Notes under the pieces: model-generated | Databases searched by the model: none | What the model saw: only the letters and a program-made list of their open reading frames with translations | Told to the model about the DNA's origin: nothing | Part shown: positions 1 to 64,000 of the stretch, in pieces | How the letters are laid out: the number at the start of each line of letters is the position of its first letter | Position numbering within the stretch: position 1 is the first letter of the stretch | Program-made: the position numbers and the translations under genes | NCBI GenBank assembly: GCA_951406725.2 | Contig: OX597819.1 | Span: 104,904,001 to 104,968,000, forward strand | Direction of reading: 5' to 3' | Length of the DNA stretch: 64,000 nt | Origin: Octopus vulgaris | Taxonomy: Eukaryota

Positions 1-1
1 C

Positions 2-271
2 CAGTGATTCTCAACCCATTTTTTACCCATGGACCCCTTTGATTTCTATTTTACTCTACTGGATCCCCTCCGTAACCATTCACTGTGTATAAAAATAAAA
101 TCTTACTGTGTTTTTATAATTAGATATTATCAAGAATTGTATTTAAAAAATTGTTAAAATACTTTGTGTATTGCACAAGTTTTAACCAATTTATTATACA
201 TAAATTTTAACAACAAAATCTTATATAGACCACCTGCCAAGGGCCATATGAATCTTGGTTGAGAACCACTG
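2..271. mobile_element. hAT/Charlie-like MITE
   Basis: Terminal inverted repeats cagtgattctcaacc (2-16) / ggttgagaaccactg (257-271), resembling the CAGTGGTTCTCAA ends of Charlie-type elements; AT-rich non-coding interior. Confidence 0.65.
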
Positions 272-697
272 AACCAAACCCTTCAAGGCAATGCCCCAGC
301 ATGGCCACAATCCAATGACTGAAGCAAATAAAAGATAAAAGATAAACTGAAAAGATAAGAATTTCTATGAGAAAGATAAAAATAAATATATGCGCCCTTT
401 TAAAGCCTAGCCAGGCTCATGGGCCTGGTTTCCCGGTTTCTATGACATATGTGTTCCCCAGCTGGATGGGACGCCAGTATATCGCAGCATTACTAATTTT
501 TGCCAGCTGAGTGGACTGGAGCAATGTGAAATGAAGTGTTTTGCTCAAGAACACAACGCATCACCCAATCCAGGAATCGAAACCACAAACTTATGATCAC
601 GGTGCTGACACTCTAACCACTAAGCCACGTGCTTCCACTTCTATGAGAAAAGAAAATGAATTTTATAGGAAGAAGGTAAACGATACATAATACATAC

Positions 698-1616
698 CTT
701 GTTTTGTTGATGTTGTTGTAGAGGTGGTGCTTGCAGTGGTTGCTGGTAGCACAGGTATTAGACAAGTAGACTGCGACTGAAAGACTGGGTTAGCTTCAAC
801 AGGATTGACATTGTTAGAACAATCACTAACAGCAATGTTGTGTTGGGTGACGTGGGATGATACTTGTGTAGATTGAGGCTGTTGCTGGTGGGAAGAGGAA
901 GAAGTTTCCAGAGACTGGCACTCGGATAAAAGGGAACTGGCATGACCCACAGAACTGTCAAATTCCTGAACGATAGCCATCAAACTACTAACAGAACCTG
1001 CTTCTGAACTACCTAGCATCCGCAGCCGGTAGCTATCAATCTGTGAAGTGTTCTGTGACTGAGTAGATGATACACACGAAGAGATATTGTTGATGGTAGT
1101 GATGGGGGTGGTGGTATTGTTGTTGGTGGTGGATGTAATGGTGGTATTGGTGGCAGTGGCAGTGGTAGTATTAATGGTGGTGGTAGTAATGATGTTGTTG
1201 TTATTGTAGGGTTGTTGATTATCACAGGAGAGTAAAGTGAAGTTTTGTGGGAGAGCCTGCTGGTTGCTAGGCAATACATCAGAGCTGATCGGAGCCAAAT
1301 TCTCTAAAGATTCTGTAATGATTTGGTCAGTGAAAAACTGTTGTGCAACTGCAGCGTCTCTTGAAGACGTCGCATCTGCCTGAAGCTGTTCTTGGACACG
1401 TTTTACCAGAACCTGATTGCTGACATTGGTTGATGGAGCCACAATAGATGAAGATGAGGGGCTGCTGTTCAATCCCAGGCTCTGTACTAACTGTTCTGTT
1501 GTCACAGCAACACACACTTGTGATGAGTTTTGATCCATTTTTGTAATATAAGCATTCTTTGCTTCATTCGACAGTTCCGACAGATCTGTGGTACCATCAA
1601 TAACATGACTGCTGGC
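698..1616 (-). CDS. ZFP64-like zinc-finger gene, large low-complexity internal exon (third detected exon); gene continues off the left edge
   Basis: Acceptor ttttctag|GCC at 1617/1616 (phase 0, matching the end of exon 13615-14171); 919-nt open frame ASSHVIDG...MDQNSSQV...TTTSTKQ; donor CAAG|gtatgt at 698/697; S/T/Q/N-rich. Confidence 0.75.
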
Positions 1617-1650
1617 CTAGAAAATAGAGTTGTCAATAATGAATGTTCAT

Positions 1651-1651
<1 letters not shown>

Positions 1652-1717
<66 letters not shown>

Positions 1718-1886
1718 TTCTTTATCTGTCTATCTCTTTGTCTCTCAAATATATACATTCTCTCTTATTCTCTCATACACTCACACCCTCTCTAACACAC
1801 ACACAAATCCATGCAATCTCTTTCACACAATGCTCTCTCACTCTCTCTCTCTTACACACAATCCATACAATCTCTGTCACACATTC

Positions 1887-1935
<49 letters not shown>
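1652..1935. repeat. Compound microsatellite (CT)n(AT)n...(CT)n
   Basis: Directly visible dinucleotide runs; they explain the spurious ORFs 1530-2075 and 1630-1941. Confidence 0.95.
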
Positions 1936-1939
<4 letters not shown>

Positions 1940-2446
1940 AGTACACGTGAAGAGTAGACAACACAAAGATTACACACAGAGTACACAAACAGATTATCTT
2001 TCAGAGTTATTATCGCAAGATCCAGGGTCGTATTTCATTGTTCTTGGTCAGCCTCACAATCCTGCCTGCCTTTAAGGAAGGAAGGAACAAACAAACAGAC
2101 AAACAAACAAAGGTGGGGTGGGCGAGAAGTTTTTGTCAAACCAGAACCCTTGCTCCAAATACCTGTAACAATGTGGTGGGATCCACTAAAGGGACCAGAT
2201 GTGCCTGGTAGTTGAAGTCTATGGTAAGATTTGAACTTGGAATGCAAGGAGATGGAACAAATACCATGGGGCATTCCATCCAACATTCAAACAACTCTGC
2301 CAATTCATCACTTTTAGAGGATGGCAGATGATTTGAGGGAGGTTTCACTGATATTTCTAGTAGAGGAGCTATCTAATAGATGTCTGTCGCACGTGCGTGC
2401 GTGTGTGTTCTTTCTTTTATGCATTTCAACCAGTGAAAAAACTACT

Positions 2447-2509
2447 TAGCAGGGTGTAGTTTCAATCTACGGACTTCTGGGTTACAGGCCCAACACACTT
2501 CCACTGCAC
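2447..2509 (-). pseudogene. Decayed, 5'-truncated initiator tRNA-Met gene copy
   Basis: Minus strand GTGCAGTGGAAGTGTGTTGGGCCTGTAACCCAGAAGTCCGTAGATTGAAACTACACCCTGCTA is colinear with metazoan tRNAi-Met (GGG/CCC anticodon stem, ATCGAAA-type T loop); anticodon CAT changed to TGT; T6 run follows at 2441-2436. Confidence 0.7.
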
Positions 2510-3136
2510 TTGTGTGTGTCTCTTTGTGGTACAACGCTGGATATTAGATGGACACATTCTCATATATGTTGCTATAAAAACATCTCAGGTTATTAAAGAG
2601 GAGTTTTGTTAGGGGAGATTTTCAATTTAAATTTTTCTGTTGTCGAAGATTCGTTTTGTCAATGGACCCGGAAGTTGTTGTTCACAAACAGCAGCAGTAA
2701 CTTTCTTTAGCTGAATACATGCCATTGATTGGTTAAAATTACCCAAATACGACAACTTCTAAAATACAAAATTTTGTCAAAAATGTTAAAAGTAAACCCT
2801 GTTCGGATCTTTTCACTTTGACCGGCAGATTTTTAAAATAATTTCTATGTGACTAAAAAATTTTAAACTTCGTATACTGGTAGAATGTGTTTATAAAACA
2901 TCTTTTTCTCTTGGCTTTCTTGAGAAAATTCTGTAGTTTGTAACATATTTGTTGTTTAATTTCTTGCATTTCGGCAATTTCAACCAATCAATGACGTCTA
3001 CTGAGGTAAAAACAATTTCTGCTGTAACATTTTCTGGCGACGTCATATGAAAATGTCCCTGTTACATATTATAATAATAATAATAATTGTGTACAGTGCT
3101 CAGGTGCACTACAACTCATCTAAAGTGTATATATAA

Positions 3137-5898
3137 TCAGGTGTAGTTTCGGCGGATTTCGGAAAGCATGAGGGCCTTAAAGGATGCAGTGTCATGGCAG
3201 TCAACAACTGACGCAGGCAGTTTGTTCCATGCTTCAGCAACTCTGAGCATGAAAAAATGTTTCCGAAAGTCATGGGAGCTGTGCTGTTTTCTGACTTTGT
3301 AAATATGTCCACGTGTGTTAGACACATGGAGATCAAAAAGGTGTTCAGTGTTGTTGTTGGTGAGGTGGTTGATAACTTTGCGGGTGTTTACCAAGTCCGT
3401 CGCCAGACGCCGGAGCTTCAGTGAATCCATGCCCAGGGAAACAAGGCGCTCAGAATATGGTAGGTGTCTGATGGAGGGTATGCGTTTGGTTGCACGTCTC
3501 TGGACAGATTCCAGGAGGTCAATGTTCTGAGCAAGATAGGGATTCCAAACTGATGATGCGAATTCCAAGTGTGGTCGTACCATAGCTGTATACAGTTTTA
3601 AATAGATGGCTGGAGAGCGGCTAACAAAAGTCTTGCTGAGTGATGCCAAGACACCCTCGGCCCTCCTGACAATTTTAGAGATGTGCTTTGTCCAACGCAA
3701 ATCACTGCTGACAGTGATGCCTAGGTCACGCTCGCAAGAGGATTTCTTGATATCAGTGTTGTGGAGGGAGTATGTGGACGCAGGGTTTTTTATCCCAAAA
3801 TGCATGGTGGTACACTTGTCCACAGCCAGTTTCAGTTGCCAGTCTGTGATCCATTGCTGCATTGTGTCCAGGTCTGATTGCAGGAAAGAGTTGTAGACAT
3901 CAGGATCAGTCCTCTTGATTTCAAGGTACAGCTTGATGTCGTCTGCATATTTCAATACTGTGGCATTCTTTAAATTGGCATCTATGTCATTAAAGTATGC
4001 CACAAACAGAGGGGACCAAGGACAGATCCCTGTGGTACACCCGATGACATCTCATATGGTGTAGAGTGCTGTCCTAGAACTGTGACTACCTCCTTTCGGC
4101 TGAGGATGAAGGATTTCAACCAGTTAAAAAGGTCATCCCCCACACCCATTGCAGAGAGTTTCACCATAAGCCTTTTGTGTGGCACAGAGTTGAAAGCCTT
4201 AGCAAAGTCAAGGTAGACAACATCCACCCATGAGCCACTGTCAGTGATCTGAGTAATGTCCTCAAGGAACTCGACAAGCTGGTCACTGCAGCTGGAGTTA
4301 GGGACAAATCCATATTGTGAGGGTCGGATGAGACTGTGAGAGCTCCAGAAGTTCCAGAGTGTTTCTCTGACACACGATTCCATCAGTTTTGCAATACAGC
4401 TAGTGAGACTGACTGGGCGATAGTTGACAGGTGATGTGCGGTCACCCTTTTTGAACAGAGGAATGACACTGGCAGTTTTCCACTGCTCCGGAGTAGCACC
4501 ATTGTTGAGACAGTACTGGAAGAAAATAGAAAGCTGGTGTAAAAGGAAGTGCCTGCCTCGTTTGAGAAGCAGGTATGTAACTCCATCGAGACCAGGGGAG
4601 GCATAGTTGCGCTTATTTTGAAGGTGACGTCGCAGCATTGCAGGTGTAAATTCCATAGTTGTTATGGAGTTTGCTGTTAGTGATGGTGAAGATGGTACAT
4701 TTTGACTTTCAACAGTGAATATGTTTGCATAGCACTCGGCAATGAGTTCTGCGCATTCCTTGGGGTCGTCAGTGATCTGGTTTGTGTGAGGGTTGCGAAG
4801 AGGGCCCACTGGACAGTGAGGTCTCTGCTTTGAATGCACATATTTCCAGAAAACCTTGCTGTCAGGATTGGCTGCTATGCACTGTTCAAATTCAAGCACT
4901 GCATTTTTTGTCACTTGCTTGAGATGGTTGGAGGATTTATTCCGCTTCTTCCTGTTGGTGTCTGATTTATGCAACTTGTATTCCTGTTCAGCAGTCCGAC
5001 GTTCCTTCCTGGCAAGTCGGACCGCTGAAGTTTCCCAAATTGCCCTTTTGGGGCAGTTCTTTTTTTTTTTATGTGGCACTGATGCTGCACATGCTGCCCA
5101 TATTGAGTCCAGGATACTCTGGAGTATAGTATTCACATCTCCAGAGTTGTAGAATTCACGCCAGTTTGGGTGCTGTAGTTCAGTGTGGTACAGGTTCCAA
5201 TCTGCTCTCTTCCAATCGAAGGAAGCAGATTGGAGATGGTTCAGGTGTTTGTTGCCCGCAAGAGCCAGATTGGCGATGATCATAGCATGATCAGAGTCAC
5301 CTAGAGGTTCCTCCGTAGTGCAATTGATAACCGCTTCAGGAGTTGTGGTGAAGAGCAGGTCCAAGGTGTTGTCGCCTCTTGTTGGAGAGGTGACTACTTG
5401 TGACCAGTTTGAGTCCAGCACAAGCTCAACAAAATCGTTTGCACTCTGTGGCCAATGGAAGGTTTCCCAATCGATCTCAGGATGATTGAAATCGCCTGCA
5501 ATAAACACATAAGTGGCTGTTTTCCTGGCAGCAGCTCGGAGGATGTTGCAAAGCTGTGTGTCCTGATGGTAATTTGGGGGACGATAAACAACGCCAAGCA
5601 GGAGTGTTGACATGGTCATACGCACGTCACAGAAAAAAACTTCTTCTTGTGATTCGTTCAAATCGGCACAAGGAATTACCAAAAAATTTGAACGAACGTA
5701 GACCATCACACCACCACCACGGCGGTTAGTGCGGTCCTTACGGAAGAGGTTGTACCCCGTAATGTTGAAAACCCCATCACAGAGTAAGGAATGCGCCCAT
5801 GTTTCCGTGACAGTGATGAAGTCAGGGTCAACACTTCTGACGTAGGCGTTGAACAAATGTATTTTGTTGCATAAACTGCGAGCATTTAAGGACAACAA
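3137..5898 (-). pseudogene. CR1 ORF2 (AP endonuclease + reverse transcriptase), split by a 1-bp deletion near 4008
   Basis: APE motifs LNARSL, VTETW, GDFNHP, LDLLF, SDH; RT motifs YLDFAKAF, GVPQGSVLGP, YADD; CR1-type C-terminus TRGH...FF.LRV...WNKLP; the sister copy reads caaacaggagggg where this copy reads caaacagagggg. Confidence 0.92.
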
Positions 5899-5954
5899 TT
5901 TGTACCCTGCTCGCAGTTTATGATGGTGTGTAGAGGATGGCAGGTTGTTCTGGC

Positions 5955-6619
5955 TTAGTTTCCCTGAGTTGCTGTAGTCTTTTTAGTTATTGTGGGTAGA
6001 GAGCACTCAGACCAGCTGGTATCTCTCTTCCACGTTTCAGCAGTCTTGACAAATCTCCAGATTTGTCCATCTTCCCGAAGACTGAAGCTTTCCTGTAGAG
6101 ATGAGTTCCTATTCAGGGAAGCCACTACACGTAGCTTCGGACGTACATCGGACGGTAAGCCTGGGCGTGTTCGGAAGGTGGTCCGATTTTCCCGCCCAGC
6201 TTTAACTGAGGCCAGATGGTAAGAGGTTGCCTCAGTGGGGTCCGTAAAAGACAACTTGATGAGCCTAGGTTTTGGGCCAGGTCGTCCAAGGCGGATAGCA
6301 CCCGTTGGGGGAACGCAGCCTAGGTCTTTGGCTGAGTTGGCAGCAAAAGCCTGAAGATCAGCCATGTCTTCTGGCACCCCAATGGCAATGACTTCATGGG
6401 TGGCAGAATCCGCGGTCTTAAATGCGACAAGAGGTACAGGTACAGGGAGGTTCTTTAGCAGAGCATTCCGATAAGACCCCTCATTGTGGAGTCCAACCTG
6501 AATGGTTGCTTTTATTCCTGCTACTTCCCCTTTTAAAGCACAGATCGATTGTTGCAGTTCTGCAAGAACCGCACTGGTCAATTGGTGTTGTTGTTGTTGC
6601 TGCTGTTGCTCTGGTTGTG
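5955..6619 (-). CDS. CR1 ORF1 (N-terminally truncated, no ATG)
   Basis: Open frame from the insertion junction through a poly-Q tract, a coiled-coil-like segment (LAELQQSICALKGEVAGIK) and RLGRPGPKPRLIKLSF (typical of LINE ORF1), ending QGN-stop. Confidence 0.75.
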
Positions 6620-6692
6620 GTTATATATTCGTTTAAGAAACAGATTGGGTTTATTTACATTTCTGAAGAAAAAAATATACCCTTCCCTCAAC

Positions 6693-6737
6693 CCCTAACC
6701 CTAACCTTAACCCTAACCCTAACTCTAACCCTAACCC
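6693..6737. repeat. Short degenerate (CCCTAA)n telomere-type repeat inside the TIR element
   Basis: ccctaa ccctaa ccttaa ccctaa ccctaa ctctaa ccctaa ccc. Confidence 0.9.
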
Positions 6738-7525
6738 AAAAACAGAATGAAATGCAATAGATCGATACTAGGGTCATAATTATGGGTGGACACTAAAGAG
6801 GGAACGGTTTTGTTATCCAGCTCTGTTTAAGAGTGACCCCTCAGTTTATGGCCACAGGGTATATTTTTTCTCATAAAAAACAGACATTTTCACCTCAATA
6901 GACGTCATTGATTGGTTGAAATTGCCGAAATGCAAGAAATTAAACAACAAATATGTTACAAACTACAGAATTTTCTCAAGAAAGCCAAGAGAAAAAGATG
7001 TTTTATAAACACATTCTACCAGTATACGAAGTTTAAAATTTTTTAGTTACATAGAAATTATTTTAAAAATCTGCCGGTCAAAGTGAAAAGATCCTCCTGT
7101 TCTACGTGACACATTAAACCAGTATCCGAAGTTTCAAGGTGTTTAGTTAAAAATAATTAATTAAAAAATCTGTGCTTGAGATGATCCAGGATCAAAAACT
7201 GTGTCCTCACTTTTTTAAAAAAAGATTTAGGCGTTGAAGGTTGTTGATATTTAATAGGTCGAGTGACCAAGTGTAGGCTTCATCATTGAGTTCCTGTATG
7301 CTTTACTATAATGTGTGCAAATATTTCGATGGCTTTTTATATGTGTATATGTGTATTCACGGGTGCGTGCGCGTCCGTTGTGATATCTGTCTCCCACTAT
7401 ATTTAATGATACCGGCAAATATATGAGAAACATTTAACAGCTCAGATAAGGGAGAATACTCCTGTATATTGGAACCTCAGTTATCTCCCTTACATGATCT
7501 TTCATTTCTGTTTAATTTCTGCGTA

Positions 7526-8355
7526 CAGTCAACTCTCGCTACTATGCCACCCTACGGGACTGAGCCAAAGTGGCATAGTACCGAGGGTCTGTTATCTAAA
7601 CACTACATAACCAAAAATTTACTGAACATACGAATAAAAATTCATAGGGTATGAAGTAAGGCCAATAAGAAGTTCAATGCAATGGTAAAAAGAAGACATC
7701 CAAGTTTATTAAGTTCAGATTGCTTTTAGTTAATCCCGAAGCTCTCAAAAATTGTCGGCTGACGCATCTTCTTTCGGCGGATTTCATTCATTCCGTTGTC
7801 TAGCCTATCACACGCCTGCATGACGCTGGGTTTTCCGCTGCTCTGCTGCTGCATAAACTTTCGGATAGTGCTCCATGCTCTCTGGGCATCTGCAAACGAA
7901 ACGTATTCCTCTTCCACAATTACGTCGTCGTCTTCACTTTCCACCGGCTCTTCGTTATGCATTACCTCCTTTGCTATTTCTTCTAGAGTGAAACATGTCG
8001 GACAATACAAGGGGCGATAACTTGTATCAGATATTACTAATGATACGAGGGGTCCGACAATAACGCTTTTCGCAGCATCGATAATCTCCTTCTTTTCCTT
8101 CAGCGTAAACTCAGCCCGCTTGCGTTTCTGAGCTGACATTGTGTGCTACTTTCTGAACTTTTCCACAAGATTACAAATACGAAATCTACAAAATGTAGGA
8201 GTACACAATTTCGAAAAGTTGCGTGCGCTTCAGTTTACAAGTGGCATAGTAGCGAGAGTTGAGGGTGGCATAGTAAAAAAAATTTTTTATTATTTGGCCG
8301 GGACCGCACAAAACTGGCATAGTAGCGAGAGTGGCATAGTAGCGAGAGTTGACTA
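7526..8355 (-). mobile_element. Tigger/pogo-family internal-deletion derivative
   Basis: TA|cagtcaactctcgctactatgccac ... gtggcatagtagcgagagttgacta|TA; subterminal repeats of gtggcatagta at ~8241, 8266 and 8316; ORF 7726-8139 has a CENP-B-type N-terminus (KRKRAEFTLKEKKEII) and a Tigger-like acidic C-terminus ending RQPTIFESF. Confidence 0.85.
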
Positions 8356-8661
8356 TATATATGACGTGTTTGGGTCACAGTTTTGATTTTAGACTCATGC
8401 ACGACAGTTAACTCACTTTATACAAAAATATTCCACCTGTATTAAGATAATTCACTTCTCTCAGTAACGATGTCTTTTTCATTTTCCTTGGTGAGGAGCA
8501 GTTAAGTATCGGAATAACTACAGTTTGGTGGTTTCACAATTTACTTCCTCATAATTTTCTTATAATGTAATATAATAATGCTTTATTTCTTTTACATTAT
8601 AATTTATTATATATTTTATAACAATATTTGATATGAAAGATAATAATAAGAATCTAATATA

Positions 8662-8874
8662 CAGGGTGGCCCAAAAGTAGGTTTACAGTTATTCAACTAT
8701 CTCTTTCATATTCATATATTAACAGTTTAGATCCTAATTATAAAAATAAGTGAAACCATTATTCTATGCTAATTTAGTTTATTGTAAGATAGAAATTTAA
8801 ATGTAATAAAATGTGTTAAAAGAAATTTAAACTGTCTATGTGATAACTATAAACCTACTTTTAGGGCCACCCTT
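8662..8874. mobile_element. Tc1/mariner-like MITE
   Basis: TA|cagggtggcccaaaagtaggtttacagtt ... aactataaacctacttttagggccaccctt|TA. Confidence 0.7.
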
Positions 8875-9468
8875 TATTAGATTAGCATAACCCATATTTA
8901 ACCACGAGCACTCACTCTCAACCATCACCACTAATATTCACATATCATCATTAATACACAACCATTATCACTCATACTTAACCATCACCTGAAACTGTAT
9001 AGAAACCTGGCACACACACACATACTTGAATGGTGCTTTTTACATGCCACCGACACAGGAACCAATCAGCGGCCCTGGCAATGATCACGCTCGAATAGTG
9101 CTTTTAACATTCTACTGGCATGGGCGCCAATGGTCTAATTCGACTAAGCGCATGTAATACATCCATCTGGAGGATTCCAGGCCCTAACCTAGGTGGGGTT
9201 ATGTAATTTTTTAACCCACCAAAAAACTGTCTGGATATACTCGCCTTTGAGGCAGTCAGTGCTGCGTCTAACACAACCCATCGTATGGTTGACAGTCAAG
9301 TGAATGGAGGTGTAATGGAAATATTGTACATAAATGGATACATTCTGGAAATGGGCTGCATGGGAGATGGTAAGGGGGAAGTAAACTGTTGAAATGTTGC
9401 AGAAGGCAACAGGTTGACATTGGATTACTGGTGTGGCTGTAGAATAAGAAACATAAAGTGTGCCTATG

Positions 9469-10180
9469 CATCATCATCATCATCGTTTAATGTCCGCTTT
9501 CCATGCTGGTATGTGTTGGATGGTTTGATTGAGGGCTGGTGAACTAGAAGGCTGCACCAGGCTCCAATCTGATCTGGCAAAGTTTCTACAGCTGGATGCC
9601 TTTCTTAATGCCAACCGCTCCAAGGGCCAGTCAGGCAGTACTGGCATCGGCCACACTCAAATGGTGCTTTTTACAGATCTGGCAGATTCTACAGCTGGAT
9701 GCTCTTCTTAATGCTAACCACTCCAAGAGTGTAGTGGGTGCTTTTTACATGCCACTGGCATAGGAGCCAGTCAGGCAATGCTAGCAATGATCATGCTCGA
9801 ATGGTGTGTTTTACGTGCCACCGACATGGGAGCCAGTCACCAGCCCTGGCAACAATCACACTCGAATGGTGCTTTTAACATTCCACTGGCACAGGTGCCA
9901 ATCAGGTGGTAACTGTCATCGGCCACGACAACGATTTCACTTGCCTCAACAGGTCTTCGCAAGCGTAGTTTATTGCCCAATGATTGAAGGGTACTCTTAA
10001 ATGAGCTGGTTATACAGCACTGGCATAGGCCACGGTTATGGTCTCACTTGGCTTGCCGGGTCTTCTCAACCACAGCATATCTCCAAAGGTCTTGGTCACT
10101 TGTTATTGCCTCGGTGAGGCCCAATGTTCAAAGGTCATGCTTCACCACCTCATCCCAGGTCTTCCTGAGTCTACCTCATC
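9469..10180 (-). mobile_element. Retroposon (SINE or RTE 3' end) with a (GAT)n tail and internal sub-repeats
   Basis: (cat)n-cgtttaatgtccgctttccatgctgg...ctacagctggatgcc family; related copies at 11903, 16915, 18598, 25805, 39380, 45271, 49309 and 57750. Confidence 0.7.
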
Positions 10181-10249
10181 ACATAATAATATGTAATAAT
10201 AAATTACTTGAAAAAATAAGGCATAATGGCTTACCACATGGTATGTATA

Positions 10250-11368
10250 ATAATAATAATAATAATAATAATAATTGTGTACAGTACTCAGGTGCACTAC
10301 AACTCATCTAAAGTGTATATATAATCAGGTGTAGTTTCGACGGATTTCGGGAAGCATGTGGGCCTTAAAGGATGCAGTGTCATGGCAGTCAACAACTGAT
10401 GCAGGCAGTTTATTCCACGCTTCAGCAACCCTGAGCGTGAAAAAATGTTTCCGAAAGTCATGGGAGCTGTGCTGTTTTCTGACTTTGTAGGCATGTCCAC
10501 GTGTGTTAGACACATGGAGATCAAAAAGGTGTTCAGTGTTGTTGTTGGTGAGGTGATTGATAACCTTGTGGGTGTTTACCAAGTCCGTCGCTAGACGCCG
10601 GAGCTTCAGTGAATCCATGCCCAGGGAAACAAGGCGCTCAGAATATGGTAGGTGTCTGATGGAGGGTATGCGTTTGGTTGCACGTCTCTGGACAGATTCC
10701 AGGAGGTCAATGTTCTGAGCAAGATAGGGATTCCAAACTGATGATGCGAATTCCAAGTGTGGTCGTACCATAGCTGTATACAGTTTTAAATAGATGGCTG
10801 GAGAGCGGCTAACAAAAGTCTTGCTGAGTGATGCCAAGACACCCTCGGCCTTCTTGACAATTTTAGAGATATGCTTTGTTCAACGCAAATCACTGCTGAC
10901 AGTGATGCCTAGGTCACGCTCGCAAGAGGATTTCTTGATATCAGTGTTGTGGAGGGAGTATGTGGACGCAGGGTTTTTTCTCCCAAAATGCATGGTGGTA
11001 CACTTGTCCACAGCCAGTTTCAGTTGCCAGTCTGTGATCCATTGCTGCATTGTGTCTAGGTCTGATTGCAGGAAAGAGTTGTAGACATCAGGATCAGTCC
11101 TCTTGATTTCAAGGTACAGCTTGATGTCGTCTGCATATTTCAATACTGTGGCATTCTTTAAATTGGCATCTATGTCATTAATGTATGCCACAAACAGGAG
11201 GGGACCAAGGACAGATCCCTGTGGTACACCCGATGACATCTCATATGGTGTAGAGTGCTGTCCTAGAACTGTGACTACCTCCTTTCGGCTGAGGATGAAG
11301 GATTTCAACCAGTTAAAAAGGTCATCCCCCACACCCATTGCAGAGAGTTTCACCATAAGCCTATGTCG
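10250..11368 (-). mobile_element. 5'-truncated CR1 copy, same subfamily as 3071-6619
   Basis: Nearly identical to the 3' 1.1 kb of the first copy; TGG>TGA stop at ~10880; (ATT)n tail; 13-bp TSD catggtatgtata at 10237-10249 and 11369-11381. Confidence 0.93.
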
Positions 11369-11699
11369 CATGGTATGTATATAGTATGTACGCAGTGTAA
11401 ATTAACGAAATAAAGCAAATGAACAAAATGGAAGCACATATATGGAACTGCTAATTTAACAGTAAATGTCACAATAATTATTACAGAGAAAAGAATTATA
11501 TATATATATATATAGGATAAATTTTTTTTAATGTAAGGGTAAATATGTAATTGTGAATATCTTGCAACTGCTGCAATAATTATTGACTGGTAATGGAATA
11601 GTAAATATATATTTTTATAAATACCTTGGACCTCGCCACCTAATTGTTTTTTTTTTTTTGTTTTTGAAGAGTTTCACCTCTAGCACTCACATACATATA

Positions 11700-13340
11700 C
11701 AATGAAAGGCAAAGTCAACTTTGGTGAAATTTGAACTCAGAATGGAAAGATGGGTGAAATGTTAGTAAGCATTTTGTCTGATGTGCTAACAATTCTGCCA
11801 GCTTGCCACCTCAAAGGTAAAGGCATTCAAACCGCTAAGCATTTTGTCCAGCATGCTAAAGATTCTGCTAGTTCACTGCCTTCCTTAATAATAATAATAA
11901 TAATCATCATCATCATCATCGTTTAATGTTCACTTTCCATGCTGGCATGGGTTGGACGGTTTGACTGAGGACTGGCAAGGCGGTACTGGCAATGGCCACA
12001 CTCAAATGGTGTTTTTTACATGCAACCTGCACAGGAGCCAGTCCAGTGGCACAGGCAACAATCTTGCTTGAATGTTGTTTTTCACATGCCACCAACACAA
12101 GTGCCAGTAAGGCAACGCCAGTGGCATGTGAAAAACAATATTTGAGCGAGGTCGTTGCTAGTGCCACTGGACTGGCTTCTGTGCAGGTGGCACAATAATA
12201 ATAATAATAATAATAATAGTAATAATAATCCTTTCTACTGTAGGCACAAGGTCTGAAATTTTGGGGAAGGGGGCCAGTTAATTAGATCGACTCAGTATGA
12301 AACTGATACTTAATTTATCAACCCCAAAAGGATGAAAGGCAAAGTTCACCTCAGCAGTATTTGAACTCAGAATGTAAGGACAGACAAAATGCAGCAAAGC
12401 ATTTCGCCCAGCATGCTAACAATTCTACCAGCTCGCCACCTTAATAATAATGATAACAATGATGATGATGATGTTTATTATTATTTCAAATTTTGGCACA
12501 AGGCCAGAAATTTCAGAGGAGAGAGGAAGTTGATTACATCAACCCCAGTGCTCAACTGGTACTTATTTTCACGCTGAGAGTTGCTGAAGCATGGAACATC
12601 AGTTGTTAGTTGTCGGAGCACTGCATCCTTCAAAACTTCCATGCTTTCTGAGATTCGCCAACACTACACCTGATTTTCTCCCCTTCATACACACACAAGC
12701 ATGTATCTGACTCATGCATTGTTCGCTTTCCAGACATTTGTACATTACTGCATGTGCTTTGTATGCACTGTCTGACAAGTTGTGGTGCACCTGAGCACTG
12801 TATACAATAATTTCATTATATTATATTATATTATTATATAACTCTGAAAGGATGAAACACAAAGGTGACCTTGGCAGAATTTGAACTCAGAACATGAAGA
12901 CAGACAAAATGCAGCTAAGCATTTGGCCTAGCATACTAATGACTCTGCCAGTTCACCACCATGATGATGATGATTGTTTCTAATGTAAGCACAAATTTGA
13001 GGAAGGGAAATACTTGACTGATACTTATGAAGAGCAAAGTTGAACTCAGAAAGTGAAAAACCAGAACAAATATCACAAAGCATTTTGTCCAACACTAACG
13101 ACTCTGCCAATCAAACATCCAACTAATTCTTTCTAATTTTGGCACAAGGTCAAATAATTTTGATGGGAGGTGGCAAGTCAATCACATCAACCCCAGTACT
13201 TGACTGGTACTTTATTTCACCAAGCCCAAAAGGATGAGAGGCAAAGTCAACCTAAGTGGTATTTAAACTGAGAATGTAAAGCCAGAAATGTTGCTAAGCA
13301 TTGTGTCTAACATGATAGCAATTCTACCAGCTCACCTTCT
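11700..13340 (-). mobile_element. Cluster of tRNA-derived SINE copies separated by (TAA)n/(CAT)n tails
   Basis: Repeated gatgaaaggcaaagtcaac...tttgaactcagaa...ctgccagct units, the reverse of the SINE at 13354. Confidence 0.7.
12569..12836 (+). mobile_element. CR1 3'-end fragment (long-3'UTR subfamily) inserted into a SINE
   Basis: cacgctgagagttgctgaagcatggaac...gtgcacctgagcactgtatacaataatttcattat matches the 3' end of the copy at 59955-60822. Confidence 0.85.
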
Positions 13341-13353
13341 TAATCAACCACTC

Positions 13354-13577
13354 TGAGCTGGCAGAAACGTTAGCACACCGGGCGAAATGCTTAGCGGTAT
13401 TGCGTCTGTCGTTGCATTCTGAGTTCAAATTCTGCCGAGGTCGACTTTGCCTTTCATCCTTTCGGGGTCGATAAATTAAGTACCAGTTACGCACTGGGGT
13501 CGATGTAATCGACTTAATCCCTTTGTCTGTCCTTGTTTGTCCCCTCTATGTTTAGCCCCTTGTGGGCAATAAAGAAT
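13354..13577 (+). mobile_element. tRNA-derived SINE, well-preserved copy
   Basis: A-box-like TGGCAGAAACG and B-box GTTCAAAT (13423-13430); CpGs retained; related copies at ~27583-27990 (+), 33037-33330 (-), 37775-38360 (-) and 50860-51290 (+). Confidence 0.8.
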
Positions 13578-13614
13578 ATCACTCTAATAAGAAGTAATTT
13601 CAAGTATTGCTCAC

Positions 13615-14171
13615 CTGCTCACAGGAATGTTCCAAAACAGAATGGCAAGTGGCAGCAGTAGAGGTGAGGAATGGATCTCTGATATCTCTTCTGGGCTTCA
13701 GATTCTCGTTCATGACTTGCTGAGCATCAAGGAAAGACAAATCTAGCTTACTACTTAGAGTTGGGTCCACATCACTTTGTGGGTCAACACTTTCAGCTTG
13801 CAGGTGTAAAGTATTATGACGAATGGAATTCTCATGGACTGCACTGTCGCCTTGGTTACCATTTAGTACAACAGAATGTGTGTTAATACTTGAAGAGTCA
13901 GGATTGGTACCGGTGATAGACATTGGTGAGGAATTAACAACTGGAGCTACCGTCAGTGTTGCTGTAGCCAATGAAAGAGATGTCGATGTGATTTCTGAAA
14001 CATCAGTGTCTGTCTGAGAAGGCTTTGATGCCTGGTCTCTGAGAGCATCTAAGGCAGCAGAGTGCATTTCAGCCAGCACTGGACAATTCTGCTGCTTGTG
14101 TTCAATAAACAACTCAACATTGTGGAACTGCATCTTACAGGCACCACATATGTGAATATCCAAAAAGGAAC
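13615..14171 (-). CDS. ZFP64-like zinc-finger gene, second detected exon, with an N-terminal atypical zinc finger
   Basis: Acceptor tttcag|GT at 14172/14171 (phase 1), donor CAG|gtgagc at 13615/13614 (phase 0); DIHICGACKMQFHNVELFIEHKQQNC closely resembles the recalled ZFP64 N-terminus DIHICGICKQQFNNLDAFVAHKQSGC; orthology not provable here because the C2H2 array is outside the window. Confidence 0.8.
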
Positions 14172-16914
14172 CTGAAACACACAAGAAAAGAGAGTTAATA
14201 TTCATATACAGGTGCAGATATGGGTGTATAATCGAGAAGCTTACTTCCTAACAACATGGTTTGGGTTCAGTCTCATATCATGGCCCCTTAGGCAAGTGTC
14301 TTCTACTTTAGCCCCATGCTGACCAAAGTTTTGTGAGTGGATTAGGAGGATGGAACCTGAAAGAAGCCTACCAGGTGGTGCATGTGTGTATCTCCTTGTC
14401 TTGAAATTGCATGACAGTGGTAAATGAATGCTGCTCTCTTTATTATAGGCACAAGGCCTGAATACAGTGGGGACATAAAGACGAATGGAAAATGATAATG
14501 AAATGAACATAATTATGATGCAAACGAGATGGCCATCTCGCCCCCGCTGCAAGACGAACCGTGAATACCAGTGGTAAATGAATGTTGATGTCATACAAAC
14601 AGTGCCATTCCTTTCCAATATTGTGAGAGAACATGTCAGGCTTTGGAGAAATACTACCATGCTTGGAAACAGATGAGGGCTGATGACAAGAAGGGCATCT
14701 GGCCATAGAAAACCTGTCTCAAATAAACTGCATCCAACCCATGCATACATGCAAAAGTGGATGTAAAAACTATGGTGGGGAGGGGTACACATATTCATGC
14801 ACACAGACACATCATCACCAATGTTTTAGTGTCTACTTTTCCATGCTTGCATGAGTCAAAAAAGACTACATTGGAGCAAAGTAGAGGTTTTTTCTACGGT
14901 TAAATGCCTTTGCAGATGCCAAATTTTATTTGTTTCCAAGCGATATAATAATCCCCAAGACTAATATTATGCAGAGAACTGGAAACAAATGACACCATTT
15001 GAATAACCCTTTTGTTTACAACCAGTGAACATATGTGAAGATGTGGGGAAATACAAACTCACACAAACATATATGTGTGCGTGTTATCATCCCCATCATC
15101 ATCATCATTTAAAGTCTATGTTCCATGCTAGCATAGGCTGCACAGTTTGACAGGATCCAATGGAGTCAAAGGCTGCATCATGCTCCAGTGCCTGCTTCTG
15201 CATGGTTTCTATTGCTAGATGCCCTTCCTAATGGCAATCTTTTTTTAACAGAATGAACTGAGTGCTTTTTTCATGTCACCAGTACAAGTGGGGCCATCAT
15301 GCAGTTGATGAGTTTATGCAAGAAGATGAGGAGCAAAAGATGGATAAGCATAAGAGAGAAGGGGCTAAGGTAGAGCAGGTTTCTTGCTGTAAAGGAGCTA
15401 CATGAATATCCACATTTCAGAAATCAAATGGAGCCAGAGAGTGGTTGGATGGTGGAGTAGAAGATGACTGACAGTGCTGAACAGAAGAATAGTAATGATG
15501 AAATAGTAGACAGGAGAAGGATAAAAGTAAGATGATGTTGGGTAGGTTGCATGAGTGGGTGGGAAAGAGAGGCATGAGGAAGGTGAGAGATATATGATAG
15601 TGGGGGAAAATAGTTGTTGACTCAGTAAGGGGGCGGGGTTAATGAAAGTTTAGATGGAGAGAACAGCATTAATGGATGAAGGGTAGATAACAAGTCAAAT
15701 GGTTCTGGGTAGTAAGTAATGAAAGCAGTATCAAGAAAGAGCTGCAATTAGAAAGGTGATAGAATATCTTGAGGAGAAAGGAAATTAGAAAAACGGGCCA
15801 GTTGTGCATTTATATCACACACACAGTTCAACCCCAGCAAGGTAGGTCAGTATTCTCAAGAACTGCATACAGCCAGTCATTCCAGTCCATTATTGTCACC
15901 TCCATTAGGTTCAAGGTCCTGAGTTCTACCTTCACCCTTTCATCTCAAGCCTTCCTGAGTCTCCTTCTTCTGCAAGCTCCTTCCAAATTAAGGGATCAAC
16001 TCTCCATTATAAAGTTATCCTAATCTATATGCATCACATGTCCATACTAACACAGATTTATTTCTTGCATACTAAATCTGATTCCTCTTATACCTAGAAC
16101 TTTTTTCTGTTCTCTCGGCACATTTGTACTATGTCTTTCTTGCACAAGGAGGAGGAGGAGACAGGAGATACAACATGGTGTATCTGCCACTGTACATTAT
16201 GTAATTCAGTATAAGAGGCACCCCTATTTTACAACAATATTTTGTGGTTTAAAAAAAAAAGATATATTTCACCATACATTTAGTGAAAATGATTTTAAAA
16301 CGATTTTGAAAGGAAAATATACTTATGTGTAGGTTAATACGATATATATTGGAAGTATCTACAAAATCATATATAGTATTATTATGATGACCTTAGAATA
16401 TTTCTAAAATTTAGAACAGATAAAAATAACTACAGTACATTGTTATTATTCATCTGTACTATCAGGAATATTACTAATGTCATGCTCCTTTTTTTAATGA
16501 TTTCACAACTATCACTACACAATTACAGTATTCCATGTACTTTTTTACCAGCTCTCCCCCCTTGTATGATAATAGGTCTCTTTATTCTATCAACATCACT
16601 TCAGGTCTGAAGTCTGCATTGTCTCATTCCATTCCTCTCTGGGGAATACTGGTACATGGAGACACAGGAAATACACCAGTGAGTACTGGTACCAAATCAA
16701 ACAGCAAAAAAGAATAACTAGGAAGGAATTCATAGGAATTCCTTCTTAATATCAAACAAAGCAGCAAGCTGGCAGAATCATTAGCATGCCAGGCAATGTG
16801 CTTAGTAACATTTTGTCCATCTTTACATTCCAAGTTCAAATGCCACCAGGGTCGATTTTGTCTTTAACCCTTTTGATGATAAAATAAATACCAACTGAAG
16901 AGAATCAAATTTGA

Positions 16915-17345
16915 TAACTGGCATCTGTGCTAGTGGTGCGCTAAGAGCACCATCCGAGCATGATCGTTGCCAGAGCAGCTAACTGGCTTCCATGCCGGTG
17001 GCAGGTAAAAAGCACCATTCAAGCATGATCGTTACCAGCGTCGCTTTACTGGCACTTGTGCCAGTGGCATGTGAAAAAACATTCAAGCAAGATCATTGCA
17101 GGTGGCACATAAAAAATACCATTTGAGTGTGGCTGTTGCCAGTACCACCTGACTGGCCCTCATGCCGGTGGCACATAAAAGCACCCACTACACTCTCGGA
17201 GTGGTTGGTGTTAGGAAGGGCATCCAGCTGTAGAAACTCTGCCAGATCAGATTGGAGCCTGTTACAGCCATCTGGTTCACCAGCCCTCAGTCAAATCGTC
17301 CAACCCATGCTAGCATGGAAAGCGGACGTTAAACGATGATGATGA
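16915..17345 (+). mobile_element. (GAT)n-tailed retroposon/SINE with tandem internal units
   Basis: Repeated ccggtggcacataaaagcacc units; ends aacccatgctagcatggaaagcggacgttaaacgatgatgatg. Confidence 0.7.
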
Positions 17346-18597
17346 GCACTGGGATTGATGTAATCAACTTACCCCTTGCCCTGAAATTACTGGCATTGTG
17401 CTAAAACTTGAAACTAATATTAGTACTGAGCAAATAGGAAAATTAATTGAATGCATTCTAACTGAAACTGGTATTTCAGTGAAAAGTATTGACTGATATT
17501 GTGAGCAGCAAAGTACTATAAATGTAAAAATAATGTATCATGAAATTTCATCTCTTTCTCTCTCTCTCAATGCACCATATCTACAGGCTTCGCCAACCAA
17601 TCACTGACTTCCATACAGAAGTCTGAAGATTAATTTTTCTTGGGGAAAGACACATCAGTTGTTTCCTTTCACTTTCTGCTAATTTATTTGGTTTACTTTT
17701 CTTATTTCCTTTTCTCCTGAGCTTACCTTGAGGCACGGACAATCTAAGTCTTAGGCAAAGAAACTGGTTCATGTGATATCAGGGCGTGTCCACACATCAG
17801 TGGCCTTGAAGGATAATGTCAGCCTTCCTCCAAGTCCTGTACACCTTAGCCATAGAACCATCTTCTGCTATTTAGTTCACGAGTGGGGCCTTTGACAAGT
17901 ACTATGATACCAGGCTACAGCAGTGCTAGGAATAGTGATTATTAAGGAGTGACTCCATACAGCCTAAAATCCTGAACACTTCAGCTAGAGCCTCACCACC
18001 AGATGCAGTTTTATGTGTTGCTCCGGACAAATTACCTAATCTTTCTCTGCAAAACCTAGAGAATCATCATCACCCAAACTAGACAAACAAACATCACAAA
18101 AGTCTGAACATTTCATTCTTACAATGACATCTGTATATTACTATATTACTCTCTTTCATATTCATCATTGCTTTTATGTTCACATTTTTCATGTTGGCAT
18201 GTTTTTCAAGTAAGATTATTTCTTCTTTCTTTCTTTTTTGAATTCCACATGTCTTCACACATCAAAACTGCCAAACTATGGGATACGCTGTTTACAAGGG
18301 ACATAAAAATAATAACTTGTTGAACTACGAAATAAAGTAAATAATTTTTTCCCTGCTTGCAAGCTCTGACTGAACAGCATGCAGTATTACTTAACTATGC
18401 TGTTATCTAACATCCAGTTTTAATACCCACCTTGAAACCAATTTATAAGATCAGTCATAGTGAATCTATAATACTGTATACTTTGATTAATACACCCACT
18501 CTAGTGACAAACATACAAGCACAAATTTTTTTCTGACTTATGGATTCTTAGACATGTCTGTGTGTGTGTGTGTGTGTATAAAGGTATAATTATATAT

Positions 18598-19023
18598 TGT
18601 GCAGGTGGCAAGTAAAGAAACACCGTTTCGACCCTGTGCTTGAGGAGATCCATTGAGCCAAGTTCACCAACATCAAAAATCAATGGAAACTGCAGTTGCG
18701 ATCCCTGTGCCGGTGGCACGTAAAAAGCACCATCCGAACGTGGCCAATGCCAGCACCGCCTTGACTGGCTTCCATGCCAGTGGCACGTAAAAAGTAACAA
18801 TCCGATCGTGGCCGTTGCCAGCCTCGCCTGGCACCTGTGCCGGTGGCACGTAAAAAGCATCCACTATACTCACAGAGTGATTGGCGTTAGGAAGGGCATC
18901 CAGCTGTAGAAACACTGCCAGATCAGACTGGAGCTTAGTGCAGCCTTCTGGCTGCCCATATCCCCGGTCGAACCGTCCAACCCATGCTAGCATGGAAAAC
19001 GGACGTTAAACGATGATGATGAT
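18598..19023 (+). mobile_element. (GAT)n-tailed retroposon/SINE
   Basis: Same family and terminus as 16915-17345 and 39380-39812. Confidence 0.75.
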
Positions 19024-19044
19024 AATAACACTCATACATACAGT

Positions 19045-19578
19045 AACATACCTACACAAGTGGGTCCCTCACCTCAATTTTGTTTCCTTATAACTTTCAG
19101 GAAAAATGTCTTTTTAATGAAACTTTCTACAAAATACCTATCAGATTGTGTAGATTACAATTATATCGGTATTTAATGTGAATGAAATATTGATGAGTGT
19201 GCACACATCATATTAATACACATCAGAATTGTTTTCAAAGTTTCAAGTTTCAATTTGTAGATATATGTAATGTGTATCAGTGTTCTTGTGTGCGCACCAT
19301 GAATTTTATTTTTCGGATCTAAAAGTTATTTGTAGAAAATTCCATAAGAAAATAACTATTTTTCTGAAAATTATGAGGAAACATAGCCGACTCGTGTGGA
19401 TTTTGCGAAACTCTTCCCACACTCAGAAAATATTCTTTTTCACAACAAATTCCGACATAATCAGAAGCTACACTATCTAAAAGGTATTTGTAGAAAAATT
19501 CGTTAAAAAATGTCCATTTTTGCAAAAGTTATGAAGAAATCAAGTCGGGGCGCACATTTGTGTAAATATGCGCCTTAT
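19045..19578. mobile_element. Degenerate MITE-like inverted-repeat element
   Basis: ataactttcaggaaaaatgtctttttaatgaaactttctacaaaatacct (~19090-19139) is an imperfect inverse of aggtatttgtagaaaaattcgttaaaaaatgtccatttttgcaaaagttat (~19482-19532). Confidence 0.55.
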
Positions 19579-20850
19579 ACATATATAGTTATAGTTTAGT
19601 CAGAGGAGAAAGGATAACCCTCATGAAATTTTTAAAGAGCTTTCGAAAGTGGAGTAGGAAGAGGAAATTACCCCCAGAAAGTAAACAATGTTAGAAATGT
19701 TTAACAACAGAGTGGATTCCGTTAAAGGGACTGAAGGACCATGTCGTGATGTAACCGTATCTTCTGATTATATCTACCCACAAAAGAAGAGATTTAGTCC
19801 GTCCCATGGGCATTTGGACAGGTTGCTGTCAACCCAGTTTCGTTCAAAGAGCTTGGATCGGTCTGAGGCGATCACAGAAGACACAGCGGACTTTCAGAAT
19901 AGCTTATCTGTACTTCACAGGGGAATAAAAGGACATAGGACATGATGGGAATGTTTTCATAATTTAACTTTTATTGAAAGACATACAGGATTACCAAAAA
20001 AATTTAAGGTAGGAAAAATGCACGTTTTCCTTTCCCATGCGGTATAGAGCTTCGTGTTTCAAAACTCCGCCGAAAACACTTTTCCCAAAGCGCGGGGTTT
20101 CATTAAGAAACAAACTTGTTAACCACGATCAGATACAGATAAACGCCACTATACACCCTTGCGCATAATTACTACCAACTTTATTAATATCTATAGCGGT
20201 GAAATGCCATGTCATTTGAACAGTAAACTATCAAAACAACAATGATGCTACGATCCGTTTCCAAGTTCCTCTCATCTGAACAAAATCACAGAGTTAACAA
20301 AAGGGAGCATCACTAATAGCTGTTGTGGTAGAGGGGAAATATCCCACTTGTATTTCGTTACAGCGGGTAATATTAATTATAATAGATATAATTAGAGGGT
20401 AAACAGAATGAGAGAAAGAGAGAGGTGGAGCCAGAAAAAGAAAGAAATATTGAAATTTTCAACATGAGTGAGAGTTAGGTGAAGAAGAGGAAATTGTAAG
20501 AGATAGAAGGAAAAATGAGAGAAAAGTGAAAAACAAAAGGATGATCGTGGTTTAAAGTAAAATATAATTATCGAAAATTAAAACGTGAAACAAGATATTT
20601 AGTGTAAGAGTAAAAAATAAGACTGAGAGTAAGACTATTTAAATGTAAAACCAATAATGATAGAAGCAGCAGCAGTAAAATAAATATTTAGCAGTAAAGT
20701 ACTTCCGGTCATTAATATAACGACACCGGGCCGCCGAGTGCAGGCCCTGTTCGGTGCCCGAAACCAGCAGATTGAGACGAACACATACTCTATAGTAGCA
20801 GTTCTGTTGCGTTAACAGCGTTTAAAGTAGCGAAAGTTTCTTCAACTTAC

Positions 20851-20890
20851 ACTGCACAGACATATTGTTGTTCCTTTCTGGTTTAATCAT
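20851..20890 (-). CDS. Putative first coding exon of the ZFP64-like gene (MIKPERNNNMSVQ-; alternative start at 20863)
   Basis: ATG at 20890 and an in-frame ATG at 20863; consensus donor T|GTAAGT at 20851/20850 in phase 1, matching the acceptor phase at 14171; lies just downstream of promoter motifs. Confidence 0.55.
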
Positions 20891-20947
20891 GTTGCTAGAA
20901 TATCAAATGTCTTTAGAATCCAGGTTACACATTGAAATTTCCAGCTT

Positions 20948-21010
20948 CCGCCATTATGGATAGCTAAGAACTAGTGGCAATCAGTCACGTGATCCTCTAC
21001 TTCCGGGTCC
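20948..21010 (-). promoter_or_regulatory. Candidate promoter of the ZFP64-like gene
   Basis: ETS CCGGAAGT (21006-20999), E-box TCACGTGAC (20992-20984) and YY1-like AATGGCGG (20955-20948) in a CpG-retaining region; a second CCGGAAGT at 20708-20701. Confidence 0.6.
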
Positions 21011-24000
21011 AGTTTTAGCAAAATGTTTTTGCTTTTTTTTTTAATAACAGTAACACATGTCAAAAAATAAATAAATAATCCTTATTTTGTTTATTTATTT
21101 ATCTCATAATACCACAAAATATGAACTTTTCGAATGTTTATCACATGAACATTAGTGAAGAACAGTTAACAGTTGTTCCGTGCTAAATATAATTAACACG
21201 GAGTCTACTACAAACAACGAATTATTTCTTACATAGACTTGAATTCGTATATTTATATGTTTAGGTGAAAAAATTACAGACAACGCTGCTTATATATCTT
21301 TCTCTAGAGTGTTAATAACATAAGTGACAATAGGGGCGAGTGTCTTCAATGATTCGGAAATGATCTGCAGATTATTTTAATTTTACGGAGTGAGAGACAC
21401 GACCGGAGTTCTTTGTACTTCACATTTGACTAAATACCGTAAGATAGCTTTATCTGGCGTAGGAACCAGGGCCGGATGAAGCTAGTCTTCAGTTTGTAGC
21501 TTATGTTGCAATGGAAACCTTTTTTTTTTTTTTTTTTTTAAGTCGACCCCAAGATTAGAAAGAACTGTGTGAAATTATAATTATTTTTATGTATCTACTT
21601 TCCTATTTGAAGAACAAATGTATATGAATCAGCTAGCACGATATGATGGAGGGGGATACATCGATCGAGATGGGTTTTCTTATATATATATTCCGCCGAA
21701 CAGTTTAGATATAATTTTATTTTATGGATCCAACCGCGTATTTCAAAGAGTCATTGTATATCGATGAGCTGACTCGGGAAGGATGTGATCGAAATTAATA
21801 TAAACGTTTCACTGTCACTGTATACGATTTATTTTACTTTCAGATATGATGTTTACTCGCTAGTCGAAGTGTTTGACACATTTAGAATGCTAACCCAGGA
21901 AGTGAAGTGCTTAGATGCTGTAAATTATGTGACCAATCTGTATAAGTGGACTTTTTCTCTAAAACTTCCTAATTTCGTTCTAAAGTAAATCTAAGAATAC
22001 AAATTAAATTCTACAGCAGTATGCTGATACGGAACGAAGGATCTGCTACGATGAGCTTTAAAATGACAACGTAAACAAACGAAAGATTTTTTATTAACTT
22101 GTGGAACAGAGGCAGTGACCATTATTCAATTTCCCAGACATGCGAGAACGATAATGGTTCATGTTCTCTTTAAATCTTTATATTTGGACGTCGATAACAC
22201 TCGAGCCATGAATTTACCTTTCATTTACCGTCGATACAAACATATTAGTTTTTCTGTTTACGCTCAATAGCTGAGAGAGAGATGAAAGACTAAAGGGAGC
22301 CAACTCGGGAGAGACCTATTATAAAGTGACTTCCCTTTGACTATAATGAACCAGAAGTAATTATTGGCCTTGTAATGGAAAAACTAATTGGATTTTGTAT
22401 TATTAATTTTTTCATATTTAATTTTAATGAGTATTTGAAATTGTGACACAAACTCAATTATAACTGACGTCTGCAGCTATTGTAAAATAATCGTTTTATT
22501 TTATTATTCAATCTAAAGTCTAAATTTGGAAACATTTTGCATTGAATTAAAATTACGATGAAGGCGACGGTTACTGTATCCATAGCAGAACGGTCGAAAG
22601 CACAGAAATATTGTAATCTGTCGGAAAAAAAGAATTTTTTAGATGTGGTTTTTGAAACGTTCGAGAGAAGCTGGACCGCTATCCGAAAGATTTTTTTACT
22701 TCGTTAACATCCCATCACGTTGGTTTCGGGAGGGTGCTTGGCTGTAGTAGATGTTCGACCTTACAATGCCCCCAATAATAGTGCCCTGAATTTTTTGAGC
22801 ACCCTTAAAAATGTTTTAAGGGAGACTCCATTGTCCCTTGTGTTGTAAAATTTCATTTTTTGATTCATTTTCCTTTTTTGATTTCGTATATTTGGGAGGT
22901 CATTACGCCATTGAAAAACACGCATTAATTCTATCTGACTTCTTTATTATTTGTCTATTAGTTCAACATTTAAAGAGTTAACTAACTGTTTGATCAACAG
23001 TTCGGTAAATTAATTGATCAGGTTTGTTAAAGAACTTTCACCGCCACTCACGCCTCATCAATAACATTTTTTTATCGATTTCTTACTGTTTACTTTTGTA
23101 AATTGTTATGTAATTATTTTCCTCCACTACATTAGCCCTAGGGTACCAATCGTTCGTACAGACTTCGATAGGAATTAAATTTAGAAATAGGAAACGCCAA
23201 AATTCTGCCCCTTCCTCAACTACCCATTCTATTTATATCCAGTTTAATGTTGCATAATAATATTTTTCTTTTTTTTTTTAATATCGAAATTAATGTAAAT
23301 TCTGAATGGCACTTTACTGACAAGTGGCTTGAACTGAGACCATGTATTTTAACTAGCATAATTACATAATGAAAAGATCGTCTTCGGTCATTTAAAAGCA
23401 AAAACTATCAGTGGAACTATGTCAGTGAGCAAACTGTAATAAAGCGACAAAAAATTTGGCAGCTCGTGAATTTAACAGTGAATTCCATTCACAAAAAATC
23501 AAAATAAGTATCTTGTGTTCTAAAAGATCATATGAGAGTTCTCTTTTAAGTGAGGATCAATATTATCTTTTGGTATTTATACTTCTTCTGTCACTCCAAA
23601 TTATATTTTAGTTAGCCCACTGGTTATTTGCAACACCAGTGCCTCATTAGGCACTGTGATTCTCTGTATATTGCTTGCTGGAACATCACTTCTATCTTCA
23701 GCAGTCAGGTATCTACCATTAACAAGGCAAGAGAAGGCTGAAATAATGTGACCTGGTAGTCAAGGCGCTGGTGGTGGCACTGATTTGTCTCCCACAAATG
23801 ATGTAAACATGAGAGCATACATGCACCAAAAGACCATACAAGGGGTTTTTTCACAGTAAACAGGGCAGTTTTCTGTGTTCTAACACAACATCCGCTTTTA
23901 AGTGGGGATAAAATTTGCCTTTCGGTAATTAATACTGTTTCTGTCATTACTAATTATTTTTTAGCAAGCCCACTGACTGTTGAAGAAACTATTATTAATT

Positions 24001-24059
24001 TTATTATTGTTAATAACTAGTCTTATTTTCATCATGTGCTTTCACTGTACTATTGAGCA

Positions 24060-26730
24060 GAGCTCTATGTACCTTGGGTATGTGCTGTGGTTTGTTTTGG
24101 CTCCCTTATTTTCACTGTATTGAAACTACTTTATGTAGTGTGTGTGCAGTACCTAGTAGTGCTATTTTCTACATGTTATATATATTTGTAAGTCCGGGTG
24201 TTTTGGTTATGTATTTGTGTTTAATTTTTTAATCATACCTAATGTACCTATTATTATAGGGATTGTTTCTATTTTTAGGCTGCCCATTTGGTTTATATCT
24301 GTTTCCAAATCTTTGTATTTTGAGAGTTCTGTCATTTCTTCCAGTGACACATTGTCATCTGTAAGGATTGATATGGTATTCTTTTTTTTTCTTAGTCATT
24401 TCTAAGAACTAAATCTGGTCTATTAGCTTTGATCTCAATCTGTTTATTGGCATATTCCAGAGTATGGTTGCTTTGTCATTTTCTGAGACCTTTTCTGGGA
24501 TATGTCTATACCATCTCTTTTCTGTTGTCATCCCATAGCTTCAAGTGTATATAGGTCCCAACTCTGTCATGATTACGGATATATTCCCTCTTAGCCAGGA
24601 CTGGGCAGCTAGAAACAATATGATTTATTGTTTCTTCACCATCACCACATATTCTGCAGTTGTTTATTGTATGTTTCTTCAGAATGTGCTTTTGGTGGTT
24701 TCTGGCGAGGAGGCTTCAATCTTGTGCCACAATTCAAAACTATTCTATCTCTGCAGTGATTCCTGAGCTTCTCAACCAGTTTTGGGGTTTTACTTTGTCT
24801 ATTTCTTTTCTGTTTAGCTTATCCTAGGATTTGCCATGTAAGAGATTTTCTTGCTATTGATTTATCTTGGTATTTTGTAGTTTCAGTTTCAGCTTAGATT
24901 TTAGTTCCTTTCAGCTTTTGTTGTTTCTTTTTTTCCTTCATAGTTGTCTGGTATTATGACCTCTTTCTTGTATTTTCAGCTTCCTTGAAGATAGAAAGCT
25001 GCTTTTTGTTTTGCTCATGCTTTGTAACTTTTTGCACCAGTTTTTCTCAGTTCTGAGTCAGATATCTCTGTAATGCTATAGTAATTTTCTAGTTGTATAT
25101 GACCTCTACCACCTTCAATTCATTGTATATATAACCTTTCTATGTTGGATTTTAGATGCTGTATTCTAAATTCTGCCATTATTTTTCTTGTTTTCTTGTC
25201 TAGATTGGTTTGTTCATTTAGTGTCCAGTCAAGAATATTGTTGCTGTAACTTATAATTGGGACAGCTAAAATATTGATACTTATTTTGTTTTTCAGATTG
25301 AGTTCTGTTTTAAGTATTAATCCAACTCATCTGTAGTATTCCTTCCTTATCTTCCCTTTTATTTGTATATGTTGTACTGTGCCTAGTTTATAAACTCCTA
25401 AGGCTTTGGTGCAGTTTTCTTATTTAATGTCCTTTATCTAGTGTGATATTGTTACTCTTTACTAGTTTTCATCTTCTGAGAGTTGCTTTAGTACATTTTT
25501 CAAAGCCAAATTTCGTATTTATTTCTTTGGTAAATCCATGCACTGTCTGTAGTAATGCTTCCAGTTGATTATCATTTGCAGTTTTAGATCATCCTTATGC
25601 AAGGGATGGTTGATTGTTTTACCACACGGTTATATCCAAATCCAGTTCTACCAAGCATATCAGTTAAATATATTGGTGCCGAACAGAAAGGAAATGAAGA
25701 GAGCAAATCTCCTTGGAATATTCCTCTTCTAATGGGGTTGGCTTTAATTTTTATAATTCTCTCTTTTGCCTGTAGCTGCAGAACTGTTTACCATTTATTC
25801 ATAACATCATCATAATCATCATCGTTTAGCATCCGCTTTCCATGCTAGCATGGGTTGGACGGTTCAACTGGGGTCTGGGAAGCCAGAAGGCTGCATCAGG
25901 CCCAGTCTGATCTGGCAATGTTTCTACGGCTGGATGCCCTTCCTAACGCCAACCACTCTGTGAGTGTAGTGGGATTTTTCCGTGTCACCAGCACAGGTGC
26001 CAGACAAGGCTGGCAAACGGCCACGATCGGATGGTGCTTTTTACTTGCCACCGGCACGGGAGCCAGGCAAGGCTGGTAACGACCACGAACAGATGGTGCT
26101 TTTTACGTGCCGTCGGTGATACCTTGTTCATAGCTAATGTTTTCAGGATCCATGTATTGGGAATATTGTCAAATGTTTTCCAGTAATAAATTCAGGTTAG
26201 ACCCTTCTTTTTCTTTCAGCAGTCTTCACTAATTACCTTATCAATCAATAGCTGATCTTTACAGTTATATTAGCCTTTGTTACACCCTTTCTGCTCTTCT
26301 GAAAACAGATTGTTTTCTTCTAGATGTTTTTCCCATTCTCTGCAATATCATTGCAGTTACTAATATTTAACCAGCAGAATTGTTAGCATGCTGGAAAAAA
26401 TGCTCAGTAGCATTTCATCCATCTTTTCGTTATGAGTTCAAATTCCACCAAGGTTGAAACAAATACCAGTTGAACACTGGAATTGATGTAATCAACTTCC
26501 CCACACACCCAAATTGCTGGCCTTGTACCAAAATTAGAAAGAAACTATTATTTCAAGTTTTTCTGAAAATAGCTTCCTTTCATTTCGCTTATCGTCATCA
26601 TCAACTCCTTTTCATTCAGTCACCATTTCCTTCTTTTTGTCTATGTTTAACTTCTATCATGTTTTCTCTTTTTCTTTGTTTCCTTTCTGACATCCTCCCC
26701 GACCACCCACTTTCAATCTCCAGCTCCACT
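24060..26730 (-). mobile_element. Heavily decayed R4/Dong-like (RLE-type) non-LTR retrotransposon, interrupted by SINEs
   Basis: Minus-strand peptides CKDQLLIDKVI (~26240), PIRRGIFQGD (~25710-25740), INILAVPIISYS..ILDWT...LDKKTRK (~25185-25280) and RLE-like KANRPDLV...SKYKDLE...IPIIIGTLG (~24235-24430); many stops and frameshifts. Confidence 0.7.
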
Positions 26731-27284
26731 TAATGAGTCAAAGAACACTCTCTTTTACTTGTTTCAGTCATTTGACTGTGACCATGCTGGAGCACCGCCT
26801 TTAGTCAAGCAAATCAACCCCAGGACTTATTCTTTGTAAGCCTAGTACTTATTCTATCGGTCTCTTTTGCCGAACCGCTAAGTTACGGGGATGTAAACAC
26901 ACTACCATCAGTTGTCAAGCGATGTTGGGGGACAAACACAGACATACAAACATATACACACATATACATATATATATATACGACAGGCATCTTTCAGTTT
27001 CTGTTTACCAAATTCATTCACAAGGCTTTGATCAGCTCGAAGCTATAGTAGAAGACACTTGCCCAAGGTGCCACACAGTGGGAATGAACCCGGACCCATG
27101 TGGTTGGTAAGCAAGCTACTTACCACACAGCCACTCCTGCATATGTAAGTATTTGATTTTTATCCCGAACCAATAATTCAATTATTCCTAGCAATTCACT
27201 TTAGCAACTTAATGAATTTAACTTCAACATTACCATCCCACCCCAAACACTGACACAAATACATGCACACAGCCACACACACAA

Positions 27285-27321
<37 letters not shown>

Positions 27322-28329
27322 GGCACAAACACATATACATGCACACACACACACATGAGACAAACTCAAGGCAGACCTTGAAGAGAGACGGTGTCATTGA
27401 TTAGGTTGCAAATAGCAATGAAAGGACTTTGACAAACAAACAACCAATTGATTGCTTAACAAACCCACTAAACAAACAAACAATTGATTTGTTAGTTGCT
27501 GAGATAATTAACCGATTGACTAACAATAAGGAAATGATATTGAACCAGTACTTGTGTTTATTATTATTGCTTCATTCAGAAGGTGGCAAGCTGGCAGAAT
27601 CATTAGCATACCAAGTGAAATGCTTAGTGGTATTTTGTCTGCCGCTACGTTCTGAGTTCAAATTCCACCAAGGTCGACTTTGCCTTTCATCCTTTTCGGG
27701 TCGATTAAATAAGTACCAGTTACGCACTGGTGTCAATATAATCGATTTAATCTGTTTGTCTGTCCTTGTTTGTCCTCTCTGTGTTTAGCCCCTTGTGGGT
27801 AGTAAAGAAATAGGTATTTCATCTGTCTTTACGTTCTGAGTTCAAATTCCACTGAGGTTGACTTTGCCTTTCATCCTTTCGGGGGTGGGGGGTGGGGCAT
27901 AAAATAAGTACCAGTTGCGTACTGGGATTGATTTAATCAACTGGCCCCCTCCCTCAAAATTTCAGGCCTTGTGCCTAGATTAGAAAGGATTATTGCTTCT
28001 TGCAGGACAACAGCATTTATCTTCCTGGATTCACTTACAAAGAAGCAGGGCAGCACAGATAAGCTACCCCTACCATAGTTAAGAATCAACCCCTGACACC
28101 TCCTAAGCTGAGTTTCTGACAAGAATTTGGGCTCCATCATTGCTGAAGTGGTCTTACATTTGTTCACCATCTCAAATATCTGTTGGTAAATAATCATTGA
28201 CATTATTCTGATTCTCTCTCTGTCCTTTTGAGAGGTTTTATTTATGTCCTGATGGGTTTCATCAGGTTAGCATGGTGGGTACATGTGTTTAATAACCAAA
28301 AACTTGACCATGTAATGAAATATATTGAA

Positions 28330-28693
28330 CTGGCACTATGACCCAGCGTTGCCGGGTCATAGTGCTAGTGCATGTATATACAGCTGCATGCATGTGCACA
28401 TACACGCGAGTACTGTCCAAATCTGTGACCAATCACATACAGCTAGCTGGCATTCAATTGGCGTACCAAGTTTCAGGCATTTTGATTGGGTTTTGGATAG
28501 AAAATTCACAAAAAAGTCACTTCTATTGATTTTTTAACGGCTTTGCGAGGTGACTGGGGAAATGTAAAGATGTGCACGACCACCCTAGGACGGTTTTGAA
28601 TGACCATAGAAAGTGCGAGCCCTCTAATAGAAAAATTGTGGATTTGTATAAAGGACATACACGCAGAAATTTTGCCATTTATATATAGAGAGA
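28330..28693 (-). mobile_element. Non-autonomous Helitron-like element
   Basis: Minus strand begins A|TCTCTCTATATATAAA and ends in the hairpin CTAGCACTATGACCC-N9-GGGTCATAGTGCCAG|T; AT target site, no TSD. Confidence 0.6.
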
Positions 28694-28751
28694 TTACATG
28701 TTACCATAAGCTACACTCAGAATAAGGTGACATATACTACTACCACTAATG

Positions 28752-28782
<31 letters not shown>

Positions 28783-29493
28783 CACTGCCGCTGCTGCCAC
28801 CACCACAAACACACATACACAAACATGCTCTCACACACCTGTTGGCACATGCACGCAAACACATATGTATACACATACACACATTCCACGTTGCATAGTG
28901 AGGTTCAATAGTTGTAATACTGTAACAGTGAGCGTTCATTGCAGGAGAGTCACAAAGCTGAACAGATCAATAATCAATAAGTGTTTTAGAGAGACAGTGT
29001 GGAAGGAAGAGAAGGGAAACAAAGAGGGGAGACTGGTGTTCTCGCTTTTCTGTTAATTAGAGTTAGCTTAACTATTGCAGCTTCAGTTTTGGGGTAACAA
29101 TAGCAAAACAATGGCTGAGACAAACTACTATATCAACTGTAACAGAGACAACAGCAACAACAACAACAGTAACTGCAATAGCCAAAAACGAGGAGAAGCT
29201 GGAAATGACATTTCTATGAATTTACTCGAGCTGTTAGATATAGCTACTAAATCTCCCTCAAATCTCACCCTATCATCAGGTAATGTGGTCTTAGATTTAC
29301 TCTAGACACCTGAGTTAGTCATGGTTGGAGTGGCTTGATCATAGGTATGTTAAATCAGGATTGATCAAAAGCTAAACAACAATGGTACACACACACACAC
29401 CATCATCATCATCATCACCATCATCATCAATAATTCATATATCATATTTGAAAAAGAAGCATACTCTAAAACATTAGAGCAGTAATGTATTTA

Positions 29494-29700
29494 TTTAAGA
29501 GGTTAAAAAGTTATGGCCAGTCATAGAGTGACCATTCATTTCACACCTATAAAGTGCCTAACAGTATAGGCAACTTGTTAGGCTAAAATGGCCGAAATAT
29601 GAAGGCCATTTGAGTTTGAGTTGCCTATATTGCTGAATGATTTATAGGTGCAAAACCGATGGTCACTCTATGACTGGCCATAACGTCTAACTTCCTAAAA
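29494..29700. repeat. ~200-bp palindromic (foldback) element
   Basis: Perfect 26-bp inverted repeat at 29510-29535 / 29659-29684, plus inner arms cacctataaa/tttataggtg and tataggcaact/agttgcctata. Confidence 0.8.
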
Positions 29701-29737
29701 TGCATATATATGCCTTAGATAGAAATAATTACAATAC

Positions 29738-31175
29738 CTTAGATAGAAATAAATAATTACAGAGGTATCAAATTGTTGGATCAGGTGATGAAAGTTGTGG
29801 AGAGAGTCATACCCAAACTAAGGAGAAGGTTAGTCTAAATGAGATGCAGTTTGGCTTTGTTCCGGGTAGAAGCACCACTGATGCTATATTTCTGGTAAAG
29901 CAACTGCAGGAGAAATACCTAGCCAAAGATAAACCTCTGTACTTGGCTTTTGTTGACTTGGAGAAAGCTTTTGACAGAGTACCCCAATCCGTTATCTGGT
30001 GGTCAATGTGGAAACTAGGGATAGAGGAGTGGTTGCTGACAGCTGTACAAGCCTTATACAAGGATGCTACCAGTAAGGTGAGGGTGGGAAACGAGTACAG
30101 CAAAGAATTCAGGGTACTAGTAGGGGTTTACCAAGAATTAGTGCTCAGCCCCATCTAGTTCATCATAGTCCTCCAGGCAATAACAGAGGAATTCAAGACA
30201 GGCTGCCCCTGAGAGTCCTCTATGCTGATCACCTTGCTCTTATAGCTGAATCACTATCTGAGCTAGAGAAGTTCCAGGTATGGAAACAAGGTCTTGAATC
30301 AAAGGGTCTTAGAGTTAACCTCACAAAAACCAAAGTCATAGTAAGTAGGAAGGCAGATAAATCACAAACCCTCTCAGGTAAATGGCCCTGCTCAATCCGT
30401 AGAAAAGATGTAGGTAGAAACTCCATAAGATGCACCAAGTGTAAGCTTTGGATACACAAAAGGTGCAGCAACATCAAAGGAAGGTTAACAGAGAAACCAA
30501 CTTTTATATGTGGAAGGTGCACAGGCATAATAAATGCTGAACATGTGTGGAAAATAAACTCCATCAACTGCCGGGGTAGCTATCTAGAGGTAGTAGATAG
30601 CTTCTGTTATCTAGGTGTCCAAGTAAGTAGTGGAGGTGGATGATGCTCTAAGCGTGTAGCTATGAGAATAAGATTAGGCTTGGCAAAGTTCAGAGAGCTC
30701 CTATCCCTGCTGGCAACAAAGGGCCTCTCTCTCAGAGTGAAAAGCAGATTGTTTGATGCCTGTGTGCAAACAGCTATGCTGCATAGCAGTGAAACATGGG
30801 CTATGACAGCTGAGGACATGCGTAGGCTTTAAAGGAATGAAGCCTGTATGCTTCGCTGGATGTGCAATGTCAGTGTTCATGCTCAAGAGAGTGTAAGCAT
30901 CTTGAGATAAAAGTTAGGCATAAGAGAAATCAGATGTGGTATGCAAGAGAGATGACTGTGCTGGTATGGCCATGTGATGTGTATGGATGAGGATAATTGT
31001 GTAAAGTAATGCTGATCTCTAACTGTTGATGGAACCTGTGGAAGAGGTAGACTGAGGAAGATATGGGATGAGGTGGTGAAGCATGATCTTCGAACTTTGA
31101 AGCTCACAGAAGAAATGATTTGTGACTGAGACCTTTAGCGATGTGCTCTGCTTAAGAGGACCCATCAAGCCAAGT
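29738..31175 (+). mobile_element. Decayed, 5'-truncated RTE-clade LINE (RT to 3' end)
   Basis: NYRGIKLLDQVMKV, MQFGFVPGRSTTDAIF, YLAFVDLEKAFDRVP, YAD(D>H)L, Cys-rich insert, SETWA and GRGR motifs; stops and frameshifts. Confidence 0.88.
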
Positions 31176-31207
31176 AACCCTGTGCTGGTGGCATGTAAAG
31201 AATCAAC

Positions 31208-31915
31208 CTTTGAATGTTGGGCCTCAAAGTGGTTGAGTTCCTTTTGAGTATTGGGCCTCATGGAGGCAAAGTGGCTGAGTTCCTTTCGAGTGTTAGGCCT
31301 CATGGAGGTGGGGTGGCTGAGTTCCTTTCAAGTGTTGGGCCTCATGGGGGCAAAGTGGCCAAGCTCCTTTCAAGTGTTGGGCCTCACGGAGGCAAAGACC
31401 AAGACCTATGGCATTCTGTCGTGCATAAGAAGACCCATCGGGCCAAGTAAAATCACAGTTGTGGCAAATACCAGTGTCTCATAAATAGTACCTGTGCCAG
31501 TGGCATGGGTGCCAAAGCTCTTGGTCATTGCCTTCTTGAGGCCCAACACTCGAAAGGAGCTCGGCCACTTTGCCTCCATGAAGCCCAACATTCGAAAGGA
31601 ACTCAGCTATCTCGCCTCTGTGAGGCCCATTCGAAAGGAGCTCAGCCACTTTGCCTCTATGCAGCCAAGGAGCTCAGTCACTTTGCCTCCATGGGGCTCG
31701 ACACTTGAAAGGAACTCAGCCATCTCACATCCATGAGGCTCACTCAAAACGAACTCAGTCACCTCACCTCTGTGAGGCCCAACACTCGAAAAGAATTCAG
31801 CCACTTTGCCTTCATGAGGCCCAATGCTCAAAAGGAGCTCAGTCACTTTACCTCTATCAGGCCCAATGTTCAAAAGGTACTCATACACTTTGCCTCCGTG
31901 AGGCCCAACATTCAA
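31208..31915. repeat. Two 42-bp tandem arrays in inverted orientation
   Basis: Unit gagttcctttcgagtgttgggcctcatggaggcaaagtggct (period 42: 31235, 31277, 31319); ~4.5 copies on + (31208-31400) and ~9 copies on - (31537-31915). Confidence 0.88.
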
Positions 31916-33527
31916 GGTTGAATTTTTTTTTAGTAAGAAAATGGAGATTGGGGAATTCATAATTGTTTATTATCAACAGCAAATTAATCATCATCCCTTA
32001 CAGCTCTTTCAATTAAATATTGAGTAAATATTAAATATTAAATTTCAGTAAATATTAAATTTATATGATCTGAGCATAATATCTTCAGAGGGAAAAAAAT
32101 ATACCCTTGGATGTTTTATATGTGTTGGGTGTTACATGTATGGATCAAAACTATTTGATTTAAACTCCTTGGTACTCAGAGTTTCAAGTGTGTCGCTAGT
32201 CCTCAATCATTGAGTCTGAATGAGAGTTTGATTAAAGAGAGTCAATGTTTACTACTGGTTGTTAGACTGCGATTGGTCAAGAAAGGTCATGCGGTGTCAC
32301 AGTTTGATGTTAGTATTTCAGCGCCAACATAATTATTTGGAAAATGCTGCATGGTGAACAGGAAATCGGTCGTGTGGTTTGGAGGAAGTAGGAAGGAGTG
32401 GCAAATATGGGAGTATATATGTATATATGTGTACATGTATATACAGACACACCACACACAACTTTTTAAACAGAATTTTCTGTTATTAACAATTTGAACC
32501 TCTTAAGTTTAGAAGTGATGGCAATCTCTCGTTAAGGTTCATGTGACATGTAACTATCTTAATAAAAAATCCTATCATTCTGTTAAGGCACAAACTAGAA
32601 GAAACACTACTACTTATTCAACTAAAGTTTGTTCAGTAGGTGATTTGCACGTGATTTCGGAAATAACTGAAAATCAGCTACCAAACATATTTCTAGAACT
32701 AGTGTCATGGTTTGCATGTTTAATGACGGTAACCAGGCTGGAAATGAAGAAACACAAGAATAAATTTATTTAGAAATGTAAGAAATTCTTTCACGTCAGA
32801 TTAATTCTACAATATATAGAACTACAGTTACTTAAATATCAAATTGTACAAGGACTTTATAATGACATTGTATATTTTTGCATTTACCAATCTTTGTACT
32901 TTGATTAATAATTCAAAACAATAGGATTGCAATGATGTGACAGCAGCCAAAATGTGACAGTTTGTTCTTTTTATTCCTTGTGCGTTTTATTATGTCAGTT
33001 TTTCCATACCAGCATGAGTTAGTTGAATACAGTACTCTTTTCTACTCTAGACACAAGGCCTGAAATTTTGAAGGAGGGGGCCAGTTGATTAGATCGACCT
33101 CAGTATGCAACTGGTACTTAATTTATCGACCCTGAAAGGATGAAAGGCAAAGTCGATCTCATCAGAATTTGAACTCAGAACGTAAAGACAGACGAAAATA
33201 CCGCTAAGCATTTCACCCGGCATGCTAACGTTTCTTATTTCTTTATTGCCCACAAGGGGCTAAACATAGATGGGACAAACAAGAACAGACAAAGTGAATA
33301 AGTCGATTACATCGACTCCAGTGCATAACTGGTACAGCCTTGTCACACTCTGTGTCATGCTGAATCTCCCTGAGAACTACATTAAGGGTACATGTGTCTG
33401 TGAAGTGCTCAGCCCCTTGCATCTTAATTTCATAAGCAGGCTGTTCCATTGATTGGATCAACTGCAACACTCGTCGTCATAACTGATAGAGTGCCACATA
33501 TACATGTATATGTATGTATATATATAT

Positions 33528-33760
33528 ATATAATATGTGACAAATATTTGGTTGCTATGATAAAACTCCGAGTTTTGGATGTCGGGGCGGAAACCTGCAC
33601 CAGCATCTCTTCAGTTATCAAGACAATTAAAATATGCTATGAAAATGACTGTTAAACAAAGGGAAATTACTATGTAATTGACTAATAGCTCTTTTGTTTT
33701 AGTTTTGTCTGAAACTCAGAGTTTTATTATGGCAACCGAATAATTGTCACATATTATATT
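33528..33760. mobile_element. MITE-like element with ~50-bp inverted ends, in an (AT)n context
   Basis: ataatatgtgacaaatatttggttgctatgataaaactccgagtttt vs aaactcagagttttattatggcaaccgaataattgtcacatattat. Confidence 0.65.
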
Positions 33761-34149
33761 TACAGATAAATTCCTCTATTTACATAATATTGAGGTCTCT
33801 TTCATTCTTTTGTTGTCTTACCATTACTATTAATATATATATATCACCATGACCGACCAGGCTATCAGATGTTGCTACACATCGCTGGTCACAATGCGCT
33901 TCACATTGTTTTAGCCTTCAAATGACACCACCCTGCTGGCTAAGCGAGCAGGCCAACAGAAGAAAGAGTGAGAGAAAATTGCAGCGAAAGAGTAGTTTTA
34001 CAGGAGCTGACAAATTGAAGGGCTGTTCAGGCTCCCTGTCTGTTTAGGCATACATACATACATGCCTACCTATATATGTATATTTTTTTACCATTTTACT
34101 TCTTTCAGTCATTTCACTGCGACCATGCTGGAGCACAGCCTTAAATATA

Positions 34150-34207
<58 letters not shown>

Positions 34208-36506
34208 GACACACACGTACGAGTGTGTGTGTGCGTGTGTGTATGTACGTATGTAGGTATATGTCTATCTCTATATGTGTGTGTCTTTATATTTTTGTTC
34301 CCCATCACTGCTTGATAACCAATGTTGGTTTGTTTACATTCCCATGACTTAGTGGTTTGGCAAAAAGATACCAACAGAATAAGTAGCAAACTTTAAAAAA
34401 AAGTACTTTCAAGATGAGGCCTCTACTTGGCTGCAGTTAAATGACTGAAACAAGATAAAAGATAGATAGATACATACATACATACTTATATACATGAGTA
34501 CTTGCAGCACATACATATACACATATATACATAGGAGAATCTGGATGAACTGGGATTTTCAGAAAGAGAAACTGACCGGCTGATTCATACATTACAAGTA
34601 CAATCTGTGAGTGGAACAGTAAAAATATGCAAGACTTTTCTCAAGTTCCAAATGTGAATTTGTCTGTGTTAACTACATCCCAAACATGGAGCCTTGTATC
34701 TTTGTTGGAAGCCGGCTACCTCCTCAGTGGTAGATTTATAATGATTAAAAAATAGAAGAGACATACATATGTTCATACATACATGCATACATTCACACAC
34801 ACACATATACATACACACACACATATGTACATACATGCATACAGAACATTGGATCTCAGAAGCCAGCTCTTTCTCTATTGGCAAGAAATATTGAAATAAA
34901 ACACTGAATCATGACATACATATGTGCATGCATACATTCATACATGGTGGCTGCCCCCTTGTTATCGAGTATGGCCATTGCACGAAGCTTAATTAATGCT
35001 GTTATCGTGCAATGCCTGTGCAAAAGGATTTTTTTTAACTGAATAAAGGCTGTGCATTGAGTCAATCCCACTCACTAAGCAACAGCAGCCATAATCCGAA
35101 AAGAAGAACAAGTCAACATCATCGGTAACCACTGAGCCGCAGGTTTTATGTCGGAGTTATCCCAGTTACCTGAGTTATTTCTCGTAGAAGGATGCCCTAA
35201 CAAAGGCTAGTAGACCTTCACTCCCAATGGTTTAACCGTGCAATCGGGTATTCAGTCCAATTATTTCTATGTCCCCGCACATGATACAGCCTTAAAACAT
35301 TTATTGGATTGCCGTTGACTCTCAAGAGTTCCTCCGCCCCCTTGACAGGTTTTGTTTTTCATCCCGCAGGGTGTCCAATAAACACCCTCCTCACCAAGCA
35401 AGCTTGGTGGGATTGCCGGTTTAGTCGCCGACGACCCGACCATGCAACAGGTTGTACTGGGTTACATGTTACCAGTAGCATTCGAAAGTGACCTGACCAT
35501 ACATTAACACATACATACTTACATACATGCATAGATACAAGATGATCATAACTAAAACGTTGATCAATGACTGAATTTTCCCATTCATTTATCTTTGGTC
35601 AATTGCAAAGTAATGGTGGATTCCTGACCCTTCCAAGTCATTATTTTAATTTAGGTTAAATCTCAGAAATAGTAAAAAAGAATATTTTCTTATGCTAGAA
35701 TATTTAATTCGTGCAAGTGAGAGGTATCAGCTGGTCATCATACAAAACACAACCTTAATGATTGTGTTTTGTATAATACAGCAGACCAGTGCAGGTATGG
35801 CTGTGGTTAAGAAGTTCAGAATGTAACCATGTGGTTTTGGGTTCAACCCCACTGAGTAACGTCTTAGCTAAGTGTCTTTTACCATAGTTCAAGTAGCTAC
35901 TTTTGCATGAGCAGAACATGACTGCTAGTAATGCAACGCTACTATCATTCCAGATAAGCCCATTTGAACTCGTGCAAATACTAGACTTAGTAGTCAAATA
36001 TCCTTCAAATCATACTCTACTGAGTTTTAAAATAAGCTCAGAATAATGTATTTGTAGATACAGTATGTCTGAAAAAGGAAAGCAAAAAAAAATGGACAAT
36101 GCTAATGGCTTCGTCACCTAAGCTGATCAAGGTTGACATGAGGCTAGAAAACAATATGATATATCTATATTTTTAATGATATCCTATTGTTTTAGACAGA
36201 AGGAACGTTCAGGGATATCATGAATGGGGAAAAAAGGACAAGAAAATAGACATAATCGTATTGTTTTCAGGAAAAAAAGAAAGTAAATGCTAAAAATTTA
36301 AATGCAAAAGTTCCATTGTAAATTAGCTATAGAAATACAAGTTAACTAGTAAATGGAATTGTTAACCGAGATTTATAGAACTAAAAATCACACCACGTTT
36401 AATTGTTAAGTGGATGTAAAATGAACGAGTCAAGTTTCAGCTTTGTTCAATTATAGTTATGATAACAAATAGCAAAATAGAGTCTCGCAACAAGTCATAT
36501 GTCTAA

Positions 36507-36550
36507 GTCACGTGACTCAACCCGGAAGTTGTTGGTTAATAAAATGGCGG
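36507..36550 (+). promoter_or_regulatory. UBE2Z proximal promoter motifs
   Basis: GTCACGTGAC (36507-36516), CCGGAAGT (36522-36529) and AAAATGGCGG (36541-36550; YY1-like, overlapping the start codon). Confidence 0.65.
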
Positions 36551-36692
36551 TTGCTAGCTCTGATGACTCTTCCAACTTTTTTGTGGCCGAAGACATGCTC
36601 GCACACTCCAACAGTTCGAACTGGGACCCCTGTCACAGCAAAGATTGGGATAAAGAGAAACCAACGCCCCAGTGTATTCTTCGGATAAAAAG
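36544..36692 (+). CDS. UBE2Z: Ubiquitin-conjugating enzyme E2 Z, exon 1
   Basis: aaaATGGCG start; MAVASSDD...WDPCHSKDWDKEKPTPQCILRIKR; donor AG|gtacga (phase 2). Confidence 0.88.
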
Positions 36693-37103
36693 GTACGACA
36701 TACTTTTCGTCTTATTCCAGTCCCTCCTGTCTTCCTCTCTCTCCCTAGACTCTCTTCCTTACTTTCGTTTTTACTGTTTATTTATATTTACCGAAAAAAG
36801 ACGAAAGAATTGCGTCTAGCTTTTTTAAAGTATCAGATGATATGCCGTCTTAGTTGGATAATTGTTAAGTTTCCATCATCTCAAATTTATATAAATGTTA
36901 CTAACCATTTGAGAACAGATTAACTAAATGGGGGAATATTGTTAAAATGAAATAATTTTTACAGTAATTGTTGATTTAGTTATAAAGAGGAATACTTTTT
37001 TTTTTATTACTTGCGTAGGTCAAACATATCTCACACACACGCATACATATTATTTTATATATTACAGTTATAATTTGTATAAATATAATTTGCATGTGTA
37101 ATA

Positions 37104-37147
<44 letters not shown>

Positions 37148-37150
37148 GTG

Positions 37151-37189
<39 letters not shown>

Positions 37190-39379
37190 TTACTTGAAGT
37201 TGGCGATTTGTATACAGCCATTCAAATTTAAGAAATTAGCTTAAAATGTGCAATCTTCTATTCAGCTAAAATGTCATTTTTTTCTTTTTTCCTTACGTCA
37301 CGCATACACACACACACTGTGTCGCAGTGTATTTATATGGTCTATTATTTACTCAGCATTTCTACTTAGTTGTTCTCACCTGTCAACAAAGAGTACTTGT
37401 TATTGTTGCTAACCTAGTTTTTGTTTGTCTTCGCTACTCGAAACTAATTATCACGTACGCAAACGCACGCATGTGCGTGCATGGGTGTTTGTCTGTGTGT
37501 ATGTACGCATACAATAAGTATAAATATATAATTTACAAGTGCTATCACGAACCACATTAAGAGTATTCAATGTATATCGTAAAGTGAAAATTTTATTGTA
37601 GCATAATATTATTTTATGGCGAACTTCTAGAATAGCCGTTCTTTGTAGTCCCATACTTCGTGGAAATGAAAAGTGCTAACGAAAGTGGTGGGGAGGAAGA
37701 TAATATTGGAATTTTGGGGAAAAAATTGTTCAGGATGGTAAATTTCAGTTGTATAAAACAAATAATTGAAATAATTCTTTCTACCACAGGCACTAGGCCT
37801 GAAATTTGGGGGAGGGATTAGTCGATTATATCGATCCCAGTGCTCGAGTGATATTTATTTTATCGACCCTAGAAGGATGAACGGCAAAATCAACCTCAGC
37901 GGAACTTGGTTTGGGATCGTAAAAACGTACGAAATGCTGCAAAGCACTTTGGCGTGTCATCGATTCAGCCAGCTCGCTGCCTTAACAATAATAATCCTTT
38001 CAACTATACACACACACAAGGCCTGAAATTTTGGAGGAGGAGGCTAGTCGATTACATCGACCCCAATGCGTAACTGGGACTTATTTCATCGACTCGAAAG
38101 TATGAAAGGCAAGGTCGAGCTCGGACCGTATAGACGGACGAAATGTCGCTAAGCATTTTGCCTGGCATGCTAACGATTCTACCAGCTCATCGCCTTAACA
38201 ATAATAATAATAATAATAATTTTTTCTAATTTTGACACAAGGCCAACGATTTTGAGAAGAGGGGGAAATCAACTGTCTCCAGTACTTGACCCTGTACTTT
38301 ATTTACCGACCTCGGAAGGATGAAGTGCAGAGTTGACCTCAACTATATTTGAACTCAAAAAGGGGAAACTTTTTTCCGTTTCCATGAGACTCGGGGGGGG
38401 GGGGGACGGCTAGTCCAAACCTGCGCCAATTTTACTTATAATATACGCTTCGAAATAGATAATTCTGGAATGCAAGCAGGGTCCTTTTCGGGACTTCGTA
38501 GAATGTGAGGAAATTATTTTCTGACAGGAAACATGGTTGTTCAAAAGATTACAACGAATGGCCTCCACCGATGACACCCAGGGGTCAAGTAATGGTATTA
38601 AACTAGAAGACGATTGTCTGTATATTTGTGTATGAGTGTGTGTATGTATTTGTCTTGATTCACTCTTTTTCTGATAATAAATGTCTTATCACTTTGGAAA
38701 CACGCAGACAAGACATTGTAAAATGTTGTTTTGGGCTTGACGTTTTTTTTTTTTTTGTCTTGCTTAAATATAAATAAATAAATTGCGTCAACCATGAATG
38801 TCCGTTTTCGTAGTGGTCGAGATCTTTTCGAAACAGCTGCCAAATCTCAAATCACATCGCCCTCTCTTTAGAGTAGACAACTTGTTTAAATTTAAACAGG
38901 ATTTCAAAACAAATTACTTGCCAAACAAGTACCACTCAAAAATGTGTGTGTGTGTTCGGCAATAAGCACAAAAAAACAAAACAGAAGAGGGAATGCTTAT
39001 GTACATAATGCGAATGTGTTATAGATAATAGAAAATTAACTGAATGGCATACTTTATTCAAAATCACTACAGTTGTTTCCACACATTGTTACACCTGTAG
39101 TGCAGTGTAATCATTATCATCCATCAAAGGTGTAAGATGGGTTTCTTCTGTTGATTATTTTAAACAAGTCTTTTGTTAGCTCATACTGTCGTTTCACTCT
39201 GTAAGAGAATGAATACCCAAAGTAGTGTGCTATTTCCTGGAATTTGCAGACAAAACTAAACCCACAGATATTAGTAACAGACAAACACAAGTATCATCAA
39301 ATTACAGAATCAAGAAACAGATACAGGTATAATGATGTGTAGAAACAATTGTGATTTTGAATAAAGATTGTCGTTGAAT

Positions 39380-39812
39380 CTAATCAAAATCGATCAACAT
39401 GAATGGAAATTGTAGCTGTGATACCAGTGCCAGTGGCACATAAGAGAACCATCCGAATGTGGCCGTTGCCAGCGCCGCCCCGACTGGCTTCCGTGCCGGT
39501 GGCACGTAAAAAGCACCATCCGATCGTGGCCGTTGCCAGTCTTGCCTGGCCGATTGCCAGCCTCGCCTGGCCTCCGTGCCGGTGGCACGTAAAAAATCAC
39601 CATCCGATCGTGGCCGTTTGCCAGCCTTGACTGGCACGTAAAAAGCACCCACTACACTCATGTAGTGGTTGGCGTTAGGAAGGGCATCCAGCTGTAGAAA
39701 CATTACCAGATCAGACTGGGCCTGGTGCAGCCTTCTGGCTTCCCAGACCCCAGTTGCACTGTCCAACCCATGCCAGCATGGAAAGTGGACGCTAAACGAT
39801 GATGATGATGAT
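39380..39812 (+). mobile_element. (GAT)n-tailed retroposon/SINE in UBE2Z intron 1
   Basis: Same family as 18598-19023; explains the ORFs at 39380-39928. Confidence 0.75.
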
Positions 39813-42800
39813 ACTATGGAATTCCTGATGTATATATCCAGTAGCAGAAGCATTTGCACTGTATGATGAGATTTGGTAGCCAATAACTGGACAAGCTTTG
39901 CATAGCATTCTACAAGGTTTTTACCCAAATCTTATTTAACTCATGAATGACCATGGAATTGCGCCTAGAAAGTTACCCTCCGAGGCACATGTCCAGGCAA
40001 GGTTGTTTATGGAAGACCAGCAGTTGCCCATGCATACCAGCCTCCCCTCTCCATGCCACTGATATTATCCTAAGGAAAGACAAAGGTCAATACAGCTTGA
40101 CACTAGTGTTGTCACAACTCATTTCTACAGATGAGGGAACTGGAGCAATGTGAAATAAAGTTCCTTGCTTTATACTTCCACTGCCTGGAAGTATAAAAAC
40201 TATGAACATAGTGGAAGAAAAGACGTACTAGAAGTGAAACTTATATAATTATGGTTTTATATATCATCATTTTAAAGTTCTTTTCCATCCTTGCATGGGT
40301 CAGCTGAAGTTTATTGAGGTAGATTTTCTACATCTGGATGACCTTTCTGTGACCAACCCTTACCTGTTTCAAAGCAAGGTAATATTTCCTCAAGGCCAGA
40401 CATGTTTATGCTGAATAGTGTAAATGAATGATACTGCCTGTATGGCAGTGACGCTCATTTACAACTATCACATGACGTCAAGACAAGAGAACACAAGCAT
40501 ACACTCTCTCTCTTCTCTCTCTCCCTCTCACATATATACACACACACACCACATATATGTCAGGCTTTTCTCAGTTTCTGTCAACCAAATCCACTCACAA
40601 GGTTTTGGTCACTTGGTTTTATAGAAGACACTTGCCTAAGGTGCCAGTTAGTCAGATTGAACCTAAAACCACATGGTAGGGAAACAAACTTCTTAATCAC
40701 ACAAATGAATGTATTATTTTACTACTTCCGTCTTTCTCTCGAATCATAACAATGCATGAGAGGGGAGAGATTGATCTCTGGTATCCTTTATTTGCATTCT
40801 TCCATTACATGCTCCCAAGGATACATTCTGTCCCCACATCATTTTATTTCTCCTCCACACCCCTGTACCCACCCATATAACATGGTTTAGCACTGCCTCT
40901 CTGCATCACCACCCTTACCACTGACACTTTTTATTTCCTTCCTATAACTTAATTGCCCTTATCTTACTCAACTCTCCCCATTGTCCCATCACTCTCTAAC
41001 CCTCTCTCTACTCCTCACCCCAACACTACTTTTCATTTTCCCTCTTATTAGTCCTTCCCTAACACTGTCTCTACCCTTACTCAACAATGAACCTGTGTAA
41101 CTCCAATAAGAAATGTTTCAGATCTTGACAAACTGTCCAACCCTGCTGTCATGGTAGATAGACTGGTTTACCCCATTTCTGGGTCCACCTCTTCAACTTA
41201 CCCTATTATCATTACTACTCCTAACATTACTCTTCCTCTTCTCCCACTCCAACACTGACTCCTCTGTTACTCTCCCCATACCACCTTCTCAGAATAAATT
41301 TATCCCTTCCATCAAGGTGTAGTATTCTTTTGCTTTACAAGCTGCAAGGTGACCTCAACTGTGCAAGTGACACAAAAAGCATCCAGCAGACTTTCTAAGA
41401 GATTAGTAATCAATTTGAGCAATGACTATTCATGGCTTGAGAGAGCTCGTTAATGTTGTTGATGGCAAGGCAACCCCTATAGTGCTGGTGTTATGATTGA
41501 TGCAGCCAGTACACTCAATAAAGTGGTTGATGTTGGAAAGGGCATTCAGTCATGGAAACCATGCCAAGATTAAGGTGTGGCCCTGTGACTCATTTGAATC
41601 CTGTTGAACCATCCTACCAGCATGGAAAACAGACATAAAAAGGATGATGATGTGTAGCCCTAAATATTTAATGTAGCAATTAAAGTAATTCACATTACCA
41701 CATAAACCATATATAACTGAAATTGAATTCTTTTGTGCATTTCACTTCTACTTATTGATTTTATTTGATTATTTATGTCTTTTTATGTTCTGAATTTAAA
41801 GCTTGCCAAATCAGCTTTGCTTTTTGTCCTCTAACTTGCTTTAGAAATGAGATGTTTACAGACATTGCTGTTTGGTTAAGAAGCTTGCTTTTGCAGCCAT
41901 GCGGTCTCAGGTTCATTCCACAATATGGCATCTTATGCAAGTGTTTTCTACAATAGATCCAGCTGGCTAATGCATTGTGGATTTGGAAAATGGAAACTGT
42001 GTGGAAACCTATCATATGTATGTGTGTGCCTCTGTCTCCACCCGTAATCGACTGATAGACTGGTGTTGGTTTGTTAACACCCTTGTAACTTTGCGGTTCA
42101 GTAAAAATGACCATAAGAAAAAGTACCAGGGTCGATTTGATCAACTAAAACCCTTCTAGGTGGTGCCCTAGTATGGCCACAGTCTAATGACCAAAATATG
42201 TAAAGCAATAAATAAAGAGAAAATACTGTGTTTGTATGTTTGCGTGTGTGTTATACTGAACTGTTGGTTGTTTATCAAGCCCATATCAATTCTGATTGCA
42301 CTGACCAAAGATACTCCAGCTGGTCTTTTTTAAGGCCATATCTGGGACTACAATATCTACTATGTCATGTAACTCTCCTCTTTTCCTTTTCAAGACAGTA
42401 AAATTTGGTTTTAAAGAGGTGGACCCTGCTATTTCTAACAAGTTGAGTGACTGCATGCATGTTACATATGTTTGAACAAACATATTGATGTGGAAAGCGA
42501 AAAATGGGTTTTTATTTTTAATATATTTAATGGTGAACTACTATGACCACCATCGACACCACCACTACTACCATCACTACTTTTAAATCCTCACTTTGTT
42601 TACATGTTTTGCTACAAAGACTTCCATCTTCTCACCACCTTTCTTTTCTGTTTTTTTTTTTCCTATCTCCCCTCTCCTTTCTCACTTTCTTCCCATCCCA
42701 TACTTCTCATTATTGAATATGTCATCGTTTAATTTATTATGATCAATAATTGTGTGTGTATACGTGTGACAAGCAGTTGCCGTGTCGACTGTGTGGCCAA

Positions 42801-44963
42801 GCTGTCTGTTAACCAATTTCCTTGACCCGGTTTCATGAGAATCACTTCAGCTTATGATGTTAAATAATCTTTGAGACAGACACGAAAACCATATCTTATT
42901 TCCTTAATGTTTTTAAATCTGATCTGACATTTCTTGTCCTCACCCTCTGTCTGTGTATTAAAGATGCACAGTGCTATTTACAAAGGGATTAATGTCAACA
43001 TTCTAATAGGTAGAGAAATAATGGGTAACAGATTGTAGAGAGCTAAAATGGAGAAGGGTCAGGGACAAGGCGAGGTTTCTTTTAAATAATACCAGAATTG
43101 TTTTTGCTTTATGCTTTAAATGAACAGAATAGTAGTATCATTCTTAAGCACATTGGTTCCATTGATGTGATAGTATAAGATAAGTGGTGTACGGAGAGAT
43201 ATTAGTTACATCCACATACCTGCTGAAGCCATGCCACTATTAAAAAATCTTAGTCGTTTGACACACTGTTTCTCTGTCTCTTTATCTCTCGCAATAACAT
43301 ATAACGCTTTTATTCTAGATCTGTATTAATAGCTGAAAAATTTTAAATTGCTGGCGAGTGTCTATTTAAGGAAGTAATTTTTATTACTTCTCCTCCTTCT
43401 ACAAAAGGACAATCATTATAAATGCAGAATTTTCAAAATTATTTTCATATACCTACAGTTACCGAATTACCAACATTTATGTTTGTCTTTTTTTCTTTTT
43501 TTTTAATTTTATACTGATTTTCTTTCATGCCAGAAAGGCTTAGGTTGGTTTTACAAATTTATCAGTTTGCATGAATTATTCAAACAACTGCTTCTTTCTG
43601 TGGCTAATTCACTGCTACTGTGAATTGAGTTGTTTGAAGCAAGAAATGTAAAAAAAGTTTCTAATACAGTCTTTGCTCATATCATCTACATCTGATGCCC
43701 TGCTTCTCTCTCTCGCTCTCTATAATGGCCTCTGCTCCTCAGACTGTCTGAGCTCATTCTGCCTCCACTCAAGGCATTCCTGAACCCGTCATTCCCCTCT
43801 ACTCATCACTCTGTATACCCCACCACCACCACTACAAAGCCACACTCTAATCTTTTCTCCCTTCCCAGAACATTGGTCTTTTTGAATTCTTACCAAGCTC
43901 ATGTTCATCTCACTGGTATTAAGTTACAAAGGTTAAAAAAGAAAATATTAATATCATCTCCTTAGTCTAGGAGGGACTGTCAAGGCAATGTATACTGCTC
44001 CTTCCTCCAGACCCAGCAAAAAGACCAAAAAATATCATTAATCTTGGTTTCTGTTTTTCCCAAGAGAGATTAACCCACTTGGGACTTACCATATTAGAAT
44101 GTTTGCATTTCAACTGAAATTTCATCATTACATGAATACATTCGTCTTTTAGTTGTGTTTCAAGCACCAGCTTAATATAGCCATAAGTAAATAATGGTAT
44201 AGCTGCTTTACGAAAGCAGGCAAATTTTAAAATTAGTTTGACAGTTAATTGAAACTAATTACTTTGATAGTTAATTGAAATACATGTAGTTAGTGTGTTG
44301 TTAAAAATATAGTCTTGGAAGGGTATTCACTTTCATTGTTATCATTTCCTCTATCAATAAATCATCTCTTGGCTTTGTGCCTTTGCAGTCATGTGGAATA
44401 AGTGATCCCTTTGTTGGAAAATAGGTTGGGATTGATGACAGGAAGGGCATCTAGCAGTAAACTACATCTGATGCCCTGAAATTGGCAGTAATAGACTTGT
44501 TTTACCATTTGTTTAGACAAGATTTTAAGAGGAGAGAAATATTTTGACAATGTATTAAAATTCAAAAAATCAGTTGTAACCAATGAAAACTCCTTTTATT
44601 ATACAAGTTAGAAAAATTTTGTAAAGTCTGTAGTAATGTGAGTGGTCGTGACAGTCATGAGAGACATCATTAAGTCAAGGGTTATGGATAAAATTTTGTT
44701 GTGGAAGAAAAATGATTAGCTAATAATGTACATATGTGGGTGTTGGAATGTACAGTGATTGTTTGCATTGAATAAAGGAAGTGCATAATGAGAGAGAAAG
44801 AATTGCAGCAACAGGTTGTGAATTATGGCAGTCAAATTGAATGATTAGTGTTTATAGAATCTAGGGTGCTGGTGTATAAGGAAGGTTTTAACCCAATAAG
44901 TGCAGAGCTTTTCAATAGTTAACCAAAAGTTGGGATAATTGCAACAGATGACATAAAGAATTC

Positions 44964-45111
44964 AATGGCATTCCCTACACTTTCCCAGTATTGAAAGCTG
45001 TAGTTTTATTCCATTATACAGTAACAATTTAATTTCTTCACCTTTGTTCCCAATGGTGACAGTGGAGTCACAGTATCTTCAACAGTTAAAGTTTTGCAGG
45101 TTAATATATAT
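44964..45111 (+). ncRNA. Candidate box H/ACA snoRNA, copy 1 (probably degenerating)
   Basis: Paralog of 46752-46905; hairpin 1 intact; H box ACAGTA at 45018-45023; a small deletion in hairpin 2; terminal box ATA at 45106-45108. Confidence 0.5.
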
Positions 45112-45389
45112 TTCTGACTTGTATCATTTCATTTTATTGACCTCACTTTTTAAAGGTATTATCTAACTCACTCTCTCTAGTCTTGTACAGCTTGCATTTA
45201 AAACTCTTAAAACTTCCACAATGTCTGATCTTTCCTGGTGACCACAACATATATATATATATATATATATCATCATCGTTTAACGTCCACTTTCCATGCT
45301 AGCATGGGTTGGATGGTTCAACTGGGGTCTGGGGAGCCCGAAGGCTGCACCAGGCCAGTCAGATCTGGCAGTGTTTCTACAGCTGGATG

Positions 45390-45448
<59 letters not shown>

Positions 45449-46751
45449 ACCGCGTGTGTACCGTTGGCGATTTTTTTTCCTCTGTCTTCCCTTCTCTGGA
45501 TCTTTCCTTCTCCTAAGTTTCTGACGAAGAGCTCTGCTCAAAATGTTAAACCCTCCTTCCCTTCCTTCCTTCCTGAGCGTCCAATAATACTATATTTGTT
45601 CCACGTCCTTGCGTTGTTGTGTTTTCATGTTTGGATTAACTATATATATATATATAACAGCTAAAACTATCTCTCACTTCATGGCCATGAATACTTTAAC
45701 CCTGATTAATTGCTGGCTACACTCATAGAATACTGTCACTTTGTCTTTCAAGCCTGTACTGCATATCTGAGACACTGCTGCTGCTACTTCTACTACACAC
45801 ACATCCTAGACAGCTGGACCATTACCTTATTGACAAAAGAAAATGCATTTCCCAATACCTTCAGACCTCTGACCCACAAACATACTCTCTTTCCCCTCTT
45901 TGTGTCTTCAGTTGCTATGTCAGTAGCATCTACTTTCTTAAACTTATCAGCAGCTTACCTTTTCCCCAAGGCCTACCAAACAAACATCTCTCTTCCTTTT
46001 TATCACCCATTAATGTTTCAACCCCCAGGCTCCACATTCACCACTTCGCTTGTGTCTCCCACCCTTCCTCAGACTTTCAGTACTCTGGAATGCCCCCTCT
46101 CCATCTATTTTTTTTTTCTTCAGATGTTCAATCTGTGCATTAAGCATATTGGTCTAACCAGTCTTGGATTGCCTTCAAAGGTCAGGAGTAAACCATTTAA
46201 ATCAACATTCATATCAATGAAACAAATACTTTTTCTTCTAGTTTCTGTTTTTTTACCTTAAATTATCAGTTCACTTCTATTGTACCACCACTTCTGAGTG
46301 ACTCTTTATCCATATCTCCCTCCTTTTCAAGTCACCATTGAGTAACCCATGACCTAAGAGTTCATCTCTGCCAATGCCAAAATTCATCAATCCATCTTTG
46401 ACTTTAATCTCTTTGAAAAGGTTTGTTCCATCAAAGTTGACTTGGGGTTAAACAACAATAACCTCTTTGAATTCATTGAAGTCCACCATTATCATCCCAA
46501 CCCTGGTTTTGTTGTGTTTCATTCTTTTTCAGCTCTACTTTGAAGTCTTAGAACCATTAATACTTATAACCACAGACATGGAATACTGCCACTGCTTCTT
46601 CCAAATCCACATTCTTCTTTGCCAAAATCCTCTCTTCACCTTTTACTCCTTATCTATTGTACCATCATTTTAGCTATCACCTCTTTCTATTAATATTCCA
46701 TCCCACCATACCAACATTGTACAACTAATCATTATTTCTGCACTGTTAATT

Positions 46752-46905
46752 CGATGGCGTTCCCTACACTTTCCCAGTATTGAAAGCTGTAGTTTTAGTC
46801 CATCGTACAGTAACAAATTTAACTTCTTCACCTTTAACTGTCCTCAATGGTGACAGTGGGGTCACATTGCCTTCCACAGTTAAAGTTTTGCAGGTTAATA
46901 CATAT
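46752..46905 (+). ncRNA. Candidate intronic box H/ACA snoRNA, copy 2 (intact)
   Basis: Hairpin, H box (ACAGTA 46807-46812), hairpin, ACA (46900-46902); each hairpin has an internal pocket with exactly 14 nt between the upper stem and the box; same strand as the host gene. Confidence 0.72.
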
Positions 46906-47306
46906 GTCTGTTTCAATATGTTTTGACTGAAGAACCTGATTAGCTGGGGGTAACTATTTCTCAGCTAGGCTGACTGGGGTTAGAAATGTGAACTGTCACA
47001 TGTAATCAATAATTAATTTAATATTTGTACTTATTCTTTATTGTTTCTTCTGCTAAACATGAGGGAAATCCTAAAGAAAATACTTTCCCTATGGGTCCTT
47101 ATGGTTCAGAAATAGATTAACGAGCTGTCAACAGTTTCATTCCTAGCCATGGGTTAACTTAACCTGTAAAATACTGGGCTCAATTGTCAATTTTAGAACT
47201 CTTCTGCATCAAGAAAATAAAGCCCTTGATCATCATCAATAAAAATTAATATTTGTGCAGTTTCATATAATAATAATAATGGATTTAATGTGTTTTATCT
47301 TTGCAG

Positions 47307-47379
47307 AGATATTATGACAATATATAATGAACCACCTCCAGGAATGTGTATAGTTCCAGACAAAGAAGATATTACAGAA
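47307..47379 (+). CDS. UBE2Z: UBE2Z exon 2
   Basis: ttgcag|A GAT ATT...ACA GAA|gtaagt; DIMTIYNEPPPGMCIVPDKEDITE (too short for the ORF track). Confidence 0.92.
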
Positions 47380-47643
47380 GTAAGTGTCACTCAGCTACTC
47401 CTTCATATTACATAGCTTTTGTTGTGGGTTTCCATTTGTCAAGAGCTGTGCAGCAATTGTTCCACCTCTCTGCACTCTTGAGTTCATATTCAGTTGAGGT
47501 CAATTTTGCCTGAGTCGTTTTAAAAAATTTTCTGTCCAGAGTAGTGAATTGCGTATAATTGTTAGAGAGTCAGACACTTTGCTTTGTAATATCTGTTTTG
47601 GCTCAAGTTCAAATTCCATCCGATCACTGAAAAACATGCTTAA

Positions 47644-47857
47644 CCCCTTCGTTACTGTATTTATTATGAGATGCTCTGTGTTTCTTTTAGTTACTTTAAA
47701 TGTAACAAAGAATTTAGTAAAATAACTTAGTTATCATTCAGCTAGTGTTAGGAACATAAATTGTGACTAAGGTTTGGTGGAAGATTTTAATTCAAAACTT
47801 TTGTAAACAAGACATTTGTACTCAGAGCCAGTTTCAGCCAGGTTGGTAACAAAAGGG
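47644..47857. mobile_element. piggyBac-like MITE
   Basis: TTAA|ccccttcgttac ... gtaacaaaaggg|TTAA. Confidence 0.65.
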
Positions 47858-48018
47858 TTAAGTCAAGAATTATGACCAACATATAGTAATATGAAAAATC
47901 AATGGAAATACGGTTCTCTTGGTTCAATCAAAAGAGCAACAGTCACTACACTACCATTTCTTAGTAAAATTAGTTCTACATTGTTCTTACCATTCTCTGT
48001 TTCTGCTTGCTTCCACAG

Positions 48019-48206
48019 ATTCATGCATTAATTACTGGACCTTTTGATACGCCTTATGAAGGAGGTTTCTTCTACTTTCTAATTCGGTGTCCCCCAGATT
48101 ACCCCATCAGACCTCCACGAGTAAAACTAATGACTACTGGTGATGGTCGAGTCCGTTTTAACCCTAACCTTTACAGAAGTGGCAAGGTGTGTTTAAGTAT
48201 CATAGG
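48019..48206 (+). CDS. UBE2Z: UBE2Z exon 3, containing the catalytic Cys
   Basis: ccacag|ATT...ATA GG|gtaagt; [18 protein letters not shown]...[18 protein letters not shown]. Confidence 0.96.
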
Positions 48207-49064
48207 GTAAGTAAAGCTTTTTATTTTTTGAATACTTATAACACCAAACAGATTTCACTAACTTCCTTTACCTCATATCAATAAAATAATTATGATAAAT
48301 ACACTCTCAGCAGACCTGTAGGAAGAGATGCCAGCAGACTTGTGCATAGTATTCTGTCACAAAACATTCTTTGATCAAACCGGAATGTCACAACTAATGT
48401 CCGTACTTTGTATCCTATCACCTATTATTTGCTTTGTCCTTTGCCAATGCACTCATCTTTCTACTGAATCTAACTGTGAACAGATACCATGAGGAAGTAC
48501 AGTTTAATAGATTTTATTAACCTGCATTATTGAACTCATCTTGCTTTGAGCAAAATTGGAAGATTATCATTCTAAACTTACTTCACTTGAGCCCTTTACT
48601 CTCTTTGGAGCATTGGCCATCAATGACTTTCCTCCACTGTTCTCAATTCTGGGCTGCTTTTTTCTTTTTTGCTTCTCTCCAATTAGATCCCTGCTTTTTC
48701 AACTCTACCCCAGTATCCAGCTACTTTTAGGGGTCTTCTTAAAGCTATAATATTTTTTATCATTATGGATGAATTAAGGCAGTTTTATTATACTAAAATG
48801 GAAAGGCATTAAACTATATTGTTTTAATTTTGTAGAAAAATCCTGTTTTAATTAAATCGTGTTTAACTACTAAACCACATGAGTCTTACCTCATGTCTCA
48901 CTATTTCAGGTTGATATTTTTATAGATGAAAACTCTTATTTTGTAAGTTGTGTAATTCCAAAGAAAAGTTTCCCTCCTCTACCCCACTCCCACCCAACCA
49001 TTATCCTTTACTCTTTTTATATAAAAAATTAAAATTATACCCTGCCATTTCTGCTTATTTATAG

Positions 49065-49176
49065 GACCTGGAGTGGCCCATCCTGGAGTCCTGCTCAGTC
49101 TCTTTCCAGCATTCTGATATCCATCCAGTCTTTAATGAACGACAAACCATATCACAATGAGCCGGGTTTTGAGCAG
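49065..49176 (+). CDS. UBE2Z: UBE2Z exon 4
   Basis: ttatag|G ACC...GAG CAG|gtacgt; [37 protein letters not shown]. Confidence 0.94.
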
Positions 49177-50354
49177 GTACGTATGAATGTGTGTAAATGA
49201 TACCTTGTTATAATTATTCTCTCAAAACACCTGGAACATCTCAGCTCTAAAATATTCCTTAATGCACGTTACGTTACTTCTTAGCTATCTCTCTGTTGCT
49301 TTCATCGCCATCATCATCATCATTTAATGTCTGTTTTCCATGCTGACATGGATTAGACAGTTTGACCAGAACTGGTGAGCCAGAGAGTTGCAGCCGGCTC
49401 CAGTCATCTATTTTGGCTTGGTTTCTACAACTGGATGCTCTTCCTGATGGCAACCACTTTACAGAGAGTACTGAGTGTCTTTTACATGTCATTAGCACAG
49501 GTGCCTTTTACATATCACCCAAGGAAATTAAAAACAAAACATTTTCCATTTTATTTACTTTTTACTTGAATTTTTATGTCCATTTTTCCATGCTAGCATG
49601 GGTTAGATAAGTACATTATTGAGTCAGTGTTTTTACAGCTTGATGCCTTTTCTGTCACTAACTCTTATCTTTTTTTAACAATAAATGAACATTTATTCCA
49701 CTCATTTTTGAAGGTACTTACATATAATTCATTTTGTAATTAAAATTCCAATATTTCATAATATATGTATTTTAACACATACTGTATAAAAACGAATAGT
49801 GCTAAAGGTAGTGTCAGATAAAAAACCTCTTTCCTGTCAATAAAATATGTCATAAATATTACTGCTTAAATGTTATTTCAGTTATTATCAAACTATATTA
49901 TACTTATTTACTAAAGCATTGTATTTCTTGTAAGTGAGCAGCAGAAATTCATCATGTCACAAAATATTATTACTGACAGGGAAAATGTTTATGGCTGATA
50001 ATGTACCACAAAAATAGGCCATGGAATTTCGGTTTAAAAACGCTAATTCTAATTCTGATCAAATGTACCGTGAGTCTTTCTAACCTTCATTGCCTAGTTC
50101 AATAATGTTATACCACTATAATTTCCTCTCCCCAATGTGTTTCCTTTACCTTTGTAGCAGTTTACAATGCTGTTACTATGCCAGTCATTAGGCATGACAA
50201 CTTCCTCTAATTTTGGTGAGTAGCCTGTATCCTACCTCACCAGACATTTAATATCTTTCTTTAGAACCATATCTTTGGGGTCATAATGTTTGTTTTAATA
50301 AAGTTTTGTTAATCTCTTAAGAGTTGCCTAATCTTTCTGTTACAGTGCGTCTTT

Positions 50355-50495
50355 CATTAGGCTGTGCTTAGCTTTTCACATTAAGGCTTCTCGTTGCAGC
50401 TGTACCTAGTTCTTTTCATTAAGGCTGTGCCTAGCCCCTCTTGTTAAAGCTGTACCTAGCTCCTCTCATTAAGGCTATGTCCAGCCCTTCTCATT
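50355..50495. repeat. Degenerate ~25-bp minisatellite, about 5 copies
   Basis: Units resembling ttaaggctgtgcctagcccctcttg and ttaaagctgtacctagctcctctca. Confidence 0.7.
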
Positions 50496-50663
50496 TGACC
50501 CTGATATGAACAACAAACTGAATCCTGTTTTGTTGTTTAATATTTGTGTTGCTCTGTTTGTCTGGTGTAGCACTGTGACCTCTAATCATGTTATTTCTCC
50601 ATATCTTTAGGTTTTAGAGACGATACACTTCCAGTGAATTGTTTCTATTTTTCTGTAAAACAG

Positions 50664-50776
50664 GAGCGTAATGTTGGTGATGCTAAACGATATAATGATG
50701 TGATACAGCACGAGTCTCTACGGGTTGCAGTTTGTGATATGTTGGAAGAACGATGTACCTGTCCTCAAGCACTTCG
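50664..50776 (+). CDS. UBE2Z: UBE2Z exon 5
   Basis: aaacag|GAG...CTT CG|gtattg; [38 protein letters not shown]. Confidence 0.92.
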
Positions 50777-53242
50777 GTATTGTTGTTGTTGTTATTATTA
50801 TTGCTATTTTCCCAAACACTTCTTTGACTGTGTGTATGCTGTATTATTATTATCATTAACAGTAGTAGCTGAAAGGAAGAGCTATATTGATAAAGTATCA
50901 GTCAAAATGCTTTCTGCCCTTTACATCCTGAGTTCGAATCCTACTGAAGATGGCTGCTTTTGTCCTTCCAGGATCAATAAAATATAATACCAGTCAAGTA
51001 CTGGGGTTGATATAACTGACTATTCCATCTCTCCTCTCAATTTCTGGGCTTGTGCCCATCTAGAAAATCATCATCATTATGATTATTATTTTGGGGAGTG
51101 GAGTGGATTGGTAGAATCATCAGAGCATCAGAAAAAATGCTTTGTAGTATTTGTTCTGAATTCAAATCCTGTTCTAGTCAACTTTACCTTTCATCTTCTT
51201 AGAATTGATGATATATAGTACCAATTAGGTACTAGGATCAATGATATTGACTAATCTCCTCCACCAAAATTTCAAGCTTTGTGCCTATGTTAAGGAGTCA
51301 AAGTCCATTTATAACAAGTTTTGATTTTTGGTTGTAGTGATTTCACTTACAACTCTAAATATCATCATCAATGTTTTTCATGCTGTGGTGGCTTACATGA
51401 CTCTGCTATACAGCATAACATGACCTGTTTCATTTTTTTTGTCATCTCATTTGTGAAACCCAACATCCTGAGATCTGACTTCACATGTTCCTTTATCTTT
51501 CCTATTAAACAGCTTTTTGTAATGTAGCACTCATTGTCCATTCACAACATATGTCCATAGTAGAGTAGTCATTTCTCTTGCACTTATTATCTTTAATTGC
51601 AGCTGCTGTCAATATGGAAAGCAGAACATTGCCAGAGTCATGAGTGTTGGTTAGAATGCCTCATATTTGTTCTGACTCTCTGCACTAAGGTTAGGATCTC
51701 TTATGAGCCCTGGAATTTAACCAGGTTTCCATGTGGTATAAGTAATTCAAACTACAATACTCCTTCCTGAATAGGATGTCAGTCCATCGCAGGTTTAACT
51801 TCCAGCTGTTGCTGGGACTTTTTTTACAGCTAAGTGGACTGGGGCAAGCAACATGAAGTATAGTGTTTTGGTCAAGAACACAATGCACTGCCTAGTGCAG
51901 GAATCGAAACTACAATCTTACAATAGTGACTGCAACACTTTAACCACTGGGTCACTAGCCCTCACCCATCAAGGTTAGCTTTATCTTTGATATTTTAGGG
52001 ATCAATAAAAAGAAAATACCAATCTTGGTCAATGAATTAATGGAACTGTTAAAAAGTTTGGTAATGATGGTGTTTTGTGGTATTGATCCCAGTTCTTTGC
52101 ATTCTGACCTGGTGCCAAATTATATTGGCTTAAAGTCAGCAACCTTTTCTTTGGATAAATATGGGTGGTAGGTAGAGATGAGATTTGTATGCATAGGCTA
52201 CTGTTAGTCTTTCTCAAAAACTCTTACCCTAACCTGCACATATATGTACAGATGCATGATCAACATTGACCGACAGAAACCTTAGACAGTCAGTATGGTA
52301 GTAATATATTAGCACTGACTAAATTTGATTTTAAGGTAAATATTAGACTTATATAATGTTAACCTACATGAAAGATAGAACTTTTTGCTTGTTAATGACA
52401 TTGGTCAATAAAGCAGAGATAACTGGCAGTGGTGTAAATAGTGGTTGAAAAAGAGCCTTGTATGCCAAGACGGAAAGATCATGTTGGATAGAAAAATACA
52501 CAGAGAGAAATGAAGTGAGGTCTCAGGATGCTGGTCATTACAGTTGTGCAGCCACTTAATTTAGAAGGATTAAAGACGTCAGCATTAAAAAATTTCACAT
52601 AAAGAAGTGTAAGATACCAAAACAGTATGTTTGGCAGAATCATGAGAGCATCGGATATAATTCACACACTGTTTTTGTTTCAAATCTTGGCAGAACAATT
52701 ATAGTGTTGGATGAGAGGCTTGTTGTATCTGTTCCATCACTTGGTATTGTTACAACACTGGTGCCAAGCTGTGTCAGATCCAAAGTAGCAGCCTTTTTCT
52801 TGGACAGCATTGGTAATGTAGAGAGGGAAGACTTGCATGCATAGGTTGGCTGCCAGTCATCATCGCCATTATCCAATGTCTTTTCTTCCATGCTGGCATG
52901 GATCAAACAGCTTAGCATGAGTAGACAAGCCAGAGGATTGTGCCAAGCTCCAATGTCTGCTTGGCATGGTTTCTACAATCGGATGCCCTTTATAACACCA
53001 GCCACATCACAGGATGTACCAGTTCCTTTTTTTCATAGTACTAATCCAGTTTTCAACAAAAATTTTGTGCAGCTACATGGCCACTTTGACTAGCAGGGGC
53101 TTGATATGAGATATCAATGACTTAGTTTGGTTTGTATTGAGGACAGATGGGTTCTAATGTGGGTGATATTCATTAAGTGACTATTTGATAACTGCTATTT
53201 TTTTTACCTCAACTAATTCATGATTTACTTTCTTGTCTTTAG

Positions 53243-53333
53243 AGAAGTGATGGAAAAGTCCTTCCCCACGTATTATGATTATTATGAATCTGTATGTAAA
53301 GCCAACCTCATGAAGCAGGGGCAGACAATGTTG
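53243..53333 (+). CDS. UBE2Z: UBE2Z exon 6
   Basis: ctttag|A GAA...ATG TTG|gtaagt; EVMEKSFPTYYDYYESVCKANLMKQGQTML. Confidence 0.92.
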
Positions 53334-53789
53334 GTAAGTACTGCTATTTTTACTAACACCAACCTGCAGATCGTGCTGTCTTTACTGCAACACCAGCCAG
53401 TGTAGGTTCATGATGACAATTAAAACAATGGACGTTAAAATAAAGCAGAGCATGAAGGAAGCAATGCTATTTAAGTACAGATACATTGGTCAATTAAACC
53501 AACAGTAACCTTGATGGTGTTGGGTTAAGTTCTATTGAAACATTACAATAGTGTGAAGTAAGCTAATCAAGCATTACAGAATATGGGTTCCCTTATACTT
53601 CACTGCAGGATATGATTTAAGAGTGATTTAGTTGCCATTTCTAACACATCCTACGGTCACAATAGACACTTTCTCATTACCTCACATGTGCTTTGTTGTT
53701 TTTGTTATATTTAACCTCAAGTGAATCCTGGCTTAAGCAGATCTTTGACCAAAGATGTTCAAGCTGTGACAATCCCAGAATCTCTTTAA

Positions 53790-54009
53790 CGCTATCGCAT
53801 TTAAGCTGGTCGTATCCAACCAAAATATTCTACTTGTTTTATGTTGAAATTGGCCAGATCTAGCTTCTCACACCTACCCTACAATATCTTTGTAAAAATG
53901 AACAACTACATTATTGAAATCTCAAAGTTATGATACAATGTGTGATTAATTCAAAACAATGTGAATAAATAAACATTACATTTGAGATAGTAATCTAGAT
54001 GTTAAAGGG
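53790..54009. mobile_element. Degenerate piggyBac-like MITE
   Basis: TTAA|cgctatcgcatttaag ... ctagatgttaaaggg|TTAA. Confidence 0.45.
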
Positions 54010-54352
54010 TTAACCAACATGTCCTTTTCTAAACTTATAGGATGTAATTTGAGAAAGCTTTGGCTGCTGTTTTTAGCAAATCAGGTGACCATGTAGAGCG
54101 GTTATCATAGATAAACTACAGTCTGCAGGACTTACTGAATGGCATGCTAACAAAACATTGCCTTGAATTATTTTTAGTAGTTGCTCACTTGATGAGTCAT
54201 GTCTCATGTGACCTGCTTCTTGAAAAGAAGGCTGGCTATGCCTGGTACAGAGGTTTCCTTGATTTGTGGTGGTGGTGGTAATGATAGATGTTGGAGATAT
54301 GGTCTGTAACCAATGTCTTAAGATTTGGTTTCTCTTCTGTTTACTTTCCCAG

Positions 54353-54511
54353 GATCCTTTCGGTGACAAACGAGGCTCATTTGACTATCAGTCCATCTTA
54401 AAGAGGCTCCATGCCATCAAGAAGAAACTAGAAGAGAAACAAATAGCATCGGATGAAGAAGGGTCATCAGACTCAGAAAGTGACATTGTGAATGACTCCA
54501 GTCAAAGCTGA
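54353..54511 (+). CDS. UBE2Z: UBE2Z exon 7 (last coding exon; total CDS 885 nt, 294 aa)
   Basis: tcccag|GAT; DPFGDKRGSFDYQSILKRL...acidic Ser-rich tail, TGA. Confidence 0.93.
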   Translation, partial: DPFGDKRGSFDYQSILKRLHAIKKKLEEKQIASDEEGSSDSESDIVNDSSQS

Positions 54512-54642
54512 TGTTTGTCGCCCACTACAAGTGACTGGACAACCATCAATTGGAGGCAGTGGGGTGGGACACAGATGGACTACAATGATAAGTTGTGTTG
54601 CTGTTGGCTGCCAAAAGTACATCATTACTATGGCTACAGAAC

Positions 54643-54702
<60 letters not shown>

Positions 54703-55739
54703 CTCTCCTCCCTTACCTTGATTCATTGTGATATGAGCTTCAGACAGTCTCAATGTATAAATCCGGTAAACCTCTTTTTTTTTTTTTTCTTAACCCTCCC
54801 ACTTGTCCAGCCATACATACACACATGCATGTGCTTCTTGTTTCCTCTTTCCCTTTCTTCATTGTCTTTTGCAGTGTGGAAACGGTAATGAGCAGGGAGC
54901 ATTTGTTAAATCTGAAGACCTGAAGATCTCCTACTTTCCGCTCTTTTCCAACTTAAAGCAACCACCCTGCTGGTTTGTCCAGCTGTTGTTGCTTTATGTC
55001 TGTATATAAGGTTGGTGGAACAAACAGGAAAAAATAGAACTCAATACATGAATATATTTTCAATTAATAGAAAAGTTACAAAAGTGACTCAAGGGCCAAC
55101 AGTTTTGTTCATACCGCTTATAAAAATTTGGTAAGTCCTGGGTGCAAAACTCTTAGACCTTGCGTCATATTTGTACTTCTCTGTTGATGTATGTTTGTGT
55201 ATGTGTGTATGTGGGGGTGGTTTTTGTGTATGTATATGTGAGTTCTGGTTTTGTTTTAGAAACTTCTCACCAATACAAATTGTCTCCAGTCTAGAAACAA
55301 GGCTCTCTCAATGGAATCTTGACTACATCAACTAGGTAGCCACGCATGATTGTGCATGTGAACATATCGTTATGTGTGAAGTTGTGCATATATCTGTGTG
55401 TGTATCTTATTTTTTAAGCTGAAAGTCCTTCAGTAATTTTTCATATGCTAGTTTCGTGTGTAACACATAAAAGTGAAAACTGTCCATTTTTAGAATGCTA
55501 TTTCTAGCTAATAAAGAATATTCTGATAGATTCTGGAAAACATTGATTAGGCCCACACTGTAAACAGTGCATAAATTTGAATTCTAATATAAATGATCAA
55601 TCAAAATAATATTAAGGCTTTAATAGTTAATTTAATTTCAAAAAAGGAAAATGTGTTTAATTAAATAGGATGGGTCAGACTTTCTGTATATACATACATA
55701 AACATAAATAAAATGTGTTTATGTATAGATTACCTCAGT

Positions 55740-55784
<45 letters not shown>

Positions 55785-56454
55785 GTCTAACTCATGCTAG
55801 CATGGAAAGACAGGTGTAAAAACAAACAAATGAATATATATATGTACAGTTGTATGTCATTGAACTGTGGCCATGCTACAACACTGTCCATGCTTGTGTA
55901 AGAGTGCATGTGTGTCTACACATGAAGATCTATTAAGATGTAAGAAACTATATACATATATAAGTATCAAGTACTTGTGTGTACTTAAATGTATGTGTAT
56001 TCTTATACATGTATGTGCACACAGGAAAATTTAAGTGCAAATTTTCCAGTTATATAATGTAACTTAAAGTGTGTATATACACAATATATGCTGTATGTCA
56101 ATGTAGAAATTGTGAGACAATGCAAAAGTTGTTGGTGACATAGGAAGTATCGGTGAGTATGATTATATTTGTGTGTTTGTGGTGCATGTGTATACACACA
56201 CTTTGTATGTATATAGATATACACATAAATATATGCTCTGTTCACATATTTGTCTGCCAACACACTTCAGGTTGTCAACAGATTTCCTTCATATCTAGTA
56301 ATATCTAGAATGAATAATAATACTAATAATTTTTTTTGTTTATAATTATATAGTTCATTGTGTTATTTTATTTATTTTTTTTAATCGTTATTTTAAAAAA
56401 CAAATTCTGTTATTTTTTACTGGATATTCTGTATCTAAAAATATTTTCTTTATT

Positions 56455-56460
56455 AATAAA
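56455..56460 (+). terminator. Candidate UBE2Z polyadenylation signal
   Basis: AATAAA at the end of a T-rich ~1.9-kb putative 3' UTR, followed by ATTAAA and a GT/T-rich tract; other AATAAA hexamers exist upstream. Confidence 0.4.
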
Positions 56461-58661
56461 CATTAAAGATATTGCTGTAGTTGTCTCCCTTACTACTTGA
56501 AACTTTGATGAAGTTTTCGCTTTTTTTTCACTACATAATAATATCTAGTTATCTTTTTATCTTTTCTAGCAGGGATTAGACGAACAGAAATGGCCCAAAC
56601 CACTTCAGATGACCCACCACCTCTGCTACAATCGCCACTACCCCGTCCATCTCAGTAGGGGTTAGCCCCTTCCACTCTGAGCACTTCTCCCAATATAGTC
56701 TTGAGGTTTCTTTCCAAAATCTTTAGTGCAGAGTTCATTCCAAATCCCAGCCTGGTCAAGCTGTTTGTCTTACTCTTGTACTTTATAATCTGGTATTTCC
56801 ACAACTTCGTGAAGCTGTAGATAGGCTGACTTCAAATCTGCTCTCATGGAAACCCTGTCATGTCCCCACTCTCTCCACATACATCCACAGCCTCTCTGCC
56901 AGTATAACATACTACACAGTTGTTCATCTTCCAAAAGTCCACCATTGGTTAAGCTTTATTCTTTGTTTATTGAACAACTACCATCAGTGGCAGCACCCAA
57001 TTCTTCACCTTTTCTTCCCAAGCCATTAAAATACCTTCCTCAATCCACTTTCCACCTCCCTCTTATGTTCAGCTGTCCACCACCTATCTTAAATAGCCCA
57101 CATAGCAACACATTTTATTTTTCAACACTGGAGGCTCACCCTTCTAGAACCACTTGTCTCCATTGCTTGCCATCAAACATAACGTGGAAATTCATGTCTT
57201 CCATCTTATGAGGAACACCCACCCTTCCTTCGCTCACTTTGATAATTCTAGTTTTATCTCTTCTGCGGCACTCACAGCACATCATGCCCTTCCAAACCTT
57301 ACCATTTCCTCACTGACCAGAATGCCTCCCAGCCTGTTGATTACATCCATCCTCATCACTTAACATCAAATCCTTTAACAGAGGTGGTTTATTACAATCC
57401 AGTGCCAGTACTTTACATTTTCTTCGCTCCCATTAATTGCTCTTATACCGCTCTTTCCACCCTAGCTATCCACAGGCTTTGCAATTACTAGAGCGGTTGT
57501 GCAGCTTGTCTCAACCAGCAGCTACTGGCCCAGAAGTTTCTTTCCTGTTTCCCAGGCTGCAGTGAATCACTTTGTGACCAGCCTGGTCGCCAGTAACAGA
57601 TCAATCCTGGTTTGGGCTGATTGGAGTTTGTTAATTAATGATTGTCTCTGGAGTCAAAGAAAGACAGTTCTACAATTTCTTGCTGAGCTGCCTGCACAGA
57701 TGATTTGCTTATAGTGATCAAATGTTTATGCTACACACTAGCTCATTCATTATCGTCGTCGTCGTTTAACATCCACTTTCCATGCTGGCATGGGTTGAAC
57801 GGTTTGACTGAGGACTAGCAGGCTAGAAGGCTGTACCAGGCTCCAATCTGATCTGGCATGGTTTCCACAGCTCGATGCCCTTCCTAATGCCAACCACTCT
57901 GAGAGTGTAGTGGGTGCTTTTTACGTGCCACTGGCAAGAGGGCCAGTCAGGCGGCATTGATCACACATGAATGGTGCTTTTAACATGCCACCAGCACAGA
58001 AGCCAGTCAGACAGCACTGGCAACAACCCACGCTCGAATGGTACCGTCAATTCGGATAGCTATTCCCTTTGTTGGGTCGACATTTGGCAAACTCTTTCTC
58101 CCATTCATTTAGCAACCTTTCATAATGGCATCTCCAGGCACTATCCCCATTTTTGTCGTTTATATTCACATCAACAAATCAAGCAGACCTATGATCAAAA
58201 GGGTTTCAACCATGACCATCAATCAATTTTTTTCTAACAATTTATATCTAAGACTCCATTTCCCAATTTTTTTTTTTTTTAAGACTGTAGATATTTCTAT
58301 TTCAAGCAATCACTTCAAAGTTACTTATCACAACAGGTCAGTTTCATTGTCCATCTAGTAACTTGACATATGATCAATAGCATTCTAGCCATAACCATCC
58401 AAAATTTTTTTTTTTTTGTAGAACACGATTTTCTTTGAGGAGTATGATTTAAAGGGGATTTGGCTGCTATTTTTAACAGGTGATAGCTACATCTTGAATG
58501 TCTGCCTCAGTCTAGCTACAATACTTTCATTTAAACAACCTAACCAACTAAAACTAGCTCAGAAATAGAAATTCTCTATTTTGAAGGAAGGCGTGATTTC
58601 TGTTTTATAACTGCTGGTCCATTGGTGAACTGTGGTTCATAATTGGTCCAGAGATTGCACC

Positions 58662-58701
<40 letters not shown>

Positions 58702-59207
58702 CATTCATCTACAGTAGTAGTTGAATAATATTCTTAAGGCTGCAGTTAACTCACACAGCATCTGTCAGAGCTTGTCGCTAATTCAGTTCTGAACTAAATT
58801 GTTAACACTTTTGAAGAGGACTGGTCTCTAGCTACATTTTGTCATAAAAAAAAAAAGCTGAGATTTGATTCAGTAGAAAAAAAAGTTTACATTAAAATTT
58901 GTAGCAATGTTATAGGAGATTAACGCCACAAGGTCAAAAAATTGAACCTAAGTATAATTAACTTTTTTTTTATTTTAAAAACAACCTATATTTTAATTAA
59001 GCTTAAATGATAGAGTTCAAATTTGAGGAATTTCATATCAATCTCATGCAAAGAAGTTATGAGTGTTTTGTTTCTCAAATTTGAGGGTGATAATATAGTT
59101 CTATAAGGGGACTTTTGTATATGTCACAGGTGTCATTGAAATAAGGAAAAACTTATCAAGGACACTGCTAATTGACACATTTGACATTATTAATTAGCAT
59201 AATAGCC

Positions 59208-60845
59208 TGGAAAAATGCAAGCAAGAGAAATATTCTTAAGATAATAAAACTGGAAAATTACAGGACAAGTTATTACATCTGGTAAAGTACAGAACAAGAA
59301 CATTTTTACTTAAAATATTGCAGCTAAAGATAAAATTTGAATATTAATTTACAAAGTAACATTATAATGAAAAAATGTACTATCATTTTGTTAAATATTG
59401 ACACACTAGAATACTTAAAAAATGAGAGCCAGAAGTACCAATATAGCTAAAGTTTTATGCAAAGTAGAATAGTATATATGGTAGGCAAATTCATTATGTA
59501 AAAATGGCATTGGGGGTCAAGTCTGAAAATGTGAAGACTTGGCAATAACTTAATAATTCAAGCAAATTTTACTGTGAATTTGTTGTTACAGGTAGATTTC
59601 ACTGTAACAACAAACTAATTTTTGTATTCTATTTATTGTACTAATTATGTACTATTATTTTCTATAACTTAATTAGAAACTTGAAAGTAATTTTAAAAAA
59701 TGAATTTTTTTTCAAGTGCAAAAAATATTTTGAGTTATTTTTATTTTTAATAGAAGTAACAACTTGTAATAACATTTTTGGTTTTAATAGAAGCTAATAT
59801 TTTCTAAATCTAAATATTTTATTTGAAATTTTATCCTTTGCTGCAATATTTTAGGTAAAAATTTTCTTGTTCTGTAATTTAGCAGATGTAATAAGTTGTC
59901 CTGAACTTTACTTGTCCTGTAATTTTCCAGGTTTATAATCTTAAGATTATTTCTATAATAATAATAATGAAATTATTGTATACAGTGCTCAGGTGCACCA
60001 CAACTTGTCAGAAAGTGCATATAAAGTACATGCAGTAATGTAGAAATGTCTGGAAAGTGAACATGCTTGTGTGTGTATGGAGGGGAGAAAATCAAGTGTA
60101 GTGTTGGCGAATCTCAGGAAGCATGGAAGTCTTGAAGGATGCAGTGCTCCGACAACTAACAACCGATGCCGGCAGTTTGTTCCACGCTTCAGCAACTCTC
60201 AGCGTGAAAAAATGTTTCCTGAAGTCATGGGAGCTGTGCTGTTTTCTTACTTTGTAAATATGTCCACGGGTGTTAGATGGGTGGAGTTTGAAGAGGTGCT
60301 CAGTGTTATTGTTTGTGCGATGGTTGATAATTTTATGTGTGTCTGCCAGGTCAGCTGCCAGACGTCGGAGTTTCAATGTGTCCATGCCCAGGGAAGTAAG
60401 GCGTTCAGGATATGGCAAATGCCTGATGGAGGGTATTCTTTTGGTTGCACGTCGCTGAACAGCTTCCAGACGATTGATGTCCTGGGCAAGATAGGGGTTC
60501 CAGACCGGTGATGCAAACTCCAGGTGAGGTCTTACCATAGCTATAGATAGCCGGAGAGCGGCTCACAAAGGATTTGGTGAGTGATGCCAAGACACCCTCA
60601 GCCTTCTTGACAATTTTGGCGATGTGTTTCGTCCAACGCAAATCACTGTCGACAATAACACCCAGGTCACGTTCACTTGAAGACTTTTTGAGACTAGTGT
60701 TGTGGAGGGAGTAGGTGGACACTGGGTTTCTCCTCCCAAAATGCATGGTGGTACATTTGTCCACAGCCAGCTTGAGTTGCCAGTCCATGATCCACTGCTG
60801 CATTGTGTCCAGGTCTGCTTGCTTCTCTTGCTCACATTTTTCCAT
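59208..60845. mobile_element. AT-rich foldback element whose right arm is split by a CR1 insertion
   Basis: Left arm tggaaaaatgcaagcaagagaaatattcttaagataataaaactggaaaattacaggacaagt... is the inverse of ...acttgtcctgtaattttccaggtttataatcttaagattatttct[CR1]ttctcttgctcacatttttcca. Confidence 0.7.
59955..60822 (-). mobile_element. 5'-truncated CR1 copy, second subfamily with a longer 3' UTR
   Basis: ORF2 C-terminal fragments (ORFs 60092-60538 and 60405-60845) paralogous to 3137-4003, with an internal deletion/frameshift near 60545; (ATT)n tail. Confidence 0.9.
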
Positions 60846-62523
60846 CTAATTACTGATGTGTACATATTCATATAAAACCAAACCCCCAAATGCGTAAACT
60901 GATCACCATGAACCCAGTGTAGTTTGGAAAGACAAAAAAAAGAGGCAAAAACAAGGTGTTGACAATGAGAGAAAGAGACAAGACAAATGTAAGCAAATAA
61001 ATTTATTTTGGTATTACAGAGAAACAAAATGCTTGGCATGGAGTGGTTGTTACAGAATAATACATGTTCCAGCGGTAAGTAGTAACAGTAGTTGACACAA
61101 GAAATGTCTCAACCTACTGTAACACATCAAGGAATTATTACCCAAGAGGAATTGAACAACAGAAGCAAAATTATCCCCAAATAATAATTATATTAGCAGT
61201 TGAATAACTACCAAATGATATATTTACTGTCCAGTTAATTAATGAAATGAACCCCAAAGCTAAATTTCAAATAAACACCTATGGTAACTAAAAGTGTGAC
61301 CACAGTCAACATTATTGAATCAATCCATACAACTTTATTGACTAGTTAAGACATGTATTGTAATTTCTTTTTAAACTTATTTCTGCAGATATATCTTAAT
61401 TTCATTAGGTAGCTTAATGCAAATGAAGCATATAGCATTGCTTTATGTAACTAGCTTGTGTGTGTGTTTGTTAAGGATGGTTATTGTAAATGTTAAAAAC
61501 ACCTTTATATTCACTCTTTGTCCCCTGCAGGCACAGGTTATATTATATCACAAAATAACACAAGTGAATGACTGTATTATAATGATTACAGTTAGTATGG
61601 CAATGATGCAAAATTGTTTTATCCCCAAGTCAGAACAATCTTATTAAGTTTCAGGCTATTATTGTAAAGTGTTTGGTTTTGAAAGAGGAGAAATAACTGC
61701 AATAACAACTAATAATACATTGTAATACTAATGCTGCTAATAGTAATACAGTATTTATCAAGCAGAAAGTGTAAGATACAAAGTTGGAGATTATAAAGTA
61801 GAAAAAATATACATGTCTCATCTTTCACTTTGACTTTAGTTTCAACTTTATTAAACATTTTTTGATTCAAGGCAAACATTATTTGTATTGTGGAAATATT
61901 TATTGACTAAGAGAAGGGAAAAGAAAACAGAATCAAATTAACTGTAAATAGCATCCATTTCAGACATTCCTATTTACTGCAACTTGCAACAGAAATAACA
62001 GCCTAAGTTTATAACAGAAGAACTTTTATTATATTCTGTTAAATGAAAATACCTTTCTAGTTCTAATTTGAAAATGAGAAAAAAAAAATAAAGGGAAAAG
62101 AAATGGCCATATGACAAGCATGTTGGGAACAAAGATAATATGTATTTATATAATGATAATATCACATGCATTTCTTAAGTCCTTCTCCCCAACAATCTAA
62201 ATACATAAATTAGACCATTATTTAAAAAAAAAAAAATAACAGAGTCTCTCTTTCTTTTGTGAAAAGTAAAATGAAATAAAAATGCCAGCAGAATAAATGT
62301 AATTTATCTGATAAGAAAATACGAGGCTAACTTAAATCAGGGCAGTTATTCACCCAACCAAGGTCACCATCTGAAGTCTGAAATGCAAAGACACCATTCA
62401 ACAACACAACCATCTCTATCTTTGTCTCTTCTTCCACTGATGTGTGCCCTTGGGAGCTGTGGACTGCTGTTTATGTTCAGTAGCTGTGAGGGAAACGATG
62501 GAGGGGAGGGGGGTGTTACAAAA

Positions 62524-62652
62524 TTACCGCAGTGGCACTGTCATTGATCCCATAAACGAAGAATCTTCTTCTCGTTCAGCAGCATGACTCTTCAGTTCTT
62601 GCAACGTCTGTCGGAAACATGACCATTCATCGTTCTTTGGATTGGCAATATG
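62524..62652 (-). CDS. DYNC1I: Cytoplasmic dynein 1 intermediate chain, last coding exon
   Basis: ctctag|CAT; HIANPKNDEWSCFRQTLQELKSHAAEREEDSSFMGSMTVPLR-TAA, matching the recalled DYNC1I C-terminus (AVPRNDEWARF). Confidence 0.9.
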   Translation of the reverse strand, partial: HIANPKNDEWSCFRQTLQELKSHAAEREEDSSFMGSMTVPLR

Positions 62653-62966
62653 CTAGAGGAGAAAAAGAAAAATTCATATGAAGAAAGCATTTAGCAAACA
62701 CAAGTACTGCACACACACACACACACACACAGCCTTATTACACACCCTCACAATTTTATTTTCATTTGTCAACTACACAACTCCTTGTCTTACATGACTA
62801 ACAATCTCTCCAGGTGACACCATACAGGTGTGTTCAGAGTTTCTTTGAATGATTGTTAGTTAGGTGTGGAATAATACAATGCCTACATAAATAGTTATAT
62901 TGATGTGCAGGGGTAGAAAAAGAAAACGTTTAAGAATAAAAAAAGAAGGTAAAGTAAATCACCAAC

Positions 62967-63092
62967 CTCGCCCACATCATAAACATTAATACGTCCATTG
63001 TCATCACCAGCTGCAATATGATGTCCACTTTGGTGCCATCTACACCGATTTAGAGCAACATTATTATCAGAAACAGCTGTAGCAGTTGGGAC
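62967..63092 (-). CDS. DYNC1I: Cytoplasmic dynein 1 intermediate chain, penultimate coding exon (WD40)
   Basis: ttacag|GTC...GAG|gttggt; VPTATAVSDNNVALNRCRWHQSGHHIAAGDDNGRINVYDVGE. Confidence 0.92.
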
Positions 63093-63202
63093 CTGTAATA
63101 CACAGAATATAATAACTTTTAGATAAAGGTAGAAGCTTTGAATATTTTCATGAATCTTAGGTCTTGTTATAGTAATGTTGGGTGTGTAAACCCTTGCATG
63201 TA

Positions 63203-63424
63203 CAAAGGGATGCTGAAAAGTTCCTAGTTTGGGGTAAAAAAAAAAAAATACAGGAGGATCAGTTAATTATGATTTTATTCAACATATTCCCCTCTCAGAT
63301 TCACACTCTTATTGCAGCAGTCCTTCAGTTTTTCTAAGTCCTGTAAAAGAACTAGGAATATTGGTCCTCCAACCAGGCCTTTTGTGATACCCTTAAAGGC
63401 AGGAACGTTTTCAGCGTCTCTTCA
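63203..63424. mobile_element. Mariner-like MITE in a dynein IC intron
   Basis: TA|caaagggatgctgaaaagttcct ... aggaacgttttcagcgtctcttca|TA. Confidence 0.6.
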
Positions 63425-63554
63425 TATATGTACATAACCACGAATATAGGTGTGTATGTATACACAGAAACACATACATACACTAAATCTATTTCTTTGT
63501 TTCATCATGCAAAATGTAACAGACTTAAAAGACCAGCTTTATAGCTTTAATTAC

Positions 63555-63695
63555 CTCAGTTTCGTTATTAAGGTGCCACAAATCCAGTCGGCCCATTCCA
63601 TCAACACTAGCAAACATGGCTGGGTGTATGGGAGACCACTGTACATCATAGACGTAGTCACTGTTGTCTTCAAATGAATGGATGTATTTCGAATC
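63555..63695 (-). CDS. DYNC1I: Cytoplasmic dynein 1 intermediate chain WD40 exon; gene continues off the right edge
   Basis: ttgcag|GAT...GAG|gtaatt; [47 protein letters not shown]. Confidence 0.94.
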
Positions 63696-64000
63696 CTGCA
63701 AGAAATGAAAAGAACCAATTGATAACATAAATAACCCAGCTTAGATACAATCAGTGTTAGGACTTCATTTAATAATGGAAGACTGAAATGAAAAGGATAC
63801 TAAAGAATAAAAAGATATTAAACATACAAAGGTACTTATGTGGGATGTCAGTACAGAGACTGAAGTATTGGTGACACAGGTACAATTAGTAAGTAAAGTC
63901 CACTAATCTAAGAAGCAGTAGGGCATACAGTATATCAAACAACTGTTGAAGCTTTTGAGTACAGCTTGGATGAAATGGATTCTACTGTTGAGTTATACAC

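What the first reader, a model, noticed from the sequence alone, without database searches (positions are those of the whole stretch)
46752..46905. Candidate box H/ACA guide RNA in UBE2Z intron 1
Seen: hairpin 1 CGATGG-[cgttcc]-CTACA-CTTTC-ccagtatt-GAAAG-c-TGTAG-[ttttagt]-CCATCG; hinge with H box ACAGTA (ANANNA); hairpin 2 TTAAC-[ttcttcac]-CTTTAACTGT...CAATG.GTGAC-agtggg-GTCAC-ATTG...ACAGTTAAAG-[ttttgcag]-GTTAA; then ACA plus 3 nt. In both hairpins the upper stem ends exactly 14 nt before its box. Established: this is the defining geometry of H/ACA pseudouridylation guides, which in animals are encoded sense within introns of housekeeping genes. Inference: UBE2Z is a snoRNA host here; the target is unknown. 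CGUUCCC and UUAGU are complementary to the recalled LSU rRNA segment ACUAA-UA-GGGAACG, but the spacing is imperfect, so this may be an orphan or novel guide.
Basis: partly seen in the sequence, partly recalled or inferred. Interest (0 to 1): 0.75.

Follow-up and report, generated by a model that had tools for sequence, protein, structure and literature searches.

The report
Invertebrate SNORA79 guide for U6 pseudouridylation
The first intron of the UBE2Z gene of this invertebrate (likely an octopus) holds a counterpart of the known vertebrate guide RNA SNORA79, predicted to direct chemical modification of the spliceosome's U6 RNA rather than of ribosomal RNA, and one copy of it was likely pasted back into the genome inside a cohesin gene.

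Summary
The H/ACA RNA is real, but it is neither orphan nor an rRNA guide. Window 46752-46905 matches Rfam SNORA79/ACA65 over the full model, above the gathering score (60.5 vs 55 bits). Among 1,848 uridines of this genome's rRNAs and snRNAs, its two pockets score best on U6 U31 (13 Watson-Crick pairs) and U86 (11 pairs plus a U·U), the sites assigned to human ACA65. The host is UBE2Z intron 1; the human host is GTF2A1, and the TFIIA gene here carries no copy. Two more copies exist: a degenerate one in the same intron, and a 98% identical copy in a cohesin SA intron with an A-rich tail starting exactly at ACA+3 and a 15-nt target-site duplication, i.e. a likely retrocopy of the mature RNA. Expression was not seen directly. 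Open twist: the U·U in pocket 2 could shift modification to U85. The scan noted a SNORA79 half-hairpin in a placozoan before (e1-9717247, not checked by me). Verdict: new member of a known family, modest interest.

The parts
46752..46905 (+). Box H/ACA RNA, SNORA79/ACA65 family (main copy); mature 5' end likely at 46750-46752, 3' end likely at 46905
   Evidence: Rfam RF00600 60.5 bits, model 1-143/143; ends inferred from the limits of the retrocopy
46758..46763 (+). Pocket 1, 5' strand; pairs with U6 nt 33-38 (6 Watson-Crick pairs)
46793..46799 (+). Pocket 1, 3' strand; pairs with U6 nt 24-30 (7 Watson-Crick pairs), placing U31 14 nt from the H box
46774..46777 (+). CAB-box-like CCAG at the first four positions of the hairpin-1 loop (candidate Cajal-body signal)
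   Evidence: The AG aligns with the upper-case AG of the Rfam consensus loop; the CAB consensus ugAG is recalled, not from a call
46807..46812 (+). H box (ANANNA)
46826..46831 (+). Pocket 2, 5' strand; pairs with U6 nt 88-93 (6 Watson-Crick pairs)
46886..46891 (+). Pocket 2, 3' strand; U46886 faces U6 U85 (U·U), then 5 Watson-Crick pairs with U6 nt 80-84
46900..46902 (+). ACA box, 14 nt after upper stem 2 and 3 nt before the predicted 3' end
44963..45111 (+). Second, degenerate SNORA79 copy in the same intron (88% identical): ACA changed to AUA, one mismatch in each strand of pocket 1, 4-nt deletion in upper stem 2, one compensatory pair
   Evidence: (40 bits, below the cut-off of 55)
36544..36692 (+). 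UBE2Z first coding exon (ATG to splice donor)
   Evidence: Spliced reads join its end to 47307; sequence and splice site
36693..47306 (+). UBE2Z intron 1 (10.6 kb), host of both window copies; the main copy ends about 400 nt before the 3' splice site
47307..47379 (+). UBE2Z exon 2
   Evidence: 87 and 83 RNA reads in two runs, all on this exon, with loose ends at both splice sites
48019..48206 (+). UBE2Z exon 3
   Evidence: phmmer best hit UBE2Z 5a4p_A, E 2.4e-33; read loose ends from exon 2 continue with its first bases

Best explanation
This is an intron-encoded box H/ACA RNA of the SNORA79/ACA65 family that likely guides pseudouridylation of U6 snRNA, at U31 with its first hairpin and at U86 (or the neighbouring U85) with its second. 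Shown: the structure, the boxes, the family match, the base-pairing with this genome's U6, and the host intron. Inferred from established H/ACA biology: the RNA is trimmed out of the spliced UBE2Z intron 1, binds dyskerin/NOP10/NHP2/GAR1, and holds the target uridine 14 nt from each box. It possibly concentrates in Cajal bodies through a CAB-like loop, as the vertebrate RNA does. Also inferred: the mature RNA was once polyadenylated and retroposed into a cohesin SA intron, giving a second intact-looking copy.
For: (1) Full-length Rfam SNORA79 match above the gathering score; the pocket letters agree with the family consensus while the stems differ but still pair. (2) Scan of 1,848 uridines in one copy each of this genome's 18S, 28S (plus 1.5 kb upstream), U1, U2, U4, U5 and U6. 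Pocket 1: top hit U6 U31, score 13.5 against 9.5 for the next; shuffled guides reached that score in 2 of 300 anywhere and 0 of 300 in U6. Pocket 2: top hit U6 U86, 10.0 against 9.0; shuffles reached it in U6 in 1 of 300. (3) These are the sites tabulated for human ACA65 (PMC7960923; PMC1636440). SNORA79 activity at U6-86 was detected in a yeast assay on a substrate identical to this genome's U6 nt 78-95 (PMC6984369 supplement; U6). (4) The U31 site is intact in 6 of 6 U6 copies fetched, and the U86 pairing in 5 of 6. (5) The copy at G000:C19:3002192-3002345 matches from 46750 to exactly ACA+3, then has a 21-nt A-rich tail and a 15-nt target-site duplication with 1 mismatch (control 6 of 3,000). 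This is the type-1 snoRNA retroposon pattern (PMC1687206 section 6) and is indirect evidence that an RNA with these ends was made.
Against: No direct detection of the RNA or of pseudouridine in this animal's U6. Pocket 2 is weaker: it has a U·U next to the target, a 28S site scores only 1 point lower, and 81 of 300 shuffled guides reach its score somewhere in the set. Changes next to the target uridine strongly reduced activity in vitro in PMC6800473. The Rfam score is only 5.5 bits above the cut-off. Covariation among the three copies is not significant (1 compensatory pair, 150 of 500 shuffles as high). Conservation in related species could not be scored because the difference table was cut. 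The supplement rows I saw show a yeast test for U6-86 only, none for U6-31. Minor-spliceosome snRNAs were not scanned, and I did not check that the 1.5-kb flank contains 5.8S.
Confidence: 0.85

Rival explanations
1. Same RNA, but only pocket 1 works as in vertebrates: pocket 2 has drifted and either makes pseudouridine at U85 instead of U86 or is inactive. (A variant inside the best explanation, not exclusive of it.)
For: U46886 faces U6 U85 without pairing in all 3 copies, whereas the human guide is listed with a 7-nt strand (5+7) and the Rfam consensus has a weakly conserved A there. [quoted passage not shown]
Against: For U85 the first paired guide base is 13 nt from the ACA box, shorter than the usual 14-16 (recalled rule). 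PMC6800473 found that an extra unpaired nucleotide abolished activity in vitro. PMC6049503 also says one flanking pair is dispensable when pairing is extensive, and there are 11 pairs here. U·U can form a weak pair (recalled).
Confidence: 0.35
2. A silent or non-functional relic of SNORA79: the sequence persists, but no working RNP is made today.
For: A decaying sister copy lies in the same intron. The H/ACA unit ends about 400 nt from the 3' splice site of a 10.6-kb intron. No direct detection of the RNA.
Against: Boxes, both 14-nt spacings and 24 Watson-Crick pairs with U6 are intact. The retrocopy differs at only 3 of 156 positions and ends at the mature 3' end, so the RNA was processed recently in evolutionary terms. 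No better copy was found in the genome.
Confidence: 0.08
3. A guide for LSU rRNA, or an orphan/novel guide.
For: Partial complementarity of pocket 1 to the LSU segment exists; pocket 2 has a 28S site scoring 9.0 against 10.0 for U6. Dual snRNA/rRNA guides are described in Drosophila (PMC3884663).
Against: The proposed LSU site has CA, not UA, between the paired arms in 3 of 3 copies, and the best rRNA score for pocket 1 is 9.5 against 13.5 for U6. The RNA matches SNORA79.
Confidence: 0.04
4. A fragment of a transposon or SINE that happens to fold this way.
For: One copy has a tail and a target-site duplication, like a retroposon; the intron is rich in high-copy repeats.
Against: Only 3 copies in 2.8 Gb by three searches, with reversed-pattern controls at 0 (one search is a lower bound); family match and U6 complementarity.
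Confidence: 0.02

Closest known systems
SNORA79 / ACA65 (Rfam RF00600), vertebrate H/ACA guide for U6 Ψ31 and Ψ86; called a scaRNA with CAB boxes in the PMC6984369 supplement
   Same: Full-length covariance-model match above the cut-off; same two U6 targets in the same order (5' pocket U31, 3' pocket U86); intronic; AG in the hairpin-1 loop.
   Different: Host is UBE2Z intron 1, not GTF2A1, and no copy was found in this genome's spliced TFIIA gene. 154 nt against 140 nt in human, with a longer hairpin 2. Pocket 1 pairs 6+7 against 5+6 listed for human. Pocket 2 has U·U at U85 (6+5 against 5+7). Three genomic copies.
Type-1 snoRNA retroposons (snoRTs) of mammals (Weber 2006, PMC1687206)
   Same: The C19 copy has the mature 5' end, ends at ACA+3, carries a 21-nt A-rich tail interrupted by G, T and C and a 15-nt target-site duplication, and lies sense in an intron of a new host gene.
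   Different: Found in an invertebrate. The empty insertion site in a related species was not checked. The mobilising LINE is unknown; retrotransposition-competent LINEs are reported in octopus (PMC9115989, abstract only).
Drosophila pugU6-40 and vertebrate ACA12/HBI-100 (scaRNA guides for U6 Ψ40; PMC3884663)
   Same: H/ACA guides acting on U6; shows that invertebrates use such guides.
   Different: Different U6 site and different family; no Rfam match to these here.

Membership tests
Box H/ACA guide RNA | Hairpin-hinge-hairpin-tail fold with an internal-loop pocket in each hairpin | tested here: met
Box H/ACA guide RNA | H box (ANANNA) in the hinge and ACA 3 nt from the 3' end | tested here: met
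   46807-12 and 46900-02; the retrocopy ends exactly 3 nt after ACA
Box H/ACA guide RNA | Target uridine 14-16 nt from the box with at least 8 guide-target pairs | tested here: met
   14 nt and 13 pairs for U31; 14 nt and 11 pairs for U86; 8-pair minimum from PMC6049503; the 14-16 range is recalled
Box H/ACA guide RNA | Accumulates as a discrete RNA | tested here: inconclusive
   Only mRNA-type runs were available, with no reads anywhere on the 747 intron bases laid; the retrocopy is indirect support
Box H/ACA guide RNA | Binds dyskerin, NOP10, NHP2, GAR1 and produces pseudouridine | not testable with these tools
   Needs immunoprecipitation and modification mapping
SNORA79/ACA65 (RF00600) | Covariance-model score above the family's gathering threshold over the whole model | tested here: met
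   60.5 bits vs 55, positions 1-143 of 143; C19 copy 59.9 bits, degenerate copy 40 bits
SNORA79/ACA65 (RF00600) | 5' pocket complementary to U6 around U31 | tested here: met
   7+6 Watson-Crick pairs, best of 1,848 uridines
SNORA79/ACA65 (RF00600) | 3' pocket complementary to U6 around U86 | tested here: met
   5+6 pairs with a U·U next to the target, best of 1,848 uridines by a margin of 1 point; which uridine is modified stays open
scaRNA (Cajal-body guide) | CAB box in the terminal loops | tested here: inconclusive
   Hairpin-1 loop begins CCAG, AG aligned with the Rfam consensus; hairpin-2 loop AGUGGG has no clear box; consensus recalled
scaRNA (Cajal-body guide) | WDR79 binding and Cajal-body localisation | not testable with these tools
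   Reported for human ACA65 as WDR79 co-precipitation (PMC3884663)
Type-1 snoRNA retroposon (C19 copy) | Mature ends, 5-30 nt A-rich tail, 7-19 nt target-site duplication | tested here: met
   L008 1501-1656, tail 1657-1677, duplication 1486-1500 and 1678-1692; control 6 of 3,000
Type-1 snoRNA retroposon (C19 copy) | Empty site with a single target copy in a related genome | not tested
   CA in 3 of 3 LSU copies fetched, of 4 found

The most novel reading that the evidence does not exclude
A single A-to-U change in the 3' pocket has moved this lineage's U6 modification from the vertebrate Ψ86 to Ψ85, a natural case of the '5'-most unpaired uridine' rule shifting a spliceosomal modification, carried by a guide that also moves between host genes by retroposition outside vertebrates.
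Probability: 0.2. Interest if true: 0.55.

Novelty: new member of a known kind. Interest (0 to 1): 0.3.

Why it matters
It extends a U6 guide described from vertebrates to an invertebrate, with both pockets aimed at the same two U6 sites. That suggests the Ψ31/Ψ86 guide pairing is old, and predicts these modifications in a group where the searches I ran found no mapping. It adds a host-gene switch (GTF2A1 in human, UBE2Z here) and a clean, young type-1 snoRNA retrocopy in an invertebrate; one search for such retrocopies in invertebrates returned no paper. The U·U in pocket 2 offers a cheap natural test of target-selection rules on which two yeast studies disagree. None of this is a new kind of system, and a routine Rfam scan flags the locus.

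Tried and rejected
LSU rRNA target: rejected. High-copy repeat: rejected. Whole-genome search with RF00600 returned 0 matches but scored only 42 of about 427,722 candidates and missed the window's own copy, so it says nothing on copy number. Expression: no RNA holder listed. Two raw RNA runs of a related species (about 6% of each read) gave 87 and 83 reads, all on exon 2 and none anywhere on the intron bases laid; such libraries do not report on a 154-nt RNA. One low-depth contig of a guessed RNA run covers 46677-46829 and runs 75 nt past the 5' end, so it is pre-mRNA or DNA, not the mature RNA. Conservation in three related organisms: DNA contigs cover the locus, but 117 difference rows were not shown and contigs break at the multicopy RNA, so no substitution count was possible. 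One 196-nt contig of organism D covers 46758-46903 with 3 differences and 50 letters of other flank; it may be a second copy, unverified. Fold energy as a discriminator within the intron: not distinctive. Covariation among three copies: not significant. In one search my slice of the degenerate copy was 2 nt short, so its printed box distance (12) is an artefact; the sequence shows AUA at 45106-08, 14 nt after the stem. No other snoRNA family reached a credible score in window 34000-57000, in 20 kb around the C19 copy, or in 60 kb around the TFIIA gene; the other hits are below cut-off and look like simple-repeat matches. Schattner 2006, the original ACA65 paper, is not held; it is cited only through other papers. 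Look-up of earlier scan notes by sequence found nothing.

Full report
Observation. It folds better than 200 of 200 dinucleotide shuffles (z -3.84). Fold energy alone does not single it out within the intron, since at least 8 of 226 windows of equal length ending in ACA+3 fold more stably. The decisive result is the Rfam scan: the only match at gathering score in the 64-kb window is SNORA79 (RF00600) at exactly these coordinates, 60.5 bits against a cut-off of 55, E 9.5e-08, whole model covered.

Host. Exon 48019-48204 translates to a peptide whose best solved-structure match is UBE2Z (E 2.4e-33; next family BIRC6 3.9e-19). RNA reads from two raw runs and contigs from two further runs join exon 47307-47379 upstream to a sequence found once in the window at 36667-36689, in an exon that starts with an ATG at 36544. 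The RNA thus lies sense in the first coding intron (36693-47306), about 400 nt before the 3' splice site. The genome is 2.8 Gb in 227 contigs. Earlier scan notes call the animal an octopus; I did not test this.

Target. I fetched this genome's U6, 28S, 18S, U1, U2, U4 and U5 and scored both pockets against all 1,848 uridines of one copy of each, plus 1.5 kb upstream of 28S. Pocket 1 ranks U6 U31 first, with 7+6 Watson-Crick pairs that fill the pocket exactly (score 13.5, next 9.5); shuffled guides reach that score in 2 of 300 trials anywhere and 0 of 300 in U6. Pocket 2 ranks U6 U86 first (10.0, next 9.0 in 28S). This pocket alone is weak evidence, since 81 of 300 shuffles do as well somewhere, though only 1 of 300 in U6. 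That both pockets pick the same 107-nt RNA, at the two positions tabulated for human ACA65 (PMC7960923 table passage; PMC1636440 table passage), is the strong point. The U31 site is intact in 6 of 6 U6 copies fetched (of 48 scored) and the U86 pairing in 5 of 6. The supplement of PMC6984369 lists SNORA79 as active on U6-86 in yeast, on a substrate identical to this U6 at nt 78-95, and calls it a scaRNA with CAB boxes (rows seen; the main text does not name it). PMC3884663 reports that human ACA65 co-precipitates with WDR79 (passage). Minor-spliceosome snRNAs were not scanned.

Pocket 2. U46886 faces U6 U85 and cannot form a standard pair; all three copies share this. Human is listed with 5+7 pairs, and the Rfam consensus has a weakly conserved A there. 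PMC6049503 (abstract, section 7 and discussion) found that when the base 5' of the target is an unpaired U, modification shifts to the 5'-most uridine, but also that one flanking pair is dispensable when pairing is extensive. PMC6800473 (passages) found that changes next to the target strongly cut activity in vitro. So Ψ86, Ψ85 or a weak pocket are all possible. For U85 the first paired base is 13 nt from ACA, which argues somewhat against the shift.

Other copies. A DNA search and two 23-nt pattern searches each found the same three places, with reversed-pattern controls at 0. The second copy, window 44963-45111, lies 1.8 kb upstream in the same intron, 88% identical, 40 bits. It has AUA for ACA, one mismatch in each strand of pocket 1 and a 4-nt deletion in upper stem 2. 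Its flanks barely align with those of the main copy and it has one compensatory pair (not significant), so it was probably kept for a time and is now decaying. The third copy, G000:C19:3002192-3002345, differs at 3 of 156 positions, none in a pocket or box, and scores 59.9 bits. Identity starts at 46750, stops exactly at ACA+3 and is followed by a 21-nt A-rich tail; a 15-nt repeat with one mismatch brackets the insert, a length reached in 6 of 3,000 random placements, against 9 and 6 nt for the two UBE2Z copies. It lies sense, about 900 nt after an exon of a gene whose neighbouring exon matches cohesin SA-1/SA-2 (E 2.3e-35); the downstream exon about 8 kb on was recognised as SA from recall only. 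These are the hallmarks of a type-1 snoRNA retroposon (PMC1687206, passages and section 6), and they are the best available, indirect, evidence that the RNA is made with the predicted ends.

Host switch. Human SNORA79 is listed in GTF2A1. This genome has an intronless TFIIA-like ORF and a spliced TFIIA gene. The spliced gene's first and last matched exons span about 20 kb inside the 60 kb I fetched, and neither Rfam at E up to 0.5 nor blastn found a SNORA79 copy there. Host changes are ordinary for snoRNAs; a chicken U6-86 guide listed as an ACA65 homolog is placed in yet another gene (PMC2653536 table passage).

Expression and conservation. Neither could be settled with the runs available; details are under Tried and rejected.

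Literature on novelty. Searches for SNORA79 or ACA65 with U6 or pseudouridylation listed 4, 7 and 9 papers, none on molluscs by title or abstract start. A search for U6 pseudouridine guides with 'invertebrate' listed 2. Octopus plus snoRNA plus cephalopod listed 14, none about snoRNAs by title. The giant squid genome paper counts 41 H/ACA loci from Rfam but names no SNORA79 in its text or its 10 held supplementary files. UBE2Z as a snoRNA host gave 1 unrelated paper, and invertebrate snoRNA retrocopies gave 0. The library lacks most subscription papers, and automated genome annotation, which I could not see, would likely already mark this locus.

Verdict. A genuine box H/ACA RNA of the SNORA79/ACA65 family, most likely guiding U6 Ψ31 and Ψ86 (0.85), in a new host intron, with a decaying sister copy and a likely retrocopy. 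New member of a known kind; interest 0.3. The boldest open reading, a shift to Ψ85, has probability about 0.2 and would deserve about 0.55.

Noticed in passing
G000:C19:3002192-3002345 (L008 1503-1656): Intact-looking SNORA79 retrocopy with A-rich tail and 15-nt target-site duplication, sense in a cohesin SA intron; could be a second working gene.
   Followed up: partly
window 44963-45111: Degenerate SNORA79 copy in the same intron. [quoted passage not shown]
   Followed up: partly
G000:C26:36357395-36359227 (L027): Intronless 635-codon TFIIA alpha/beta-like open frame, besides the spliced TFIIA gene on C11; possibly a retrogene.
   Followed up: no
L013 and L010 (G000:C20 rDNA array): 18S match of 2,643 nt and 28S match of 4,890 nt, far longer than the Rfam models (1,831 and 3,401), i.e. 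large expansion segments; 18S copies also lie on C1, C5 and C28.
   Followed up: no
G000:C1:139423726-139428422: Five equally scoring U6 matches in tandem at about 1.1-kb spacing; many other near-full-length U6 matches are dispersed (48 scored).
   Followed up: no
window 36500-36543: TCACGTGA and CCGGAAGT motifs just upstream of the UBE2Z ATG, resembling E-box and ETS sites of housekeeping promoters (motif names recalled).
   Followed up: no
window 45185-45669: Very high-copy repeats between the two snoRNA copies (summed contig depth up to 7 million); a similar element lies about 400 nt upstream of the C19 copy.
   Followed up: no
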